Shown here: in pieces, positions 1 through 64,000 of the stretch | Layout of the letters: each line of letters opens with the position of its first letter | Position numbering within the stretch: the stretch's first letter is position 1 | Assembly: GCA_016214025.1 (NCBI GenBank) | Contig: JACRPH010000004.1 | Location: 17,370 to 81,369 of the forward strand | Source: Candidatus Woesearchaeota archaeon | GTDB taxonomy: Archaea > Nanobdellota > Nanobdellia > Woesearchaeales > GW2011-AR9 | DNA: 64,000 nucleotides | Direction: 5' to 3' | Notes under the pieces: model-generated | Told to the model about the DNA's origin: nothing | The model's input: the letters and a program-made list of their open reading frames with translations, nothing else | Database searches by the model: none | Translations under genes and position numbers: made by a program

Positions 1-206
1 CCTTTAACAAAGATGCCGTTAGCTATCGGAGCCAGGAACTCGTTATTCACTTTAGTGTGCTCCAATTCTTGCAATGCTTCCAGAGATACTTCTAGCTCAG
101 CATTCTGTTCAGCCAGCATAGTCAGATGCTGGTTAACTTCTTCCATCTGTTGCTGCATCAGCTGCAACTGCAGGTATTTCTGCTTTAATTGCTCTTCGTC
201 TGCCAT
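1..206 (-). CDS. pfdB: Prefoldin beta subunit. N-terminal part only; the gene runs off the window start.
   Basis: Reverse-complement translation from the ATG at 206-204 gives MADEEQLKQKYLQLQLMQQQMEEVNQHLTMLAEQNAELEVSLEALQELEHTKVNNEFLAPIANGIFVKG. This is the Q/L-rich coiled coil followed by the beta-hairpin region typical of archaeal prefoldin beta. It is absent from the ORF track because it is truncated at the window edge. Confidence 0.55.
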   Translation of the reverse strand, partial: MADEEQLKQKYLQLQLMQQQMEEVNQHLTMLAEQNAELEVSLEALQELEHTKVNNEFLAPIANGIFVK

Positions 207-331
207 TAAGTGGTTATTTAAACCGCAGTTTTATAAGGTTTTTGGAGGAAAATCAAGTTTGGAGGAAAGTCAAGTAAAGTATATTCTTCCTACCGACAAA
301 GTTTATATAGGGGTTTTAGGTTGCTACAACT

Positions 332-1792
332 ATGTTTCAGTTGGAATCCAAAAGTGCCCTTGATGATGTCATCCACCGGCTGGTTCTGGCGCCTATTTCT
401 ACTACGCATATGGAAACTGCCACCCGAATCGGCGAGCATTGCTTTGGAATAAAAGGGATAGATTTAAGGCATCAATTCATGGAGCCGAGAAGTTTTAGTG
501 TGGGAGAGTTCTGCCCTAAGTTTGTATTAGGAAATGATCGTCCTAAAGATCTCCGGGGCAAGACTGTTTATATCTTAATGCTGCCTGGCCCTTACAAAAG
601 CCCGGAAGAATTAGTGGAAAGGGCTCAGATAACCGCATTTACGGCCAAAGAACATTATGCTGACAAAGTAGTTCTTCTCGCTACTGATTTGCCTCATAAT
701 CGGCAAGACCGGGGCTGGGAAGAAGATGAAAAAGCGTTAGGAGAGCCGACTACGGTAAGATTTCATGCACGGCTGTTCAAAGCTGCTGGTATTGATGAAG
801 TAATAACCACTCATGAGCATTCCCCGCGCATTCCTGGGTTTTATGCCTTAGAATATGGGTTAATACCTCCTGAGCTTATTGCTTCTGAAGCGAAAGGGCT
901 TATATCAGCTCAGCTTCGGGTGCCTTCTCAGGCTGATGTAAAAGATCCTCTTATTCAAGAACTGGGAAGAAAAGTATTCAAGTCCATCAGCCCCCATGCT
1001 TTGGCGGCAGATTATCTCCTGTACCACTCTTCGCTGGCTGGAACTGATTTTCTTAAAGATGGCGGAATGAAAATAGTGCTGAAAGCCATGGACAAAGGCA
1101 ATATTCTGTTCATAAACCAACTTTATGGAGCATTATTCCTGAAGAATGTATCTATTATCTACTGCAATAAAGCTCGTAAAGCTAAGAACGATCCCGATGC
1201 GGTAGAAATTGACGTCGGAGCGGTCTCAGATAGCTTTGATACTTTGGAGGGAAAGATTGAAATTACTGCTGACGACGGAGGAGATACAGGAGGAACCCAG
1301 CGGAAAGCCGCAGAATGGTCTGATCAGGGAAATACTTGTGCCGCTACCGGAAAAACCTACGGCCGTCCGGCAGATCGGCTGATTTATTTTACCCATGCCT
1401 GGCTGGGTGGTGAGGGGCATCAAGCAGTACAGGAGATGTTATTCAAGAATGTCAGAGCCAGAGAGTTCATAACAACTAATACCCGGCCTTACATTAATGA
1501 ATCTCAGTACTACCGCTTTAAGACTAAGTCTACAGTATTAAGATTTGCTGATATGTGGAGCGATGCGATAATTGCTAACGAGCTGGGGCATGACTTGGGT
1601 GCAAGATATGACGGATTTGGGTCTAAAGAAGAGCAGCATGAATTCTTAAGGCCATTGTATACTCTCAAAAGGCATTCTCCTCATTTCATGGTTGATGGGA
1701 ATATCGGAGAGAGGCTGAAGATTAAGTTTTATGTAAGGGATGATGAGTTTAGAAAGGAAAGTTCATTTCTTCGCCAATTCCCACAGCGCTAA
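332..1792 (+). CDS. prs: Ribose-phosphate pyrophosphokinase (PRPP synthetase) family protein, long variant with a ~200-aa internal insertion.
   Basis: N-terminal region (RIGEHCFGI...GEFCPKFV...GKTVYIL) and the RQDR / HARLFKAAGIDEVITTHEHS segment match the Prs N-domain. The C-terminal ADDGGDTGGT PRTase loop and TTNTRPY match the Prs C-domain. Confidence 0.55.
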   Translation: MFQLESKSALDDVIHRLVLAPISTTHMETATRIGEHCFGIKGIDLRHQFMEPRSFSVGEFCPKFVLGNDRPKDLRGKTVYILMLPGPYKSPEELVERAQITAFTAKEHYADKVVLLATDLPHNRQDRGWEEDEKALGEPTTVRFHARLFKAAGIDEVITTHEHSPRIPGFYALEYGLIPPELIASEAKGLISAQLRVPSQADVKDPLIQELGRKVFKSISPHALAADYLLYHSSLAGTDFLKDGGMKIVLKAMDKGNILFINQLYGALFLKNVSIIYCNKARKAKNDPDAVEIDVGAVSDSFDTLEGKIEITADDGGDTGGTQRKAAEWSDQGNTCAATGKTYGRPADRLIYFTHAWLGGEGHQAVQEMLFKNVRAREFITTNTRPYINESQYYRFKTKSTVLRFADMWSDAIIANELGHDLGARYDGFGSKEEQHEFLRPLYTLKRHSPHFMVDGNIGERLKIKFYVRDDEFRKESSFLRQFPQR

Positions 1793-2524
1793 AAAATACT
1801 GCCGGAAAGAATTCGCTGTTTCTTTATTTACAATCTTAATTACCGTGGGCTCTTCATGAAAAATCGTAATGAGGGTAACCTCTCCGCTAGTCGTTACTTC
1901 CGTAGGTGTTTTGTGAAATAAAAACTTCTTTTGATAATTCATTCCGATTTTCTGCTCAATCCGCTGAGCATACTTTCTTGCGCTGGTATTGAACAAAACA
2001 AATATTTTGATATTTCTCTCTGTGGCTTTCTTGCCGTAACGGGTGAAAAATAGTTCAGTCATCAAAATATTTTTCCCAGTGCTTGCTCCGATAACGTATA
2101 CTTTTCCTCTCCTCTTGGTTCGTTCTAGTAGCTCTTCATATACTGCACTTAGGCCTTCCCATCCGTAAGAAACGGAAATATCTGGGTAAAGAGGGGTAAC
2201 TTTTTTCATTTGCAAGAGGCTGGGAAGAATCCCCTTCAAGGCGCTCTCCGCTTTGGCTATGTTCTCTTTTTTGTGATGTAGATAATCTTTTAGTTTTAAA
2301 GGGGAAGTGGCATCGAAATGCCTTGCCCCGTCTTTAACCGTTTCGCTAACCAGCCCTTTCTCCCGCAGCCGCTCCAGCACTTCATAAATTTTTGAGCCGG
2401 AAATACCTGAAGCTAGGACTATAGGGGTTTTCGTGCGTGGCCCATGCTGTAACAGAAAAGAATATACTTTAATTTCTCCTTTAGTCAAGCCTATTTCCTG
2501 CAGTAATGGTACATATGTATTCAT
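1763..2524 (-). CDS. TrmB-family transcriptional regulator (N-terminal wHTH plus C-terminal TrmB effector domain).
   Basis: N-terminus LQEIGLTKGEIKVYSFLLQHG is a typical TrmB HTH. C-terminal ...FRQYFLALWELAKK is the TrmB_C signature shared by the four other paralogs in the window. Confidence 0.7.
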   Translation of the reverse strand: MNTYVPLLQEIGLTKGEIKVYSFLLQHGPRTKTPIVLASGISGSKIYEVLERLREKGLVSETVKDGARHFDATSPLKLKDYLHHKKENIAKAESALKGILPSLLQMKKVTPLYPDISVSYGWEGLSAVYEELLERTKRRGKVYVIGASTGKNILMTELFFTRYGKKATERNIKIFVLFNTSARKYAQRIEQKIGMNYQKKFLFHKTPTEVTTSGEVTLITIFHEEPTVIKIVNKETANSFRQYFLALWELAKK

Positions 2525-2593
2525 AGGGTACCCCTAAGGAGACCCTTGTATTTAAATATTTTACGCATTAAAAATATATTGGTGATTTATTAA

Positions 2594-3451
2594 ATGGCAG
2601 AGAATGGCATTATAGATATAATGGGAGATTTAGGTGATTTAGCAGAACAAGCATTATTAATGAGGGCGTGGTGCTTAACTGAAGCAGTAATGATGCCTTC
2701 ATCAAAAAGCTTAGAAGTGCTTTCTCAGGCATTCCCTCGCTTTGAAAAGCACTTTGTAGAGTTGAAAACTCATCTTGTTGCAGGCAAAAACCTGGAAAGT
2801 TACTTTAGGGAGAATGTTCCACCGTTCCATCCTTTAATCCCGGCATTCGTCTCTGTAGGGGAAGCTACGGGTAATTTAGACATTTGTTTTGCTAATTTGC
2901 GTGACCACCTAGACAAAGAAGTAGAGCTGCGGGAAAAAGGGTTAAATCTATCACAACTGTGTACTTGGAAATTTTATAAAGCCATTTCAACTTTATTTAA
3001 TGCGGGGTTGCCCCTGGCGGAATCGTTAAAAGAAGCCAACAGCTATTCCAATTTTCTTCCTAAAGAGGTGATAGACGAGATTCTTGCCAAAACACCGGTT
3101 TATCAGTCTAACACTGCAAAAGAATTTAACCTTGCCCGCTTACAAGATATTTTAAATTATATCACTCATTTAAAAGATGTGGGAGAAGAGGTGCCGGAGC
3201 CTCTTAAACGGCTTCAACAAGGAAAACTGGTTAATCTTAATGAGTTTAGAAAAATTAAAGCTCCACAGTCTTCTGCCGATTTTGCCGAGGCGTTAGCTAA
3301 ACATCCCAAATATTTCCCTGCTTTTGTAGTAGAAATAATAAAATTTGGGGAGGAAGGAGGGATACTTGATGCGGTTTTATCGCGGCTGGCAGACTTTTAT
3401 GAGAAAAAAGCAGAGTATGAGCCATTTTTTCTGCAGAAAAGTGGAGAATAA
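2594..3451 (+). CDS. Soluble protein with two T2SF (PilC/GspF/TadC-type) repeats and no transmembrane segments.
   Basis: Two copies of the T2SF hallmark: PAFVSVGEATGNLDICFANLRDHL and FPAFVVEIIKFGEEGGILDAVLSRLADFYE (consensus fP.l...i.vGE.sG.Ld..L..lAdfYE). There are no hydrophobic TM stretches. Confidence 0.45.
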   Translation: MAENGIIDIMGDLGDLAEQALLMRAWCLTEAVMMPSSKSLEVLSQAFPRFEKHFVELKTHLVAGKNLESYFRENVPPFHPLIPAFVSVGEATGNLDICFANLRDHLDKEVELREKGLNLSQLCTWKFYKAISTLFNAGLPLAESLKEANSYSNFLPKEVIDEILAKTPVYQSNTAKEFNLARLQDILNYITHLKDVGEEVPEPLKRLQQGKLVNLNEFRKIKAPQSSADFAEALAKHPKYFPAFVVEIIKFGEEGGILDAVLSRLADFYEKKAEYEPFFLQKSGE

Positions 3452-3530
3452 TTCTCTACGATGCTGGCTCTGGAGTTGATTTTAAGGAAAAAGGGAGTTC
3501 TGGGTTTGGCTTTACGCTGCCGGAGAAAAT

Positions 3531-4103
3531 ATGAGTAAAGATGAAAAAGAGCTAACGCCACAAGTCTCTCAGTGGCTGAAAAACCTAAGCGATAATCTCG
3601 GTTACTTACGCCGTCAGCGGCATTTAAAACAAAAAGAAATAGCTGAGCTACTGAAGGTAAGGAGAAGCTTTGTAAGTATGATTGAGACCGGTCTTCGAGC
3701 GCCCAGCTTGTTAACTTATCTGCGGGGGATAGAACTCTTTGAAAGAGATCCCGGCGAACTTTTTGTGAGAACATTAGCGGAGGGAAGCAGCTTTCAACTT
3801 TATCCTCTTCACCTTCCTGAACAACCACCTTTATTTGCCTATGACACTTACTTAGACAGAGCGCAATGGCTGGATTCTCCCGCTTCTCAATTAGAGGTGA
3901 AAGTCCATACTCCCCCCGATAGGGATTATCCTCACACCCTGACTCTGCCCCCGCCCCAAAGCATTGATTTCGCTTTTACGCAGTTGGGCTTAGAACTCAC
4001 CGCCCTGGAACAGCTAAAAGGCAAACCCGTAACTGCTTACTATCAGATCTCCCCTCCGGAAAAAGAAAAGTTGATAGCCATTCGCTGGAGAAGTGGGATC
4101 TAA
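3531..4103 (+). CDS. XRE-family helix-turn-helix DNA-binding protein.
   Basis: LRRQRHLKQKEIAELLKVRRSFVSMIETGLRAPSLLTYLR is a classic HTH_3 pattern. Confidence 0.5.
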   Translation: MSKDEKELTPQVSQWLKNLSDNLGYLRRQRHLKQKEIAELLKVRRSFVSMIETGLRAPSLLTYLRGIELFERDPGELFVRTLAEGSSFQLYPLHLPEQPPLFAYDTYLDRAQWLDSPASQLEVKVHTPPDRDYPHTLTLPPPQSIDFAFTQLGLELTALEQLKGKPVTAYYQISPPEKEKLIAIRWRSGI

Positions 4104-4248
4104 CTTTTGTTCTTGTTGCTCCCAAAATTAAATATAAAGAAATGCGTTAATCAAACTAAAGAATAACACATTTCTAATATTAAGAATTGCTTTATACTCA
4201 ACAATTTAACACAATTCTTAATAAATCAGCCCCTAATTCTAAGCAATC

Positions 4249-5082
4249 ATGTTATCCCCGCGTCAAAAAGCAAAAGCCAACCTTCAACAGTACCGCCTCG
4301 TCGGCAGGCACTCTGCTGTTAAAATCTGCCACTGGACTAAAGAATGTATCCGCAAAGGCCGAGTGTGCTACAAGCAGGATTTTTATGGTATCCATACCGG
4401 CAATTGCTTAGAGATGACTCCAGCGATAACCTGCAACCATCGCTGCCTGCACTGCTGGAGAGATACTTCTTTATTCTCCACCAAGTGGGAAGGAGAGGCT
4501 GATGAACCTCAAGACCTCATCAAAGGCTGTATTGATGGAAGAAGGGAATTATTAATCGGATTTGGAGGAAGAGAGAATGTTAAAGCGGATAAACAATTTC
4601 AGGAAGCATTTGCCAAGTACCTCATCCCAGACCATGCGGCTATCTCTCTTACTGGAGAACCGTGTCTGTATCCCAAACTTCCACTGTTAATTGATTCTTT
4701 TTATGACGATTTCGGATTTAGAAGTGTGTTTTTAGTTACTAATGGAACCGTTCCGGAAATGCTGAAAAGACTGCGGATTACGGCGATTAAAGGAGAGAAT
4801 ATGGCTCATGCCAAAGAATTTCTGCCGTTCATTCAGCTGATGGAGCCGCAGTTTATTGAAGTAAAAGGATATGGCTTCTTGGGAATGTCCCGAAGGAGAT
4901 TAACTGAAAGTAATGTACCCAATTGGGAAGAAGTGCAGCAGTTTGCAGAAGAGCTCGCTGAATTGAGCGGGTATAAAGTTGGGGCGAAACATGAAGCGAG
5001 TGATATTGTGCAGTTAAGTGATATAGTACAGATAAGATTTTCCAGAAGTTATCTAAAAAAGACAAAGCCCAGTTGGAGATAA
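4249..5082 (+). CDS. taw1: tRNA 4-demethylwyosine synthase (Taw1/TYW1-like radical SAM enzyme). Its 3' end carries a RelE-like N-terminal fragment in frame.
   Basis: YRLVGRHSAVKICHWTKECIRKGRVCYK and the CNHRCLHCWR cluster match the Taw1 signature. The tail SDIVQLSDIVQIRFSRSYLKKTKPSWR contains a tandem 15-18 nt duplication and a RelE-like YxIxFSxxAxKxLKK N-terminal motif. Confidence 0.7.
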   Translation: MLSPRQKAKANLQQYRLVGRHSAVKICHWTKECIRKGRVCYKQDFYGIHTGNCLEMTPAITCNHRCLHCWRDTSLFSTKWEGEADEPQDLIKGCIDGRRELLIGFGGRENVKADKQFQEAFAKYLIPDHAAISLTGEPCLYPKLPLLIDSFYDDFGFRSVFLVTNGTVPEMLKRLRITAIKGENMAHAKEFLPFIQLMEPQFIEVKGYGFLGMSRRRLTESNVPNWEEVQQFAEELAELSGYKVGAKHEASDIVQLSDIVQIRFSRSYLKKTKPSWR

Positions 5083-5261
5083 TTCATAAGAAAGTTAATG
5101 AGATTTTGGAGAATCCCCATCATTACAAACCTTTGCGTGGAGATATGCATGGCGCATTTAGAGTACACATTCAGAAATCTTTCGTTTTAACTTTTGAGAT
5201 AGACGAATCAAATAAAGTAGTAAAGCTTCTTGATTATGAGCATCACGATAATGTCTATTGA
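5037..5261 (+). pseudogene. RelE/ParE-family type II toxin. Its first ~12 codons lie in the taw1 reading frame (frame-shifted junction), and no cognate antitoxin gene is present.
   Basis: FQKLSKKDKAQLEIIHKKVNEILENPHHYKPLRGDMHGAFRVHIQKSFVLTFEIDESNKVVKLLDYEHHDNVY matches the RelE/StbE core (KPLRG...R..IG.YR....ID.....V.IL...HR...Y). The only in-frame start is a TTG at 5073. The ORF is open from a stop at 5034-5036. Confidence 0.45.
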
Positions 5262-5312
5262 GAGTTATCCGTAAGTAACATTTATATCCTACCTCAAAAC
5301 AAGTGGTTAACA

Positions 5313-5762
5313 ATGGTTCGCGACTTAACCGGCAAACATGCCCAGTACTACGAAGCGATACTTCAGCTTAGAGATGTTTCTACTGAATTGGTTGAGGTTG
5401 TTTATGCTGAAGTAGAACGCTTAGGAATGAGAATCGCCCAAGCCCTCGATTTGGAGAATGGAGTGGATGTCTATCTTACTGATAAAAGCTTGACCAAAAC
5501 TTTAGCCAGAAAGCTTCAGGAGAACTTCGGCGGAGAATATAAAGAAAGTACTTCTATTTTCGGGCAGAAAGATGGTAATGAAATTACTCGCTTAACTATT
5601 CTCTTCCGCGGAATTGGTGCAAAGAAGGGCGATATTGTTGAATATAAAGGAGACCAATATCAAATCAGGATTTTGGGCAAAGATGTTCTATTGCAGGAAG
5701 TGAGCACCGGCAAGAAGATTCACTTGAAGTACGAAGACATGAAGAAGCTGAAGAAATGCTGA
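5313..5762 (+). CDS. Hypothetical protein.
   Basis: ATG-initiated 149-aa ORF with coding-like composition and no recognisable motif. Confidence 0.4.
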   Translation: MVRDLTGKHAQYYEAILQLRDVSTELVEVVYAEVERLGMRIAQALDLENGVDVYLTDKSLTKTLARKLQENFGGEYKESTSIFGQKDGNEITRLTILFRGIGAKKGDIVEYKGDQYQIRILGKDVLLQEVSTGKKIHLKYEDMKKLKKC

Positions 5763-6139
5763 TATCTACCGCAACATTTAAATATTATCCCAATATTGCT
5801 ACAACAATGGCGGCTACCAGCGAAACTTTGAGCTTTACTGTACCCTCTACGTTGAGATTGGAGCTTAGTGCTATTCCGGATACCGGATATTATGACAGCA
5901 CTTCTGAGTTCTTGCGGGATGCGATGAGAACACTGCTAGCAACAAGAAAAGATTTGAGGATAGCCATTGCTTCGGTGTTGTACAAAGAGGGGAAGATTTC
6001 TCTGGGGAAAGCAGCGGAAATTGCTGATGTTAATTACGAAGACATAAAAAAAATATTGGTTGAAAAGGGCATAAAATTAAAGAGGGGGGCAGAGACTAGA
6101 GAAGAAATGGAACGGGAACTTAAAGGTTTAAAATGGTGA
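5756..6139 (+). CDS. UPF0175-family antitoxin-like protein. An internal Met at 5807 is an alternative start. No PIN/DUF3368 partner follows.
   Basis: SVLYKEGKISLGKAAEIADVNYEDIKKILVEKGIKL is the UPF0175 C-terminal signature. Confidence 0.6.
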   Translation: MLISTATFKYYPNIATTMAATSETLSFTVPSTLRLELSAIPDTGYYDSTSEFLRDAMRTLLATRKDLRIAIASVLYKEGKISLGKAAEIADVNYEDIKKILVEKGIKLKRGAETREEMERELKGLKW

Positions 6140-6169
6140 TTGAATAGCATTTAAATTTATTGAAAAAAA

Positions 6170-6299
6170 GGTATTTGTTTAGCATCTTCAAAATCTTCGT
6201 CATAAATATCGCTGGAGCCGCATCTCCGTAGGAGCCATCCCTCTGCGGCTCTTGCAGTCGATAGGGATTGGATTTTGACTTTATGATGCTAAACAAATA
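6170..6299. repeat. Palindromic element with a 16-bp perfect terminal inverted repeat enclosing a 96-nt GC-richer core.
   Basis: GGTATTTGTTTAGCATC at 6170-6186 is the reverse complement of GATGCTAAACAAATAC at 6283-6298. The core contains the sub-palindrome GAGCCGCA...TGCGGCTC. Confidence 0.6.
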
Positions 6300-6308
6300 C
6301 AAAAAAAG

Positions 6309-6926
6309 ATGCACGCACTACTGGGGAGAGTAATTTATTTTATCTCCTTCTTCAACACAAAATCCTCCGCATTGCGGCACGAACTTGTTTTGGCCCCGCC
6401 GGAAATGATAACGGAGATGCTGGATAAAGAGCAGGAGCAGCTTAACGAGCGGAAGAAATTAGCGGAGGAACTCAAGAGTGAAGCAGTAAAGCTGAAATCA
6501 ATTCATAAGCTGCCGCAAGAAGCTATGATCTACCGGGGGATTAGGGGCTTAAAGGTATTATTCAAAGACACATTAAACGTGGGAAGGGACTATTATGTTA
6601 TCGGAGCACCTCGAATCTCACTGGAACTAATGGGCTCCACTTTCTGGGAGAATTATAATCTTAAGCGGGTCCAAAAAAAGATTGTGGTCAAGATGTTATT
6701 CAATGAAGACTTGCGTAGATGGTCTAAAGTAATCCAAAGCAAGAAGACTATCATAAGATTCCTACCCAAGAAATTTGACGGATTAACCGAAACCATTATT
6801 TACGGAGATAAAGTTGCGTTCATCGTGTGGACAGAAAAGCCCATTGCTACGCTAATTCAAGACCGGCATCTTGCCGCCAACTATCGGAAGTACTTCCAGG
6901 CATTGTGGGAGCAGGCGAAAAGGTGA
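6309..6926 (+). CDS. TrmB C-terminal-domain-like protein with no obvious N-terminal HTH. An alternative start lies at Met 6405.
   Basis: ...LAANYRKYFQALWEQAKR has the same C-terminal signature as the TrmB paralogs. Confidence 0.5.
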   Translation: MHALLGRVIYFISFFNTKSSALRHELVLAPPEMITEMLDKEQEQLNERKKLAEELKSEAVKLKSIHKLPQEAMIYRGIRGLKVLFKDTLNVGRDYYVIGAPRISLELMGSTFWENYNLKRVQKKIVVKMLFNEDLRRWSKVIQSKKTIIRFLPKKFDGLTETIIYGDKVAFIVWTEKPIATLIQDRHLAANYRKYFQALWEQAKR

Positions 6927-6972
6927 ATAACCTCGCAATAATTTTATAAACTCCTCAACTAAACACACCACC

Positions 6973-7767
6973 ATGCCTGAACTAACTGAAGAGCAACGGA
7001 AACAGCTGGAAGAGAAGATCAAGAAGATGTCTCCCGAGGAGCTGAAAGAGTTCCAAAAACAGCAATGCATCTTCTGCCAGCTCATCTCCGGTAAGATTCC
7101 CAGCAAAAAAGTATATGATGACGAAAAGTGTATCGCCGTATTAGATATTGCTCCCGCTTCTAAAGGGCATCTGTTGATTATGCCTAAAGAACATTATGCT
7201 ATCATGCCTCAAATTCCTGATAAAGAAATCGGGCATTTATTCCTAGTATCAAAATATCTCTCCCAAGTCCTGCTCAAAGTGTTAAAAGTATCCGGAACTA
7301 ATGTATTCGTGGCCAATGGCGCCGTGGCCGGGCAAAGAGCCCAACATTTCATGCTGCATTTAATTCCCAGAAAAGAAGGAGATAAAATAATCGAAGTAGA
7401 AGATAAGCTAATTGATGCCGGGCTAAGAGCAAAAGTAAAAGAGCTGGTAGAAAAACGATTAAAGACGTTGTTGGGAGTAAAAGAAGAGAAGCAGGCTGCG
7501 TTGCCGAAAGGAGAACAGAATGTTCCAGAAGAAAAATCCGTTCCTGAAGAAGAGTCAGCTGAAACTAAAGAAGAAACTGCTGAACCTGATGCTGAAGAGG
7601 AAACCGCAGCTGAAGAAAAGGTAGAAGAAAAACCAGCTAAGACTACTAAAAAAGCATCCAAGAAATCTTCCTCTAAATTAAGTTCCTCTAAAAAAAATAA
7701 GCCTAAAGATGAGCCAGAAAGCGCGGGAGATGCCAGCTTGGACGATATTGCTAATTTATTCAAATAG
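6973..7767 (+). CDS. HIT-superfamily protein with a degenerate histidine triad and a C-terminal K/E/S-rich low-complexity tail.
   Basis: CIFCQLISGKIP...GHLLIMPKEHY...ANGAVAGQRAQHFMLHLIPRKEGD shows the HIT fold motifs, but the triad reads H-F-M-L-H, with Met at the middle His position. Confidence 0.6.
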   Translation: MPELTEEQRKQLEEKIKKMSPEELKEFQKQQCIFCQLISGKIPSKKVYDDEKCIAVLDIAPASKGHLLIMPKEHYAIMPQIPDKEIGHLFLVSKYLSQVLLKVLKVSGTNVFVANGAVAGQRAQHFMLHLIPRKEGDKIIEVEDKLIDAGLRAKVKELVEKRLKTLLGVKEEKQAALPKGEQNVPEEKSVPEEESAETKEETAEPDAEEETAAEEKVEEKPAKTTKKASKKSSSKLSSSKKNKPKDEPESAGDASLDDIANLFK

Positions 7768-7787
7768 ACAACCCATCCAAAACCCTC

Positions 7788-8318
7788 ATGAAATGCGAAT
7801 ACTGCGATATACTTGAACGGAAGAGTACAGCAGATATACTCTACGAAGACAACGAAGTAATCATCGCCATAAAAGACTTTTCTATCGCTCCTGGACAGCT
7901 CACCGTATTTCCCAAACAGCATTTTACCATTATGGAAATGGTTCCTGACGATATCATCCAGAAATGTTTTGTTCTGGCTAATAAAGTGAGTGTCGCTATC
8001 TTTGAAAGCATGGGTGCGCATGGAACTAATATAATAGTGCAGAACGGATTAGGGGCAGGGCAAAAAGTGCCTCATTTTGCGGTAGAAATTATTCCTCGCC
8101 GGGAAGGGGATGGATTGAACCTGCAATGGACACCTAAAGAGCTGTCTGAAGACGAAAAAGAAACATCATATCTTTTAATCAAAGAAGAAGGGGATAAGTT
8201 AGTAGACATCGGGAAGAAAAAAGAGAAGAAAGAAGTATCACCGATTGTGACGGAGAAAATTTCTGGCCTTAATGGAAAAGATAATTACTTGTTGAAAAGC
8301 TTGAAAAGGATACCTTAA
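7788..8318 (+). CDS. HIT-superfamily paralog with a strongly degenerate triad.
   Basis: CEYCDILE...GQLTVFPKQHF...QNGLGAGQKVPHFAVEIIPRREGD. The triad positions read H-F-A-V-E. Confidence 0.55.
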   Translation: MKCEYCDILERKSTADILYEDNEVIIAIKDFSIAPGQLTVFPKQHFTIMEMVPDDIIQKCFVLANKVSVAIFESMGAHGTNIIVQNGLGAGQKVPHFAVEIIPRREGDGLNLQWTPKELSEDEKETSYLLIKEEGDKLVDIGKKKEKKEVSPIVTEKISGLNGKDNYLLKSLKRIP

Positions 8319-8366
8319 CTTTCCATCCATAAACCTTATAAAATTCTCCAACTCTCAGGTAAAACT

Positions 8367-10832
8367 ATGCAGCTCCGCTTCTATCCGTTGGACTTCGATT
8401 ACAGGTATAAAGACGGAACTACTTACATCTACCTTTATGGAAAGCAAGATACCGGAGAACGTGTGTGCGTAATTCACCAATACAAACCTTTCTTCTACGC
8501 CCAAGTGCATGAATTGGATCAAGCCAGAATTGCTGAAAAGCTAAAAGACCTAAAGCTGGAAAATAAGCCCGAGCCCGCCACCGTAACCGGTTGGGAAGAA
8601 GCAGAAAAAGAACTGCTGGGAAAGAAAGTAAAACTCTGGAAAATCTATACCAATTATCCCAAAGCAGTGCCTATAATCAGCCGAGAACTGCAAGCATGGG
8701 GAATTGAATGCTATGAAAAAGATATTCTGTTTGTCCATCGCTACCTGCGTGATATGAATATAATCCCCATGACATTAGTGCAGGCAGAAGGAGAATTTAG
8801 TAAGGAAACCAGCCTGCGTGTTCCCCTCTTCACCGCCACTTCCGTAACCCAATTAAGTCTGGAAAGCGTACAAAACCTGAGGATTCTAGCCGTAGACATT
8901 GAAACTTATGCCCGGGACAAAATAGTTGACTTTGAAAGAAATCCTTTATTGATGCTGGCATTCTATGGCATAGATGAAACCGGAGTAGAATTCAGAAAAG
9001 TATTGACCTGGAAAAAATTTAAGCATGATACAGAGTTCATAGAATTCGTTAGAGATGAAGTACAGCTGTTAGAACGCTTCAAAGAAATCATGTTAGAATT
9101 CAAGCCGGATATTCTAACCGGATATTTTTCCGACGGATTTGACTTGCCGTACCTTAAGCATCGCGCCGAAATGCACCGAATAAAGCTGGACTTAGGGTTG
9201 GATTACTCTTACCTCCAAGCCGGAAGCAAAGCTGACTTTCGGGAAGGCGATAGTAAAATAACCGGAATTCCGCATCTCGATATGTGCAAGTTCATCCGCA
9301 ATATCTTCGGCAAGAACCTGAAGACGGACAGCTATTCATTAGATTCAGTAAGCGAAGAAATATTAGGCGATAAAAAGCAAATAATCAATTTGGATCAGCT
9401 GGCTGAAGTGTGGGATCATTCTCCGGATGGGCTGCATGATTATTGTGAATACAACCTGCACGACGCTCACCTTACGCTGAGATTGTGCAAAAAGTTACTG
9501 TACGATATGCTGGAGTTTACTAAGCTCGTGGGATTACCTACTTTTGACGTAATCCGCATGCGCTTTGCCCGCTTAGTTGAAAGTTATATCTTAAAGCGAG
9601 CCCGAGAATATAACGTGCTCGCTCCCAATAAACCCGTCGGAGAGGAAATGGATCACCGCATGGAAGAAACTTACGAAGGAGGATTTGTATACGAGCCGCT
9701 TCCGGGAGTATACCAAGAGCTCGTGGTATTTGACTTCCGTTCATTATATCCCAGTATAATCACCTCACACAATATCGGCCCGGAAAGTTTCCATTGTGCT
9801 TGCTGCAGGGAAAAAGCTAAAGTTCCCACCCTGGATGAATATTGGTTCTGTACCAAACGAAAAACGTTTATCCCTACTGTATTGGAGCAGTTAATTTCCA
9901 TTCGTGCCGATTTAAAGAAGCAGATCAAAGCAGCTAAAGCTAAACAAGAAGACAGTAAGATGCTGGAAGCACGTTCTATTTCAGTTAAACTGTTGGCTAA
10001 TTCGTTCTATGGTTATCTCGGATTCTTTGGAGCGCGCTGGTATTCATTAGAAAGTGCGAGGGCTACTACGGCTTATGCTAGAAATTATATTAAGAACACT
10101 ATCACCAAAGCAGAGGATAGCGGACTAAAAGTAGTTTATTCAGATACTGATTCCTGCTTCGTCCTTCTCGGCGAGCAGCCCTTGGATAAAGCTCTGAAGT
10201 TCCAGAAAGAAATAAATGCTGCTTTACCCGGAACTATGGAATTAGAATTAGAAGGATATTATCCCCGCGGAATCTTCGTGGCAGCTAAAAGAACCGAGAA
10301 AGGCGCCAAGAAGAAATATGCGTTACTCTCCAAAGAAGGGGATCTTAAAATAACCGGATTTGAAACCATTAGGCGCAACTGTTCTCCTCTGGCTAAAGAG
10401 CTCCAGCTGCAAGTGCTAAGAATGGTGCTGGAAGATAAAGCCGGGTTAGCCTTGGCCTATGTTAAAGATACCATCAAAGAATTGCAGGGCGGCAAATTTC
10501 CTCTAAGTAAATTGATAATTAAAACTCAGATAACTAAAGAACTGAATCATTATTCTTCTATCGCCCCTCATGTAGCTATCGCCTGGCAGATGGTAAAGAA
10601 AGGCGAACGTATCGCTCCGGGAAGCGTGATCGAGTATATTATCTGCAAAGGAACCGGGCTGGTAAGAGATAGGGCGAAGATTCCAACCGAAGTCGCTCCC
10701 GAAGATTACGATGCAGATTATTACCTCAACAATCAGCTGATTCCGGCAGTATCTAGCATATTTAATGTGCTGGGGTATAAAGAAGAGGATTTAGTGAGTT
10801 GCAGTCAGACGGGGTTGGGGAAGTTTATGTGA
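8367..10832 (+). CDS. polB: Family B DNA polymerase (PolB).
   Basis: Exo I motif LAVDIETYA is present. Pol motifs are SLYPSIITSHNIGPES (motif A region) and KVVYSDTDSCFV (YxDTDS motif C). Length is 821 aa. Confidence 0.85.
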   Translation: MQLRFYPLDFDYRYKDGTTYIYLYGKQDTGERVCVIHQYKPFFYAQVHELDQARIAEKLKDLKLENKPEPATVTGWEEAEKELLGKKVKLWKIYTNYPKAVPIISRELQAWGIECYEKDILFVHRYLRDMNIIPMTLVQAEGEFSKETSLRVPLFTATSVTQLSLESVQNLRILAVDIETYARDKIVDFERNPLLMLAFYGIDETGVEFRKVLTWKKFKHDTEFIEFVRDEVQLLERFKEIMLEFKPDILTGYFSDGFDLPYLKHRAEMHRIKLDLGLDYSYLQAGSKADFREGDSKITGIPHLDMCKFIRNIFGKNLKTDSYSLDSVSEEILGDKKQIINLDQLAEVWDHSPDGLHDYCEYNLHDAHLTLRLCKKLLYDMLEFTKLVGLPTFDVIRMRFARLVESYILKRAREYNVLAPNKPVGEEMDHRMEETYEGGFVYEPLPGVYQELVVFDFRSLYPSIITSHNIGPESFHCACCREKAKVPTLDEYWFCTKRKTFIPTVLEQLISIRADLKKQIKAAKAKQEDSKMLEARSISVKLLANSFYGYLGFFGARWYSLESARATTAYARNYIKNTITKAEDSGLKVVYSDTDSCFVLLGEQPLDKALKFQKEINAALPGTMELELEGYYPRGIFVAAKRTEKGAKKKYALLSKEGDLKITGFETIRRNCSPLAKELQLQVLRMVLEDKAGLALAYVKDTIKELQGGKFPLSKLIIKTQITKELNHYSSIAPHVAIAWQMVKKGERIAPGSVIEYIICKGTGLVRDRAKIPTEVAPEDYDADYYLNNQLIPAVSSIFNVLGYKEEDLVSCSQTGLGKFM

Positions 10833-10906
10833 ATGGTCTTTGTTTTATCACATCTCTCCTCCATCACCACAAACTCTAAAAATACCACGCTCTTCTTACC
10901 AAAAAG

Positions 10907-11560
10907 ATGTCAGTTTTAACTCCCAAACCACATTACTTTGACCTCACCCTGAAAGGCTACGCTGTACAAGAGAGTTCCCGCCGGCGGGGATATTTCTACT
11001 CTAGCCACAGGGATCGCTGGGATGTATTTGATAAAGAAGGCGGAAAGGTCTCCCTTTCACTAAATTACCGCCGCACCAGAGATGAATGCTGCGTGGAGGA
11101 TTATCGCACTTTGTTTGGGTTTGAATACCACACTGAAAGCGGGCTCCTAAAATGCGGATTGGAGCAGGTCATTCTTACCGCGGAGCATAATTGCTCAGGA
11201 ATGCAAGCTCGGGTGGTAGATGCTCCCCCCTGGAAAAAGTATGAATTGGACTTTCTATCTGACATAGCGGACGCCATTCTCCAAAATCCTGTACTTATTG
11301 CTGAATCTCTTCCCGTAAAAAAAGAAAAGAGGCACTACAGAGAGTTCAACTTATGGGGCTTCCCCAAAGAGTTCGTAGAATCCTTTATGAGAGCTATTCC
11401 CTATCAAAGCGCTTACTCTATTCCTTACTTGAAGATTTCAGTAGAAATGGAGAAATTGGGGTTAAAGCCCAGTCTGGGAAAGCAGATGGTGTGGGGGATA
11501 CTTCCGGAAGCAGCCGGAAAAGGATTCTCCAGATCTAGCCATCGGAGTTCAGGGCAGTGA
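10907..11560 (+). CDS. Hypothetical protein.
   Basis: 217-aa ORF with no recognised motif. Confidence 0.4.
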   Translation: MSVLTPKPHYFDLTLKGYAVQESSRRRGYFYSSHRDRWDVFDKEGGKVSLSLNYRRTRDECCVEDYRTLFGFEYHTESGLLKCGLEQVILTAEHNCSGMQARVVDAPPWKKYELDFLSDIADAILQNPVLIAESLPVKKEKRHYREFNLWGFPKEFVESFMRAIPYQSAYSIPYLKISVEMEKLGLKPSLGKQMVWGILPEAAGKGFSRSSHRSSGQ

Positions 11561-11610
11561 AAATGGCACAAGACAATTGTCTTAATCGGTTAAAGACAGA
11601 TGTCTTGAGG

Positions 11611-11770
11611 TGGCATCCAATATACTAATTGATTTTAGCACTGCCTTGGGTGCAAATATCAATTAGTATATCAAACGCATTTGATATAGCGAGACTAGTC
11701 GAGCGTAAATTGCGCAAACAGTGTAACATAATCAGCGCAATTTACGCTCGACTACTTAGCCTGGATGCCA
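11611..11770. repeat. Nested perfect inverted-repeat element or candidate structured RNA in the leuS upstream intergenic region.
   Basis: 8-bp closing stem: TGGCATCC at 11611-18 pairs with GGATGCCA at 11763-70. 14-bp hairpin: 11620-33 pairs with 11658-71. 19-bp perfect hairpin: AGTCGAGCGTAAATTGCGC at 11697-715 pairs with GCGCAATTTACGCTCGACT at 11735-753. Confidence 0.4.
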
Positions 11771-11960
11771 TCAGAAATAGGATCAAAAAATTAACTGAAG
11801 AAGAGCTTAAGCAGGAACTAGAAAAAGAAAAAAGCTTTATTCTAAGAGAAAGAGGAATCGTATACCAATGAGATAAAAATACGAATGTAAATTATACCGC
11901 GTCACAAACACCAAATCTCCCCCGCAATCTTTAAAAACCGCCGTCTAATACCTTCTGGTT

Positions 11961-14816
11961 ATGGGTGTAAACTGGAACCAAGTGCAAGATAAATGGCAGG
12001 CTAAATGGACCGAGGCAGAATTAGGCCAAGCTGTAGTAAAGAAAAGCAAAGAAAAATTCATGATGATATTTGCCTATCCGGGAATCTCCGGATATCTGCA
12101 CGTCGGGCATATGCGCGGCTATTCTTACACTGATGCTATCTGCCGTTACGAAAGGCTTAAAGGCAAAGAAGTATTATTTCCGGTTGGAACTCACGCCAGC
12201 GGAAACCAAGCCTTAGCCTTTGCCAACAAAGTAAAATACGGAAACCAGGACTGGCTCGAATATTTGGAAGACAACGGCTGTCCTAAAGAAGTGGTTCCCA
12301 CCTTAGCCGATCCTAATAAAGTTGTAGAATACTTCAACCAAGTTTACGTCAACGATTACTGGAAAAAATTCGGCTTCTTATGCGATTGGAACCGATTTAC
12401 CTGCACCGTTTACAAAGATTACGAAAAATTTATTCAATGGCAATTCCGGAAATTAATGCAAAAAGACTTGCTTATCCAAAAACCATATTTCGCTACTGCC
12501 TGCCCTAATTGTGGTCCAGTAGCAGTTGATCCTTCTGAAACCGATATCGCCACTGGGGGAAATGCTGAAAAGCAGGAATACACTTTATTAAAATTCAAGT
12601 TTGAAATTGAAGAAGCTGAGCCCTTATACTTAGTTGCTGCTACTCTTAGGCCGGAAACGATATACGGACAAACCAACCTGTGGATTAACCCTAATGTGAA
12701 ATATGTAAAAGTAGAAGTAGATACTGAAACCTGGGTAATGAGCCCCGAAGCAGCCGAAAAATTAAGTTACCAGAAAGATGAAGTATTGCTCAAAGAGGAT
12801 ATCAGCCCAAGTAAATTCCTGGGCAAAAAAGCCCGAGCGCCAGGAGTAGAACGGGATATTATTATACTTCCGGCAATGTTCTGCGACCCTAACTTCGGAA
12901 CTGGAATCGTAACTTCTGTACCCAGCGATGCGCCTTATGATTACGTCGCTTTAAGAGCCCTGCAGGAGCACCCTGAAGAATGCAGAAAATATGGCCTCTC
13001 GCCAGAAGCAGTAAACAATATTGGCTTAATTCCCATCATCAAAACTGAAGGCTACGGCGAATTTCCGGCTAAAGAGCTCGCCCAAAAATTAGGCATCTCT
13101 TCTTTAGATGATCCTAAACTGGAAGAAGCTACCAAAGAGCTGTACAAAGCAGGCTATCATACCGGTATCATGAGAAACACCTGTGGAGAATATTCGGGAA
13201 AGAAAGTAGAAGAAGCCAAAGAATTAATCAGGTCCAAATTGATTGAAGAAGGAAAAGCAGACACGTTCCACGACCTGTCTGAAGAAGTGCTGTGCCGCTG
13301 CGGAAAAAAAGTAGTAATAAAAAGAATCGACGACCAATGGTTCATCAAATATTCCAATCCGGAACTAAAAGAAAGAAGCAAAGAGCAAATCCAAGAGATG
13401 CGCATCTACCCTGAAGAATATCACCAGAATATGCCTAAAGTGATTGACTGGTTTGGCGATAGAGCTTGTGCTAGACTTGGAAACTGGCAGGGCAGCCGCT
13501 TGCCGTTTGACGGAAAATGGATTATCGAACCCATTAGCGATTCCACACTATACCCTGCTTATTACATCGTATCCAAATTTGTAAACAGCGGAAAGCTCAA
13601 GCCGGAAGAGCTAACTGAAGAGTTCTTTGATAATGTATTCCTGGGAAAAGGAAAAGGTAAAGAAGAGTGGAAAGAAATCCGAGACGAATTTGATTATTTT
13701 TATCCGCTGGATCTAAACTTAGGCGGCAAAGAACACAAAACGGTACATTTCCCGGTATTCTTGATGAATCATGTAGCTATCCTGCCTGAAAATAAATGGC
13801 CGTTAGGCATCGTCGTAAATTGGTGGGTTACTGGAAAAGGCTCTAAGATTTCCAAAAGTAAAGGCGGAGCAGAGCCCATACCAGCCGCCATGAAAAAGTA
13901 TGGTGTAGATGCCATGCGCTTATACTATGCCCATATCGGCTCTCCGCATGTGGATGTAGTCTGGACTGAAGAAGTAGTATTAAATTACAAAAATGCCCTG
14001 GAAAGGATTTATGCTTTGTGCGAAGAGCTGCGGCAGATAAAAGGGACTAAAAAACAATCTATCGATGAATGGCTATTATCCCGAGTACACCATCACGTTC
14101 GAGCCATAAACCACGCATTAAAAGAATATGACTTAAGAGAATTAGCTTCGATTACTTACTTTACGATGTATGACGACTTGCGCTGGTATGTGCGCAGAGG
14201 AGGAAACGATACTAAAACTATCCATGAAGCATTAAATATGTGGGTTAGATTGATGAATCCGATTACTCCACATCTAAGCGAAGAATTGAATGAATTTGGA
14301 GGATATATCAAAGGTGCTCCCGGGCTGGTATCTGCTTCCACTTGGCCAACTGCAGAAGAGGATAAGATTGCTCCAACTGCCGAAGCTGGGGAAGAATTAG
14401 TCAAAGCTACCCGAGAAAGCATGCGCAATGTGCTGAAGCTGGCTAAGCTCGACGCACCTAAAAAATACACCTTATTCATCGCCGACAGATGGCTGTATAA
14501 ATTATTTGAAATCGTATCAGCGGAGATTAAAGTTACGCATAATCCGGGAGAAATCATGCGCAGAGTTTTGGCGGAAGAAACATTCAAAGAAAGAGGAAAA
14601 GACGTAAGTAAAATTGTCTCAGCGTTAGTCAAAGATGAATCTAAAATCCCTCCGGTGGTAATCTCACCTGAAGAAGAGTTCAAAGTTATGACCGAAGCGG
14701 CAGGAATGCTGGAAAAAGAATTTGGATGTAAAACAGAAGTAGTATTGGGTGAAGATAGTTCTCATCCTAAAGCAAGAATGGCGATGCCGGGGAAAGTTGG
14801 GATTGTGGTGGAGTAA
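11961..14816 (+). CDS. leuS: Leucyl-tRNA synthetase, archaeal/eukaryotic type.
   Basis: HVGHMRGY (HIGH motif) and KISKSKG (KMSKS motif) are present. Length is 951 aa with archaeal LeuRS domain order. Confidence 0.9.
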   Translation: MGVNWNQVQDKWQAKWTEAELGQAVVKKSKEKFMMIFAYPGISGYLHVGHMRGYSYTDAICRYERLKGKEVLFPVGTHASGNQALAFANKVKYGNQDWLEYLEDNGCPKEVVPTLADPNKVVEYFNQVYVNDYWKKFGFLCDWNRFTCTVYKDYEKFIQWQFRKLMQKDLLIQKPYFATACPNCGPVAVDPSETDIATGGNAEKQEYTLLKFKFEIEEAEPLYLVAATLRPETIYGQTNLWINPNVKYVKVEVDTETWVMSPEAAEKLSYQKDEVLLKEDISPSKFLGKKARAPGVERDIIILPAMFCDPNFGTGIVTSVPSDAPYDYVALRALQEHPEECRKYGLSPEAVNNIGLIPIIKTEGYGEFPAKELAQKLGISSLDDPKLEEATKELYKAGYHTGIMRNTCGEYSGKKVEEAKELIRSKLIEEGKADTFHDLSEEVLCRCGKKVVIKRIDDQWFIKYSNPELKERSKEQIQEMRIYPEEYHQNMPKVIDWFGDRACARLGNWQGSRLPFDGKWIIEPISDSTLYPAYYIVSKFVNSGKLKPEELTEEFFDNVFLGKGKGKEEWKEIRDEFDYFYPLDLNLGGKEHKTVHFPVFLMNHVAILPENKWPLGIVVNWWVTGKGSKISKSKGGAEPIPAAMKKYGVDAMRLYYAHIGSPHVDVVWTEEVVLNYKNALERIYALCEELRQIKGTKKQSIDEWLLSRVHHHVRAINHALKEYDLRELASITYFTMYDDLRWYVRRGGNDTKTIHEALNMWVRLMNPITPHLSEELNEFGGYIKGAPGLVSASTWPTAEEDKIAPTAEAGEELVKATRESMRNVLKLAKLDAPKKYTLFIADRWLYKLFEIVSAEIKVTHNPGEIMRRVLAEETFKERGKDVSKIVSALVKDESKIPPVVISPEEEFKVMTEAAGMLEKEFGCKTEVVLGEDSSHPKARMAMPGKVGIVVE

Positions 14817-14825
14817 GCGCTATAA

Positions 14826-15146
14826 TCACGCCGTCACCAGCACTTTCTGTTCAACCATATCGAGCTGCTGAAGGATTAACTTATCATACAATAAAACTAA
14901 TTGCTTAACTACCTCATTAGCTTGATTAATCTTATACAAAGTTGCTCTGCCAATCTTTCTAGTTATAATTACCATTCCAAGTTCCACCAACTTAGGAACA
15001 AGCTGGTTTAACGTTCCCCAACTGACTCCCGCGTGAAGCATATCAGTAAGAGTATAATCCATCTCTCTTCCTTCTATTAAGTATTGTAATACTCTCATTC
15101 GGGGGCTATCTCCAACGTACTCTAAAAATACAGATTCTTCTTCCAT
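14826..15146 (-). CDS. Small winged-helix DNA-binding protein.
   Basis: PRMRVLQYLIEGREMDYTLTDMLHAGVSWGTLNQLVPKLVELGMVIITRKIGRATLYKIN is a wHTH pattern. Confidence 0.5.
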   Translation of the reverse strand: MEEESVFLEYVGDSPRMRVLQYLIEGREMDYTLTDMLHAGVSWGTLNQLVPKLVELGMVIITRKIGRATLYKINQANEVVKQLVLLYDKLILQQLDMVEQKVLVTA

Positions 15147-15189
15147 GATGCTTCTAAAAACGAGCTAAGATTTATATACTTTTTGATTA

Positions 15190-15666
15190 ATGCTTAAATT
15201 AAACATGAAACTCACCTCTCTCCGTTCAAAAGAATTTCAGGAAGAATTAGATACATACCATTATTCTCTTAAAGTCAGCAAGAAAGATACAGTTGAAGTA
15301 TCTGAATCAGGGACAGCAAAAATAATTCTGCTCAATAAACAGTCCGCTTTCTTTTATCTGTCTGAACGATTAATTCCACATTTAAAACTACTTCAAGCCC
15401 GCCCAGAATTGCTGAAGAAAATTGTAGTAGACATGGGGGCAGTTAAGTTTATGGTAAGTGGAGCAGATGTGATGCGTCCGGGGATTGTAGAGATTGAAGT
15501 AGGAATAAATAAAGAGGATTTAGTAGTGATTGTTGATGCAAATAATCGAAAACCGTTGGCAGTGGGAATAGCTTTATTCAATTCAGAAGAGATGCAAGCG
15601 ATGGCTTCAGGAAAAGTAATTAAGAATGTTCATTATGTTGGGGATGAATTATGGAGAATGGTCTAA
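15190..15666 (+). CDS. PUA-domain RNA-binding protein.
   Basis: GADVMRPGIVEIE...VGIALFNSEEMQAMASGKVIKNVHYVGDELW is a canonical PUA domain. Confidence 0.6.
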   Translation: MLKLNMKLTSLRSKEFQEELDTYHYSLKVSKKDTVEVSESGTAKIILLNKQSAFFYLSERLIPHLKLLQARPELLKKIVVDMGAVKFMVSGADVMRPGIVEIEVGINKEDLVVIVDANNRKPLAVGIALFNSEEMQAMASGKVIKNVHYVGDELWRMV

Positions 15667-15670
15667 GAAT

Positions 15671-16000
15671 ATGATCTTCAACCACACTCGCAACAAAGTA
15701 ATCTCAGAGAAAGAAATCGTTTGTAAAAGTATCTTCTCGCAAGCATTAGGATTAATGTTTCATCGCAAGCAGAATCTAATCATGGTGTTTAAAGAGGAAA
15801 GAAGAATCTCTTTGCACAATTGTTTTGTATTCTTTCCGATTGATGTGCTGATTGTGGATAAAGAGATGAAGATTGTGGAGATTAAAAAAAACTTTTGGCC
15901 GTTCACGTTCTGGAATGCTTCGCAGAAAGGGAAATATGTGCTCGAGCTGGCTTTTCCAGGAGAGTATGAGGTGGGAGAGAAAGTTACGTTTACGGAATAA
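15671..16000 (+). CDS. DUF192 (COG1430) family protein.
   Basis: ALGLMFHRK...LIMVF...PIDVLIVDKEMKIVEI...YVLELAFPGE matches the DUF192 pattern (GLM.r...gMlF.f..plDiifid.dg.iv.i..yVLEl). Confidence 0.5.
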   Translation: MIFNHTRNKVISEKEIVCKSIFSQALGLMFHRKQNLIMVFKEERRISLHNCFVFFPIDVLIVDKEMKIVEIKKNFWPFTFWNASQKGKYVLELAFPGEYEVGEKVTFTE

Positions 16001-16359
16001 ATTTCTCTTTGACCGCCTCCTCAACCAATGGAAATTCTAACAAATAGGCGACTTTCACTACACCTTGACATATGCCTCGGTAATGAAGAGCCTGACCGAT
16101 TAGGGTCAAGAATAAAAGTTTATTGGAATGGATTTGGTAGTGCATCGCCAGGGGTAGTGAAAGTGCCGGTGCTTGGGCCAAATGAGCTTCCAAAAGTATA
16201 CCAAATATCATACAATTTCGAATAATGTGATTCGTTTGCTTCCAAACCCACCCATTCACTCCATTACTCTCTCTACACCACAGATATCTTTAAATAGTGC
16301 TTCTCACCAGAAATATAGAAAAAGAGTTAACACTCCTAAACAAAAAAAGGTGGTTTACC

Positions 16360-16767
16360 ATGGATCTTCGCCGAACCCGAACTTGTGAACGCTGCAAAAC
16401 GGCAGTGCCGTTAGATCAAGTGCGTATTGTGCCTAAAAATAATGAAACTAATCTGCTCGTGTGCGATAATTGCATGAGCGAGATAAAGAAAGCTACCGCA
16501 GACGGCAGGATTGCCGGAGCCCAGTCGAGGATTTATGCTCCCATAGACTCGTTCAAACCCAGAGTAACCAATGTTCCCCAAGACAGTCCGTTCAGAGCAA
16601 TGTCCAGCCAGAGGATTTCTCCTTTGCCGCCGCCGGATTATGCTAAATACACCTGTACTAAATGTAATTATGTATTCAAAGTCGACCGCTCCAAAGCCGG
16701 AATAACTTATGGGGTGAAATGCCCTTACTGTGGCAGGGTGGACAAATTACGCTTATATAGGGGGTAG
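16360..16767 (+). CDS. Zinc-ribbon protein with two CxxC...CxxC pairs.
   Basis: CERCKT...CDNCMSE and CTKCNY...CPYCGR. The ATG at 16360 is preceded by an AAAGGTGG SD-like site. Confidence 0.45.
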   Translation: MDLRRTRTCERCKTAVPLDQVRIVPKNNETNLLVCDNCMSEIKKATADGRIAGAQSRIYAPIDSFKPRVTNVPQDSPFRAMSSQRISPLPPPDYAKYTCTKCNYVFKVDRSKAGITYGVKCPYCGRVDKLRLYRG

Positions 16768-16811
16768 GTGGCCGTAATATGGAGAGTTTAGGGGTGTAAA
16801 AAGAGGTGAGT

Positions 16812-17630
16812 ATGATGTTATACACGCATAATTTAGGCCATCTTAATCTGAAGTCAGCCGAATTGGAAAGCGTCTACATTGTAAGAGATTTACGGCAGAA
16901 GATGCCTTTTCCGATAACCGAGCCGAAGTTTAACGAATATCTTACTAATTTTTTAGTTTCAGATACGGATCAAAGCCGTATGGAATTAGGGTTATTAATG
17001 GTCGGGCCGGCTTTAGAATTGTTAAATAAGCTGCTGAGTGAAACCTATATTCCTGAAGCTGATCCCATGCATGAGCCCAGTGAAGTGCCCAAACCAATGA
17101 TGTTGTACGAATCAGCTAATATCCAACGGGCGATGCAGATACTCCAAGAAATGCCTCCGGCTTTGGATAAAAACATTCAGTTCGGAACCGAAATGCTGGG
17201 CTGGCAAAGTACTATGATAAGAGATGCAGCTTCCGTGTTTAATATGCTGCCCAGATTGAGAACCACTGAAGAAAAAATAGTGTATAATGCTAAACTGAAT
17301 GAGCTGTTTCAAAGAGTATTGCGCAATCAGGAATTTGTGTTTAACTTTACCGATATCGTGCATGAAGCCCATGTAGAGCTGATGAAAGGGCTGCTGGAGA
17401 GCATGAACAAAGGCTTCTTGTTTCATTATACTCTAGAAGAAGAATTAAGAAAAGCCAGTTTTGACGAGATAAAGCGCCGGATTCCGCAGGTGAAGTTAGA
17501 TGAAGCTGAAACCATCAAGAGAAATATGCTGGCAATAAAAAATGCTATTGACCGGGCTTATGAGCTGAACCAGCGCATGGTCAGCTTGGCAGTGGTATTG
17601 TATTCGTGTATGAAATGGGTGAAAGGGTAA
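16812..17630 (+). CDS. Hypothetical protein.
   Basis: Long ORF with coding-like composition and no motif. Confidence 0.4.
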   Translation: MMLYTHNLGHLNLKSAELESVYIVRDLRQKMPFPITEPKFNEYLTNFLVSDTDQSRMELGLLMVGPALELLNKLLSETYIPEADPMHEPSEVPKPMMLYESANIQRAMQILQEMPPALDKNIQFGTEMLGWQSTMIRDAASVFNMLPRLRTTEEKIVYNAKLNELFQRVLRNQEFVFNFTDIVHEAHVELMKGLLESMNKGFLFHYTLEEELRKASFDEIKRRIPQVKLDEAETIKRNMLAIKNAIDRAYELNQRMVSLAVVLYSCMKWVKG

Positions 17631-17720
17631 GATAAAAAAAATTGTGGGGCGGCTTCTTCATTCAACTCCCCTTTTCCACCACAACAATCTTTAAAAAAAC
17701 AGCTTCTTCTAAGAGACGAT

Positions 17721-20276
17721 ATGGCAGATGAGGCTCAAGAAGCAAGAATTAATGTAAGCAATAATGCGGTAAATGGGGCTCAAAACTCCAACAGCACCAA
17801 AAGTGTCCTAGACATAGACAACGATATCCTCACTCCGGGAATGAAGCAGTATCAGGAAGTGAAAAAGCTCCATCCTGACTGCCTGGTCATGCTAAGGATG
17901 GGAGATTTCTATGAAATGTTCTATCAGGATGCCGTTACCGCGTCCAGAGAATTAGAAATAACTCTCACCTCCAGAGGAAAAGGAGACAAGCGTGCGCCGT
18001 TAGCCGGAATTCCTTATCATGCGTTAGAGCCATACCTAGCGCGATTAGTGAAGAAAGGGCACAAGATAGCTATAGTAGAGCAATTAGAAGATCCTAAACT
18101 TGCCAAAGGCTTGGTAAAAAGAGGATTAGTCCGCATAGTTACTCCGGGAACCATATTTGAATCATCTATGCTGAATGAAAAAGAGAATAATTATTTGATG
18201 GCGCTTACAGCTAGAGGAGAAGAGTTTGGGTTAGCTTTATGTGACGTTTCTACCGGAGAGTTTTCTACCATTACAGCAGAAAGCCTTAACCAACTGCATA
18301 ATATCATTATCCGTTTCAACCCCAGCGAATGCCTCATTCCCGAAAGCCTAAAAGTGAATCAGGAACTGATGGAAAGATTAAGGCATTATGATTGTTTAAT
18401 TAATTCATTGGGAGATTATTTCTTTTCCGTAGAAAAGTCCAGAGAATTGCTGCAGAAACATTTTAACTTATTAACGCTAGATGCATTTGGAATTGCAGAT
18501 AAGCCATTGAATGTTGCAGTTAGCGGAGCTTTACTGAAGTATTTGTTAGACACACAAAAAAACTCCTTAACCCATCTGAAAAAAGTATCTTTAGTTAATG
18601 TGCAGCAAAAGATGCAGTTAGATTCCAGCACTTTACGTAATTTAGAATTAACCCAGAATATTCGTGACGGAACCACCCGAGGAACGTTGCTTTCAGTATT
18701 AGACAAAACCGTAACTTCTTTAGGGGCAAGGCTGCTGCGGAAATGGCTCAAAGAACCGTTATTAAACATAGATGCCATAAACAAACGCTTAGATGCAGTA
18801 GAAGAATTTAATCGCCGGGTAATTCAGCGGGAAGAGATTATCTCTCTATTAGAATCAGTATATGATCTGGAACGCTTAATCAGCAAAGTTAATTATGGCA
18901 GCGCTAATGCCCGCGATTTACTCTCACTGAAAACTTCATTGCAGCAGCTGCCTCAGATTAAGCAGAAGCTGAGCGGATTTGAAAGCTATTTACTACTTGA
19001 AATAAACTTGATAGAAAACCTGCACGAACTAACCGCTTTGCTGGAATCCTCCATTCGGGAAGATGCTCCGGCTACAGTAAGGGAAGGAGGAATAATAAAA
19101 TCCCATTATAATTCTGAATTAGACCAATTACACGATTTGAAGCACAACAGCAAGAAATATCTGCAGGAGTTGGAGGAAAAAGAAAAACATAAGACCGGAA
19201 TACCGTTGCGATTGGGATACACTAAAGTGTTCGGGTATTTTATCGAAGTAACTCACAAAAATGTTCCGATGGTGTCCCCGGATTGGATCCGAAAACAGAC
19301 TACGGTTAATACTGAAAGGTATATTACTCCTGAACTGAAAGAAATCGAAGAGAAAATTCTAACTGCGGAAGAGAAGATTGTGGAGTTAGAGTACCGCCTG
19401 TTCCAAGAGCTGGCACAAAGAGTAGCGGAGAATACGGTTAAGATTCAGGATATTGCATCAAAGATGGCGGTGCTGGATGTATTGTGCTCTTTATCTCGGG
19501 TGGCGCTAGAGAATAATTATGTCAAGCCGGAGATAGTGGGACAGAAGGTTATCCAGATTAAAAACGGCCGGCATCCGGTAGTGGAAAAAATTGAATCAAG
19601 ATTTATTGCTAATGATGTGTTTACTTCGGAAGGAGAGATGCTCATAATTACCGGGCCCAACATGAGTGGAAAATCTACGACCATGCGCCAAGTAGCGCTT
19701 ATTGTATTAATGGCACAAGTCGGCTCATTTGTACCCGCAGAAAAAGCGGTTCTGGGAATAGTAGATAGAATATTTACCCGTGTAGGCGCTTATGATGATT
19801 TAAGTTCAGGACAGTCTACGTTTATGATAGAAATGACCGAAACCGCTAACATCCTGAATAATGCTACGGAAAACAGCTTGATAATTTTGGATGAGATTGG
19901 AAGGGGAACTTCTACCTTTGATGGGGTTTCTATCGCTTGGAGTGTAGCGGAGTATCTTATTAATCACACTAAAGCTAAAACTTTGTTCAGTACGCACTAT
20001 CATGTGTTGAATAAGCTGGCAGAGAAGTTTTCTCGGATTAAGAATTATAATATTGCGGTGCGCGAGAGTAAAGGAGAAGTTATTTTCCTGCATAAGTTAA
20101 TCGAGGGAGGAACGGATGAGAGTTACGGGATTCATGTAGCGAAGCTAGCCGGATTGCCGGAAGAAGTAGTGAAGAGAGCAGAAGAAATTCAGGGAATATT
20201 GCAGGCAGATGATGAGATGATGCGGAAGATAAAAGCGAAGAAATTAACTGAGCAGATGAGTCTGGAGAAGTTTTGA
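17721..20276 (+). CDS. mutS: DNA mismatch repair protein MutS (bacterial MutS1 type, domains I-V).
   Basis: N-terminal mismatch-binding region TPGMKQY..GDFYEMF. Walker A GPNMSGKSTTMRQ is present, with ST-F-E-TAN-LDEIGRGTST motifs. Length is 851 aa. Confidence 0.85.
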   Translation: MADEAQEARINVSNNAVNGAQNSNSTKSVLDIDNDILTPGMKQYQEVKKLHPDCLVMLRMGDFYEMFYQDAVTASRELEITLTSRGKGDKRAPLAGIPYHALEPYLARLVKKGHKIAIVEQLEDPKLAKGLVKRGLVRIVTPGTIFESSMLNEKENNYLMALTARGEEFGLALCDVSTGEFSTITAESLNQLHNIIIRFNPSECLIPESLKVNQELMERLRHYDCLINSLGDYFFSVEKSRELLQKHFNLLTLDAFGIADKPLNVAVSGALLKYLLDTQKNSLTHLKKVSLVNVQQKMQLDSSTLRNLELTQNIRDGTTRGTLLSVLDKTVTSLGARLLRKWLKEPLLNIDAINKRLDAVEEFNRRVIQREEIISLLESVYDLERLISKVNYGSANARDLLSLKTSLQQLPQIKQKLSGFESYLLLEINLIENLHELTALLESSIREDAPATVREGGIIKSHYNSELDQLHDLKHNSKKYLQELEEKEKHKTGIPLRLGYTKVFGYFIEVTHKNVPMVSPDWIRKQTTVNTERYITPELKEIEEKILTAEEKIVELEYRLFQELAQRVAENTVKIQDIASKMAVLDVLCSLSRVALENNYVKPEIVGQKVIQIKNGRHPVVEKIESRFIANDVFTSEGEMLIITGPNMSGKSTTMRQVALIVLMAQVGSFVPAEKAVLGIVDRIFTRVGAYDDLSSGQSTFMIEMTETANILNNATENSLIILDEIGRGTSTFDGVSIAWSVAEYLINHTKAKTLFSTHYHVLNKLAEKFSRIKNYNIAVRESKGEVIFLHKLIEGGTDESYGIHVAKLAGLPEEVVKRAEEIQGILQADDEMMRKIKAKKLTEQMSLEKF

Positions 20277-20286
20277 GAAGGCAATA

Positions 20287-20631
20287 TTATTGTAATCGGG
20301 GCATTCTTATTTCAGAAACACGCACAGAAATATCTACCCCGGCAGATTTAGCATAATTCTCAGCCTGGGTCAAGTAACGATTGGCTTCTTCTAGTTTACC
20401 ACCGCTTACTGCTTTCTCGGCTTCGGATAAGGTGAAATTTATGGCTAAAGTATAGTAAGTTAAGTTTATTCTCTCAATTCTGGGGGTAATGTCGAAATTT
20501 ATCTTTTTAGCATCTATAAGCGCATCATCAATGCAACATTTCATGTACGGCCAATTGCCTTTCTCGGCCGAAGTTTGTGCAAAGGTAAGACGTTCCTCTA
20601 TTTTCTTGGTGATGTCATCAGTTGTAGCCAT
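20287..20631 (-). CDS. Hypothetical protein.
   Basis: 114-aa ORF. Confidence 0.35.
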   Translation of the reverse strand: MATTDDITKKIEERLTFAQTSAEKGNWPYMKCCIDDALIDAKKINFDITPRIERINLTYYTLAINFTLSEAEKAVSGGKLEEANRYLTQAENYAKSAGVDISVRVSEIRMPRLQ

Positions 20632-20666
20632 ACTAATTTAGTTCTAAACTAACTCAATAATAAAGT

Positions 20667-21215
20667 TTACTGTTCTTCCGAAAACACTTCTGCCTGATAA
20701 GTGTAAATGGCAGCATCTTTCCAGGCGTCTGGGCCGAGGCCGGCTTTCCAGCTTAAATGCTGCAGAAATTCAAAGGGGTCTGGAATCTGCTCCCACACTT
20801 GAGGCAGGAAAGTAGCTTGATGCCCTTTCTTTTCCAGGATTACACCATCAATTTTGGGGCGGAGCTTCTGGATAGGCTCTTTTGGCTCTTTAAATTCGAG
20901 CTTTTGGGGTACGCTGAGGATGGATATTTCCAGTTCTATTTCTTTCAGCTCTTCTTTTCGCAGGGCAGGAAAGCGCGGGTCGTGGAAAGCGGCGTTTAAT
21001 GCGTTCTCCTTCACTCCCAAGTACAGCGATTTAACTGGTTGAATATAACCAATACAGCCTCTCAGTTCGCCATGTTTGTGCAAAGTTACAAATACACCAT
21101 GCTTTGCTTGGAATTCTTTTGGGATGAGATCTAATCCATAATTCTTGCCGGATAATTTTGCGGCGATAGTTTTACGGGCTAAGTCCAGCAGGATTTTGCG
21201 GTGGAGTTCGTTCAT
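20667..21215 (-). CDS. AMMECR1-domain protein.
   Basis: HGVFVTLHKHGELRGCIGYIQP is the LRGCIG motif of the AMMECR1 family. Confidence 0.7.
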   Translation of the reverse strand: MNELHRKILLDLARKTIAAKLSGKNYGLDLIPKEFQAKHGVFVTLHKHGELRGCIGYIQPVKSLYLGVKENALNAAFHDPRFPALRKEELKEIELEISILSVPQKLEFKEPKEPIQKLRPKIDGVILEKKGHQATFLPQVWEQIPDPFEFLQHLSWKAGLGPDAWKDAAIYTYQAEVFSEEQ

Positions 21216-21383
21216 TTAGAGGCAAATGTTATTGGGGGATTTAAGATTTTCGCAAGGAAATTGAGAAAACAGTGGCGGGAAAATGTATGTGGAGATTATC
21301 CTTCTTCAGCACCGCTGCTTCGTCTCTAGGACCTTTTACCCCCTCATCCCGGCCATCTAGCCGTGTTAGAAATAACATACCTT

Positions 21384-22313
21384 TTACCCCCTATATCCCC
21401 TTAAAAACCGCATTATCTTGTCGTAAAGCAATGGAGTATGTTTAAATATTTCCCGTTCTACCTCGTCCACGCTGCCAGTCTTACGAAGTAAAGCTTCCAG
21501 CCCTCTTTCTGCTGCAAATGTGCTGGTTAACCGTGCATCGCCTATCTTTATTAATTCTGTAGCTAATTTGGATTCTTCTTCTCCCAAAATAACGATTCCT
21601 TTCTGGTCAAAATAGCTTATAGTTGGAGTACCACCCACACCAGGATTAATCTCGCTGGCAGCGTTAGTGGCGCGAATAAGAGCTGCCATTCCCGGAACAA
21701 GCGAAATATTTTTCCGCCCCTCCCGGCTTTGATCTTTTACAAATGAACAAAGTACTTTATCAGATTCATCTGAACCAGAGCCAATGGCCCAGTAGGGCTG
21801 TGGAATCTTATTCGGAAGGTGTCCCATCCAAACCTGGTACAGGCTTACCCCCTCCGAATCTTTCCCGATAACGATGAATCCGTTATTAAATCGCTCGGCC
21901 ATGCTTTGGACACTGGCAGTAAGAGCTTCTTTTATTTCTGCGATAAGATGTGGACCAACTCCCTGTCCACTAATTGCAGTTGATGTATCTATCCCAAATT
22001 TGGACTTTAAACATAAATCGATCATATTTCTTTTCATTCCAGTCGCAATACCCGAAAGCGCTTCAGCAATATCACTTACGGTATAAGTTTTTCCTTCTGT
22101 AACTTCATTTGCGAAATGTTTAGCCAAAGCAGAAGTTGCTTCATAAAGTAAGTCCGCATGCCCCGAACCACCAGTTAGAGCGTACGTTCCATTGCTTTTG
22201 ATAGGAATTACTTTATCGGCAAAGTCATACTTCCTCATGGTGCTAGAACTCTGGGAGTCCGTAACCATTCCCCCTTCATTTTCATTAAATTTCATCGCAT
22301 TGATTGCAGTCAT
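21384..22313 (-). CDS. Hypothetical protein.
   Basis: 309-aa ORF with Gly-rich segments (TGGSGHADL, AIGSGSDES) but no confident family assignment. Confidence 0.4.
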   Translation of the reverse strand: MTAINAMKFNENEGGMVTDSQSSSTMRKYDFADKVIPIKSNGTYALTGGSGHADLLYEATSALAKHFANEVTEGKTYTVSDIAEALSGIATGMKRNMIDLCLKSKFGIDTSTAISGQGVGPHLIAEIKEALTASVQSMAERFNNGFIVIGKDSEGVSLYQVWMGHLPNKIPQPYWAIGSGSDESDKVLCSFVKDQSREGRKNISLVPGMAALIRATNAASEINPGVGGTPTISYFDQKGIVILGEEESKLATELIKIGDARLTSTFAAERGLEALLRKTGSVDEVEREIFKHTPLLYDKIMRFLRGYRG

Positions 22314-22427
22314 GTTTGTTCACCACCACAGCCATAATTACTGCTCTTTTTAAGCTTTTCTGTTTTTGCTTTCTGCAAGTAGTAACTGTTTCATAAGATT
22401 TAAAAACAAACCGCCCTTTGGAAGAAT

Positions 22428-23186
22428 ATGCATAGAAAAACCCCGCTTCTTACTCTTTCCTATCTCCTTGGAAGTTTTTTTCTAAACAGTGGCTCTGCTG
22501 CCCCGCCTAAACAAATAAACTTGGGGTTAGGAAGTGCCGTCACCCTCTCTGAGCTAATCGTTAATACCGGTGAGCAGCATTATTCTTTTAAAAGAAGCAG
22601 GAGAGATGGAGAGCAAGATTTGTATCGGAGATGCTTAGACAGCACTTTAGAGGAAGCATGGGTTTTTGTGAGATATTCGAATTATGGAGAATGGTGGCAC
22701 GAAGCGGGAGAAAATGAAAACGAAGCAGAGAAAACCGCTTCTTTAGGCCTGACCCAAAAACATTTAGCCCCTCCGGAAACGATAGAAGAAATATCTCTTT
22801 ACCATTTCCACTCGGATAAAATCACCGGTAAAGGCTTCGCTTCGGAGACCCCTTCTTTGAAAGATATAACTGATGGCGCCATAAAAGCAGCTGATTTTGT
22901 GAAGTCTGTCTCTCCGGAATTGCTGGGGAAGTTAGAGTTTAAGATAGTAGTTTCTTCGGGAATTTATACTATGAGGGTAGATGTTAAAGCTCTGGAAGAC
23001 CAAGCGGTCCTAAAAGAAACCCTGGATACGGCTCGTTCTATGGAAGATGAGCGGTGGAAAGTCACTTTAGGAACTTCAGAATTTGATTATTCTCCCGGCA
23101 ATAGGGTTAATTTCCCTCGATTGAACCAGGAATTTGCCCGGAGATATAGCAGCGGGGGAGTAAAGCTCGAATTTGTGCCGAAGTGA
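22428..23186 (+). CDS. Secreted hypothetical protein.
   Basis: N-terminal signal-peptide-like segment LLTLSYLLGSFFLNSGSAA. Confidence 0.4.
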   Translation: MHRKTPLLTLSYLLGSFFLNSGSAAPPKQINLGLGSAVTLSELIVNTGEQHYSFKRSRRDGEQDLYRRCLDSTLEEAWVFVRYSNYGEWWHEAGENENEAEKTASLGLTQKHLAPPETIEEISLYHFHSDKITGKGFASETPSLKDITDGAIKAADFVKSVSPELLGKLEFKIVVSSGIYTMRVDVKALEDQAVLKETLDTARSMEDERWKVTLGTSEFDYSPGNRVNFPRLNQEFARRYSSGGVKLEFVPK

Positions 23187-23213
23187 TTAAGCGTATATCT
23201 TCATTCAATCAAT

Positions 23214-23597
23214 TCATTCTTTAGCCCAACCCCACATCACTTCAAAATATTTCTTAAAAGAATCAGCCACTTTTTTGTCTTTTACTCTAAATGCTACCGG
23301 ATTTTTAATCCACAACGCAATAAAAACCACGTCTTTGTAAATGTTTATCGTAGCCGGAGTTTCCTGGTTCAAAAATCGGTTTTCGGTAATGAATGAAGCT
23401 TGTTCATATTTGAACGTATCTCGGGCGCTTTCGTTGTAGATGACTTTCCATTTCATCTTTTTCTGCTCGCATTTCTTAATAATCTTGGTGATTAATTGAT
23501 CAGTTCTTTCTTTATCTTCTCCAGGATATGCTCCTAAGATATACCAAGTATCATTTTTGCCCATCACCCGAATGCCTTCATTGAAAACAGTTTCCAT
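23214..23597 (-). CDS. TrmB C-terminal-domain-only protein.
   Basis: ...VADSFKKYFEVMWGWAKE is the TrmB_C signature. There is no HTH. Confidence 0.5.
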   Translation of the reverse strand: METVFNEGIRVMGKNDTWYILGAYPGEDKERTDQLITKIIKKCEQKKMKWKVIYNESARDTFKYEQASFITENRFLNQETPATINIYKDVVFIALWIKNPVAFRVKDKKVADSFKKYFEVMWGWAKE

Positions 23598-23807
23598 CCC
23601 TTTCCCTCGGGCAGCTAGGAGATTTTCCTAAGCCAGATTGCTCTTTAGATAAATCCTACTGCACTCTTGATGCGCTGGAGTTGCTCGTAACCAAAATTAT
23701 GGGAACCCCTCATTGAAGTTGGTGAAAACTAAAGCACTAGCCAAACTCTGCATTCAAAATTTCCACCCGAAAAGCTTATATACTATAGCCATTATAGCAG
23801 CTATAGA

Positions 23808-24011
23808 ATGAACTCTACTATCCAGCTCAGTGTGGAAACGAAACAGCTGATTAGTACTTTTGGCAGTAAAGAAGATACTTACGAAGACATCATCAAAAGG
23901 ATGTACGATCTGGCAACGAAAGAGCAATTACGGCAATTCCTGCTTTCTTCAGAAGACACCATATCAATAGATGAAGCCATCCGGAGAACTAAGAAGAAAT
24001 GGCGAAGGTAG
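23808..24011 (+). CDS. Small antitoxin-like protein, upstream member of an overlapping gene pair.
   Basis: 67 aa. Overlaps the downstream gene by 13 nt. A palindrome TATAGC...GCTATAG lies immediately upstream. Confidence 0.35.
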   Translation: MNSTIQLSVETKQLISTFGSKEDTYEDIIKRMYDLATKEQLRQFLLSSEDTISIDEAIRRTKKKWRR

Positions 24012-24340
24012 AGATTACTGAATCACTTCTGGCACAAATAAACAAGAAATTTAAGCAGGAAAGCATTGAAGTCTTACAACATTTAAAGAGCCTCGAATCT
24101 TCTCCTCATAAAGGAAAAATTCTGGGAACGGTAGGCGCTTTAGTGATAAAAGAGCTGAAGTATTCGGGGTTTAGATTTTATTTTATTACGGATGGGTTTA
24201 AAATTAAGTGCCTAGAAGAGGAGAAGCTGGTTGATTTGCTGTTGCGGTTCGTAAGAATGTCTGATAAAAATCACCAACAGGAGACAATAAATGAGATAAG
24301 GCATATACTCATAACTATTGGAGTGAGTGGGTTTAAGTGA
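23999..24340 (+). CDS. RelE/ParE-like toxin candidate.
   Basis: SPHKGKILGTVGALVIKELKYSGFRFYFITDGFKIKCL...LVDLLLRFVRMSDKNHQQ resembles the RelE-fold pattern. The gene overlaps the upstream small ORF. Confidence 0.4.
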   Translation: MAKVEITESLLAQINKKFKQESIEVLQHLKSLESSPHKGKILGTVGALVIKELKYSGFRFYFITDGFKIKCLEEEKLVDLLLRFVRMSDKNHQQETINEIRHILITIGVSGFK

Positions 24341-24345
24341 AACTC

Positions 24346-25002
24346 TCACACCCACTTCACTGCCACCGTCCCCGGTCCTCTTCTGCCTAAAATGGGGCCG
24401 TCGTCATACAACAATCCTGCCGCAGCCATATTATCACGAGCCATGCGCGCACAAGAAAACGTAGCCAATATCGCTGAATTCTTCATCACTCTCCACATCT
24501 CTTTAAAGAAATCCACCCCCCACATCTCCGGAGAAGATTGAGGAGAAAATGGGTCAAAGAAAACTGCATCAAAGTAATTGTCCGGCAATTTCTTGCTGGT
24601 TTCCCGGGCATCGCCTAGGATGTACTTTACGGATACTTTTCCTTCCGTGAAAGCTAGATTCTGCGGAGTAATTTTCTGGTAATGCTGGAAGAACTTTATG
24701 GGCGGAGCTACTTCCTGAATCTTCTGGATGATTTCAGAGTCATATTCCAATCCGATAATCTCAATCTCGCAATCAGGATTTTCCTCCAGAGCCACATCAA
24801 TGGCCATAGCTGAATTATACCCTATTCCAGCACAAACATCTAAAATTGTTACTTTTCCGGTTTTAGCTAGTTCTTTTATCTTGCACGGAATCGCATACTT
24901 CTTCAGTGCTTCTTCTACTGCTCCGGTCTGCGAGTGATACGTTTCTTTGACTTGCTCATTAAGGAAAGTTTCCGAGCCGTCTCTGGTGATGACTTTTTGC
25001 AT
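24346..25002 (-). CDS. SAM-dependent methyltransferase, MnmC-like (DUF752).
   Basis: ILDVCAGIGYNS is SAM motif I. FFDPFSPQSSPEMW matches the D.FSP..NPE.W motif of MnmC-type methyltransferases. Confidence 0.55.
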   Translation of the reverse strand: MQKVITRDGSETFLNEQVKETYHSQTGAVEEALKKYAIPCKIKELAKTGKVTILDVCAGIGYNSAMAIDVALEENPDCEIEIIGLEYDSEIIQKIQEVAPPIKFFQHYQKITPQNLAFTEGKVSVKYILGDARETSKKLPDNYFDAVFFDPFSPQSSPEMWGVDFFKEMWRVMKNSAILATFSCARMARDNMAAAGLLYDDGPILGRRGPGTVAVKWV

Positions 25003-25024
25003 GAATTGTTGAAAGTGGGAGTGA

Positions 25025-25678
25025 TTAATTAAGGTTGTGTTTGGTACTTTTCTCAATCTCTCTCCCCCACCTTTCATCTTCAATCCCTGCCATAAAATCT
25101 TGGGGCTTTTCTGGCCATTTTTCTTTGACTAGTTTCCAGATGTAGTTCAACATTCTCCGAGGAATTATCTCACCGTATTTATTTCTGATTCGGCACAATT
25201 GCTCGTAGACCCAAAAGCGCCATAAAGCCTTGCCTTCTTGCCGATGCAACTCTTGTTTGATTACTTTCCAGTCTAGACCTTCTCCAATCAAAACGCGGCA
25301 GTCATCCACATCTTTCTCCCGATCGGTAATGGATTTAAACAGGAAAATATCTTCACTGGAAACCAAACGAACCTCTAAATTGCTCCAAGCCGCATATCTC
25401 TCGCTTCTGTTCTGTATCTCTTTAGTTAGTTCCAGCTGGCTGCAGACGGTTTTGATAAAAACATCAATTCTCCGGTCGTCTTTCATGAAAACGATGATTG
25501 ATGTTTTGTAAAAATTGGGAGAAAAAGTTTCTTCATGGCAGCTGTATCCCAAATTAACCAGAGCCGATTTTAGGCGGTCGTATTCTTTTTTAGTCAGCAC
25601 TACTAAATCAATGTCTTTAGTCACCGCTTTTATCTCAAATGTTGGGTCTAATACCCCGTAGCTTGCTACGATTTGCAA
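25025..25678 (-). CDS. Nucleotidyltransferase-fold protein, a possible abortive-infection or TA component.
   Basis: DIDLVVLTKKEYDRLKSALVNLGY is an NTase-like beta-strand/Asp pattern. It lies downstream of a wHTH gene on the same strand. Confidence 0.4.
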   Translation of the reverse strand: MQIVASYGVLDPTFEIKAVTKDIDLVVLTKKEYDRLKSALVNLGYSCHEETFSPNFYKTSIIVFMKDDRRIDVFIKTVCSQLELTKEIQNRSERYAAWSNLEVRLVSSEDIFLFKSITDREKDVDDCRVLIGEGLDWKVIKQELHRQEGKALWRFWVYEQLCRIRNKYGEIIPRRMLNYIWKLVKEKWPEKPQDFMAGIEDERWGREIEKSTKHNLN

Positions 25679-25830
25679 TACTCAACATTTGAGATTAGGA
25701 GACCCGCAGGTCGAGTTTATTTCTTTCAAAGACATATTACAGCCGCCAATTAGAAAAATAGTGGTCTCATCTTTCAGCCTTTTTCCCACTTGTTTTAGCA
25801 ATTCAACGATGTCTTCCTTACTGAACTCTT

Positions 25831-26742
25831 TTAGCATCTTTTCCATTGTATCCCATAAACCTCAAAAAATTCTTTAAGCTCACTTTCTTTAATGAAAGGC
25901 AATATTCTGGTTTTTTCCTGCTTTAATATTCTTTCTAAATCTTCTAGCTGTTCCAAACAGTCATATTCCCTTGCCAGCTCTTCTAGTTTTTTCCGGTTTA
26001 GTTTATGTTTTAAATAGAAAGTTAAACCTAACAAGACCAGTCTGGCATGATCCATCTCCAGGATGCTGTGAATAAAAATCTCCTCTTTACTTAATTTATG
26101 AAGAGGCAGGTAGCAGCAGAATGTATTTAGATAGATCGGAATCCCAAATTCTGGATAACGGCTAAATCCAGTCAACGTTCCTTCTACCTCTTCTTTTCTT
26201 CTGGTTTCAAACAAGACCCTTTTTTCAAACTTCCATAAGATATTGGCTTTTTTACCAGAAAAAAATCTCAATTCCTTCAGAAATTCTTCCAGATTAGGGT
26301 ACATCTTGGGATTAAAAGAGATGATTTGATAGTTCTTTTCTCTCACTAAGAGCCCTCTTCTTTGCATTATTGCCACCCGGTTTTGAATTGCTTTGACTGA
26401 AGTTCCCACATTTTTAGCAATAATTTTAATGGTTTTAGGGGTTAGAACACAAAACATCAGAATTCTTAAATTTAAACCGGTTAAGAAAATTTCAAAGCCA
26501 AACTGTGGTTCTGTGTCCGCCAGCTTTATCAATTTCGATATCGGAGAAGCGCGGCTGGGAAAGTATCGGACTAAATTGCCTTTCCGTTCCTTTTCACAAA
26601 ATCCTAGTTTAGTTAACTTATTTAGTAAATTAGACACCCAAGAAACTGAAAATCCAGTTTGCTGGCTAATTGTCTTTAAACCATTGTTCCCTCTAATCAA
26701 ACTAATTAAAACCCTCATTAAAGGCTTGCTTAACATGTTCAA
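25831..26742 (-). CDS. wHTH regulator-like protein.
   Basis: N-terminal LISLIRGNNGLKTISQQTGFSVSWVSNLLNKLTKLGF is HTH-like. Confidence 0.4.
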   Translation of the reverse strand: MNMLSKPLMRVLISLIRGNNGLKTISQQTGFSVSWVSNLLNKLTKLGFCEKERKGNLVRYFPSRASPISKLIKLADTEPQFGFEIFLTGLNLRILMFCVLTPKTIKIIAKNVGTSVKAIQNRVAIMQRRGLLVREKNYQIISFNPKMYPNLEEFLKELRFFSGKKANILWKFEKRVLFETRRKEEVEGTLTGFSRYPEFGIPIYLNTFCCYLPLHKLSKEEIFIHSILEMDHARLVLLGLTFYLKHKLNRKKLEELAREYDCLEQLEDLERILKQEKTRILPFIKESELKEFFEVYGIQWKRC

Positions 26743-26945
26743 AGTCCATGTAATCCAAAATACTTTATAAACTTTTTGGTATTTTGTGGGGAAAAGTCAA
26801 AGTTTTAGAGTTTCAAGACTGCACCCCTAGTTGTTTCGTACGCTCAGTAATCCTAAAGCATATACCCCCTATATCCCAAATAGGAAAAGTATATATACTA
26901 ATGTAAATCTTTCCAAGCATTATACAAATAATGGGGGTGGGCGGC

Positions 26946-27263
26946 ATGAAAATAGTTATTTCTCCAGAAAACAGCTGCGTAGGCTGTAACCAAGCTATTA
27001 CTAATCCCATCTGTCCGAACTGCCTGGCCAAGCAGATGCGGGTAATGGTCTCCGAACATGATCCGGAATTAGCCAAGCATATTGCCGGAACCTTTGTAGA
27101 AGGAGAAACACATTGCATCCAATGCGGCAGGAGTATGGGCCTATGCGCACATTGCTTCAGCCGGGAAATTTATGAGCTTATCGCAGAGAAAGGGCCGGAG
27201 ATAGCTTCAGAATTCATCCAGAGATTTGATTTTGAATTGAGAAAGCCGGTAGCTATGTTTTAA
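26946..27263 (+). CDS. Small 8-Cys zinc-finger-like protein, paralog A.
   Basis: CVGCN...CPNCLAKQMR...CIQCGRSMGLCAHCFSREIYELIAEKGPEIASEFIQRFDFELR. It is about 50% identical to the ORF at 48825..49136. Confidence 0.55.
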   Translation: MKIVISPENSCVGCNQAITNPICPNCLAKQMRVMVSEHDPELAKHIAGTFVEGETHCIQCGRSMGLCAHCFSREIYELIAEKGPEIASEFIQRFDFELRKPVAMF

Positions 27264-27874
27264 CAGGGAAGGTTGGTTTTACCTAGTTCTTCTGGACTTA
27301 GACAGGTCTGCAAGATTGGACAGTACTTCTCTATATCCAGCTCTGGATTAAGTACAAATCCCGACAGAATATATTTAGAAGGGAGTATCACTACTTTCTT
27401 GCTTAACAGATTAATTTGAGCAATTTTATCACAGGCTAAGTCATTAGCTAACACCTCAAAACTGTTCTTATCCGCAAACTTTACTGCGAAATCATAGCTT
27501 AACGAACCTTGATCGCAGGGAAGCACAGCTTTTCTGACGGCATGAGTTTTAGTGGTTTTTACCACGCGAAACGAAGCGCTGGCATCTCTTTCATTTACCT
27601 GAACACAAAGATTAGCCGAGCTCACTAACGGATAAAATTGATTAGTGGCGATATTCTTCTCTAAAGTTGATTTTACTTCCAGTTCCAATTGCTCATTGGA
27701 TTGAAAATGGATGGCTTTTCCGGTAGTTATCCCGCGCAATAGAGGTAAGATTAGCAATAGTATTCCTCCCACGACCAGAAAAGTAATGATTAATTGGGTT
27801 AGCTTCTTGATCCGAGCAGGAGTTAGTGCTCGGTGCAGCCATGAAGAGATGGAAGATGGGGTTGGTTTGGACAT
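27260..27874 (-). CDS. Membrane-anchored hypothetical protein.
   Basis: N-terminal TM segment LIITFLVVGGILLLILPLL. Confidence 0.4.
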   Translation of the reverse strand: MSKPTPSSISSWLHRALTPARIKKLTQLIITFLVVGGILLLILPLLRGITTGKAIHFQSNEQLELEVKSTLEKNIATNQFYPLVSSANLCVQVNERDASASFRVVKTTKTHAVRKAVLPCDQGSLSYDFAVKFADKNSFEVLANDLACDKIAQINLLSKKVVILPSKYILSGFVLNPELDIEKYCPILQTCLSPEELGKTNLPC

Positions 27875-27972
27875 TGTTTTCCTCTTTTAACATAAGAATA
27901 GGGGATTACATTTATATACTTTATTCTTTCACCAACTTTAAAAGAGAACTATATCGACCCGAGGTGTTTAAA

Positions 27973-29265
27973 ATGCTAGACCTTAACTTTGTGCGGAAAA
28001 ATCCAGATGCGGTAAAAGCATCCGAAAAAAGGCGCCATCATGATCCTAAATTAGTCGCTCAAGTATTGGACTTAGATGAGCAGTGGAAAAGAGAACTGAA
28101 AGTTGTAGAAGAATTAAAACACAAACGCAACGTAGTTTCTGAGGAAATTAACCAAGCTAAGAAACAGAAGAAAGAAGAGCTGGCCCAGAAAAAAATCAAA
28201 GAGATGCGGGAAGTTGCTGAGAATATCAAGAAGAGTGAAGAAAAAGTAAACCAATTATTGGAAAATAGAACCAAAACTCTTAAACAATTGGGAAATATAT
28301 TGCATGCTTCTGTTCCGGATGGTAAAGATGATTCCGAGAACGTGGAAATCAAGAAAGTGGGGGAAGTGCCTAAGTTTAACTTCCCCATCAAAGATCATAT
28401 AGAGCTGGGTCAGGAATTAGACTTGATTGACTTAGATACCGCGGCTAAAACTTCCGGCGCCAGATTTTATTATTTGAAGAATGAAGCGGTTCTGCTAAGC
28501 CAAGCGTTGCAGAGATTTGCTATTGACCGCTTATTGAAGAAAGGCTACACCCTTATCCAGACACCTTATATGTTGAATAAAGCGGCATTGGAAGGCGGAG
28601 TAAATCTATCCGAGTTTCAGGATACCATTTACAAGATTGAGAATGAGGATTTGTATCTAATCGGAACTTCGGAGCACCCATTAGTGGCTTTGAAAAAAGA
28701 TGAAGTGGTGGAAGAGAAAGAACTGCCGTTGAAAATTTGCGGAGTAAGCGCTTGCTTTAGAAAAGAGTTGGGAGCTCATGGCCGAGATGATAAAGGCATC
28801 TTTAGAGTGCACCAGTTCAATAAAGTGGAGCAGATAGTTTATTGCAAGCCTGAGGATTCCTACCAATTCTTTGATGAATTACAAAAAAACTCTGAAGAAA
28901 TGTTCAAAGAGCTGGAACTTCCTTTCCGAGTGGTCCAGATTTGTACCGGTGACATTGGAAATAAACAGGCGTTGCAGTACGATATTGAAGCGTGGATGCC
29001 GGGGCAGAACGATAAAAAAGGCAGTTATCGGGAAGTAACTTCCTGTTCTAATTGTACCGAGTATCAAGCCGTTACTTTAAACACTAAATTTATGCGCCAG
29101 AACGGAGAAAAAGAATACTTGCACATATTGAATAACACTGCTTTAACAGATACTAGACCAATTGTAGCTATTTTAGAGAACTTCCAGACCAAGAGCGGAA
29201 CAGTAAAGATACCCAAAGCATTGTGGCCGTATATGAATGGGATTAAGGAGATTGGGAGGAAGTAA
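27973..29265 (+). CDS. serS: Seryl-tRNA synthetase.
   Basis: N-terminal MLDLNFVRKNPD plus coiled-coil arm. Class II motifs FRKE, GTSEHPL and R..E.TSCSNCTEYQA are present. Confidence 0.85.
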   Translation: MLDLNFVRKNPDAVKASEKRRHHDPKLVAQVLDLDEQWKRELKVVEELKHKRNVVSEEINQAKKQKKEELAQKKIKEMREVAENIKKSEEKVNQLLENRTKTLKQLGNILHASVPDGKDDSENVEIKKVGEVPKFNFPIKDHIELGQELDLIDLDTAAKTSGARFYYLKNEAVLLSQALQRFAIDRLLKKGYTLIQTPYMLNKAALEGGVNLSEFQDTIYKIENEDLYLIGTSEHPLVALKKDEVVEEKELPLKICGVSACFRKELGAHGRDDKGIFRVHQFNKVEQIVYCKPEDSYQFFDELQKNSEEMFKELELPFRVVQICTGDIGNKQALQYDIEAWMPGQNDKKGSYREVTSCSNCTEYQAVTLNTKFMRQNGEKEYLHILNNTALTDTRPIVAILENFQTKSGTVKIPKALWPYMNGIKEIGRK

Positions 29266-29276
29266 AAGAAATAGAT

Positions 29277-30182
29277 TTAATTCACTTTTTGCTTTAACAA
29301 TTCGCCCAATAAATTATGCAAACCTGAAGTATACTCTTTTTTTCCTAATGCTGCAAGCACTTTTTCTCTATTGTTCGGGTCAATAAGGTAGTTCACTGCA
29401 GTTTGTGGAGTTAATGAAACAATAAGTGATTCTTGCTGCATATCTGGAACCACCTCTTTTTGCGCGCCGCCTTCCATGTGCGTGGCCGGGGGGCTACGAC
29501 GCAGGAAACGACTGTCATTGCTTAGGTTGCCGTTACCGTAAGCAATGGAATTGCTATCAAGGTTACTGACATTGACCGCCCGTAATTTATCTGTCTTAAG
29601 AGAGTCTTGGTCTAAAACCCAAAAATTAGGAATAATCTCTTGGTTTTTAATCTCTTTTAACAGGGCTAAATACTCTCGATATACTTTTTCTTGTCCTTCT
29701 AACAAATCAATCCATCCCTCTCGTACAAAGTTTTGACTGCTGCGGTCTAATTCTACATCCTCTTTGAAAAAAGCATAATCTATGGGAAGAAACCCTTTTG
29801 AAAAATATTTACTTATTCCAACCAACTGTGGACACACATGCTTTAATTTTAGTTTGGGTAAGCCGGCTTTGTACGCGACTCCACAGCAGGAATCCAACCA
29901 AGTGTTGAAATATCTCAATCGCTCATCCATGCTTCTTGAACTGCCATCTGGATTAGTAAAAGTATTGAAATCTTCCAGGCGAGCTAAGATGTTTTCTAAG
30001 AAAGTATTACTGCGATACACCTTTCTTCCATAAAGAGCTATTTGGGGCTGATGCGGGTTTTTCTCTGCTTCGCAGGCTTTCTGCAGGGCATGCATGCCTA
30101 AGGCGTAAGTATTAGTTTGCGGCATTTGAATATAACTTTTTCTTTCAGAATCTGTTGCTTCATTGGTTTGTTCATTTGCCAT
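29277..30182 (-). CDS. Hypothetical protein.
   Basis: 301-aa ORF. Confidence 0.4.
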   Translation of the reverse strand: MANEQTNEATDSERKSYIQMPQTNTYALGMHALQKACEAEKNPHQPQIALYGRKVYRSNTFLENILARLEDFNTFTNPDGSSRSMDERLRYFNTWLDSCCGVAYKAGLPKLKLKHVCPQLVGISKYFSKGFLPIDYAFFKEDVELDRSSQNFVREGWIDLLEGQEKVYREYLALLKEIKNQEIIPNFWVLDQDSLKTDKLRAVNVSNLDSNSIAYGNGNLSNDSRFLRRSPPATHMEGGAQKEVVPDMQQESLIVSLTPQTAVNYLIDPNNREKVLAALGKKEYTSGLHNLLGELLKQKVN

Positions 30183-30245
30183 GGTTTAGTTCACCTTTGA
30201 TTTCAGAAAGAGGTGAAGTTTATAAATATTTTTCTCTTTGATTAC

Positions 30246-31025
30246 CTAAAAGTAGAGATAAGGCTTTCTCTTATTCTCCTCAAATTTTTCGATGGCATAC
30301 CTTAGCATCGTTCTCGGCATAGTTGTATAATGCTTCTTTAGAAACTCTTCCTCTACTTCCTGATTTCTGTTGCCTATTTCTCTTAACATCCACCCTACTG
30401 CTTTGTGGATTAAATCGTGGTTGTCATTAAGTAGTATTTCTGCGATTTTTAATGTATCATCAAACTGTTCTTTACGAATAAACGCCTGAGTGGAAAGTAT
30501 CGCAATTCTTCTTTCCCACAAGTTGACTGACTTTGCCAGTTGATACAAGATGGACTTCTTTGTGTCTCCTTTATCTAACAAGTAGTCTCCTACAATATAC
30601 GGTGCAGATGAATCTACCAAGTCCCAATTGTTGATGTTTTTAGTGTTTTTGAGGTAAAAGTCAAAGAGCTCTTTTTTCTCGGTTTCGGTTGCTTTTTGAT
30701 ACTTGTTTATCAGAATGAATAATGCCGTTAATCTGTATTCATGAATGTTACTTGACAGCAGCTGCTGAAGTTCGGACAAAGATAGCTTGGAATACTTTTT
30801 AGCTGCTTCCCTTTGCTCTGGCACTACAATTCCCAGAAATTTGTCTCCTTCGCCATATTCTCCTTTTCCGGTTTTGAAGAATTTAGCGTAGAGCTCCGCT
30901 TTTTCAGCATCGGCAAGCTTAGCTAAATCTTGTTGAAGTGAGATGAGCATAATAGCAGATAAAGCCAGGGGAATATAAATCTTTTTATAAACCCAACTCT
31001 CTTCTATGTTCTTATGCACCTCCAT
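30246..31025 (-). CDS. DNA alkylation repair enzyme (AlkD/AlkC-like HEAT-repeat glycosylase family).
   Basis: EYRLTALFIL...NWDLVDSSAPYIVGDYL...HKAVGWMLREIG match the DNA_alkylation family motifs. Confidence 0.55.
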   Translation of the reverse strand: MEVHKNIEESWVYKKIYIPLALSAIMLISLQQDLAKLADAEKAELYAKFFKTGKGEYGEGDKFLGIVVPEQREAAKKYSKLSLSELQQLLSSNIHEYRLTALFILINKYQKATETEKKELFDFYLKNTKNINNWDLVDSSAPYIVGDYLLDKGDTKKSILYQLAKSVNLWERRIAILSTQAFIRKEQFDDTLKIAEILLNDNHDLIHKAVGWMLREIGNRNQEVEEEFLKKHYTTMPRTMLRYAIEKFEENKRKPYLYF

Positions 31026-32129
31026 CGCGTTAAATATAAAGACATTGAACAGCTTCCTAACCTCCAGATAAAAAAAGATTTCAAGAAAGATTTTCAGGGA
31101 AGCTCTCCCTCTATCTTCATTGGAAAGCTTTGGAGCAAGGGCAAGTTTGGGATAGGGACTATTGCCAGCATGCGCTACGGCTTGGTTAATTCCCGAGCGA
31201 AGTGGAACGTTAAAGAAGTGCATAAGCAGAACCGCTTATTGGATATCTGTAAGGAAGTAGGGATGGCTTCTAATTCAGTGGAACTGGAAGTAAATTTGAA
31301 AGAGCAACCTAAGCTTAATCTTCAGCCGGAGAAAGAGATAATTCCGTTTGGGCCGCAGGGAGAAGTGAGAAAAGCCAGAGTTACGGCTAATCCAACAGTT
31401 GATTCCAGAGTGGAAAGAATTGTTTCAGATACGGATTTAAAAGCAGTAGAAGGAGTATTAAGTTTGTACCGTAAAGGCTTTGAAGAGAATTTTCTGACTA
31501 AATTGCTTTCTTCGGGAAGTATGGGATTGGAAGCTAATAGAAAATTAGTGCCGACTCGCTGGTCTATTACCGCAGTTGATGATACCATTGGAAAAAAATT
31601 GATTACTACTGTAAAAGACTTTCCTACAGGAGAGTTTCAAGTGTATTTCGGCGGAGAATGGGGAAACTATTATTTAATATTGTTTTTTCCGGAAGTGTGG
31701 AGTTTTGAATTGTTTGAGATGTATCTGGAACATAAGCTCAATCCGTGGAGCAAAGCCGGAAATTTTTATTCTACTGATTATGAAGATTATTCGGGAAGAA
31801 AGAATTACGCCGAAGAATGTGCTGGCGGCTACTATGCCTGCAGGTTAGGGGTGCTGGATAAATTAAACGAGCTAAAACGGCAGGGTTCGGTGTTAGTGTT
31901 TAGATTTATTACTCCCGAATATAATGTTCCATTAGGAGTATGGGTGTGCCGGGAAGCCACCCGAAAGAGCATGAATGAAAAGCCGTTGACGTTTGGTTCG
32001 CAGGAATTGATGCTGAAATACGCGAAAGAATTCATCAAGAATAAGTTCGGGTTTGAATTAGAGCAGTTGCTGAAGGAGAGCAAATTGCTGAAAGAGAAGA
32101 AGGTGCAGAGGAGGTTAAGTGAATTTTAA
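31014..32129 (+). CDS. Nre-family (NreA-like) archaeal DNA repair protein candidate.
   Basis: The size and the central VPTRWSITAVDD segment resemble the archaeal Nre family. The gene sits next to mre11. Confidence 0.4.
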   Translation: MHLHRVKYKDIEQLPNLQIKKDFKKDFQGSSPSIFIGKLWSKGKFGIGTIASMRYGLVNSRAKWNVKEVHKQNRLLDICKEVGMASNSVELEVNLKEQPKLNLQPEKEIIPFGPQGEVRKARVTANPTVDSRVERIVSDTDLKAVEGVLSLYRKGFEENFLTKLLSSGSMGLEANRKLVPTRWSITAVDDTIGKKLITTVKDFPTGEFQVYFGGEWGNYYLILFFPEVWSFELFEMYLEHKLNPWSKAGNFYSTDYEDYSGRKNYAEECAGGYYACRLGVLDKLNELKRQGSVLVFRFITPEYNVPLGVWVCREATRKSMNEKPLTFGSQELMLKYAKEFIKNKFGFELEQLLKESKLLKEKKVQRRLSEF

Positions 32130-32203
32130 ACAGTTATTTAATGTAATGCTTTAACTTCTTCATTACCACAATTCATATAAATCTCTTATCTATCATAATT
32201 CCC

Positions 32204-33430
32204 ATGAAATACGCCCATCTTGCAGATCTGCACTTAGGCTCGTGGAGAGATGAAAAGATGCGCGAGCTGTCCACACAGGCATTTCTGAAAGCTATCGAGC
32301 AGTGTGTTTCACAACAAGTTGATTTTATCCTCTTCTCCGGAGATTTGTTTAATACCTCTCTGCCGTCTTTGGATACGCTTAAGATTGTAACTAAGACGCT
32401 AAAAGAACTGCAGGAAAAAAATATTCCGCTGTATGCTATTGCCGGCTCGCATGATTTTTCTCCCAGCGGAAAAACCATGTTAGATGTGCTGGAGAATGCG
32501 GGATTATTGGTTAATGTATGTAAAGGCTATGTTAATCCGGAAACGCATCAATTACATCTGAAATTTACCTCAGATCAGAAAACCGAAGCCAAGATAACTG
32601 GAATGCTGGGGAAGAAAGGCCTGCTCGACAAAGTATATTACCAGAACCTGCATTTAGATGATCTGGAACGGGAAGAGGGGTATAAAATATTTTTGTTTCA
32701 CACTACGCTATCCGAATTAAAGCCCAAGCATTTAGAGAAGCTGGAATCACAGCCGCTTTCTTTTTTGCCCAAGAAGTTTAATTATTATGCTGGTGGGCAT
32801 ATTCATCATCCGACGTTAGTCGAACAAGAGGGATATGGCACTTTAACTTATCCTGGAGCGTTGTTTCCAAATAACTTTGCGGAATTGGAGCAGTACGGAA
32901 AAGGGGGATATTACTTAATTACGGTTGAGAATAACTCCCAGAAAATAGATTGGGTCCCATTAGAGATGATAAAACACCACAAACTCGTTCTTAACTGTAC
33001 GCATAAAACTCCGGATACGATTACTACTGCAATTATTGATCATTTCCATTATTTAGATTTAATTGATACTTTGGTTACCATTCGACTTAACGGAGCATTA
33101 GAAAGCGGAAGAACCGCAGATATTGATTTCAAGAGAATATTTGAGCAATTATATGCGCAGAAAGCGTATTTTGTAATGAAGAATACTTCCGGATTGGAAG
33201 CAGAAGAATTTGAAGAGATAAAAATATCTTCAGCTGATTCTGAACTGGTGGAAGAGCAGCTTATCCGAGAACATTTAGGACAAGTAAAGCTGTTTGATTT
33301 AGACACAGAATTTAATTTGACTAAATCGCTTCTGTCGGTGTTGAACACTACTAAACTTGAAGGAGAAACTGTAGCTGATTTCCAGAAGCGGGTGGAAGAG
33401 GGAGTGAATAAAGTCATAGGTGTGAACTAA
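32204..33430 (+). CDS. mre11: DNA double-strand break repair nuclease Mre11.
   Basis: MKYAHLADLHLG (motif I), FILFSGDLF (motif II), AIAGSHD (motif III) and GGHIHH (motif V) match the calcineurin-like phosphoesterase motifs. Confidence 0.8.
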   Translation: MKYAHLADLHLGSWRDEKMRELSTQAFLKAIEQCVSQQVDFILFSGDLFNTSLPSLDTLKIVTKTLKELQEKNIPLYAIAGSHDFSPSGKTMLDVLENAGLLVNVCKGYVNPETHQLHLKFTSDQKTEAKITGMLGKKGLLDKVYYQNLHLDDLEREEGYKIFLFHTTLSELKPKHLEKLESQPLSFLPKKFNYYAGGHIHHPTLVEQEGYGTLTYPGALFPNNFAELEQYGKGGYYLITVENNSQKIDWVPLEMIKHHKLVLNCTHKTPDTITTAIIDHFHYLDLIDTLVTIRLNGALESGRTADIDFKRIFEQLYAQKAYFVMKNTSGLEAEEFEEIKISSADSELVEEQLIREHLGQVKLFDLDTEFNLTKSLLSVLNTTKLEGETVADFQKRVEEGVNKVIGVN

Positions 33431-33446
33431 TTGCCCACCCATAATG

Positions 33447-33480
33447 TTATAGTAAATTGCAAAAATAATGGAACATTATG
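33447..33480. repeat. 34-nt dispersed repeat, copy 1, embedded in the local hairpin CCCATAATGTT...AACATTATGGG.
   Basis: TTATAGTAAATTGCAAAAATAATGGAACATTATG is identical to 51918..51951. Confidence 0.7.
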
Positions 33481-33532
33481 GGCGGGCATATGTGTTCATA
33501 TTTGGGGGGGAATTATATAAAATGTTTGGTGA

Positions 33533-34171
33533 TTAAAATTTCAAAAAGTTAATGCACTTGTTCAAATCTTGCGAAGAAATAATAAAGATGGTATCCGTCC
33601 AGCAGGAAAAGAATTCGCTGATATTAACGCCATTCTCTGAGAATAATGAAGTAAGATAAGAAATTACCCCGCAGGTGGTTTCTATCTCTTTAGGAGACTT
33701 TATGTTAATTAAAGCCAGATGGCGGTTAGTTTTAATAATATCTCCTTTAAACTTCCGCTCAAAATTACTGGCGTATTTCTCTTGGGTAATAATGGTATAA
33801 TTGTTTGACCCCTCCAATGCATAAAACAAGCCTGATTCTTTTTTGATGTTATTTTGGATTATTCCTAAAGATTCGAAAGTAGGGCTTTTCTTTAGAATAA
33901 AAACGACAATCTTATTTCTGATCTCAATCTCTGATTTGGAAAGAAGAGTAATTATATCTGAATCAGCCGTGCTCTCTTTCTTTAGCTTGTCCTGAAGCCT
34001 TATGGCCGCAATCAAGATGGCTTCCTTGGAAGTTTTTTTCTCAATATCCAGCTCTTTAGCGATGAATCTGGCGAGAGAAGAATAATTTATCAGCCCTTTC
34101 TTCAAGCAATGCTTAATATGGGGATGCTCGCGGATGTATTCATGAGTTAATTCAGTAGTATTTTTCTCCAT
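33533..34171 (-). CDS. ACT-domain regulatory protein (COG2150-like).
   Basis: C-terminal ...TCGVISYLTSLFSENGVNISEFFSCWTDTIFII is an ACT-like pattern. Confidence 0.45.
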   Translation of the reverse strand: MEKNTTELTHEYIREHPHIKHCLKKGLINYSSLARFIAKELDIEKKTSKEAILIAAIRLQDKLKKESTADSDIITLLSKSEIEIRNKIVVFILKKSPTFESLGIIQNNIKKESGLFYALEGSNNYTIITQEKYASNFERKFKGDIIKTNRHLALINIKSPKEIETTCGVISYLTSLFSENGVNISEFFSCWTDTIFIISSQDLNKCINFLKF

Positions 34172-34295
34172 TATCCCCTTTATAAATCACAATAATATAT
34201 AAACTTTACTATCTTGTTCCAAATCGAACAACTTTGTTTACTTTTGTTTGGTATTGGTCACTAGATATAAATCTTTATTATTATCCCCTACCTAA

Positions 34296-34898
34296 ATGAA
34301 ACAAAAAATCGTATTGGCATATTCCGGAGGATTAGATACTTCTGTAATACTGAAATGGCTATTAGAGAAAGGCTACGAAGTGGTCTGTTATATCGCTGAT
34401 GTGGGGCAGAAAGAAGATTTTGTTCAGGCAAAGTCAAAAGCGTTGGCTATCGGAGCCAGCAAAGTATATGTGGAAGATTTAAAAGAGGAATTTGTTAGCA
34501 AATATATTTTCCAAGCGTTAAAAGCCAATGCTGTTTACGAAGGGAAATACCTGCTGGGAACTTCTCTGGCCAGGCCATTAATTGCCCAGAAACATATTGA
34601 AATTGCTAAGCCAAAAATAGCGGAATTAATTTACAATGGATTTTGGTTCAGCCCGGAATTTGAATTTTTAATGGCAGCGATAAATAAAAGCCAGGAAAAT
34701 GTGGAGGGAAAAGTGTATTTGACTCTGTACAAAAGCAACGCTTATGTTACCGGGCGTGAATCTAAGAAATCTTTGTATGACCAAAACATTGCCAGCATGG
34801 ATAAATCTGGAGGATATGACCAGACTGATGCCAGCGGCTTCATCAAAATCAATGCCCTGCGCTTAAAATTGGGGGCTCAAGATGAAACTATGGGATAA
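34296..34898 (+). CDS. argG: Argininosuccinate synthase-like protein with an in-frame internal deletion of ~200 aa.
   Basis: N-terminus [14 protein letters not shown]...YIADVGQ...[19 protein letters not shown] is fused directly to the ArgG C-terminal segment [17 protein letters not shown]...[12 protein letters not shown]. Length is 200 aa against ~400 for ArgG. Confidence 0.55.
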
Positions 34899-34931
34899 AA
34901 ATTAGTAAAAACTATCTTTCAAGTTTACCAA

Positions 34932-35723
34932 TTGGCGATGGTTTTTACTCTAAAAGAGATGGAAAACATACGCATTACTCTGGAAACGTTGTACGATATT
35001 CTCAGAAATGAGAAGAAAAGAGAGGATTTACAGAAGTTAGATTCATCTATCTATGTGGATATCGTTAATTACTTTAAAGAAAAAGTTTCTTTCCTGGAAA
35101 AGCGGAAAAGTGACAAAGATCTGTTCTCCTCCGGAGAAGTGGATAAGATGGAATATGAATTAAGAAGCATCCGCCGGATTCTTAAAGAGCTATATGAGAA
35201 GCGGGAGAAGAAAATAATTGATATCGCCCTGAATAAAAGCAGAACCGGCTCAGAAATCATAGACACCAGCTCCATGCTGCCAGAAGAGAAAGAATTCTAT
35301 CTAAGAACTCTAGCAAATTTAGATGAATTCCGAAGAGGTATCTTGTTCAACATTTTCAAAGGAGAAATTCCGGAGATAGTCGGATTAACTGTGCAAAGAA
35401 AATTGGCTGATGTTGGTATAGAAGCATATGAAGATACATCACCGCCGGTTAATACGAGCAGTACTACTCAGAATAAACTAACTGAGCCCACACCAGAACC
35501 ACAGAAATTACTTGAAGTTCCATCTGGACCATTAAAACCAGCAGAACCACCAACCCCTTTACCAGAAGCCAAGAAAACTAAAATCAAATTCATTCAGCCG
35601 GTGCCCAGCTTTGTGTGGAAAGACATGAAAGTATATGGGCCATTCAGCGTAGGAGACGAAACTGAAATATTCACTGAAGTGGCTGAGTTAATCGTTAGAA
35701 AAGGAAGAGCAGTCAAAGTTTAA
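34932..35723 (+). CDS. GINS subunit (Gins51/Gins15-like), with A domain, Pro-rich linker and B domain.
   Basis: N-terminal alpha-helical LETLYDILRNEKKREDLQKLDSSIYVDIVNYF, then a PEPTPEPQ linker, then C-terminal KFIQPVPSFVWKDMKVYGPFSVGDETEIFTEVAELIVRKGRAVKV. Confidence 0.5.
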   Translation: MAMVFTLKEMENIRITLETLYDILRNEKKREDLQKLDSSIYVDIVNYFKEKVSFLEKRKSDKDLFSSGEVDKMEYELRSIRRILKELYEKREKKIIDIALNKSRTGSEIIDTSSMLPEEKEFYLRTLANLDEFRRGILFNIFKGEIPEIVGLTVQRKLADVGIEAYEDTSPPVNTSSTTQNKLTEPTPEPQKLLEVPSGPLKPAEPPTPLPEAKKTKIKFIQPVPSFVWKDMKVYGPFSVGDETEIFTEVAELIVRKGRAVKV

Positions 35724-35765
35724 AAGAGTAAAAGTATAAAAACAACACTAAAAAAAGACCTAAAA

Positions 35766-36461
35766 ATGCCAACCATCTCGGTAGTTATCCCTGCGTGTAA
35801 TGAGGAGAAGTACATCGAAGCTACTTTAAACAGCCTTAAACAACAGGAGTTTAATGATTATGAGACTATCGTAGTGTGCAATGGATGTACGGATAATACT
35901 GAATCTATTGCTAAACAGCATGAAGGGGAAAATACTACTGTAATTTCTTTCCCGGAGGCTAACGTAAGCAAAGCTCGAAACATTGGTGCAAGCAAGGCCA
36001 GTGGAAGCGTTTTATTGTTCTTGGATGCCGATTCCACTTTAGAGCAAGATGCACTGAGCAAGATAAATGAACAATTTATGGATAATCATTACGCTGCGAC
36101 AACTAAAGCGAAGCCTGGCACCCCCTCACTTAAGTTTAATCTGGCACTAGGATTGAAGAATTTTTACCTATCTACCGGATTGTATGAAGGCTGCAGCGGA
36201 GCGTTAATCTGCAGGAGAGGAGATTTTGATAAAGTTAATGGTTACGATTCAGCTCTTATTGTAAAAGAGCACCGCAAGCTGATCATTAAATTGAAGCGGG
36301 CTACCCAGAAAGAATTTGTGTGCATTAATACTCACCTCACAACATCTATGCGCCGGTATCAGCAATGGGGATTATCTAAGTCAGCAGTATTCTGGACTAA
36401 ACAATGGCTGAAGAATTACTTGGGCGATTTGAAGAAAAGTGAGTATGAGAAAATCCGTTAG
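35766..36461 (+). CDS. Family 2 glycosyltransferase.
   Basis: ISVVIPACNEE...LLFLDADSTLEQDAL are the GT2 DxD and substrate-binding motifs. Confidence 0.65.
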   Translation: MPTISVVIPACNEEKYIEATLNSLKQQEFNDYETIVVCNGCTDNTESIAKQHEGENTTVISFPEANVSKARNIGASKASGSVLLFLDADSTLEQDALSKINEQFMDNHYAATTKAKPGTPSLKFNLALGLKNFYLSTGLYEGCSGALICRRGDFDKVNGYDSALIVKEHRKLIIKLKRATQKEFVCINTHLTTSMRRYQQWGLSKSAVFWTKQWLKNYLGDLKKSEYEKIR

Positions 36462-36492
36462 CTTTTTTAACTAGAACCATTTCCTTAGCGAT

Positions 36493-37038
36493 ATGATCAT
36501 CACTATCTCCGGAGCGTTAGGCTCAGGTAAAAGCACCGTGGCTAAGCTTGTCGCCCAGAAATTAAACTTGAAACATTATTCTACCGGAGATTTTATGCGC
36601 GAAATCGCCATTAAAAGGGACCTGACCTTATTAGAATTAAGCAAACTGGCTGAAAAAGATCCTTCTGTAGATAAAGAGTTAGATGAACGGCAGATCCGCT
36701 TAGGCAAAAAAGAAGACAATTTTATCATTGATGCCCGATTAGGCTGGCATTTCATTCCCCATTCAGTAAAAGTATTCTTAGACGTAACTGATGAAGAAGC
36801 TGCCCGAAGAATCTTTGCCGAAAGAAGAGCAGATGAAAAGTATAATACTACTTTAAAGAAAACGCTAGAAAACATTAAACGCAGAAAAGAATCGGAGACT
36901 AAGCGTTACCGGCAGTATTATGGAGTGAATTATTTCGACCTGAAGAATTATGATTTGGTGGTGGACACTACAAAGTTAACTGCAGTTCAAGCAGCAGAGA
37001 AAATTGGGCGGTTTGTGCGTAATATTTTAGCAAAGTGA
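36493..37038 (+). CDS. cmk: Cytidylate kinase, archaeal type.
   Basis: MIITISGALGSGKSTVAKLVAQKL is the P-loop. DARLGWHF matches the NMP-kinase fold. Confidence 0.6.
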   Translation: MIITISGALGSGKSTVAKLVAQKLNLKHYSTGDFMREIAIKRDLTLLELSKLAEKDPSVDKELDERQIRLGKKEDNFIIDARLGWHFIPHSVKVFLDVTDEEAARRIFAERRADEKYNTTLKKTLENIKRRKESETKRYRQYYGVNYFDLKNYDLVVDTTKLTAVQAAEKIGRFVRNILAK

Positions 37039-37143
37039 AGCACCACTAAAGCATCCGGGGAGTTCTGCGATTAGTTTCAAGTTTAATTTTTTGGATTAAC
37101 TTTTATTTTTGTCCGGCACTATAGATTAAGAGGCGGATTATCT

Positions 37144-37213
37144 CACATAAGCCATCGCTACATACCCCACCACCCTACTTTTATCCCCGGGCGTGTCTCC
37201 GGAATTGCGGTAA
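37144..37213 (-). pseudogene. Duplicated 3'-end fragment of the Memo-like gene. It forms the left direct repeat of the GHKL/STAS cassette.
   Basis: About 88% identical to 38590..38658. Minus-strand translation KVYRNSGDTPGDKSRVVGYVAMAYVR* parallels the Memo C-terminus IDYRNSGDTAGDKSRVVGYGCTAYVE. Confidence 0.6.
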
Positions 37214-37228
37214 ACCTTCTAAATTCAC

Positions 37229-37322
37229 TTCCTTCCCCGGGAAACCGCTATAATCCTACCCTTTCCCGGGAATCCCGGTAGAAATAGCAACATTTATAAA
37301 TAAAAGCCAATTCCCGGTAAGG
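37229..37322 (+). promoter_or_regulatory. Putative promoter/operator of the GHKL gene: TATA-like box plus three TTCCCGG(G/T)AA sites.
   Basis: TTCCCCGGGAAACC at 37233-46, TTTCCCGGGAATCCCGGTA at 37262-80, TTTATAAATA at 37293-302, and TTCCCGGTAA at 37311-20 immediately before the ATG at 37323. Confidence 0.35.
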
Positions 37323-38288
37323 ATGAAGATCCACCTGCCGAACAGCGCCTTTTTAGGCAATATTGACCCTTTTTTACGGGGATTTAACCCTCAAAACCGC
37401 TCAAAATTAGAGATAACTGCCAACAAAAAATGGATTTCCCTGCATCCGATGGTTCTGTCTATGGTTGCAGCCTTAGGGCTATCTCTCAAACCAGAACAAA
37501 TTTACTGTGAAAAACTGGAGGCAGCCTCAAAACATTATCTGAAGCGAATGGGCTTATTTAAGCTCTTAAAAATTCGCTCTGGAATAAAGCCGATACATGA
37601 GCATGAGCCTGCCGGCAGATTTATTCCCCTGACTAAGATTACCAACTCTGCAGAATTGACTAACTTTATCACGGAAATGGTTCCGCTTCTGCATCTTGAG
37701 CCCAAACACGCTGCACCCCTAAAATATGTCATCAGCGAATTGGTAAGGAATGTTTTAGAACATGCCCAATCTAAGACCGGGGCTATTGTTTCTGCCCAAT
37801 ATTATAAAAAGAGCAATACGATTAGGATTGGCGTTGCTGATGCCGGGTTAGGGATCAAGTACACTATTAACCAATCGCATCCAGCTTCAACCCATCTAGA
37901 AGCAATTCGGTTAGCTTTAACTCCGGGGATAACCGGGACAACCTGGAAAGAGGGCGGAACTGAACTTAATGCCGGAGCAGGCTTATTCTTTATTAAATCC
38001 ATTGCCAAAACCAATCGTGATTTTTTGGTGGTTTATAGCGGTGATGCCCTGTACAAGCTATTAAAAAGCCCTCCAACTAAAACAATTAAATTATTTGGGG
38101 ACCCTTTTCAGGATAAGCATTCTCACGGTGAAAACCTGCCCTTTTGGCAGGGGACAGTAGTGGGGATGGATATTTCTCTTAAGGCTACAGAAGAGTTCAC
38201 TTCTTTATTGGATTTGATTTGGGAAACTGTGATAAAGTCAGTTAAAGAGCGTAAAAAAGCTCGGTATCGGAGGGCGAGATTCATATGA
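37323..38288 (+). CDS. GHKL (histidine kinase-like) ATPase-domain protein of the RsbW/anti-sigma-kinase-like class, with no HisKA domain.
   Basis: LKYVISELVRNVLEHA (N box), IRIGVADAGLGI (G1) and GAGLFFIKSIA (G2). Confidence 0.55.
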   Translation: MKIHLPNSAFLGNIDPFLRGFNPQNRSKLEITANKKWISLHPMVLSMVAALGLSLKPEQIYCEKLEAASKHYLKRMGLFKLLKIRSGIKPIHEHEPAGRFIPLTKITNSAELTNFITEMVPLLHLEPKHAAPLKYVISELVRNVLEHAQSKTGAIVSAQYYKKSNTIRIGVADAGLGIKYTINQSHPASTHLEAIRLALTPGITGTTWKEGGTELNAGAGLFFIKSIAKTNRDFLVVYSGDALYKLLKSPPTKTIKLFGDPFQDKHSHGENLPFWQGTVVGMDISLKATEEFTSLLDLIWETVIKSVKERKKARYRRARFI

Positions 38289-38575
38289 TTCAGATAAAAT
38301 TACTTTCATTAGTGGGCAGCTTTGCAGAGAATAAAGAGCTAGCTAAAAAAATAAGGTTGGAAAAGATAATTCCCGCTCTGGAAAAGAAGCAAGAAGTTAT
38401 TTTAGATTTTAAGGGGATTGATTCTGCCACTCAATCTTTTATCCATGCTTTAATCAGTGATATACTCCGGAAATACGGCAGCGAAGCTTTAGAGCTAATT
38501 GCATTCAAGAATTGCAGTGAAACCGTAAAAAAGATAATTAATATCGTAGTTGATTATATGCAGGAGAGTGATTAA
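38285..38575 (+). CDS. Small STAS-like (DUF4325-type) protein. Its start overlaps the GHKL gene stop (ATGA).
   Basis: 96 aa: EVILDFKGIDSATQSFIHALISDILRKYGSEALELIAF. This resembles the STAS-like partners of GHKL ATPases. Confidence 0.45.
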   Translation: MIQIKLLSLVGSFAENKELAKKIRLEKIIPALEKKQEVILDFKGIDSATQSFIHALISDILRKYGSEALELIAFKNCSETVKKIINIVVDYMQESD

Positions 38576-39351
38576 GAGGTGTTTAATTCTACATAAGCAG
38601 TACACCCATACCCCACCACCCTACTTTTATCCCCAGCCGTATCTCCGGAATTGCGGTAGTCAATCAATTGCGGCTTCCAGCCTTTCAGTTCTGCCAGATG
38701 CATCAGCACTTTAATGGGAGTTCTGCCGCAGGCATCCAAATCAGCAGCATCGCCTTTTAAGATATTACTAATGGTTTGGTTATCTTTTAGAACGGCTTTG
38801 CCATATTCCAGGTAGTGGCTCAAATCAGAGCTTACTATCACTAAAGTATCATCGTCTAATTTCTCGGAAATAAACTTGGCTAATTTAGCTTCGTTTACTG
38901 TTCCAATAACTAAGGCATACAATTCAAATTCTTTCAAAGTCTCTTGCAGAAATGGCAGCTGCACTTCTAAGCTGTGTTCTTGAGAATGTGCTTCAGGAGA
39001 GATTTCAATTAGTCCTTCTTTGATCCATTTGGTTGCATCTCCACACTTTACTTTTCCAAATGGTGTTAAGAAATCTTCATCAGCAATAGCTGCTCCATAG
39101 AAAGTCACATAATGTGATGGACCAAGCAGAATTACTTTTTTGAATGAGTGTTTCTGTTTTTCCAGTAATTTGTATCCTTGTGCAGCCACAATTCCGGAAT
39201 AGATGTAGCCAGCATGAGGAACAATCAAAGCTTTCAGCTTTCCTTTCAGTTTAGTCTCTTCTGCTTGCTGTAAGAAAGAGCCAATCATCTGTTTTAGCTC
39301 CTCAGCTTTCTGGGGATAAAACACTCCGGCGACGGCGGGTGGGCGGGTCAT
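38572..39351 (-). CDS. MEMO1-family protein (AmmeMemoRadiSam system protein B).
   Basis: AVAGVFYP...ALIVPHAGYIYSG...ILLGPSHY...VSSDLSHY...DACG match the Memo motifs. Confidence 0.7.
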   Translation of the reverse strand: MTRPPAVAGVFYPQKAEELKQMIGSFLQQAEETKLKGKLKALIVPHAGYIYSGIVAAQGYKLLEKQKHSFKKVILLGPSHYVTFYGAAIADEDFLTPFGKVKCGDATKWIKEGLIEISPEAHSQEHSLEVQLPFLQETLKEFELYALVIGTVNEAKLAKFISEKLDDDTLVIVSSDLSHYLEYGKAVLKDNQTISNILKGDAADLDACGRTPIKVLMHLAELKGWKPQLIDYRNSGDTAGDKSRVVGYGCTAYVELNTS

Positions 39352-40862
39352 TTTACTTCCCAGTGTCCTCCTTTGTCGGGGCCGATTCTCTTCAAAATGC
39401 CTTTTGATTTGAGCCTGGCAACCGCATCTTCAATGGTACGCCGAGATAATTTTAAAGTGCGGGAGATTAAAGCAATGCGTACATGCGGATTTATGATAAT
39501 TTGCTTTAGAATTATCTCTTCTGTTTCCCCCACGTTTACTCCACGTTTACTCCACGTTTGCACCACGTTTTCTACTTTTTTCTGGATGATTTCTAAAGAG
39601 CCTACTGGTATCTTTTGCTGGTTAGAAGTAAGTGGTACACCGTCTTTTACACCGTCTTTTTCTCCGTCCCCAAACATTTTTCTCTCTAAATAGAAAGTTA
39701 TCTTATAATAATCAAAGTCGCCTTCAACTACAGGTTTCTTTGCGTAATACGACAACCATCCAGAAAACATCTTGTAAAAGCCGGAACCGATGTTCTCTGA
39801 CAACCTGATAGTCCGGAAAATTCTGGCTATCACGTTGTTTCTGGGCATGGAAAATTCTTCTTTAAGGATAAACTTGATATCTTTGGGTAATGAGCCCGGA
39901 TTAAAGAATTCAATTCTATCCGAAAGGACTCTTATCCGTGGCTTTGCATTAGAAAAATAATCTGTATGCATCAATAAATTAACTAATGCTTCCCTGATAG
40001 CAATAATTTGGGGCGGGTTCTCATCACGAGAAAAATTTTTCAGCTTAAAAGGGATGTTGATATGCTTCAATAATTTATCCGATAATGAAAAATAATATTC
40101 ATACAAATTCTTCTGAACTGGCATTCTATATTCATACCGGTCAGAAGCATTCGCAAAGGAGGTGCCGCTTACCTCAAGATACTCTATCCGAAAATCAGAG
40201 ATAACTTGATTAACTGCTTCACTGGTACCAAATACTAAAACTCCACCCACAGTTACTTTTCCTTTAACTACTACCTGCATCAGTTCCAGCATCTTCTTTG
40301 CAGAAACATTATTGTAGCGATGGGTTGGTTCAATAGTTTTAAGATATGTCCTGTACCTACCCAAAGTGTCTTGGTCTAAATCCTCGCATGAAAAAGAGGT
40401 CAATTGCTCATCTTTTTTATCGAACGAAGAATTGCGGTACATCGCATCAATTTCTTCTTTAGTTGCTCTTTGATCCCCGCTGCCGGTTCTAATAAAAGTG
40501 TTTGATGGAGAATTATAATAAATTGGCTTGTCTTTGGGATAAACCGAGGGGATATGGAAACCAAGCACCGTTTTTTTATCAAAGGTGTATTTCTTTGATT
40601 TTGCAGAGAGTTTCCGGTTAAACTTTTCTCCTCTTAAAATTGATAAGAAATCCTGCTCTATCTTTTCTGGATTATCTACTCCTAAAACTTCATATTCTTT
40701 ACCTCGCTTAGAAACGCCAAAGATAATCCAGCCCCCAGAGGTGTTGCTAAAACCACTTACTGTTTCCCAAACATTCTTCGGAATTTCTGCTCTTGCTTCT
40801 TTTACTTCAAAGTCCTGCCATTCAATGTCCTGCAATTTTTGGATAAGTTCTTGTTTATTCAT
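39348..40862 (-). CDS. Schlafen-like AlbA_2 (divergent AAA) domain protein with a HATPase_c_4-like region and a C-terminal HTH. Often annotated as RecG C-terminal-like transcriptional regulator.
   Basis: N-terminal EWQDFEVKEARAEIP...SGFSNTSGGWIIFGV matches AlbA_2. C-terminal LKLSRRTIEDAVARLKSKGILKRIG is an HTH. The gene overlaps the memo stop by 4 nt. Confidence 0.55.
   Translation of the reverse strand: MNKQELIQKLQDIEWQDFEVKEARAEIPKNVWETVSGFSNTSGGWIIFGVSKRGKEYEVLGVDNPEKIEQDFLSILRGEKFNRKLSAKSKKYTFDKKTVLGFHIPSVYPKDKPIYYNSPSNTFIRTGSGDQRATKEEIDAMYRNSSFDKKDEQLTSFSCEDLDQDTLGRYRTYLKTIEPTHRYNNVSAKKMLELMQVVVKGKVTVGGVLVFGTSEAVNQVISDFRIEYLEVSGTSFANASDRYEYRMPVQKNLYEYYFSLSDKLLKHINIPFKLKNFSRDENPPQIIAIREALVNLLMHTDYFSNAKPRIRVLSDRIEFFNPGSLPKDIKFILKEEFSMPRNNVIARIFRTIRLSENIGSGFYKMFSGWLSYYAKKPVVEGDFDYYKITFYLERKMFGDGEKDGVKDGVPLTSNQQKIPVGSLEIIQKKVENVVQTWSKRGVNVGETEEIILKQIIINPHVRIALISRTLKLSRRTIEDAVARLKSKGILKRIGPDKGGHWEVK
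39530..39573. repeat. 11-nt tandem repeat of 4 units inside the Schlafen-like gene.
   Basis: CCACGTTTACT CCACGTTTACT CCACGTTTGCA CCACGTTTTCT. The unit length is not a multiple of 3. Confidence 0.7.
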
Positions 40863-40980
40863 GTTTTTAAGGTAATTCAGTGGAATAAACAGAAGGAATA
40901 TAAAAAACTAACTGGAAAGTATGAGTATGGAGCAGTAAAATATATAAATCAGTTCCCATTTAGCCGCTTAGGTAAATCAA

Positions 40981-41484
40981 ATGAACTTTGAAAACAAATT
41001 TTTAGATAAGCTAAGTAAAAAAGATTTAAGTATACTCATTCTGCTAAGGGAGCTAACGGGCTTATACCAGAATTATGCGCACCAGTTCCAAGGGATACGC
41101 GATACAACGCACCCTCTCTTTAGTTTACTTTCTAATAGTTCTGTTCTGATAAATTTGCTGACTGAGAAAGCTGAATATATGAAAAGCAAAGGTTTTGAGA
41201 GCATTAAGTTTAAAGAGTTGCTTGAAAATTATCTCAATCATTTGTTGGGTGTATTTAACACTATTAACTCTTTTAAGAAGTCTTTTTTTGAACGAGAGCG
41301 AAAATTATCGGCCTCATCCAAAAAAGGTAACGATTTCCTAACTGCAATGGAAAAAAAGATCAATAAAATTATTAGTCTAATCAAAGAAGAAAAAGCAATC
41401 TTAACCAAAGAGCTGAGTGCTCGAGGGTGGTCTCCGAGTTATGTTCAAACTGCAACATTTAAGATTTTAGATAGTATTAATTAA
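40981..41484 (+). CDS. Hypothetical protein.
   Basis: 167-aa ORF. Confidence 0.35.
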   Translation: MNFENKFLDKLSKKDLSILILLRELTGLYQNYAHQFQGIRDTTHPLFSLLSNSSVLINLLTEKAEYMKSKGFESIKFKELLENYLNHLLGVFNTINSFKKSFFERERKLSASSKKGNDFLTAMEKKINKIISLIKEEKAILTKELSARGWSPSYVQTATFKILDSIN

Positions 41485-41497
41485 CTATAAAAAAGAG

Positions 41498-41698
41498 GTG
41501 TCAATCATGCTAAGACCAACGGCCAGAAAAATGAAATTTGAAAGAGTAACTTTACTTGTACAAGATCCGCCCATAGAAAGTGGAGGTTTCTGTGAAATAA
41601 GTGTGGTAGTTAAAGGGAAAGGATACGTTGCCTTTCTGAGGAAAAATGATTGGGAGCAGTTTGCAAATCACCTCTGGCGGGCTGCAAGAAGCGACTAA
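41498..41698 (+). CDS. Small hypothetical protein.
   Basis: 66 aa, preceded by an AAAGAGGTG SD-like site. Confidence 0.3.
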   Translation: MSIMLRPTARKMKFERVTLLVQDPPIESGGFCEISVVVKGKGYVAFLRKNDWEQFANHLWRAARSD

Positions 41699-41717
41699 AC
41701 AAATATTCCTAAAGTAA

Positions 41718-42431
41718 TCACCAGATTAATTTAAAGAATTTCTTGTAGGAATTTGCAGCTAAAGGCTCTTCGATTAAAAAGCCAAAGGGCTGATCTAAAT
41801 AGATTATTATGGCTACTCTTTTTCCACAAATAATGGTTTCAGTTAATTCTTCAAAATCTTTTGGAGTGGTTCTTACCACAGTTAAGGGAAATTTATTTAG
41901 TTTCTTAGCCCACCATTGTAAAGAGGAATGAAAGATTAATTTTGCTTTAATCTTTTTCTCAATTCTCTTTTTGTGAAAAGCTTCCCAGAAAAAATCTCCT
42001 AACAACTCATGAGCTTTCTGTGGTCCGCCATAGGCGAAATACTCTTTAGAATTAGTGTCCAGCATGAGATTAAGCAGTTCTTTGATTCCCCTAATCCCCT
42101 GAAAAATGGTGGCAGAAGGCTTTTCTTTCGCCAGCTTTCTTTTAATTTCCAATTCTGGAAGGATCTTTTCCAGCCGGGCTTTCTTTTCGTCTAAGAAATT
42201 TAGCAGTAATTTCGGCTCAATGGCTTGATAATGCCTGATTTTGCCTTCAATGATATAAGTAATTAAGCCTTTTTCAATTAAAGAATGGAACGCTCTGTGA
42301 ACAACCGCATTTTGCAGACTGGATTTTTCTACTACTTTTCCGGCAGTTGAGGAGCCCAGTTCTAATAAAGTCAAGAATACTTTAATCTCTGCTCCGGTTA
42401 AACCAATATCTTCCAAGATGGAAGTGTCCAT
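41718..42431 (-). CDS. TrmB-family transcriptional regulator.
   Basis: N-terminal LEDIGLTGAEIKVFLTLLELG HTH. C-terminal ...AANSYKKFFKLIW TrmB_C signature. Confidence 0.7.
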   Translation of the reverse strand: MDTSILEDIGLTGAEIKVFLTLLELGSSTAGKVVEKSSLQNAVVHRAFHSLIEKGLITYIIEGKIRHYQAIEPKLLLNFLDEKKARLEKILPELEIKRKLAKEKPSATIFQGIRGIKELLNLMLDTNSKEYFAYGGPQKAHELLGDFFWEAFHKKRIEKKIKAKLIFHSSLQWWAKKLNKFPLTVVRTTPKDFEELTETIICGKRVAIIIYLDQPFGFLIEEPLAANSYKKFFKLIW

Positions 42432-42582
42432 GTTTTAGGTTAAATTGTTGGTTCTATTTAAATCTTTCTATCAGTAGTCACAATTGTGGTTATAAATATT
42501 AATAAAGTGACCAGTTACTACTACCGTATAATCAATTAAAATACGGTTAATCCTTTCTGTAAAAAAGGAGGAGGAATAAAAA

Positions 42583-43041
42583 ATGAATACAAAAATGTCT
42601 TTGGAAGAAAAATTGAATGATGCTGAAATTCATTTACCCGGAGTTAGGGAGAAATTGAAGCGAAACAAAGGTGGAGCGTGGGGTTCGTATTGGGATGGTG
42701 CTCCCCAGGATTTAGAATATTGTGAAACAGATGAATATCGAGTTGTGGTAGCAAAATGGAAAGAAGATAGCTGGTCTGCTGAGGCTGGATGCCATAGCGG
42801 AGTCGGGTTTAAAGAATGGTTATCCGTATACTATCGGCCAAAAGGAAGTGAACGAGAAATTAAACAACTCGAAACAGAAAAAATTCTAACCAGAGACTAT
42901 TATAATCCTTCGTATGACAAAACACATCTACGACCGTATAGATTTGTAGGGGTGCAACCTCTGGAACCTGCTAGGGTTAAAGTAGCTTGGGTAGATGAAA
43001 CTGGAAACGAAGGTCTAACATACGAGTTAGAGTTAAAATAA
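42583..43041 (+). CDS. Hypothetical protein.
   Basis: Strong bacterial-type SD AAAGGAGGAGG located 8 nt upstream of the ATG. Confidence 0.4.
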   Translation: MNTKMSLEEKLNDAEIHLPGVREKLKRNKGGAWGSYWDGAPQDLEYCETDEYRVVVAKWKEDSWSAEAGCHSGVGFKEWLSVYYRPKGSEREIKQLETEKILTRDYYNPSYDKTHLRPYRFVGVQPLEPARVKVAWVDETGNEGLTYELELK

Positions 43042-43057
43042 ATGGGGGAAGAATAAA

Positions 43058-44434
43058 ATGGAAAACCAACCAAAAAGAATATTATTCACTTATCGGGACA
43101 ATGATGTTTACCATGCTTTAGTCCCCCGACTGGAAGAGGTTGCTCGAGAAGAAGGGCTGACAGTAGAACGCTTTGTTCTCCCTCGAGGAGAAGAGTTACC
43201 CAAAGCAGAGGCAGATTATCCTTCCACACTAGCTGAAGCATTATCTAAAGAATATGCAGTATGGATAACTGATGAGACTTTTCACTTCCCTTCACTACGC
43301 TTTATGAGAACTGTAAAAAATGAAGTTCCCTTTACAGAAACATTTATTTTAGATTATGTGGGGGACGAGGCATCTAAGCGTTTAATTAACCAAAGGATAT
43401 ACAGTAATGCTATGGTTCCCCCTTTGACTGGTGGAAAAGAAGACCGTAGTAAACAAAGGTATGAAATGGAGTCTGAAATGTATTATTCCCTATCTGATAC
43501 CGAGCTAGTTGCAAAGACTGGTGAAGCAGTCGTACCTCTGCTTCGAGAAATTGCAAAACATGAAGGATGCACTAAAATGTATGTATTGGCGCAGTGCATT
43601 GCGAGCCATGAGCCTTTCGACAGCTTTCACGATAAATGGCATTATGAAAGACAGTGTAAACGTTATCCTGAGACAAAACTATATAGTGAAGAAGAATCTG
43701 ACCGATTGGCTTTAGACACAGTAACCCAGTGGATCCAGGCAGCGGGCATGGAGGCAATAGTGGCTGAAAATAGTTCAGCTATTCCTGCTGGCTCTGTTGT
43801 CTTAGGGGATCGACATGCTCGAGATGGTTTTGATTTAACGGGAAAAAGAAAATATATGCTTCCTTTAGAAAGTTTGATTTACTCTATGGAAAAAAACGGC
43901 ATTGTCAGTGAGTATTCTCCCACTTCCAAGCAGGTGCAGGAGGCAATCGTGAACTTTTTTAGAGAGTATTTTAGAAAGGTAGCACCGGGGAGAAGCAGAA
44001 CAATGAAAATTAGCCAAGCTTTAGGAATTGGAGCGTTAGTATTAGGTTTGAGTAGTTGTGAGAATAATCCCTGTGTCGAGTACTCACGCTATCCTCAAGA
44101 ATATCGCGACCGATGCCAGGAATATCAAACCATTAAAGGAGTACCAATAAGTGTTACTGGCGGTTCTGGCGGGAGTTTAACTGCTCTTTTAGAGGTAGAG
44201 GGAAAATGTGTTTTGGCATACAGCTTAGGCCATTCAGAGAACGATGTTCAAGCAGCAGCGTTGATCCGATCAGAAATCTCCGATGGAGATGTAGAACCAA
44301 TTTATATCACCGGAAGACCGGATAGGGATACGTTCGTAATAACAATGGTTGGTGCTAAAGGGGATGTGGTTAAATTAGAGGATTATTACTGTAAAGATCT
44401 TCTAAGCAATAAACGTAAATGCCAAAGGGAGTAG
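43058..44434 (+). CDS. Hypothetical protein (458 aa).
   Basis: SD GGGGGAAG upstream. Contains an internal hydrophobic stretch GIGALVLGLSSCEN. Confidence 0.4.
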   Translation: MENQPKRILFTYRDNDVYHALVPRLEEVAREEGLTVERFVLPRGEELPKAEADYPSTLAEALSKEYAVWITDETFHFPSLRFMRTVKNEVPFTETFILDYVGDEASKRLINQRIYSNAMVPPLTGGKEDRSKQRYEMESEMYYSLSDTELVAKTGEAVVPLLREIAKHEGCTKMYVLAQCIASHEPFDSFHDKWHYERQCKRYPETKLYSEEESDRLALDTVTQWIQAAGMEAIVAENSSAIPAGSVVLGDRHARDGFDLTGKRKYMLPLESLIYSMEKNGIVSEYSPTSKQVQEAIVNFFREYFRKVAPGRSRTMKISQALGIGALVLGLSSCENNPCVEYSRYPQEYRDRCQEYQTIKGVPISVTGGSGGSLTALLEVEGKCVLAYSLGHSENDVQAAALIRSEISDGDVEPIYITGRPDRDTFVITMVGAKGDVVKLEDYYCKDLLSNKRKCQRE

Positions 44435-44522
44435 ATCTAAATAAAGTAGATTGAGAAGGTAGCAGCTAACCTTTCTCAACAGCAAAAGTTAATGGGAAAA
44501 ATATTGTAATCTTCCATTCTCA

Positions 44523-44903
44523 TTAACCAGAAAGTATCTGCTCTAACTCCTCTGGCGCAGGCCTCTTGCCAATGCAATGAGTAGCTCCATGCTCATATCC
44601 TTTCATCCTTGCTTCTTCACTTTCACTGGTCCAAAGCACTCTTACCGGAGCGTATTCCCTGACTTTATCCAAGATAGAGTAACCTTCGGTAGGCAAGTCC
44701 GAGCCCCAGCGCAAATCAATCATCAGCACGTGATATTCTCCACTGCTGGCTAACTCTACGAACCGTTCAGGATCAGCAGTGTAAGCTAGTTCAAACGGCT
44801 GCAGCTGTTGCCTGTAGACTAACTCAAAGAGAGTTCGTAAATCTCTCCCTTGAGCTGAGTCATCCAACTGGTCGTCTCCGATGAGGATTTTTGGTTTGGT
44901 CAT
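44523..44903 (-). CDS. Stand-alone response-regulator receiver (CheY-like) domain protein.
   Basis: KILIGDDQ...HVLMIDLRW...LWTSE...CIGKRP are the acidic-pocket, phospho-Asp, T/S and K motifs of REC domains. A GGAGGG SD precedes the ATG at 44903. Confidence 0.55.
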   Translation of the reverse strand: MTKPKILIGDDQLDDSAQGRDLRTLFELVYRQQLQPFELAYTADPERFVELASSGEYHVLMIDLRWGSDLPTEGYSILDKVREYAPVRVLWTSESEEARMKGYEHGATHCIGKRPAPEELEQILSG

Positions 44904-44905
44904 TG

Positions 44906-45454
44906 TTATTCCCTCCACTTTTTTGACATGTCGAATATAACAAAGTATTCTGGGACATATACTCGATCGCTGGCTCGTAGTGTTAATTCCTCATCCAATG
45001 TCAAAATGGTTCTCTCAGTTTTTATTTTTCCGGCAGTAAACTCATATACCTCGAGTTCAGAAGTAGCCGGAAGGATTAATGACTGTTTCCTATCCTTGGA
45101 CTTTAATGCTTCTTCTACAGAACGGAACCCCGAACCACAAAGACAGCTGGGATATAAATGCGGTCTTCCCATCTTGTCCAAACCTCTTCCCACTGCATTT
45201 ATATAAGCATAGTGGTCTAAGTCATATGAAAAACCCTGTTGGCGCGTGTGGATGGGGGGATGAATTCCCAACTGAGCGATTATATCCCCTTCTTCAATTT
45301 CTGCGCCTTCCCCACGCAAGTGTCTTAAAATCTCAAGTAAAGATTCTGCTTCTTGTATTGTGTACCTATGTGTTTCACCACCATCGTACCAGCTAAACCT
45401 ACCCGGGCGATACTCACCTTCTCGTTTTAAAAAAAACTTGGTTCTTTTTTCCAT
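44906..45454 (-). CDS. Hypothetical protein, co-operonic with the receiver gene.
   Basis: 182-aa ORF ending 3 nt before the REC gene start. Confidence 0.4.
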   Translation of the reverse strand: MEKRTKFFLKREGEYRPGRFSWYDGGETHRYTIQEAESLLEILRHLRGEGAEIEEGDIIAQLGIHPPIHTRQQGFSYDLDHYAYINAVGRGLDKMGRPHLYPSCLCGSGFRSVEEALKSKDRKQSLILPATSELEVYEFTAGKIKTERTILTLDEELTLRASDRVYVPEYFVIFDMSKKWRE

Positions 45455-45592
45455 TTTTCTTCATCTCCCCGTTTTAAGCCCGGGCGGCTGTTTTTTATTT
45501 AATAGTAACTGAATGGTGGGACTACTATTTTAATTAATGTGGTAGCCTACACAACCATAAAATATATAAATAAGCTTAACTTTCCTCAGAAG

Positions 45593-46342
45593 ATGGAACT
45601 TCCAGAACTATCACAGCTTGACCTTTCTCCGGGGCAGATTCAGGTATATACGGCAGTTTTAGAGTTAGGAATAGCTACGCTGAACCATATCCAGGAAAAA
45701 GTAAGCTTAGACCGCCGGAACATCTATGATATTTTGGACCGGCTGATGGAAAAAGGGCTAATCTCCTATACTCAAAGCAAAGGTGGGAAAGTTTACCAAT
45801 GCACTCATCCCAACAAATTGAAAGAAGAAATCCAAAAGAAAGAGGAAAAGCTTTCTGACCTAAAGAATAAGCTGCCACAGATAGAATCCCTGTATAATTA
45901 TTCCCGGCCGGAAATCAGAGCAGAAGTATTGCGGGGAAATGAAGCTCTGAAATCTTTGCTTAATGAGGCTCTCAATTGTCCTGCAACCTACTGGATTGGC
46001 GGGAATAGCGGAGTAGAGCAATGCTCAGAAGAAATGCATTATTGGTTTAAGCGCTGGACCAAGAAAAGGATAGAATTGAAGAAGTTTATGTACGACTTGG
46101 TGGATTATGGAACCTCTCTGGAAGATTTCAAGCCCAATGATTTGGCTAAACACAAAAAATCATTTTACAAATACTGCCAGCTGCCCAAGAACTTATCTTC
46201 TCCAATGGTCATAATCCTCTTCGGCAACAAAGTTGCACAAGTGCTTTGGAGCAAGCAATCTTTTGCGGTGGTGATTGAGTCAGAAGAGATTAAAGAGAGT
46301 TTCATGCGGTATTTCAATTATTTCTGGAAAGAGCCGGATTAA
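45593..46342 (+). CDS. TrmB-family transcriptional regulator.
   Basis: MELPELSQLDLSPGQIQVYTAVLELG HTH. C-terminal ...FMRYFNYFWKEPD TrmB_C signature. Confidence 0.7.
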   Translation: MELPELSQLDLSPGQIQVYTAVLELGIATLNHIQEKVSLDRRNIYDILDRLMEKGLISYTQSKGGKVYQCTHPNKLKEEIQKKEEKLSDLKNKLPQIESLYNYSRPEIRAEVLRGNEALKSLLNEALNCPATYWIGGNSGVEQCSEEMHYWFKRWTKKRIELKKFMYDLVDYGTSLEDFKPNDLAKHKKSFYKYCQLPKNLSSPMVIILFGNKVAQVLWSKQSFAVVIESEEIKESFMRYFNYFWKEPD

Positions 46343-46434
46343 ACTAAGATATATTCCTGAAGTTAATCTCAACTTTGAAATTAAACGACATAGCATAGAA
46401 AAGTATTTAAATAAAAAGAAATTTAATAATCTAA

Positions 46435-46752
46435 ATGATTTTAGAAAGATTGCGATTTGGGAAAGCTATTGGAGAGGAGTTGCTTAAGCTGAAGAGTCCT
46501 GACCCTAATCAGCTGGTTCAAAACTTGAGAAAACGCGGGTTTAGTAATAAAGTTCTCCAAGACAGATTACTTCTTGAAGTTGTGGTAAAAATAGATGCTA
46601 ATATAGCACATTTTGAAAAAGAAAGCGGCACTTTTTTTGCTTCTTTCTTCCAAATTCCGGTTGTTCCCGCTATACAGGAATGGGAATCATTTAAAAAGAA
46701 ATGTATAAAAGAGTTACCGGCAATTCTAGCTAAGCTTTCTCTGGTAAAGTGA
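46435..46752 (+). CDS. Hypothetical protein.
   Basis: 105-aa ORF. Confidence 0.3.
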   Translation: MILERLRFGKAIGEELLKLKSPDPNQLVQNLRKRGFSNKVLQDRLLLEVVVKIDANIAHFEKESGTFFASFFQIPVVPAIQEWESFKKKCIKELPAILAKLSLVK

Positions 46753-46786
46753 AGAACAATCTTAATTATTTATAGACGGAGCCGTA

Positions 46787-47191
46787 TTAAATTCCCAAAA
46801 ATTCGCTGGCAGTAACAATCTTCACTTTTGCAAATTCTTTTAATTCTAATAAATGGGGATCACCGCTAATTATGTAATCAACATTTCCAACGACCGCTGT
46901 TTCCAGCATGGCATTATCATCTGGGTCTTCCGTAATAACTTTTACCTTTCCCAGGATCTCAACCATAGTTGCAATTTCAAGAATTATGGAGATGAATGTT
47001 GTTTTTTGCTCTTCAGTAATGTTGAATTTTGGGTAGTCCATTACTCGCTTTAGCTCATCAATTTGATTTGGAGAGGTGATTAACTCTAATTCACCATGCA
47101 AACACTTCTCAAAAATAACTCTGGTTTTCCTTTCCAGCCCAGAGCAGAGATAAGAATGTTTGTGTCTAAGAAGACTTTCGTCTTGCCCATT
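46787..47191 (-). pseudogene. PIN-domain (VapC-like) toxin gene split by a frameshift near 47100.
   Basis: N-terminal MGKTKVFLDTNILISALGWKGKPELFLRSV (47191..~47100) overlaps the antitoxin stop via ATGG. The rest, GELELITSPN...DPDDNAMLETAVVGNVDYIISGDPHLL, continues in the +1 frame as the 46787..47101 ORF. Confidence 0.55.
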
Positions 47192-47432
47192 TCACTGCCT
47201 CACTTACATCTTCTGGAGATACTTTTTGCTTCTGGAATTGTTTCGCAATCTCCTGAGACAATTTCTGGAATTCTGCTTTTACATCAGGCATTTTCACTTT
47301 TTTAAACAATATTCCCCCTTTCACAGGAAATGGAACAAATCTATCTCCGGCAGCAAAACCTTCTTCCATTCTTATATCCTGAGGAACGACTAATTGCCCC
47401 TTTGGGCTCATTTTTACAAGATCAGTTTCCAT
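47166..47432 (-). CDS. AbrB/MazE/SpoVT-family antitoxin.
   Basis: MSPKGQLVVPQDIRMEEGFAAGDRFV is a swapped-hairpin AbrB domain. Confidence 0.6.
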   Translation of the reverse strand: METDLVKMSPKGQLVVPQDIRMEEGFAAGDRFVPFPVKGGILFKKVKMPDVKAEFQKLSQEIAKQFQKQKVSPEDVSEAVKWARRKSS

Positions 47433-47491
47433 GGTATCCTACCTCCATCGGTTATGTTAAACTGTTTAACCGTTGAACTATTTAAATGTTT

Positions 47492-48472
47492 CTATCCCCA
47501 CACCCCTTTAATCTCCTTCCCGCAATACTTGCATTTTCCATTAACTAATCCCTCTACTTTCACATTATATCCTTTTCTCCTAATCAATACTCTCTTACAC
47601 TGCGGACAGCAAGTATTACTGTATTCTTCATTAAGCACATTTCCCAGATAAACATAAGCCAATCCTGCTTCTTTACCAATATCATGGGCTCTCTTCAAAG
47701 AAGCAAAAGAAGTACTGTGCTTATCCTGCATCTTAAAATCAGGATGGAACCCAGAAATATGCCAGGGCATCTCTTTGTCAATGCTAGCCAGAAATCCGGC
47801 AATTTCCCGCAGTTCTTCTTCTGAATCGTTTTCTCCCGGAATTAACAGGGTGGTTATCTCTACCCATTTGCCTAACGCTTTGCATTTCTTGACGTTATCT
47901 AGAACCGGCTGAAGCTTGGCTCCGCAGTTCTTTAGGTAGAATTGTGGATTGAAGCTTTTCAAATCAATATTAAGAGCATCCACAAAGTCCATAGCTTTCA
48001 ACGCTTCGTCGGAGAAGTAGCCATTAGTCACGAATACATGCTTTTTGTTGGGGGTTAGTTTAGCAATATCTTTAGCATATTCCAGAAATATGGTCGGCTC
48101 GTTGTAAGTGTAGGCAAGGCTAGGATAGGGAGAAGCTTCCTGCGCAGCCTGCTCTGGTGATAATGGTGTTCCGAGGATTCCTCTCTCCTGAGAAATGCCC
48201 CAATTCTGACAGTTAAGGCATCTGAAATTGCATCCCACCGTTCCGATAGAAAAGATTTCTGTTCCCGGGAGAAAATGGTAAAGCGGCTTTTTCTCGATGG
48301 GGTCAATATGTTTGGCTACGACTTTAGAATGCACTAAGAGTTTTAGTTCTCCCTGCTGATTTTCTCTCACCCCACAGATGCCTCTCTTTCCTTCTGCAAT
48401 CAAGCATTTATGGTGACAGGCAAGACAGCGAAGTTTGGAGTTTTCAGGTTTGAACAGGATTGGAGTGGGCAT
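47492..48472 (-). CDS. AmmeMemoRadiSam-system radical SAM enzyme (PFL-activase-like).
   Basis: CLACHHKCLIAEGKRGICGVR is the N-terminal Cys cluster. GCNFRCLNCQNW is the CxxxCxxC radical SAM motif. Confidence 0.75.
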   Translation of the reverse strand: MPTPILFKPENSKLRCLACHHKCLIAEGKRGICGVRENQQGELKLLVHSKVVAKHIDPIEKKPLYHFLPGTEIFSIGTVGCNFRCLNCQNWGISQERGILGTPLSPEQAAQEASPYPSLAYTYNEPTIFLEYAKDIAKLTPNKKHVFVTNGYFSDEALKAMDFVDALNIDLKSFNPQFYLKNCGAKLQPVLDNVKKCKALGKWVEITTLLIPGENDSEEELREIAGFLASIDKEMPWHISGFHPDFKMQDKHSTSFASLKRAHDIGKEAGLAYVYLGNVLNEEYSNTCCPQCKRVLIRRKGYNVKVEGLVNGKCKYCGKEIKGVWG

Positions 48473-48824
48473 AATCTAAGAAATATCAGTTAAGATTTAA
48501 ACTTTTTCACTTCAACAGTATCTCCGAAGCTTTTTCTCTAAATTTCAATTAGCATTATCCTGATGGGTTCCTCCAGCAAAAAATGAGGCAGCTGCTAGCA
48601 CCTGAAAGCCAGCTTACGGTCTTTAAGACTGCCTTCTCCCCATTTTTTATAGCGTTGTTCGATTTTCCACAGTGCCATCCTGCTAATTTTCAATATAAGG
48701 GGGGGATTTTTTAAGTCCAAGTGTGCCCAAAATTTTTTGCTAACCTGGAAAATAGTTCTGTATCATATATTAGCAGTGTTTTTAATCCAGTAGTAATTTT
48801 AGTTCAATTAAAAGAGGTGATACC

Positions 48825-49136
48825 ATGAGAGCAATGTTTAATCGCTGTATGGAATGCGATGAAATTGTGACTAACCCGATCTGCTCGGAGTGTCTGGCAG
48901 AACAGATGAGAACGGCAGTAGCTGAAGATTCACCTAAATTGGCTAAGCTGATTCAAGGAATTAACACTATGGGGGAAACATTGTGCTTGTTCTGCCATAA
49001 ACGCGTAGGCTTATGCGCGCACTGCTTCAGCAAAGATGTGCACGAATTAATTGCAGAAAAGAATCCGCAGTTGGCCAAGAAGTTCATGGCGCAGTTTGAT
49101 TTTGAACTAAGAACAAAAATAGCTGATTTTGAATAA
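48825..49136 (+). CDS. Small 8-Cys zinc-finger-like protein, paralog B.
   Basis: CMECDEIVTNPICSECLAEQMR...CLFCHKRVGLCAHCFSKDVHELIAEKNPQLAKKFMAQFDFELR. It is about 50% identical to 26946..27263. Confidence 0.55.
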   Translation: MRAMFNRCMECDEIVTNPICSECLAEQMRTAVAEDSPKLAKLIQGINTMGETLCLFCHKRVGLCAHCFSKDVHELIAEKNPQLAKKFMAQFDFELRTKIADFE

Positions 49137-49224
49137 ATAGCATAGTTAGCATTTTCTTACACACCATTCCCGCTAAATTTTCTTAGAGTAACTTTAATAA
49201 TAACCTATATTTTCTAGAAGTATC

Positions 49225-50358
49225 ATGTTCAATTTTAGAATTAAACATAAAGCTCAAAACAGCCAGGCGCGTACTGGCATCATTAGCACTTCTCACGGAA
49301 AGATAAATACACCTGCTTTTATTCCAGTAGCTACCCAAGCCACCGTTAAAGCGCTCACTCCGATACAATTGGAAGAAATCGGATTTGAAGCGGTCTTGTG
49401 CAATACTTACCATCTCTATCTCCGCCCGGGAGCAGCTCTCGTTAAAAAAATGGGCGGGCTGCAGAAGTTCATGGCCTGGAACAAGCCTTTGTTTACCGAT
49501 TCTGGAGGATTTCAGGTGTTCAGCTTGAAAAACGGCTTATGCGAAGTGAATGATGATGGTGTTACCTTCAAATCACATATTGATGCTTCTAAACATATTT
49601 TTACCCCAGAAAAATCGATGCAGATCCAACGAAAATTAGGTGCAGACTTGATTTTTGCTTTTGACCAGTGCCTGGCTCTTAATGCTGATTACGAGACTAC
49701 TAAGAAATCTCTGGAGAGGACCCATGCCTGGGCAGTAAGAAGTTTGAGAGAGTTCAAAAGGTTGAATAAAGATAAGAAACAAGCGCTTTATGGTATTGTG
49801 CAAGGAGGAAGATTTTTAGAGCTGCGCCAAAAAAGTGCGAAGTTTATCTCTTCACTGGGGTTTGATGCTATCGGCATAGGCAGTATTTTCGGCGATCCTA
49901 AAGACGAAAGCAGGAAGATTGTGGAGCATACGCTTAAGTTTTTGCCACCGGGTAAACCAAAACACCTGCTGGGCATTGGAGCAGTAGAGGACATCTTTAC
50001 TTATGTAGAAATGGGAATGGATACGTTTGATTGTGTTCTTCCCACCCGATTGGCGAGAGTTGGTTATATTTATATCCGGCCGGAATCCGGAGGAAAGCCG
50101 GAGAATAAGTTTAGATACAGGATTACTACCTCTAAATTTAAATCAGATAAAAAGCCATTAGATGGACATTGTGATTGTTATGTCTGCCAGAATTTCTCCC
50201 GGGCTTATCTGCATCATTTATTCAAAGCCGAAGAATTATTGTCTTATACTTTGGCTACATATCACAATCTGTATTTCTTTGCTCGGATGATGCGGGAGAT
50301 TAGGGAGAGTATTGAGAAAGATAAGTTTAGGGAGCTGAAGAGGAAGTGGGTGAAATAA
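49225..50358 (+). CDS. tgt: tRNA-guanine transglycosylase (queuine/archaeosine TGT catalytic core, 377 aa, no PUA extension).
   Basis: TPAFIPVAT...LCNTYHL...FTDSGGFQ...DQC match the catalytic motifs. Zn site CDCYVCQNFSRAYLHHL is present. Confidence 0.8.
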   Translation: MFNFRIKHKAQNSQARTGIISTSHGKINTPAFIPVATQATVKALTPIQLEEIGFEAVLCNTYHLYLRPGAALVKKMGGLQKFMAWNKPLFTDSGGFQVFSLKNGLCEVNDDGVTFKSHIDASKHIFTPEKSMQIQRKLGADLIFAFDQCLALNADYETTKKSLERTHAWAVRSLREFKRLNKDKKQALYGIVQGGRFLELRQKSAKFISSLGFDAIGIGSIFGDPKDESRKIVEHTLKFLPPGKPKHLLGIGAVEDIFTYVEMGMDTFDCVLPTRLARVGYIYIRPESGGKPENKFRYRITTSKFKSDKKPLDGHCDCYVCQNFSRAYLHHLFKAEELLSYTLATYHNLYFFARMMREIRESIEKDKFRELKRKWVK

Positions 50359-50553
50359 CTGCTTTGAAGTTGAAGAGGAAGTGGGTGGGGATGAAAAAAT
50401 AGGAAGAAACAAAGAGCGGGGTGAAAAGTTGATGTCCACATCTATCCTGAATTATGAAATGTTGTCCACAATATCACCACAGTATTATAATTAACGAAAG
50501 ATATATAAATACATAACTTTTGTTAACCATATAATTAACCAAATAAGCACAAC

Positions 50554-51207
50554 ATGGAACAAATACCTTTGCAAATAAGATTGAAAAGAGAAGTCCACCG
50601 CAAGATAGCTTCAGCTCAGGACTTAATCGTCAAAGAAGTTTATTCTGTCTTTAATAAGGCAGTTTTACATGGAGGGACAGCCATCTGGCGGTGCTACTCA
50701 GGCAAGAGGTTCTCAGAAGATTTAGACTTTTATCTTCCTAAAGACAAAGAAAAGATAGAACAATTGTTTGAAAACTTAAAGAAAGGTGGTTTTGAAATAA
50801 AAAAGAAAAAAATCTCCGACCGAAGCATTTATTCTGAATTAGAGCTGGCTCGAACCTCAGTCCGACTAGAAGCAACTTTTCAAGATATTCCCGGAGTTAT
50901 CTGCGATTATGAACAGTCTGATGGCAATTTTATCTCCATCTACAGTTTAACTCCAGAAGCATTCTTGGCTGAAAAAATCAATACTTACCTAAAACGATTC
51001 AAAGTAAGAGACTTGTGGGATATTTTCTTTTTATTAAAGAGCGTTAAAGATTTAAAACAAATTAAAGAGATGGCAGCATTCATTAAAAACTATAAACAGC
51101 CTGTAGATGAAGAAAATCTTAAAGCCATCCTGCTGGAAGGGATAGTGCCCTCAGCTCAAGAGATGTTAATATATATCCACCAAAAATGGGAACAAGAATC
51201 CACTTAG
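50554..51207 (+). CDS. AbiEii/DUF1814-family nucleotidyltransferase (type IV TA toxin-like).
   Basis: LHGGTAIWRCYSGKRFSEDLDFY is the characteristic GGTAL...R.S.DLDF NTase motif. Confidence 0.6.
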   Translation: MEQIPLQIRLKREVHRKIASAQDLIVKEVYSVFNKAVLHGGTAIWRCYSGKRFSEDLDFYLPKDKEKIEQLFENLKKGGFEIKKKKISDRSIYSELELARTSVRLEATFQDIPGVICDYEQSDGNFISIYSLTPEAFLAEKINTYLKRFKVRDLWDIFFLLKSVKDLKQIKEMAAFIKNYKQPVDEENLKAILLEGIVPSAQEMLIYIHQKWEQEST

Positions 51208-51776
51208 CTCAGATTGAACGCCTGTTTGAAAAAAGCCCGGTAGTAGATTTTAAGTCTATTGCAAGAATAATTCGATCCGGCAAAGGTAAAAGTAGGAGCA
51301 ATTATGCTAAACTAATGGTTTCTAATCTGTTGAAGAAAGACAAAATCCATAAAGTCGGAAAAGGATATTACTCCCAGCATAATGAAAGCTCTTTGGCTGT
51401 TTTTGGGTTTCAGCCCGCTTATTTGGGCTTGCAAAGTGCTCTAAGTTACTATGGGTTGTGGGAGCAGGAGACCATACCCATAATCTTAACTACAAAAAAA
51501 GTTAGAAGAGGGCTCCGGCAAGTCTTGGGAACAAATATTCTAGTAAGAAATATCAGCAGGAAGTATTTCTTCGGTTTTGAGCTGGCCAGAGAAGAAAGTT
51601 TTTATCTGCCCTACTCTGACTTGGAAAAAACGCTGATCGATTTTGTTGTGTTTAATGAAAAGATTGATGATTCTGTCTTAAAAGCGCTGGCTAAGAGAGT
51701 TGATAGAGATAAGTTAAAGAAATATCTCTGGAGGTATCCTAAAAAGCTCAGAGGGAGGGTGGAGGGGGTTTTATAG
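51186..51776 (+). CDS. AbiEi/COG5340-like transcriptional regulator (antitoxin-like). It overlaps the NTase gene.
   Basis: The 22-nt overlap with the upstream NTase gene indicates an operon. N-terminus ERLFEKSPVVDFKSIARII is HTH-like. Confidence 0.45.
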   Translation: MGTRIHLAQIERLFEKSPVVDFKSIARIIRSGKGKSRSNYAKLMVSNLLKKDKIHKVGKGYYSQHNESSLAVFGFQPAYLGLQSALSYYGLWEQETIPIILTTKKVRRGLRQVLGTNILVRNISRKYFFGFELAREESFYLPYSDLEKTLIDFVVFNEKIDDSVLKALAKRVDRDKLKKYLWRYPKKLRGRVEGVL

Positions 51777-51917
51777 CTAGTTTTCCGGCAATTTCTTTAC
51801 TCGCTGGGAGAGGGGATGATGATTTTTGAAAAGGGTAATTTAGCTGCTGCTGGAATCGGGCTAACAATTAATCGCAGAAAAGAAGAATAATCCTATCCCC
51901 CCATTAGTATATCCTTA

Positions 51918-51951
51918 TTATAGTAAATTGCAAAAATAATGGAACATTATG
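51918..51951. repeat. 34-nt dispersed repeat, copy 2, with flanking palindrome TATAGTAAATTGCA...TGCAATTTACTATA.
   Basis: Exact match to 33447..33480. The hairpin arms are related to those at 63645 and 63700. Confidence 0.7.
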
Positions 51952-51994
51952 CCATGCAATTTACTATACTAGCAAATCTCGACAAGTTCCATAA

Positions 51995-52465
51995 TTAACG
52001 AGATTTGCTATTATCTTCTTCATCACCCCCTCCATCATCATTTGCTTCATCTTCTGCGTTTTCTTCATCTTCTCCTTCATCTTCCATACTCTCCTTTGCG
52101 TTCTGCCTTAGCGTTTCCAGAACAGTTTCCGCGGCCATACACGCTCCCTGCCAGAACATCTCCTCTGCTAATTCTCTCTTAGAGTTTTCTTTTAAATCGT
52201 CTTTTAAGTCTGACCACACTTTTGAGAATTCCTGCTCGACTAATTCATCAGCAAGATCTTCTGCCATTTTCTCATTTAATTCTCCCAAAGGCATGTCCAC
52301 ATGGATTTTTCCGATTTCTTCTTCGGACATTTTTGAGAATTCTTCTTTTTTGTTATCAAAACACTCAAAACAGGCATGCTTTTCCACACCTTCCAACATA
52401 TCTTCCGGGCATTCTATTTCTTTGCCGCAGAAACTGCATTTCACCTTTACTGATTTTTTATCCAT
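51995..52465 (-). CDS. Zinc-ribbon protein with an acidic C-terminal tail.
   Basis: CSFCGKEIEC...CFECF, followed by a D/E-rich tail. Confidence 0.45.
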   Translation of the reverse strand: MDKKSVKVKCSFCGKEIECPEDMLEGVEKHACFECFDNKKEEFSKMSEEEIGKIHVDMPLGELNEKMAEDLADELVEQEFSKVWSDLKDDLKENSKRELAEEMFWQGACMAAETVLETLRQNAKESMEDEGEDEENAEDEANDDGGGDEEDNSKSR

Positions 52466-52510
52466 AAAGCACCTCTAAACTTTTATTCTCCTAACTGTTA
52501 TCCCTCATGC

Positions 52511-54799
52511 TTACCCCTTCCTTTTCTTCCCTTCCCTCTTCATCCACTCTTTATACTCAAATAAAATCTTCTTCGAGTCTAGTTTACCATATTTGTCTTT
52601 AATCTTGTCCGAAATCAACCTGAACGCATCGTTAGCTTTTACTACAAATTCTGCTTCCAGGATAGTCGGATCTTGTTTTTCGATGAATAAATCCACAATG
52701 GCCTGTTTGCAATCCGCCCTTAACTGAATATTCTCCCACACCGCTTCCCAGTTCCCGGCGAACTCTTTTATCTTCCCCGCCATTCTTTTCAGTATGTCTG
52801 AATTGCCGTTAATTAGGTCATCAGTCAATTCCAATTCATCCGTTTTAGGATTATACACCATCAAATCTACAAACGCGCCTTCTTTCAATGGGTCCTCATC
52901 CCATTCTTTTCTCACTTCAGTAATTCTAAGCACTCTCTTGAATTTCTTCAATCCGGAAATGATGGGATTAGCGATTACAATAATATCAATCGCTTTAAAT
53001 GAAGTTTTAGGCACCCCGATATCGTTTACAACCCTATCATAAATGCCATAAGGAGAATCGGCATGAATGGTTCCGGCTACTACATTAGCGGCTGCGCCTA
53101 CCCGCATCGCTTCAAAAAGTGCTACTGCTTCTTTCGATCTAACTTCTCCTACAAACAAGGCTGAATCTCCCATCCTTAAAGTGGATCTTATTCCGATAGA
53201 AGCATCTACTTCCGAACCAGGAGATGATAACGCCGAGGCTACTTTCATTGCTTCTAGATTATATCCTAATTCACGTAATGCTTCTTGGGGAAGTTCAAAA
53301 GTGTCCTCCAACGAAATAAGGCGCACCCTTCGCATTATCTCCACCATAACACTTCCTAGCAGGCTGGATTTTCCGCTGCTCCTGGTTCCAGCAATAAGTA
53401 AAGCGGCGTTATTATCGATAATGAAACTTAGCAATCCGGCAGCAAGTGAATTCATCATTCTTATCTTGGGCTGCATGTACAACGGAAAAGTCCAGGGGAA
53501 ATCTCTATGCCGGCGGAAAGAAAACGCCATTCCTGCCGGAGACAACGGAGCAGTTATAGCTGAAACTCTGGAGCTGAATCCTTTAACTTTTAATTCCGTA
53601 TCTAATATCGGATTAGCTTCATCAAGTGGTCTTCCGGAAATTAATCTGAGCTTGGTAGCCCAGCTATCCACTTCTAATCGGGTGGGATAGACATTAGTAT
53701 AACAATCTCCATAATCCTGATGCACGACGAAAATGGGTAGTTCTCCATTTGGCGAGTTGATGTTAACATCCTGCACTTTGGGATCAGCTAATAGTAATTC
53801 GATAAGCCCAAATCCTATTGTGTATCTCAGCAGTGCCCGTGCTAATTTATCCACCTCTTCTTCTTTAAGTTTTAATCCGCGGTGCTCAGCTAAATCGTTC
53901 AACAAATCTTTTCCGATGTTAAAGAACACTTCTCTCATGCGCTGGGGGTCGACAAACTCTTCCTTGCCCGGCTTATGCTCGGACATGATGCGTTTGGCAT
54001 CGTCGAGAAGCTCGTAACTCTGCTCATCAAACTTAAATTCTGGAGGAGTAATATGATATTGGGTCTTAACATTGTCGTCAAAGGAGAAAATATTTACTTC
54101 ACAGGAATCTCCTTCAGCATCAAAGTCATAACTTTCTTCGAGCTCCCCGTCAGGAAACTCGCTGATTAATTTAGTATACATGAAATCAGGCCGGGTAGTG
54201 GGATGGAAAATATTAGCATAAACCTCTCTCTCGCCCAATTTGTATTCCTGGGTATGGGGCATCAGCAGTTGAATTATCTTTAATTGCTCTATTTTCTGCA
54301 GTGCATCTTGGATTATAGCTAAAAATTGCTGCTGGGAATGCTGGTGTCTCTGGTCGATTAGATTATTTAGTTTAAGTTTCTCTCGAAGTTCTAATCGTTT
54401 CATCTCTACATAAGCTGCTAACGGGTCTTCTTTCAGACGCTTAGATAGTAATCTCTGAAATTGGGCATAACTTCCTCGCACGTAACGCTCATGCATGGGA
54501 TCAACCACTATATGTGAATAATTGTAGCGTTCATCTTTATTCAGCATTTTATATAATAACGATAATTCAATCAATAGCTGGGTTTGCGAATAATCGTATT
54601 CATATTCTCTTAATTGAGTAAGAATAATGGTGGTAACTCCGCTTACTTCTAACAGAATATCTACTATTTTAGCTGCGCATACTTCATTGTACTCAATCGA
54701 AGGGGGGAAAGTACACTTTTCAGTGTAGACTTTCAGTATCTTGTTCTCTCCTTCATGATAAGTTTCGTACTCAAAACAGTTTTTGCCCAGGTCTACCAT
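52511..54799 (-). CDS. Type II/IV secretion-system family ATPase (FlaI/VirB11/TadA-like) with a ~350-aa N-terminal extension.
   Basis: Walker A GTRSSGKSSLLGS, Asp box ISLEDTFEL, Walker B FVGEVRSKEA and His box GTIHADS are present. Length is 762 aa. Confidence 0.75.
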   Translation of the reverse strand: MVDLGKNCFEYETYHEGENKILKVYTEKCTFPPSIEYNEVCAAKIVDILLEVSGVTTIILTQLREYEYDYSQTQLLIELSLLYKMLNKDERYNYSHIVVDPMHERYVRGSYAQFQRLLSKRLKEDPLAAYVEMKRLELREKLKLNNLIDQRHQHSQQQFLAIIQDALQKIEQLKIIQLLMPHTQEYKLGEREVYANIFHPTTRPDFMYTKLISEFPDGELEESYDFDAEGDSCEVNIFSFDDNVKTQYHITPPEFKFDEQSYELLDDAKRIMSEHKPGKEEFVDPQRMREVFFNIGKDLLNDLAEHRGLKLKEEEVDKLARALLRYTIGFGLIELLLADPKVQDVNINSPNGELPIFVVHQDYGDCYTNVYPTRLEVDSWATKLRLISGRPLDEANPILDTELKVKGFSSRVSAITAPLSPAGMAFSFRRHRDFPWTFPLYMQPKIRMMNSLAAGLLSFIIDNNAALLIAGTRSSGKSSLLGSVMVEIMRRVRLISLEDTFELPQEALRELGYNLEAMKVASALSSPGSEVDASIGIRSTLRMGDSALFVGEVRSKEAVALFEAMRVGAAANVVAGTIHADSPYGIYDRVVNDIGVPKTSFKAIDIIVIANPIISGLKKFKRVLRITEVRKEWDEDPLKEGAFVDLMVYNPKTDELELTDDLINGNSDILKRMAGKIKEFAGNWEAVWENIQLRADCKQAIVDLFIEKQDPTILEAEFVVKANDAFRLISDKIKDKYGKLDSKKILFEYKEWMKREGKKRKG

Positions 54800-54924
54800 C
54801 TTTTTGTACTGGGGAGATTGGCTATTCTTATAAACTTTTGTAGGCAGCAGGGCTATTTTAGCCTAGTGCCACTCCAAAATAATCACATAACTTTATTATA
54901 GGGCTGCAGTTTAAATACCTAATT

Positions 54925-55317
54925 ATGGCAGTGAATACATCTGTAGCAGAACCGCAAGGAGGGATGGACCCGGCCAAGTTATATGTATGGGTGAAAGCAT
55001 TAGAGAGCAAAGTAAACAATATGCTGCGGGAGATGGACTTGTTGAAGAATAATCTGGTCAAGAAAAACGACGAGATGAAAAAAGAGCTCAAAGCCATGAA
55101 TGATGAATTGATGGAAATGAAGAGCGAGCAGCAAAAGATGAGCCAGAACATGGACTTAATCATAAAAGAACTGAAGCAGACCGCAGGAATAGAAGAAGTA
55201 GCGGTGCTGAAGAAGTATATGGACTTATGGAACCCTCTAAATTTTGTGACGCAGAGAGATTTAGAGCGGGCGGTGGAAGCCAAAATCGGAAGCATGAGCA
55301 AATCTGCGGCGAAATAA
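54925..55317 (+). CDS. Coiled-coil protein.
   Basis: Heptad-rich NNMLREMDLLKNNLVKKNDEMKKELKAMNDELMEMKSEQQKM. Confidence 0.4.
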   Translation: MAVNTSVAEPQGGMDPAKLYVWVKALESKVNNMLREMDLLKNNLVKKNDEMKKELKAMNDELMEMKSEQQKMSQNMDLIIKELKQTAGIEEVAVLKKYMDLWNPLNFVTQRDLERAVEAKIGSMSKSAAK

Positions 55318-55366
55318 ATATAAACTTCGTATTGTTTATCAATTATTATCATATTAATTAAAAAAG

Positions 55367-55987
55367 GTGATGATGATGCCGGCACAAAAAGATCCCGTCT
55401 CTGATGTATTACAGCTGCGGGAGCAAGGGCTTACCGATAATCTTATTGCGGAAGAGATGAGAAAGAAAGGCTATTCTCCGCAGCAGGTAAATTCAGCCAT
55501 TGCGCAGGCAGATGCATCAGCAGATACAGGAGGGATGGACATGGGCAATTTTAACGTACCGGCACAAGCTGGATTTCAGGGGCAGGGTTATCCTGCATAT
55601 GGCGGAGGCATGCCGGCAGCACCAACCGCACCCGCTTCAACGGATGATGCTAATCTTTACGAGCGCATTGAAGAAACCGTCGAAGGGATGATAGACGAAA
55701 AATGGGATGAATTAATCGGCGAAGTGAAAAAGATTGTGGAATGGAAGGAAAAGATGGAAGATGCGCTGAAGAAGATTCAAACTGACGTGGATAAGCTGAA
55801 AGAAGATTTCAAATTGCTGCATCAGGGCGTTCTGGGAAGATTAGAAGAATACGACACTAAGATGGGCGACGTGGATACGGAATTGAAAGCAGTAGGAAAA
55901 GTATTCAAAGACGTAGTTCCCCAGTTTGTAGATAATGTGAAAGAGCTGTCTTCTATCACCAAAGGGATGAAGAAGAAAGGGGAGTGA
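55367..55987 (+). CDS. Coiled-coil protein with a Gly/Pro/Ala-rich linker.
   Basis: N-terminal helical domain, then a GMPAAPTAPAS linker, then a C-terminal coiled coil KIQTDVDKLKEDFKLL. Confidence 0.45.
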   Translation: MMMMPAQKDPVSDVLQLREQGLTDNLIAEEMRKKGYSPQQVNSAIAQADASADTGGMDMGNFNVPAQAGFQGQGYPAYGGGMPAAPTAPASTDDANLYERIEETVEGMIDEKWDELIGEVKKIVEWKEKMEDALKKIQTDVDKLKEDFKLLHQGVLGRLEEYDTKMGDVDTELKAVGKVFKDVVPQFVDNVKELSSITKGMKKKGE

Positions 55988-56045
55988 GCTTTAGTCTAAG
56001 TTCTAATCTAAGTTATATTTTTCTTTCTTAGAGTTAATTTTATCC

Positions 56046-56603
56046 TCACGCACTCAAGAACGCTACCGCAAATATGGCTATGGCAAACATTATCATCAAT
56101 CCCAGGACTTTAGGATGGAATAAAGTAGCATAAATGTTGCTTTCAAAACTGGAGGTAGCTACCCCTCCGCTGCCCGTGACATTAGTGGCATTAACTCCTT
56201 GTTGAAATGAGACTTCGGTCAGCGATTGCCCCAGCACTTTGCCGAAGGCAGCGACCATTATTACTAAAGCGATCCCTATCAGCGTCCAATATACTGCTTT
56301 ATCTTTCATCGCCGAAGTTAAATCAGCTTCCTTCGCTCCAAATATCTGGAATACCAGAATCACCAGCACTAAGAAGATAATTACTACTACAAACCATGGT
56401 ATCATAAAGTTAATTACGTCTATTAGTGTTTTGGAGAGCATGGTCATCAACGCAGCGGCTACGGCTATGGTGGCATTAGTTCCAATAGAATCTCCTAAAG
56501 CTTTGGTTTTTTGAAGTAGGGCATAAACTAAAACTAACACAAACAAAAACGGATAAATAGAGCTGAAATAGTTCAATAACCCTACATCAAGGAAAGTTGC
56601 CAT
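56046..56603 (-). CDS. 5-TM membrane protein, paralog 3 of a tandem triplet.
   Basis: Shares the N-terminal motif Y-D-[IF]-[IL]-LPF-[IL]-LVFTIV-[FY]-AV-[LM]-[EQ]-KTK-[IV]-LG with 56634..57236 and 57365..57928. Confidence 0.5.
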   Translation of the reverse strand: MATFLDVGLLNYFSSIYPFLFVLVLVYALLQKTKALGDSIGTNATIAVAAALMTMLSKTLIDVINFMIPWFVVVIIFLVLVILVFQIFGAKEADLTSAMKDKAVYWTLIGIALVIMVAAFGKVLGQSLTEVSFQQGVNATNVTGSGGVATSSFESNIYATLFHPKVLGLMIMFAIAIFAVAFLSA

Positions 56604-56633
56604 TTTTTACTTGCATCCAAAATTCTAACGCAC

Positions 56634-57236
56634 CTATTTACTTCCTCCTCCTCTTTCAAACAGGCTGCTTACGCCTTTCCATAAGCTGCCCATTGCTTTT
56701 TCGCCCGTGCTTTTATCATCTTTAGTGATGAACCATATTATCACTCCGAATATCAATAGTATAATTATCAATTCAGTTACTTCCGGGCTCCACCACGAGA
56801 ACACATCATATGGCCCGTTCCACAACATCAGTGAAGCGCCAAAGATATAAATCACAAATCCTATGGAAATCAGCGCAATTATCGGAGCGGCAGCGGCAGA
56901 AAAGTTTGTTCCAAAGATGCCCATCAACAGCAACAGCATTATAGCCGCAACCGAAACTAAAGAGATGCTGGGCAGGGTTTCATTCATCACTTGTACCGGA
57001 TCATAGCCTAAAGGGTAACTGCCGATGATATGCGGGACGACAAACAATAACCCTAACACTAACGCGATAATTACATTAAACTGTTTGCGGTCTCCTAATA
57101 TTTTAGTCTTCTGCATTACTGCATATACAATGGTAAATACCAGAATGAACGGCAGCAGGAAATCCATGATTCCCCACGTTTGAAAATAATATGCTAAATT
57201 GGAAAAGGTTCCCCCCTGAAATATTCCGCTTACCAT
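56634..57236 (-). CDS. 5-TM membrane protein, paralog 2.
   Basis: Same family. A tandem 14-nt repeat lies in its upstream region. Confidence 0.5.
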   Translation of the reverse strand: MVSGIFQGGTFSNLAYYFQTWGIMDFLLPFILVFTIVYAVMQKTKILGDRKQFNVIIALVLGLLFVVPHIIGSYPLGYDPVQVMNETLPSISLVSVAAIMLLLLMGIFGTNFSAAAAPIIALISIGFVIYIFGASLMLWNGPYDVFSWWSPEVTELIIILLIFGVIIWFITKDDKSTGEKAMGSLWKGVSSLFERGGGSK

Positions 57237-57269
57237 AATTTTACCTCCTTTTTCTTTTTTAATGTAAGT

Positions 57270-57317
57270 TTATATACATACCCTTTTATACATGCCCTTT
57301 TATACATGCCCTTTAGT
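57270..57317. repeat. Tandem TATA-like repeat upstream of the paralog-2 gene.
   Basis: CCCTTTTATACATG occurs about 2.5 times, preceded by the related TTATATACAT. Confidence 0.6.
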
Positions 57318-57364
57318 ATATTAATCTTTGGTTACTCTCTTATTGCTTTACTTCTTTTATTGCT

Positions 57365-57928
57365 TTACTTCTTCTCACTGCTTTCTTTTTTAGGCAATGA
57401 TGAATCTCTGGTTACGTAAATTATGAACCCCAAGAGCACTACTAACATGATAATTCCTGCGGCCCATTCTTCGTTCCAGTACTCAAATACGGCAAATACA
57501 TATTGCAGCCAGTCCATGGCGTTGAGGAAGATTACCGCTAATCCAATAAACATAATTATGGTAAATATTTTGGTCCAAGTAGGAATATCTTTAAACGTAA
57601 ATTCTTTGTCTCCGAAGAACACACCTACCAGCATTAAGAAGCACACCCCTAAGATTAATAATAATACTACATTAGCCATCATCTGGTTGATAACTGAAAC
57701 TAATTGGGTGGAAGCGATAACCAAGAAAGATGTTACAAAAGCAACCATAGCATTAAGATTCTTCTTGGTATAATCTTTGCCATCTATTTTTTCCAGCCCC
57801 AAAACTTTAGTTTTCTCCAGAACCGCAAATACAATGGTGAAGACTAACAGGAATGGCAGTATTATGTCATATACCCCTATCTTATCTAAGAAGGTGATTA
57901 CTCCTCGGAATACGCTTTCTTCTGCCAT
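57365..57928 (-). CDS. 5-TM membrane protein, paralog 1.
   Basis: Same family as the two downstream paralogs. TATATAAATG lies upstream. Confidence 0.5.
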   Translation of the reverse strand: MAEESVFRGVITFLDKIGVYDIILPFLLVFTIVFAVLEKTKVLGLEKIDGKDYTKKNLNAMVAFVTSFLVIASTQLVSVINQMMANVVLLLILGVCFLMLVGVFFGDKEFTFKDIPTWTKIFTIIMFIGLAVIFLNAMDWLQYVFAVFEYWNEEWAAGIIMLVVLLGFIIYVTRDSSLPKKESSEKK

Positions 57929-58167
57929 TAATTCATCCTCTTTTTATTAAGTAGGACTAAAAAACAGGAGTATATAAATGTTTCTTCAGGGTTTGGGAAG
58001 TTTTTCAATTGGGAGAACGTTTTTCCCCGGCTCTTTCCAGACACAGTTTCACATGATAATCTTAAAAACGAAGACTTTAAATAGTAGTGGGAATTATCTT
58101 TTTTATTGCTGGTTGCAAGTTATTATTAACTGTTACAAGTCGTATTTAAAACAAGAGGTGGAAAAAA

Positions 58168-59598
58168 GTGAGGGCGGCATCATTTGCGTTTGGATTATCC
58201 TTAGCGTTGATTATCCTGTTATCTTCGGTGTGGGCAGATACAGTGGTAGCGTCTGCTGCAGTGGTTGATCATATTACAATTATTGATAAAGCCTATTTCA
58301 CTTTAAATGTAACTAATACGGATATTATCGAACACCAATATATCATTTCTTCTTCAGACTTGGCGTGGGCAATAGAACCTAAAGATAAAGTTAAGAAAAT
58401 TACCCTAATGCCAGGAGAGTCATATCTTACTGAGTTAGAGGTATATCCAGTAAAAGAATTGTCTCCGGGAATTTATCTAGTGCCAGTATATATCGGCGGG
58501 GATGCCAATGAGGAAGTACAGTTGAAAGTTTACTTGGGTTCGCTTACCCAACCAGGATATGCCCCCACAGTTAAAGTTACCGTGGATATGCCAGCTAAAG
58601 TTGATCCTAGCGCCTCGGTTTCTATAAAAATATTGTTACAGAACCTTAATGCATTGAATCTTACCGGAGTAAAAGTTAAGTTAAGCAGCGAAGAGCTGCC
58701 TGAGTTTGCCCAATCTGCCGTGGTAGATATTCCTTCTCTGGGAACTAAAGAAGTGGAATTCTCAATTACGCCTAATCCGCATCAGCAGCCGAAAGAGTAT
58801 ACGCTTAAAGTTGCGCTGGAGCGCTTTGGAGAGGATTTTAAAGTGGTGGAACAGGATATAGAAGTAGTTACACTGTTGCCGCCTTTTTCGGTTTCGAAAG
58901 TAGAGGAGAAATGGTCTTATCTGAAATTGTTTCAGGTGTTTGAAGTTAAGAATGGCGGGAATGTGTTAAACCAGCAAGAAGTTAGGGTGCCGGTTTCTTG
59001 GCTGCAGGCTTGGCTTGAGACTGGAAATGCTGAAGTTAAAACAGAGCAAGGGCAGAGATTTTTTACGTGGGGAGTTACTTTAGGGCCAAATAGCAGTACT
59101 GCAGTTTATTCTGCGATTGATTATCGTATTATTGTTTATATCGTGATAGTGTTAGCATTGTTGATTTGGTTTTATATATATACTAGTTGTCCGTTAGCGG
59201 TTAAAAAGCATGCTATTGTTACCAAGAAAGATGATGAAGGGGCGTTGTCTGAGATTAAAATTACGATTGAGGTCAAGAATAAGTCGGGTAAGCAAGTTAA
59301 AGATGTGACAGTAGTTGATATTGTTCCAGCGTATGCCGTTTATCATAAGGGCGGGGTGGAAGCAGAAGAGATGGATGCTTCAGTCCGGCCGCAAAGAGTG
59401 ACTCATGGTAAAGAAGGCGCGCAGGTGATTTGGTCCTTATCAGATTTAGATGCTAAAGAGCAGAGAGTGATGAGTTATCACCTGAAAGCTAAACTGAATA
59501 TTTTGGGGGCAATCAGCTTGCCGAGAGCTACTGCTGAGTATATGAAGAAAGGCGGAAAGAAGAGGAAAGCATATTCCAATATATTTAAGCTGGAGTAA
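58168..59598 (+). CDS. Large single-pass surface protein: signal peptide, ~300-aa beta-rich ectodomain, TM, ~140-aa cytoplasmic tail.
   Basis: N-terminal LSLALIILLSSVWA. Internal TM IIVYIVIVLALLIWFYIY. Basic tail KKGGKKRK. Confidence 0.45.
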   Translation: MRAASFAFGLSLALIILLSSVWADTVVASAAVVDHITIIDKAYFTLNVTNTDIIEHQYIISSSDLAWAIEPKDKVKKITLMPGESYLTELEVYPVKELSPGIYLVPVYIGGDANEEVQLKVYLGSLTQPGYAPTVKVTVDMPAKVDPSASVSIKILLQNLNALNLTGVKVKLSSEELPEFAQSAVVDIPSLGTKEVEFSITPNPHQQPKEYTLKVALERFGEDFKVVEQDIEVVTLLPPFSVSKVEEKWSYLKLFQVFEVKNGGNVLNQQEVRVPVSWLQAWLETGNAEVKTEQGQRFFTWGVTLGPNSSTAVYSAIDYRIIVYIVIVLALLIWFYIYTSCPLAVKKHAIVTKKDDEGALSEIKITIEVKNKSGKQVKDVTVVDIVPAYAVYHKGGVEAEEMDASVRPQRVTHGKEGAQVIWSLSDLDAKEQRVMSYHLKAKLNILGAISLPRATAEYMKKGGKKRKAYSNIFKLE

Positions 59599-59715
59599 AT
59601 ATCCTAACACTGCTCGACTAACTATACTTTCCAGAATGAAAACCTTTATATAGAAGCGCTGGTGTTGACGTTTACATAAAAATAACTATTAAAACATAAA
59701 GAGGGAGAGTGAAAC

Positions 59716-60105
59716 ATGAAAGACTTTTTTTTACAATTAAAGGAAGCCTTTGCGGGATCTTCTGGTGCGCCGGGAGTTGATTCTGAAGCTTATCCCGAAG
59801 TGGGTTCAGCAGCTAAAGAGGATCGCAGCAAGGTTACAGTGCGTCCATTCGTGATGGAAGAGTTTGAAGATATTAAAGAGATCTTGGACGTATTGAGAGA
59901 AGGATCTACCGTGGCCTTGATCAACATCAAGCCGTTGAAGGACAAAGATATTGTAGAGCTGAAGAGAGCTATTTCCAAGCTGAGAAAAACCACTGAAGCT
60001 ATTGACGGGGATATTGCCGGATTTGGCGAGGATTATGTTGTAGCTACCCCGCAATTTGCCCGGATTCACCGCCAGAGGCAGGTGGAGATGAGCGAAGTAG
60101 AATAA
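59716..60105 (+). CDS. sepF: Cell division protein SepF homolog.
   Basis: VRPFVMEEFEDIKEILDVLREGSTVALINIKPLKDKDIVELKRAISKLRKTTEAIDGDIAGFGEDYVVATP matches the SepF domain. Confidence 0.7.
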   Translation: MKDFFLQLKEAFAGSSGAPGVDSEAYPEVGSAAKEDRSKVTVRPFVMEEFEDIKEILDVLREGSTVALINIKPLKDKDIVELKRAISKLRKTTEAIDGDIAGFGEDYVVATPQFARIHRQRQVEMSEVE

Positions 60106-60222
60106 AGTTTTATTTTTATTAATTGTTGATTTCTGAGGTTGTTTTTGGTTCCGTTCTTAACTGTTAATTGGGGTTGTCGTCGGAAGCACAAACTTTTATA
60201 AATAAACCACGATTTATATCAC

Positions 60223-61461
60223 TCACGCCACGGTCGCATAACCTGGTATTGCGCGGATTCGTTGGAGTTGTATATTCTCAACGGAGCGGAAGATTGCTAA
60301 GGGCTGTTCGTCCTTACGATATGCCTCAATACCACACAAATATCCCGTCCCTTTGGGATTTTGTATTCCGGTATACAACTCATACATCTTTCGGGAAACC
60401 GGGCCGATTCCGCCATTACCAACTACAACTTCAGGCAATACTTCTTCCAGTGGGCTGCTTTTCTTTCCATTGAAGTCCAATAAATATCTCTCCACGGGTG
60501 AAACTACCGCTGCCGTTCCCAATCCTCCGCATTCAGTTATTCTTTTAGAATACAAGCCAATGAGGAAATTAATTACGGAAATCTTCTCCTGCCGTACCGG
60601 ATGCCCTAATTCCTCTGCTAATTCCAGAAACGAGCAGGCCGTAATCGATTTTAAAATAGTATCATTAAATTCAGGAATAATAATCTCTTCTTCTGTGGTT
60701 ACCTGATAATGATTCATAGCACCGTACTCGGTCAGATATTTATTATGAACATCCAAATATAATACTTGCTGCGCTCCCAACATCTCCGCTATACTTCCGG
60801 GGAGGATAGAATTAGAATAATTCCCAATAATTTTGCCATCTCCAGCACTGTTAGGAGCAACCCGTTTGTATCTGTCACTAAGCAGCATGGCTCCAGAATT
60901 AAAGCCTTGGGGGAAATACGGTCCGCTGGGAGATAGAAAAACGACATAAAGGCAATGTTCTCCTGCATGAACCCCTAATTTATCATCTACGGCTATGGTT
61001 AAAGGACGAATATACATTGATGCCCCTTCCTGCTGCGGCACCCATTTTCTATCCACATCCAGCAAAGCTTCAATAGATTGTATTTGGTCTTCTACTGGAA
61101 TCGAGGGAAGTTTAATTTTTCCGGAAGAATAGTTATGTCTATGTGCATTCTGGTCAATTCTGAACGTGCGTATCTCTCCATCTTCATGCAAAAAAGCTTT
61201 AGCCCCTTCAAACGACCCCAAGCCGTAATTAATAACCAAGCTTCCTGGAAGGAGGTGAGTTTTTTCTCCATCAATGATTATCTCAATTGGGCCGTACGGA
61301 AGAATTCGAGGAGAACGCCATTCACCATCTAAGTATTCCATTGAAAGCATATGCTCAGAACGCAGCTTCCCAAACGGCAGCTTCCCTTCCGGCTTAAACT
61401 GCTCCTTCCGCTTATCCGGTTTAAGAGAATATTGGATATGTAACATATTTAAATCTAACAT
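60223..61461 (-). CDS. ilvE: Branched-chain amino acid aminotransferase (class IV PLP enzyme).
   Basis: YGLGSFEGAKAF...ASMYIRP...EYGAMNHY match BCAT-type motifs. Confidence 0.7.
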   Translation of the reverse strand: MLDLNMLHIQYSLKPDKRKEQFKPEGKLPFGKLRSEHMLSMEYLDGEWRSPRILPYGPIEIIIDGEKTHLLPGSLVINYGLGSFEGAKAFLHEDGEIRTFRIDQNAHRHNYSSGKIKLPSIPVEDQIQSIEALLDVDRKWVPQQEGASMYIRPLTIAVDDKLGVHAGEHCLYVVFLSPSGPYFPQGFNSGAMLLSDRYKRVAPNSAGDGKIIGNYSNSILPGSIAEMLGAQQVLYLDVHNKYLTEYGAMNHYQVTTEEEIIIPEFNDTILKSITACSFLELAEELGHPVRQEKISVINFLIGLYSKRITECGGLGTAAVVSPVERYLLDFNGKKSSPLEEVLPEVVVGNGGIGPVSRKMYELYTGIQNPKGTGYLCGIEAYRKDEQPLAIFRSVENIQLQRIRAIPGYATVA

Positions 61462-61515
61462 TAAACCCTTTAAATAAAGATTGCGATACTGAAAGATAGC
61501 TATTGGAGCACTGCT

Positions 61516-61926
61516 TCACAACCCATAAAACACCAGCACCGCTATCACAAATCCCAGTACAGAACCAACCGTAACCTGCAGCGGAGTATGCCCCATAGAA
61601 AAATGCGTCTTGTCTTTAAGCTTTAATTTTTGGATCATCTCATTAATTACCACTCCTTCTTCTCCTACCGTTCTTCGTACACCAAATGCATCTCTAACGA
61701 CAATAAACGCCAACACTAAACTGATTGCAAAGGCAGTAGAAGTTCCTTCTTCCAGATAAATGATAGTAGCTAAAGAAACCACAAATGCTGAATGAGAACT
61801 GGGCATCCCTCCGGTTACGACTAAATCATGCCAGCTTAATGATTTGTGCCTGAACCACAACCCAACTAATTTAATCAACTGGGCGCCGAATCCGGCTAAG
61901 AGCAGAGTCAGTATTATTTTATTCAT
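61516..61926 (-). CDS. Divergent PAP2-family membrane protein (COG1963).
   Basis: GGMPSSHSAF...GHTPLQV are PAP2-like motifs. Confidence 0.65.
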   Translation of the reverse strand: MNKIILTLLLAGFGAQLIKLVGLWFRHKSLSWHDLVVTGGMPSSHSAFVVSLATIIYLEEGTSTAFAISLVLAFIVVRDAFGVRRTVGEEGVVINEMIQKLKLKDKTHFSMGHTPLQVTVGSVLGFVIAVLVFYGL

Positions 61927-62037
61927 GTTCTGGAGGTAATATTTGGGGGTTTATATATGTTGCTGAGATGCAAACTGCAGCCCAACAATAAGATATATAA
62001 ACCTTTAAGCTATTCCTACCCCATAAAAGAGGAAAAG

Positions 62038-63627
62038 ATGAAGAATAAGCTAGTTTTGTGGCTATTGGTGGTAGTTCTAGTTATATCTACATTCGTTATC
62101 GCTCAAGAACCCTTTCCTTGTGGAACAGATGAAGATTGCATATATAACGTTGACAATGAATCTTATTGCGACCCCACCAGCCTTTTATGTGTTCCTCCCC
62201 CGCCTGAAATTCCTCCTGAAGAGTCGCTTTATGCGCCTCCTGCTCCAGCTATAGAAACCAGCGCCATTACTTCTTTACAGCTTCAAATTGACACCCTGCA
62301 GATTAGCCTAGATGAACTATCGTCACAAATAAATCTTTTAGGGTCCGATACTAATTACAAATTAGCCGATATCGAAGCAAAATTACAGTCCCTCTCCGAT
62401 AAATTAAATGCTCTCAAATCCAAAGATATACCTACATTTAACACCGGCTTAGCTATGTTGCAGCAAGATGTAAACGAGACCAGTGCCGAACTCAGCTCGG
62501 TGCAGGAAGAACTGGACCGAAAAGGATTCGTGTTATATTCATTTCTGGTGGTAGTGTTGTTAATGGTATTAGGTGGAGTGGTATATTATTTGTGGTATAA
62601 AACTGGTGAAAGTAAAGAGGTTGCCCTTCCTCGAAGCTCCTACGCTTACATTACTAAAATGATAAAGCAGGGAAAGAAATTTCCGCATATTAAAACTGAA
62701 TTAATTAAAGCCGGCTGGTCAGATGAAGAGATAGAACAAGCCTACAAAGAGACTACCAAACATAACTACCAGCGTTTCTTGCAGAGGAGCCAGCCAGGAA
62801 CGGCAGCTAAAATATCCGCTTCTCCCAGCTCTTTTTCGCACCCTAAAACTTCTTCATTCAACCCGCAGATAAAAGCGGTCGCCATAGCGGTAGTTTGCTT
62901 AATCCTGCTCGGCGGAGGAATCTTATTGTTAGGGAACACCGTTGGAAAAGCTATTTACTTTCAGAAACTTATCGGAGGCTCAACCACTAAGACTGCAGGA
63001 GAGATAACTTATACTGTAGAATGCACCCCGCCGCATAGATTAAATCCAGAACAGAATGGCTGCTGCTTGGATGTCAACAATAATGCCCAATGTGATAACT
63101 TGGAAAACCTCCCTGCACCCAATATCACCGGTCCAACTGCCGGGACTAAGTGCTTGGATCATCAGCAATGCGGAGCTGACAAATGTATAAACAACCTTTG
63201 CACACCGCCGACATATTATACCAAATCATTAGGTTCCTGCTCTAAAGTATGCAACTATTACAGCGTGGAAGTCATAACCAGCGATGGAGAGAGATATAAT
63301 TTACGCCCGGGAGAAGGAAGTTATACTGCAGCTGGAGCGTTAGATTGGACCATAATGAAAGCACCTAATCATTGCATTGAAGAATCAGTAGTTGTTCCCA
63401 TTGAAATTTCCCGAAAGAAAACCGGCGGGAAGATCATCAATACTGAACTCATAACTTTAGGAAAAGGAGAAACCAGTGCTACTTTAAAACACGCTTTCGT
63501 TCCTAAGCTGGGGTTTACGCTTAAAGTGAATTGGGTGTCTGAATTATGCGCTCCCAACGAAGCTGAGTTGAAAGCATCGATGATAAAACAAGGCTTGGCG
63601 GAAGCGAAGCTGAAGGCGAAAGGATGA
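62038..63627 (+). CDS. Secreted Cys-rich protein with coiled-coil and TM segments.
   Basis: Signal peptide LVLWLLVVVLVISTFVIA. Cys-rich stretches and two hydrophobic segments are present. Confidence 0.45.
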   Translation: MKNKLVLWLLVVVLVISTFVIAQEPFPCGTDEDCIYNVDNESYCDPTSLLCVPPPPEIPPEESLYAPPAPAIETSAITSLQLQIDTLQISLDELSSQINLLGSDTNYKLADIEAKLQSLSDKLNALKSKDIPTFNTGLAMLQQDVNETSAELSSVQEELDRKGFVLYSFLVVVLLMVLGGVVYYLWYKTGESKEVALPRSSYAYITKMIKQGKKFPHIKTELIKAGWSDEEIEQAYKETTKHNYQRFLQRSQPGTAAKISASPSSFSHPKTSSFNPQIKAVAIAVVCLILLGGGILLLGNTVGKAIYFQKLIGGSTTKTAGEITYTVECTPPHRLNPEQNGCCLDVNNNAQCDNLENLPAPNITGPTAGTKCLDHQQCGADKCINNLCTPPTYYTKSLGSCSKVCNYYSVEVITSDGERYNLRPGEGSYTAAGALDWTIMKAPNHCIEESVVVPIEISRKKTGGKIINTELITLGKGETSATLKHAFVPKLGFTLKVNWVSELCAPNEAELKASMIKQGLAEAKLKAKG

Positions 63628-63639
63628 GTAAAAGTTACT

Positions 63640-63760
63640 TTATAGTAAACTGCGTAACTTGCAGCACGTTTCCTTGTCCTGTACTTAAGCACTTGTCGGC
63701 GCAGTTTACTATTAGATAACTGCGTACTAATGTGATATAACTTACGCAGTTATCTATAAT
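63640..63760. repeat. Cluster of two palindromic elements at a convergent gene junction.
   Basis: TATAGTAAACTGCG at 63645-58 pairs with CGCAGTTTACTAT at 63700-12. AGATAACTGCGTA pairs with TACGCAGTTATCT at ~63718-60. The arms are related to the palindrome at 51918. Confidence 0.6.
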
Positions 63761-63784
63761 TCGGGCATACCAAATGAATTTGTT

Positions 63785-64000
63785 TTAATAATCAATCCCT
63801 AACAGGTTGAATAACGAAGAAGAATCATCATTTATAGTTTCGCCCACTGCTTCTTTAATTGATCTTTCTCCAACAGAATAATTTATAAGCCAAAATGTTC
63901 TTTCTAGGGGAATGGACACTGCTTTACTAATTATCCTAATAGTTATCGGTAATTTATCGCTGTACTGGCTGCTATGGGGAAAGAAGCAGTTTGAAGAGAA
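63785..64000 (-). CDS. Hypothetical protein. C-terminal part only; the gene runs off the window end.
   Basis: Minus-strand frame is open for ~70 codons and ends ...SVGERSIKEAVGETINDDSSSLFNLLGIDY at the stop at 63785-87. Confidence 0.3.
   Translation of the reverse strand, partial: FSSNCFFPHSSQYSDKLPITIRIISKAVSIPLERTFWLINYSVGERSIKEAVGETINDDSSSLFNLLGIDY

Follow-up and report, generated by a model that had tools for sequence, protein, structure and literature searches.

The locus described here lies in a 64-kb stretch of archaeal DNA, hereafter called the window, in which genes for information processing are abundant (family B DNA polymerase, Nre, an Mre11-like phosphoesterase, GINS51, archaeosine TGT and aminoacyl-tRNA synthetases). 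On the forward strand, an ORF at 34296–34898 begins with ATG, encodes 200 amino acids and ends with TAA. The protein is on public record as MBI4980112.1, under the name "argininosuccinate synthase" and on a 104-kb contig; alignments to Pfam profiles, to the T. maritima enzyme (1VL2) and to orthologues identify its gene as a remnant of a 407-codon argininosuccinate synthase gene (argG). Divergent to argG, on the reverse strand, lies a 212-aa gene (33533–34171) with weak matches to ACT_7 and DUF7523, which served as the anchor for synteny comparisons. On the other side, the 3' end of argG overlaps a short argH stub (34882–34905), and a GINS51-like gene identified by family match (34932–35723, forward strand) occupies the position at which relatives carry argH.

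The region between argG and the anchor gene contains two divergent TATA-like boxes (approximately 34194–34204 and 34262–34272), and between them a palindrome, TTGTTC-N6-GAACAA, at 34214–34231. The box at 34262–34272, TAGATATAAAT, is on the argG strand about 29 nt upstream of the ATG and is conserved in the alignment of all argG-bearing relatives and of a further relative, L016; to judge from its sequence, the putative argG promoter appears intact. The palindrome is likewise kept in L002, L004–L007 and in L016, which has no argG, and makes a candidate operator, on which the neighbouring ACT/DUF7523 protein might act. Scans for sigma-70 promoters and intrinsic terminators were uninformative, the host being an archaeon.

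The 200-aa protein is made of the two ends of an ArgG. The ArgG N-terminal HUP domain profile, PF00764, matches residues 4–115 (E 2.8e-41) through its positions 1–114 of 162 only, and the ArgG C-terminal domain profile, PF20979, matches residues 102–191 (E 1.4e-29) through its positions 128–217 of 219 only. Consistently, the alignment with 1VL2 (E 8.8e-79) pairs query residues 1–105 with chain residues 13–117, and query residues 102–192 with chain residues 321–411. The NCBIfam ArgG equivalogs NF001770 and TIGR00032 also match in two stretches, with scores under both cut-offs (257.9 versus 334 and 224.2 versus 268.2 bits, respectively). The PP-loop motif AYSGGLDTS, invariant across the alignments, is present at residues 8–16. 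An earlier sequence-only reading of this DNA had described an ORF with the ArgG PP-loop N-terminus and an intact 200-aa frame, and on this point the sequence, the Pfam matches and the 1VL2 alignment agree.

Alignment to Pfam, 1VL2 and the orthologues divides the gene into a retained N-terminal part, codons 1–105 (34296–34610), equivalent to orthologue residues 1–105, and a retained C-terminal part, codons 106–200 (34611–34895), equivalent to orthologue residues 313–407. The N-terminal part holds the PP-loop together with strands 1–3 and the first four helices of the nucleotide-binding (HUP) domain; a complete HUP domain is absent, three strands preceding the junction in an AlphaFold model. In the C-terminal part, the synthetase domain comes to its end and is followed by the C-terminal oligomerisation helix, which is retained according to both the PF20979 match and the alignment to the orthologue C-terminus. 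The earlier description of this part as the oligomerisation segment was therefore right about the helix but too narrow, the retained piece (human ASS1 315–400) being larger: besides the helix, it includes the final ~57 residues of the synthetase domain. An AlphaFold2 prediction based on an alignment of 43 sequences reaches high confidence only up to residue ~70 (pLDDT 85–96); the overall mean pLDDT is 67.4, the 10-residue blocks past the junction average 37–67, and a helix is predicted with low confidence at residues 176–199.

To locate the gap, the protein was aligned to four syntenic orthologues of 407 residues (L004–L007). Outside the gap it is collinear with all four from the first residue to the last, and 207 codons (621 nt), equivalent to orthologue residues 106–312, are missing. 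The junction falls between K105 and P106, where the codons read ...GCT AAG / CCA AAA... at window positions 34610/34611. The same limits, an N-terminal part ending at 105 and a C-terminal part starting at 313, are obtained with the closest full-length homologues in a large protein database, and DNA homology to the relative L002 ends exactly at nucleotide 315 of the gene. The breakpoints that the sequence-only reading wished to see defined against full-length ArgG are therefore 105 and 313. Over the 200 retained residues, identity to the DPANN orthologues is 82–87.5%. A deletion mediated by microhomology or repeats was considered and provisionally rejected: the two breakpoints in the orthologues have at most 1 nt in common, and a search for repeats flanking the junction found none. 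Since synonymous sites are saturated (see below), the ancestral sequence cannot be reconstructed.

The functional content of the missing segment was assessed by mapping onto human ASS1, the domains of which are nucleotide-binding (1–172), synthetase (173–371) and C-terminal helix (372–412) (PMC13289927). On a mapping that rests on the PP-loop alignment (query A8, S10, G12, D14 and T15 equated with Ala10, Ser12, Gly14, Asp16 and Thr17), the deleted segment corresponds to ASS1 108–314, that is, to the final third of the nucleotide-binding domain and the greater part of the synthetase domain. Substrate contacts in ASS1 are made by Tyr87, Thr119, Asn123, Asp124, Arg127, Ser189, Glu191, Glu270 and Tyr282, and the ATP-site residues include Gly117, Ser180 and Asp182 (PMC13289927). 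Eight of the nine citrulline/aspartate contacts (Thr119, Asn123, Asp124, Arg127, Ser189, Glu191, Glu270 and Tyr282) are deleted, the equivalent of Tyr87, Y85, being the only one kept; Gly117, Ser180 and Asp182 lie inside the deleted segment too. Also gone is the second ArgG signature, HGATGKGNDQxRFE, which is nearly invariant in homologues and spans orthologue residues 113–126. This signature binds ATP, aspartate and citrulline. The earlier proposal that the central citrulline- and aspartate-binding region is missing is thus borne out by the loss of residues 106–312. Since these parts of the nucleotide-binding and synthetase domains are absent, the residue mapping implies that the 200-aa product, if made, could not act as an argininosuccinate synthase. 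A split gene, with the central segment encoded separately, was rejected: a tblastn search of the 64-kb window for the central ArgG segment returned nothing (E > 0.8).

The corresponding locus was examined in relatives. In six DPANN (Woesearchaeota-type) relatives, namely L002 (a Logan contig), L004–L007 (four GTDB genomes) and L017 (drawn from a metagenome scan), argG lies divergently next to the 212-aa anchor, the anchor being 66–71% identical in L002 and L004–L007. Wherever the sequence runs past argG, as it does in L004–L007 and L017, a full-length argG of 407 aa is directly followed by an overlapping argH. The comparison with orthologues that had been suggested from the sequence thus gives a clear answer, the syntenic relatives having the full-length protein and not the short form. 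The L002 argG displays an in-frame TAG at a conserved Lys (3439–3456; IDSTF*NLYS versus IDSTLKKPYS), 13 nt from the end of the contig, which is either a sequencing error at the contig tip or a second, independent argG pseudogene of the clade.

Of the relatives found, L016, which comes from Hainich groundwater, is the closest: its anchor is 91% identical in amino acids and 85% in nucleotides. Its intergenic region matches that of the window as far as ~25 nt upstream of the argG start, and argG is absent from this genome. At the argG position, and behind the same conserved promoter region, L016 has an unrelated gene for a GXGXG-motif protein (reverse complement 813–1471; PF01493, E 2.7e-6), which has no homologue in the window. 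In the more distant L008–L015, argG is absent within 10 kb. A neighbour-joining tree of the anchor protein places the argGH-bearing genomes in one clade and the window, together with L016, in a neighbouring clade. In a published survey, ArgG and ArgH of DPANN were described as patchy and laterally acquired (PMC8407392).

The argH gene of these relatives encodes a Lyase_1 protein of 393–396 aa in L004–L007 and L017 and overlaps the argG stop codon by ~17–25 nt; it is found on the reverse strand at 7482–8672 in L004, 7498–8679 in L005, 6480–7670 in L006 and 7415–8596 in L007. ArgH is short in this clade, about 391–396 aa, and ASL_C2 is barely detectable, its match being limited to 25 residues in L007. 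In the window, homology to the start of these genes reveals a stub at 34882–34905 that reads ATG AAA CTA TGG GAT AAA AAT TAG (MKLWDKN*). Its MKLWDK (34882–34899) matches the start of the relatives' argH, MKIWDKG, and overlaps the 3' end of argG as in the relatives. Approximately 385 argH codons are lost, and beyond the 6-codon stub there is no other ArgH homology in the 64-kb window. A possible 3' remnant downstream of the stop codon, a 14-nt exact match to L005 argH (ELVK), was discarded as it is not significant at the protein level (E 26–36). The search for argH that the sequence-only reading called for therefore yields, within the window, only a 5' stub of a gene that overlaps argG in relatives.

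No arginine-pathway gene was found among the 30 of 31 window ORFs of at least 240 aa that were scanned, and the remaining one, a 556-aa ORF scanned later, had no Pfam match. As these 64 kb are the part of the genome that was covered, a second, intact argG or an argH may lie elsewhere in it. Several other features of the window deserve mention. A complete five-domain MutS of 851 aa is encoded at 17721–20276; it is of a type that we take to be the one familiar from bacteria, and it may be another laterally acquired gene. The Nre ORF (31014–32129, forward strand) and the DNA-alkylation-repair gene on the opposite strand (30246–31223) overlap by ~210 nt as listed, and the Nre_N match starts at profile position 68 of 270, which points either to a start codon located further downstream or to a truncated N-terminus. 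A protein with Schlafen AlbA_2 and HATPase_c_4 domains is encoded at 39348–40862, and an AbiEii-type toxin nucleotidyltransferase at 50554–51207. Finally, an exact 30-bp intergenic repeat, TAGTAAATTGCAAAAATAATGGAACATTAT, occurs at 33451–33480 and at 51922–51951, the second copy belonging to an inverted repeat that resembles a hairpin (TATAGTAAATTGCA...TGCAATTTACTATA); the Logan contig terminates at the 30-bp repeat.

I then asked how old the deletion is and whether the remnant is under selection. In comparisons with all available relatives, synonymous sites are saturated (pS ~0.8–0.95), which makes pairwise dN/dS unusable; it was replaced by a relative-distance test and a conserved-site test. 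Over the 200 retained residues, the mean p-distance to 30 outgroup ArgGs is 0.528, versus 0.529–0.540 in four intact sisters, so divergence is not accelerated. In the conserved-site test, which covered the 27 retained positions with at least 90% conservation, the window protein is altered at one and the sisters at none; the altered site is Ser147, which is Gly in 97% of ArgGs (YKGN motif). The short ORF contains no stop codon or frameshift, which is compatible with either a very recent event or constraint. Given that conservation of the retained parts equals that in intact orthologues, the deletion would be very recent, although purifying selection on a functional short protein would be expected to leave the same conservation pattern and fits the same data.

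The open frame provides a second estimate of age. The dS of the anchor gene between the window and L016 is 0.81, and a neutral ORF of 603 nt as old as the split between them would be expected to carry ~240 substitutions and would almost never be open; with only 80 substitutions, simulated neutral ORFs were open in less than 1% of runs. If the remnant evolves neutrally, its ORF being still open therefore means that the deletion is far younger than the window/L016 split, and that L016 lost the operon independently of it.

The same observations can be read in favour of a repurposed mini-protein, in which a PP-loop ATP-binding module and the ArgG oligomerisation helix would be selected together for another role. 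The frame is open when a neutral one would soon close, the start codon and the TATA-like box are conserved, the PP-loop and the equivalents of Ala36, Gln40, Arg95 and Ile98 are kept, and the retained parts show no excess divergence relative to the intact sisters. However, about one third of random deletions are in frame, which makes the open frame weak evidence, and the one change at a conserved site, Gly to Ser in YKGN, is found in none of the intact sisters. The structure is no more favourable to this proposal, since the HUP domain breaks off at position 114 of its 162-position profile, with loss of the HGATGKGNDQ strand, and AlphaFold confidence is low beyond residue ~70, especially past the junction. 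Besides, that argH was lost at the same time is easier to reconcile with disappearance of the pathway than with innovation.

Distribution also argues against a selected short form. Relatives sharing it as a conserved family, an outcome that the sequence-only reading had set against its own proposal, were not found: the protein is a singleton, its cluster having one member, and a search for proteins with the same junction among 5.8 billion clusters returned a single full-coverage hit, itself. An exhaustive HMMER search of 1.84 billion representatives did recover several ArgG-like proteins of ~170–250 aa, with 45–54% identity, but their breakpoints are each different. On this ground P0005, P0027, P0038, P0042, P0123, P0145, P0149, P0152, P0156, P0166, P0182, P0188 and P0263 were rejected as members of a conserved short family, and a further short ArgG on a 113-kb contig (P0114/L003) turned out to be a bacterial argG split into two ORFs in an unrelated lineage. 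The short ArgGs found elsewhere are, as far as their breakpoints tell, scattered one-off cases. The junction thus occurs in no second genome, and the repurposed PP-loop protein put forward earlier, left without support by the singleton status, by the differing breakpoints elsewhere and by a model that is confident to residue ~70 only, is improbable. Its more specific form, in which the 200-aa product would be expressed from the intact promoter and would use its PP-loop module and oligomerisation helix in a new role such as binding or sensing, is very doubtful; if true, it would represent a small new protein born by internal in-frame deletion of an enzyme.

The protein is clearly orthologous by descent to canonical ArgG/ASS1 (1VL2 from T. 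maritima, 2NZ2 from human, 1J1Z from T. thermophilus), and its gene has the same genomic position and promoter region as the canonical argG of the relatives; unlike canonical ArgG, it lacks 207 internal residues, an equivalog-level score and an argH partner. ArgG paralogues of other chemistry (NF038212, argG_rel, and the nitrile synthetase 9LEI/9LEH) have the PP-loop N-terminal domain in common with it, and weak matches to NF038212 (E 4.5e-20) and to 9LEI (E 4.2e-10) are detected. These paralogues, however, are full-length (~380–435 aa) and form conserved families, and it is true ArgG that the window protein resembles far more closely. Stand-alone PP-loop ATP pyrophosphatases (QueC, PF06508; LarE; the MnmA N-domain) resemble it in size, ~200 aa, and in their SGGxDTS PP-loop, and the QueC match is sub-threshold (E 2.9e-4, 20.9 bits versus a cut-off of 22); by contrast, they have a complete five-stranded HUP domain, while the fold encoded in the window is cut after strand 3 and helix 4.

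The junction recurs in a Logan assembly, L001 (run SRR12113395), with 100% identity over 2.5 kb, evidence that is not fully independent as the two assemblies may stem from the same reads. The assemblies, which appear to represent one and the same population, differ by a 94-bp indel at window position 34899–34900: L001 carries 94 extra base pairs (1450–1543) right after the argG stop codon, the first of which extend the argH stub to MKLWDKGT, with seven of the eight residues identical to L006 ArgH. The 94-bp segment was considered as a repeat or mobile element, which was rejected since the window contains no other copy. It looks like another segregating deletion in the population, or else like a difference that arose in assembly. 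A near-identical full-length allele was sought with a restored chimera in a protein database that includes Logan-derived proteins, and the best identity on the retained parts was 87.5%.

The indel bears on the possibility that the deletion allele is a minority variant, segregating and not fixed, in a population that mostly has intact argGH. It suggests structural heterogeneity at the locus, and extreme recency is compatible with an unfixed allele. Conversely, a matching full-length allele is present in neither assembly and not in the protein database either, and argH is missing from both assemblies. A minority status is improbable as things stand; it refines the view of a recent loss and does not contradict it. 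Judged very improbable is an assembly or binning artefact, the chimeric join or collapsed contig of a real genome with a full-length argG. In its favour, the contig is metagenome-assembled, the assemblies do differ only 290 bp from the junction, and scattered short ArgGs with odd junctions occur in metagenome data, some of them probably artefactual. Against it, the junction is identical in L001, there is no repeat or microhomology longer than 1 nt that could lead an assembler to leave out 621 bp, the two parts are joined in frame and in collinear order, the loss of argH goes beyond what a single mis-join inside argG explains, and identity to the retained parts does not exceed 87.5% for any full-length protein in the database. 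The assembly error at the junction that the sequence-only reading had warned of is thus unlikely.

The most probable explanation, in which I place considerable confidence, is that the short ORF is a very recent loss-of-function allele of argG within an argG-argH operon undergoing piecemeal deletion in a small-genome DPANN (Woesearchaeota-type) archaeon. The ancestor would have had a 407-codon argG and an overlapping argH, divergent from the small ACT-like gene. Since the gap in argG and the loss of argH both hit the former operon, at least two separate deletions would have taken place in the lineage of the window: one would have removed almost all of argH, leaving its first 6–8 codons, and the other would have taken 621 nt out of the middle of argG. 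As 621 happens to be divisible by three, reading past the junction would continue in the native frame to the native stop codon, giving the 200-codon ORF. The promoter, the start codon and the retained codons would still look intact because there has been too little time for further damage to a remnant that presumably evolves neutrally. The location of the 94-bp indel, exactly at the argH stub, suggests that deletions are still segregating at the locus. Intact argGH in relatives, the loss of argH, the lack of the gene in L016 and the unaccelerated divergence all speak for the reading first proposed from the sequence, in which a gene decaying in a reduced genome has recently lost an in-frame segment.

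Similar gene remnants occur in the reduced genomes of symbionts and of DPANN/CPR organisms, where operon loss is likewise stepwise and patchy among close relatives. Unlike the usual remnants, the short argG still has an intact reading frame and passes for a normal protein in the annotation, owing to a very recent deletion whose length is divisible by three. The phenomenon, erosion of a pathway, is ordinary; it is not a new kind of protein and raises no new biological question. It has a practical side, however: MBI4980112.1 bears its name unflagged, and metabolic reconstructions would therefore credit this genome with a step that it almost certainly cannot perform. At one syntenic position, related genomes present three states, an intact argG-argH operon, a deletion remnant and complete absence, and the locus thereby illustrates the stepwise loss of an operon and genome reduction in DPANN archaea.

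Follow-up and report, generated by a model that had tools for sequence, protein, structure and literature searches.

A secretion ATPase gene cluster of Woesearchaeales with linked coiled-coil and triplicated five-TM genes and a platform protein that is probably encoded elsewhere

What does a secretion ATPase drive when its gene has neither a platform protein nor pilins beside it? The question arises from an archaeal locus that the initial annotation had read as a FlaI/VirB11-family ATPase lying outside the canonical ATPase/platform pair and perhaps powering an envelope apparatus built from coiled-coil proteins and three five-TM proteins. The genes concerned, within the 64-kb stretch of DNA that we analysed (the window), are as follows.

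52511..54799, minus strand: ATPase of type IV filament assembly and secretion, 762 aa, with a Pfam T2SSE match
54925..55317, plus strand: CC1, soluble coiled-coil protein, 130 aa
55367..55987, plus strand: CC2, coiled-coil protein, 206 aa
56046..56603, minus strand: TM5c, third of the triplet, 185 aa, five predicted TM segments
56634..57236, minus strand: TM5b, second of the triplet, 200 aa, five predicted TM segments
57365..57928, minus strand: TM5a, first of the triplet, 187 aa, five predicted TM segments
58168..59598, plus strand: S476, 476 aa, signal-peptide-like N-terminus, one later TM segment (321-339)
59716..60105, plus strand: SepF homologue, 129 aa (PF04472, E 7.6e-11), downstream of S476

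Judged by its sequence, the 762-aa protein is an intact secretion ATPase of the GspE/FlaI/CpaF type. It matches Pfam T2SSE with 46.2 bits (cut-off 24.9) and the TadA model with an E value of 7e-32; the nearest solved structures are afGspE (2OAP, E 3.9e-30), FlaI (5.5e-17) and CpaF (1.1e-16), and all of its motifs are intact (Walker A at residues 471-478, Asp box at 498-502, Walker B at 544-554, His box at 576-580). In an alignment with the Archaeoglobus GspE structure 2OAP, residues 241-655 pair with its residues 49-440, and residues 241-440 therefore represent the ordinary N-terminal domain, preceded by a family-specific N-extension (1-240) and followed by a RecA-like domain (441-660) and a conserved C-extension of about 100 aa (661-762). 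The unusual N-terminal extension that had been proposed does exist, but the 2OAP alignment makes it about 240 aa long, not about 350. Orthologues of about 760 aa number in the hundreds, at 73-97% identity, and intein-bearing variants of 1261-1299 aa occur among the relatives. The dN/dS of the ATPase is 0.019 (against locus L005), and purifying selection is strong on all the genes that the initial annotation listed (0.02-0.08).

The two proteins encoded on the other strand give weak profile matches of coiled-coil type only, in keeping with their first description, and we found neither a TM segment nor a signal peptide in either. CC1 (dN/dS 0.059) has a conserved C-terminal motif, K-Y-x-E-x-W-N-P-x-x-F-V-T, and its matches among solved structures are generic trimeric coiled coils and nothing more specific. 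In its alignment CC2 (dN/dS 0.026), invariably downstream of CC1 in the compared loci, begins with a small helical domain, continues with a linker rich in Pro, Gly and Gln, and ends in a conserved coiled-coil domain of about 105 aa; gene callers place its start 2-3 codons later (204 aa in L086), and a Pfam search returned only coiled-coil noise and a weak RepB_primase_C-like helical match. The 125 bp between the divergent ATPase and CC1 genes (54800..54924) contain a back-to-back pair of AT-rich, TATA-like boxes that would act as promoters; the one on the ATPase side is about 30 bp ahead of the gene's start, the one on the CC1 side about 26 bp. The genes listed above form four units on alternating strands, each with a putative promoter, and not one operon.

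A hydropathy scan finds five hydrophobic segments in each of TM5a, TM5b and TM5c (185-200 aa), and profile-profile comparison confirms them as true paralogues (probability 98-99.8%, E 1e-14 to 1e-29; 1e-16 and 4e-14 for TM5c against TM5a and TM5b, 1e-29 for TM5b against TM5a). TM5c (dN/dS 0.043; TM5b, 0.034) is a separate orthologue group, and the order of the triplet is fixed across loci. TM5a carries a conserved amphipathic N-terminus, M-x-E-E-S-x-F-R-G. All of its 1875 homologues are unnamed hypothetical proteins, and its family comprises 2754 representatives at 50% clustering. It has no match in Pfam, NCBIfam or PHROG; its structure model is weak, and a fold search with it yielded only noise.

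The window contains six of the seven genes of a conserved cluster, and the missing gene is that of the platform. As first noted, no platform protein is present: none of the ORFs in the 64 kb exceeds five TM segments, and a six-frame search for fragments of the platform family described below gave a best E value of 3.7. Nor do the ORFs of the window include any with a class-III (pilin-like) signal. In related loci, however, a conserved polytopic protein of about 725 aa lies immediately 3' of the ATPase gene, its start overlapping the ATPase stop or at most 15 bp away (L072, L075, L076, L078, L082); L139, L146, L147, L148, L157, L162 and L166 likewise have it directly after the ATPase gene, and further loci have it within 10 kb. 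This family (alignments of 18 to 30 members, 48-77% identity) scores 13.8 bits with Pfam T2SSF, short of the threshold of 25.2, although in 5 of 18 members the sub-threshold matches span the whole domain; we found no sequence match in the PDB and no significant internal repeat, and two members carry the JGI name TadB. In the AlphaFold model (pLDDT 71.7), the protein contains a predicted PilC/GspF cytoplasmic domain fold of about 100-120 residues, matched by Foldseek to the cytoplasmic domain of OutF with a probability of 0.99, at the medium confidence of that model. In the clade of the window the platform gene adjoins the ATPase in only 10 of 62 loci and lies within 10 kb in 11 of 37, but the two unlinked genes occur together on contigs of 921,657 bp (P0028 and P0166), 638,281 bp (COV20_02510 and COV20_06410) and 211,916 bp (P0116 and P0171) and in one metagenome-assembled genome (MAG; prefix COY27), while in the HYT52 and HYU22 MAGs the platform and TM5a genes have distant locus tags. 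We infer that the platform of this organism is likewise encoded outside the window, and that the ATPase seems to stand alone mostly because of rearrangement and of a poorly recognised protein family. The claim that it is not part of a canonical pair is not supported.

Comparing gene order at about 160 related loci (80 genome and 80 metagenome loci), we observed that the coiled-coil pair and the TM5 triplet are tied to the ATPase far more tightly than the surrounding genes. CC1 and CC2 adjoin the ATPase back-to-back in 50 of 56 loci, and the triplet lies within 8 kb of it in 36 of 41; viewed from TM5, the gene that comes next is CC2 in 27/30 loci, and in 17/20 the ATPase is at most 7 kb away. 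We stress that this linkage is a matter of gene order among related lineages of a single group, which owe some of their synteny to common descent; the arrangement is nevertheless kept at ATPase identities as low as 49-55%. The ancestral unit comprises seven genes, TM5a-TM5b-TM5c, CC2-CC1 on the opposite strand, the ATPase and the platform, and is found complete in divergent lineages (L078, L082, L139, L146, L147, L148, L157, L162, L166), flanked by housekeeping genes only (AspRS, GlyRS). Neither the cluster nor its surroundings have a conserved pilin or peptidase gene; class-III-like ORFs turn up only sporadically.

The two genes beyond the triplet follow a different pattern. S476 has the signal-peptide-like start and the later single TM segment first described, with about 300 aa predicted to be extracellular; the 137-aa region after the TM segment is not simply a basic tail, and contains a weak DUF11/TIGR01451-type beta-sandwich repeat (359-441) ahead of a basic end. 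Only in the crown clade does it adjoin TM5a (31 of the 41 genome loci whose upstream sequence spans 8 kb or more; 20 of 30 TM5-anchored loci), and the divergent lineages that retain the seven-gene cluster lack it. We regard it as a clade-specific neighbour whose membership in the ATPase system is uncertain. SepF, the archaeal FtsZ membrane anchor, was correctly recognised downstream; we observed it after S476 in 35 loci but in none of the divergent clusters, and it is probably not a component of the system. The TM5, S476 and SepF genes can move away from the ATPase as a block (L026, L112). The housekeeping neighbours TGT, Suf and a DHH-family gene are also partly syntenic.

From these observations, we consider it likely that the window holds a copy of a type IV filament-type cluster of Woesearchaeales and related DPANN, with its platform elsewhere and its pilins in trans. 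The 762-aa protein, with its intact motifs and with GspE, FlaI and CpaF as homologues, would be a hexameric assembly ATPase driving the divergent PilC/TadC/FlaJ-type platform of about 725 aa, a partner suggested by family, fold and the operonic adjacency in relatives; pilins and prepilin peptidase would be supplied from other loci, by analogy with Haloferax PilB3-C3. Since they have no signal peptide and no TM segment, CC1 and CC2 are most likely cytoplasmic partners of the ATPase that bind its N- or C-extension and scaffold or regulate it, in a role comparable to that of FlaX or ArlCDE and modelled on the coiled-coil scaffold FlaX, which binds the archaellum ATPase (PMC5019145). The three TM5 paralogues, each of them its own orthologue group and always in the same order, most likely assemble next to the platform into a hetero-oligomeric membrane component, and S476-SepF would have joined later as a clade-specific neighbour.

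The original reading, that the ATPase was recruited to an apparatus without platform or pilins in which the TM5 proteins replace the platform, draws on the situation in the window's own clade, where the linkage of CC1/CC2 and TM5 (88-89%) stands against the low counts for the platform given above, and on the absence of a platform from the window and of conserved pilins nearby. We now think it very unlikely: the divergent lineages in which the platform is operonic with the ATPase also carry the TM5 and coiled-coil genes, so that all seven coexist and nothing has been replaced, ATPase and platform share genomes even where they are unlinked, and the TM5 proteins have no similarity to the platform family. 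The linkage of the TM5 and coiled-coil genes to the ATPase gene stands, but a platform-less nature of the apparatus is not supported. One could also suppose that TM5a-c, S476 and SepF, possibly with CC1/CC2, are an envelope or division module that merely sits beside a pilus ATPase through inherited synteny, as the presence of SepF, the four units on alternating strands with their own putative promoters, the mobile TM5-S476-SepF block and the partial synteny of the housekeeping genes would allow. This is improbable given that the divergent lineages lacking S476-SepF keep TM5abc-CC2-CC1-ATPase-platform contiguous between unrelated housekeeping genes, and that an independent study (Hamm et al. 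2024, Nat Commun 15:6449, PMC11291902) places coiled-coil genes beside CpaF/TadC in several DPANN phyla.

A further alternative, in which the ATPase would be the VirB11-type motor of a system that transfers DNA or resembles type IV secretion and the five-TM proteins would be its VirB6/CedA-like channel subunits, seems barely credible. Small polytopic membrane proteins are typical of such systems, and NCBIfam gives weak matches to TrbB and VirB11 (E 1e-15), but those scores are far under the cut-offs (56 bits against 250), the FlaI, TadA, CpaF and GspE matches are far stronger (E 1e-34 to 1e-30), neither the window nor the conserved cluster has a VirB4/HerA-type ATPase or coupling protein, and the partner protein has a PilC/GspF domain in its model.

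Among known systems, the type IV filament-type cluster shares with the archaellum motor (FlaI/ArlI, FlaJ/ArlJ, FlaH/ArlH, FlaX or ArlCDE) the ATPase superfamily and the ATPase-platform logic; however, the FlaI model, whose cut-off is 550 bits, gives the ATPase 120 bits, no FlaH (neighbours and largest ORFs scanned), FlaF/G or archaellin genes are present, and CC1/CC2 lack the TM anchor of FlaX. The CpaF structures and TadA model among its top matches and the TadB labels of two platform homologues recall the bacterial Tad/Flp pilus (CpaF, TadB, TadC), which has two single-domain platform proteins in place of one long one; Flp pilin, TadZ, RcpA and other Tad-specific genes are missing here. The top solved relative, afGspE, comes from a euryarchaeon, Archaeoglobus fulgidus. 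PilB3-PilC3 of Haloferax volcanii and the other clade 2 archaeal ATPase/TadC modules are ATPase/platform pairs with no pilin genes in the locus, some members, such as HVO_1160, having extra N- and C-terminal ATPase domains (Makarova, Koonin and Albers 2016, PMC4858521). There, however, ATPase and tadC are adjacent, whereas here they are frequently unlinked and the platform, at about 725 aa, escapes the T2SSF profile; partners such as CC1/CC2 and TM5 are not known from those systems.

Archaeal ATPase/TadC modules without neighbouring pilins, served in trans as in Haloferax PilB3-C3, are already known to be common (PMC4858521), and to judge by the described layout, the present cluster is very probably the "Locus 2" (CpaF, TadC and coiled-coil proteins) of Woesearchaeota, which are named explicitly, and other cluster-2 DPANN (PMC11291902). 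Both combine a secretion ATPase, a TadC-type platform and DPANN-specific coiled-coil proteins with no pilins in the locus, and in Nha. antarcticus an intein-bearing FlaI-like ATPase of 1249 aa is encoded two genes away from the coiled-coil gene NAR1_01690, in line with the CC2-CC1-ATPase order and the intein variants found among the relatives here. In contrast, the locus of the window lacks the platform gene, which has probably been displaced, and the TM5 triplet is not mentioned in the main text, methods and part of the supplementary text of that paper, which likens its coiled-coil proteins to viral attachment fibres, implying a surface role, while CC1 and CC2 have no export signal. For Locus 2, Hamm et al. 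(2024) proposed a role in contact with the host.

The locus lies within nine ORFs between positions 51995 and 60105, which form four transcription units on alternating strands, each preceded, on our reading of the sequence, by an AT-rich TATA-like box. The remainder of the window is housekeeping in character (PolB, two aminoacyl-tRNA synthetases, MutS, TGT and others).

Genes of the locus and the nearby TGT gene (positions in the window, strand, product, basis)
49225-50358, strand not given: TGT (ORF)
51995-52465, minus: zinc-ribbon protein with acidic tail, 156 aa (ORF)
52511-54799, minus: ATPase, 762 aa (ORF, T2SSE match)
54925-55317, plus: coiled-coil protein CC1, 130 aa (ORF)
55367-55987, plus: coiled-coil protein CC2, 206 aa (ORF)
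56046-56603, minus: 5-TM protein TM5c, 185 aa (ORF)
56634-57236, minus: 5-TM protein TM5b, 200 aa (ORF)
57365-57928, minus: 5-TM protein TM5a, 187 aa (ORF); 100% identical to HZC30_01125 of a Candidatus Woesearchaeota MAG
58168-59598, plus: surface protein S476, 476 aa (ORF)
59716-60105, plus: SepF, 129 aa (PF04472, 42.5 bits, above the cut-off of 27)

The ATPase scores 46.2 bits against PF00437 (T2SSE), above the curated threshold of 24.9, and its solved relatives include Archaeoglobus GspE (2OAP, the best, E 3.9e-30), FlaI (5.5e-17) and CpaF (1.1e-16). Walker A (GTRSSGKS, residues 471-478), the Asp box (EDTFE, 498-502), Walker B (GDSALFVGEVR, 544-554) and the His box (GTIHA, 576-580) are all intact, and the protein belongs to the GspE/FlaI/CpaF/VirB11 superfamily of secretion ATPases. 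It scores well below the equivalog cut-offs of the archaellum FlaI/ArlI model (NF058587, 120.1 bits against 550) and of the VirB11/TrbB models (TIGR02788, 56.3 bits against 250; TIGR02782, 57.8 bits against 305), and no FlaH, FlaJ, FlaF/G or archaellin gene was recognised among its neighbours in the window or in about 160 related loci. Residues 241-655 align with chain residues 49-440 of 2OAP, so that the N-terminal extension is about 240 aa long and not about 350 aa, as the initial annotation had it; a C-terminal extension, of about 100 aa, is present as well. Both are kept family-wide, with column identities of about 0.63 and 0.66, respectively, against 0.81-0.88 for the core, and residues 1-240 remain 29-37% identical to those of the most divergent family members. 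A PDB profile search with the N-terminal extension returned only a chance-level match to a subtilisin prosegment.

Hundreds of orthologues of about 760 aa, with 73-97% identity, are found in MAGs of Woesearchaeota and Nanoarchaeota. In some, the Asp box is interrupted after residue 499 (between LED and TFE) by an intein of about 500 aa that has a LAGLIDADG domain; the first residue of the intein is Ser, and it ends in His-Asn followed by Thr. The carriers include L070 (2468-6253), L079 (10001-13819) and L170 (10001-13786; protein P0002, 96% identical), and the presence of the intein varies even among relatives that are 96-97% identical.

Gene neighbourhoods were compared in 80 ATPase-anchored loci, taken from species-representative genomes, and 80 TM5-anchored loci, taken from metagenomes; linkage was counted over those loci with enough flanking sequence. 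CC1 and CC2 adjoin the ATPase in 50 of 56 ATPase-anchored loci, and the TM5 triplet lies within 8 kb of it in 36 of 41. Viewed from the TM5 side, CC2 is the next gene in 27 of 30 loci and the ATPase lies within 7 kb in 17 of 20; the linkage of the coiled-coil and TM5 genes to the ATPase is real. What the initial annotation observed is largely correct. TM5a, TM5b and TM5c form separate orthologue groups whose order is always the same, and the arrangement of the cluster is kept down to ATPase identities of 49-55%. S476 and SepF are found beside TM5a only in a crown clade, which includes the window; the family upstream of TM5a in divergent loci, considered as a counterpart of S476, consists of Asp/Asn-tRNA synthetases. 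Against a 97%-identical relative, the genes for the ATPase, CC1, CC2 and the three TM5 proteins give dN/dS values of 0.019-0.076 at dS 0.3-1.2, and all six are under strong purifying selection. One lineage has a Ser/Thr protein kinase gene between the ATPase and CC1 (L003, 8845-9927; L004, 2844-3926), with a TrmB-family regulator and two additional small genes, of 164 and 169 aa, separating CC2 from TM5c.

When the fetched loci were scanned for polytopic ORFs, one family kept recurring: proteins of 708-746 aa that have 7-9 TM segments, are encoded on the same strand as the ATPase and are mutual homologues (E below 1e-215). Its gene, hereafter the platform gene, adjoins the ATPase gene in at least 17 related loci and shares a genome with it in at least 4 cases. 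It starts at, or no more than 15 bp from, the ATPase stop codon in L072, L075, L076, L078 and L082, lies 60-700 bp away in L084, L080, L049, L054 and L050, and 2-7 kb away in eight more. Where it is adjacent, the full unit reads TM5a-b-c / CC2-CC1 / ATPase-platform and stands between unrelated housekeeping genes (AspRS, GlyRS); this conserved seven-gene unit of Woesearchaeota is under strong constraint. In the TM5-anchored set the platform adjoins the ATPase in 7 of 8 loci without S476 and in 0 of 7 loci with it.

The identity of this family rests on its fold. Its best score against Pfam T2SSF is 13.8 bits (E 0.06), below the cut-off of 25.2; sub-threshold T2SSF matches occur in 5 of 18 members and span profile positions 10-125 of 125. 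Because the T2SSF profile misses this platform, automated surveys based on it can be expected to call such ATPases orphans. A search against PDB sequences gave no match, and two members carry the JGI name TadB. The predicted structure contains, within a polytopic membrane protein, a cytoplasmic helical domain of the GspF/PilC-type fold, which Foldseek matches to the cytoplasmic domain of OutF with a probability of 0.99. A second cytoplasmic helical region, at about residues 460-590, is visible in the model; when the two halves of the protein were compared with hhalign for internal T2SSF repeats, the result was not significant. From the predicted structure we conclude that the family of about 725 aa is a divergent platform of the PilC/GspF/TadC/FlaJ type, an assignment made at the level of the fold and for one domain.

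We agree with the initial annotation that no polytopic platform accompanies the ATPase in the window, which contains neither an ORF with more than five hydrophobic segments nor a surviving platform fragment. Its further claim, that the ATPase stands outside the canonical ATPase/platform framework, is not supported by the comparison with relatives, in which the platform is adjacent or is encoded in the same genome. A 96%-identical relative has no platform within 6 kb, and the Logan contigs that encode the same proteins are all short. The ATPase and the platform lie far apart in a single genome on a 921,657-bp contig, on a 211,916-bp contig, in the MAG with prefix COY27 and on a 638,281-bp contig (COV20_02510 and COV20_06410), and in the MAGs with prefixes HYT52 and HYU22 the locus tags of the platform and TM5a are likewise distant. 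The unlinked platform gene stands alone among housekeeping genes and in one case adjoins TGT. The window has TGT 2 kb downstream of the ATPase, and between them are the zinc-ribbon gene and an overlapping toxin-antitoxin pair at 50554-51776 on the plus strand, AbiEii (PF08843, E 1e-17) and a weakly matching AbiEi-like gene. This layout is consistent with a local rearrangement, and the AbiEii/AbiEi pair may mark its breakpoint, because the platform or other genes occupy that position in relatives. Both the relatives and the strong constraint on the ATPase suggest that this genome, too, probably encodes a platform. The surprise of an ATPase without a platform largely dissolves.

Three further genes of the window deserve mention. 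The zinc-ribbon gene, on the ATPase strand and 45 bp downstream of it, encodes a Cys4 zinc ribbon at the N-terminus and a long tail of acidic residues; it was detected in none of 80 related genome loci, its one other occurrence is an unverified gene call of 156 aa at the corresponding position in L086 (a short contig with identical proteins), and it is apparently species-specific. The gene at 61957-63627 (plus strand) encodes a protein of 556 aa that has three hydrophobic segments, Cys-rich regions and a stretch of coiled coil; a short helical motif in it, GWSDEEIEQAYKE, is like the N-terminal domain of CC2, the CC2 profile matches the protein weakly (E 0.032), and a homologue is found near the cluster in L022. 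MutS (17721-20276, plus strand) has all five domains of the bacterial type (I-V, E down to 1e-85); in a DPANN archaeon with a reduced genome, this may be of interest for horizontal transfer.

None of TM5a-c, CC1, CC2 or S476 has a match above threshold in Pfam, NCBIfam or PHROG. The TM5 proteins are genuine paralogues (profile-profile E 1e-14 to 1e-29), and their profile collects 2754 cluster representatives, nearly all of 180-215 aa; the names of the clusters that hold the distant representatives are empty. P0362, a metagenome protein of 365 aa, is a natural tandem fusion of two TM5 units, consistent with the paralogues acting side by side in one complex. Residues 1-21 of TM5a and its orthologues include a near-invariant M-x-E-E-S-x-F-R-G-[VIM] before the first TM segment, which resembles a class III cleavage site only superficially: charged residues follow it and it is absent from TM5b and TM5c. 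We rejected TM5a as a pilin or a prepilin peptidase on account of these charged residues after F-R-G, the lack of F-R-G in TM5b and TM5c, and the lack of an invariant Asp pair. The TM5 proteins are not a split platform either, having no profile similarity to the platform family, and none of the marker genes of the putative MoxR/vWA secretion system, which includes 5-TM proteins (Makarova et al. 2015), is present. CC1 and CC2 have neither TM segments nor signal peptides; CC2 has a small helical domain at its N-terminus, a linker rich in Pro, Gly and Gln, and a conserved coiled-coil domain of about 105 aa. In PDB profile searches the two matched nothing but generic coiled coils, often of the trimeric kind (sigma-1 was among them, at E 0.77), and S476 gave a best E of 0.12. 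Residues 340-476 of S476, past its single internal TM segment, comprise a domain of about 100 aa with weak similarity to the surface repeat DUF11/TIGR01451; a simple topology, in which the signal peptide is cleaved and a single TM segment remains, would leave this domain in the cytoplasm, an odd location for a repeat of this sort.

Two conserved type-IV-pilus-like loci have been described in cluster-2 DPANN archaea, with Woesearchaeota named among them, each with TadC, a CpaF ATPase and coiled-coil proteins specific to DPANN archaea (Hamm et al. 2024, PMC11291902). The same paper reports several locus proteins, coiled-coil proteins included, in the Nha. antarcticus proteome, and its supplementary table places NAR1_01690, a coiled-coil gene, two genes away from a FlaI-like ATPase of 1249 aa that bears an intein. 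Taken together, the window and its relatives show by gene order the components of its Locus 2, coiled-coil genes beside a CpaF/FlaI-like ATPase and TadC in cluster-2 DPANN. Since the layout CC2-CC1-ATPase and the occurrence of intein variants are shared, we regard the locus as a member of the published Locus 2 kind, by gene order and description. The 5-TM triplet, by contrast, belongs to the conserved core here and is mentioned neither in the main text and methods nor in part of the supplement of PMC11291902; its membership of the core appears to be an addition to the published picture. The system represents a known kind, already noted in the literature, in a form specific to its lineage; its accessory proteins are uncharacterised.

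The loci combine an intact secretion ATPase, a conserved seven-gene unit and, in relatives, a platform partner of the PilC/GspF fold. From these we infer a mechanism in which the ATPase hexamer would drive the platform, and pilins from genes at other loci would be assembled into a filament; CC1 and CC2 would act as cytoplasmic partners that dock on the ATPase extensions, and TM5a, b and c would form a hetero-oligomer beside the platform. A scan by regular expression and hydropathy bears out the earlier observation that class III pilins are lacking near the ATPase, as it finds no pilin ORF with such a signal in the window, and the candidates from relatives (L026, L048, L066, L082, L083) are sporadic and not conserved; there is no candidate for an A24-type prepilin peptidase (FlaK/PibD) among the conserved neighbours. 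A conserved unit without any pilin or peptidase gene leaves room for a function other than a pilus. The seven genes might then encode a DPANN-specific membrane machine, made of a PilB/PilC-type motor, three dedicated 5-TM subunits and two coiled-coil proteins, that builds or powers a structure with which these episymbionts achieve cell-cell contact or transfer. If true, this would account for pilin and peptidase genes never travelling with the unit, for its strong conservation and for the intein in the ATPase. We consider it unlikely. A pilin-free locus is not unusual: archaeal ATPase/TadC modules with pilins encoded elsewhere, such as PilB3-C3, are documented (Makarova et al. 2016, PMC4858521), and surveys of Woesearchaeota report flaB, flaJ and flaK genes.

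DPANN archaea rely on contact with their host cells, for which type-IV-pilus-like loci that include coiled-coil proteins have been proposed as candidates. Our finding is a modest one as discoveries go. The constrained seven-gene unit, the platform that T2SSF misses and the 5-TM triplet of the core offer tangible targets for the modelling of interactions and for studies of DPANN archaea in culture.
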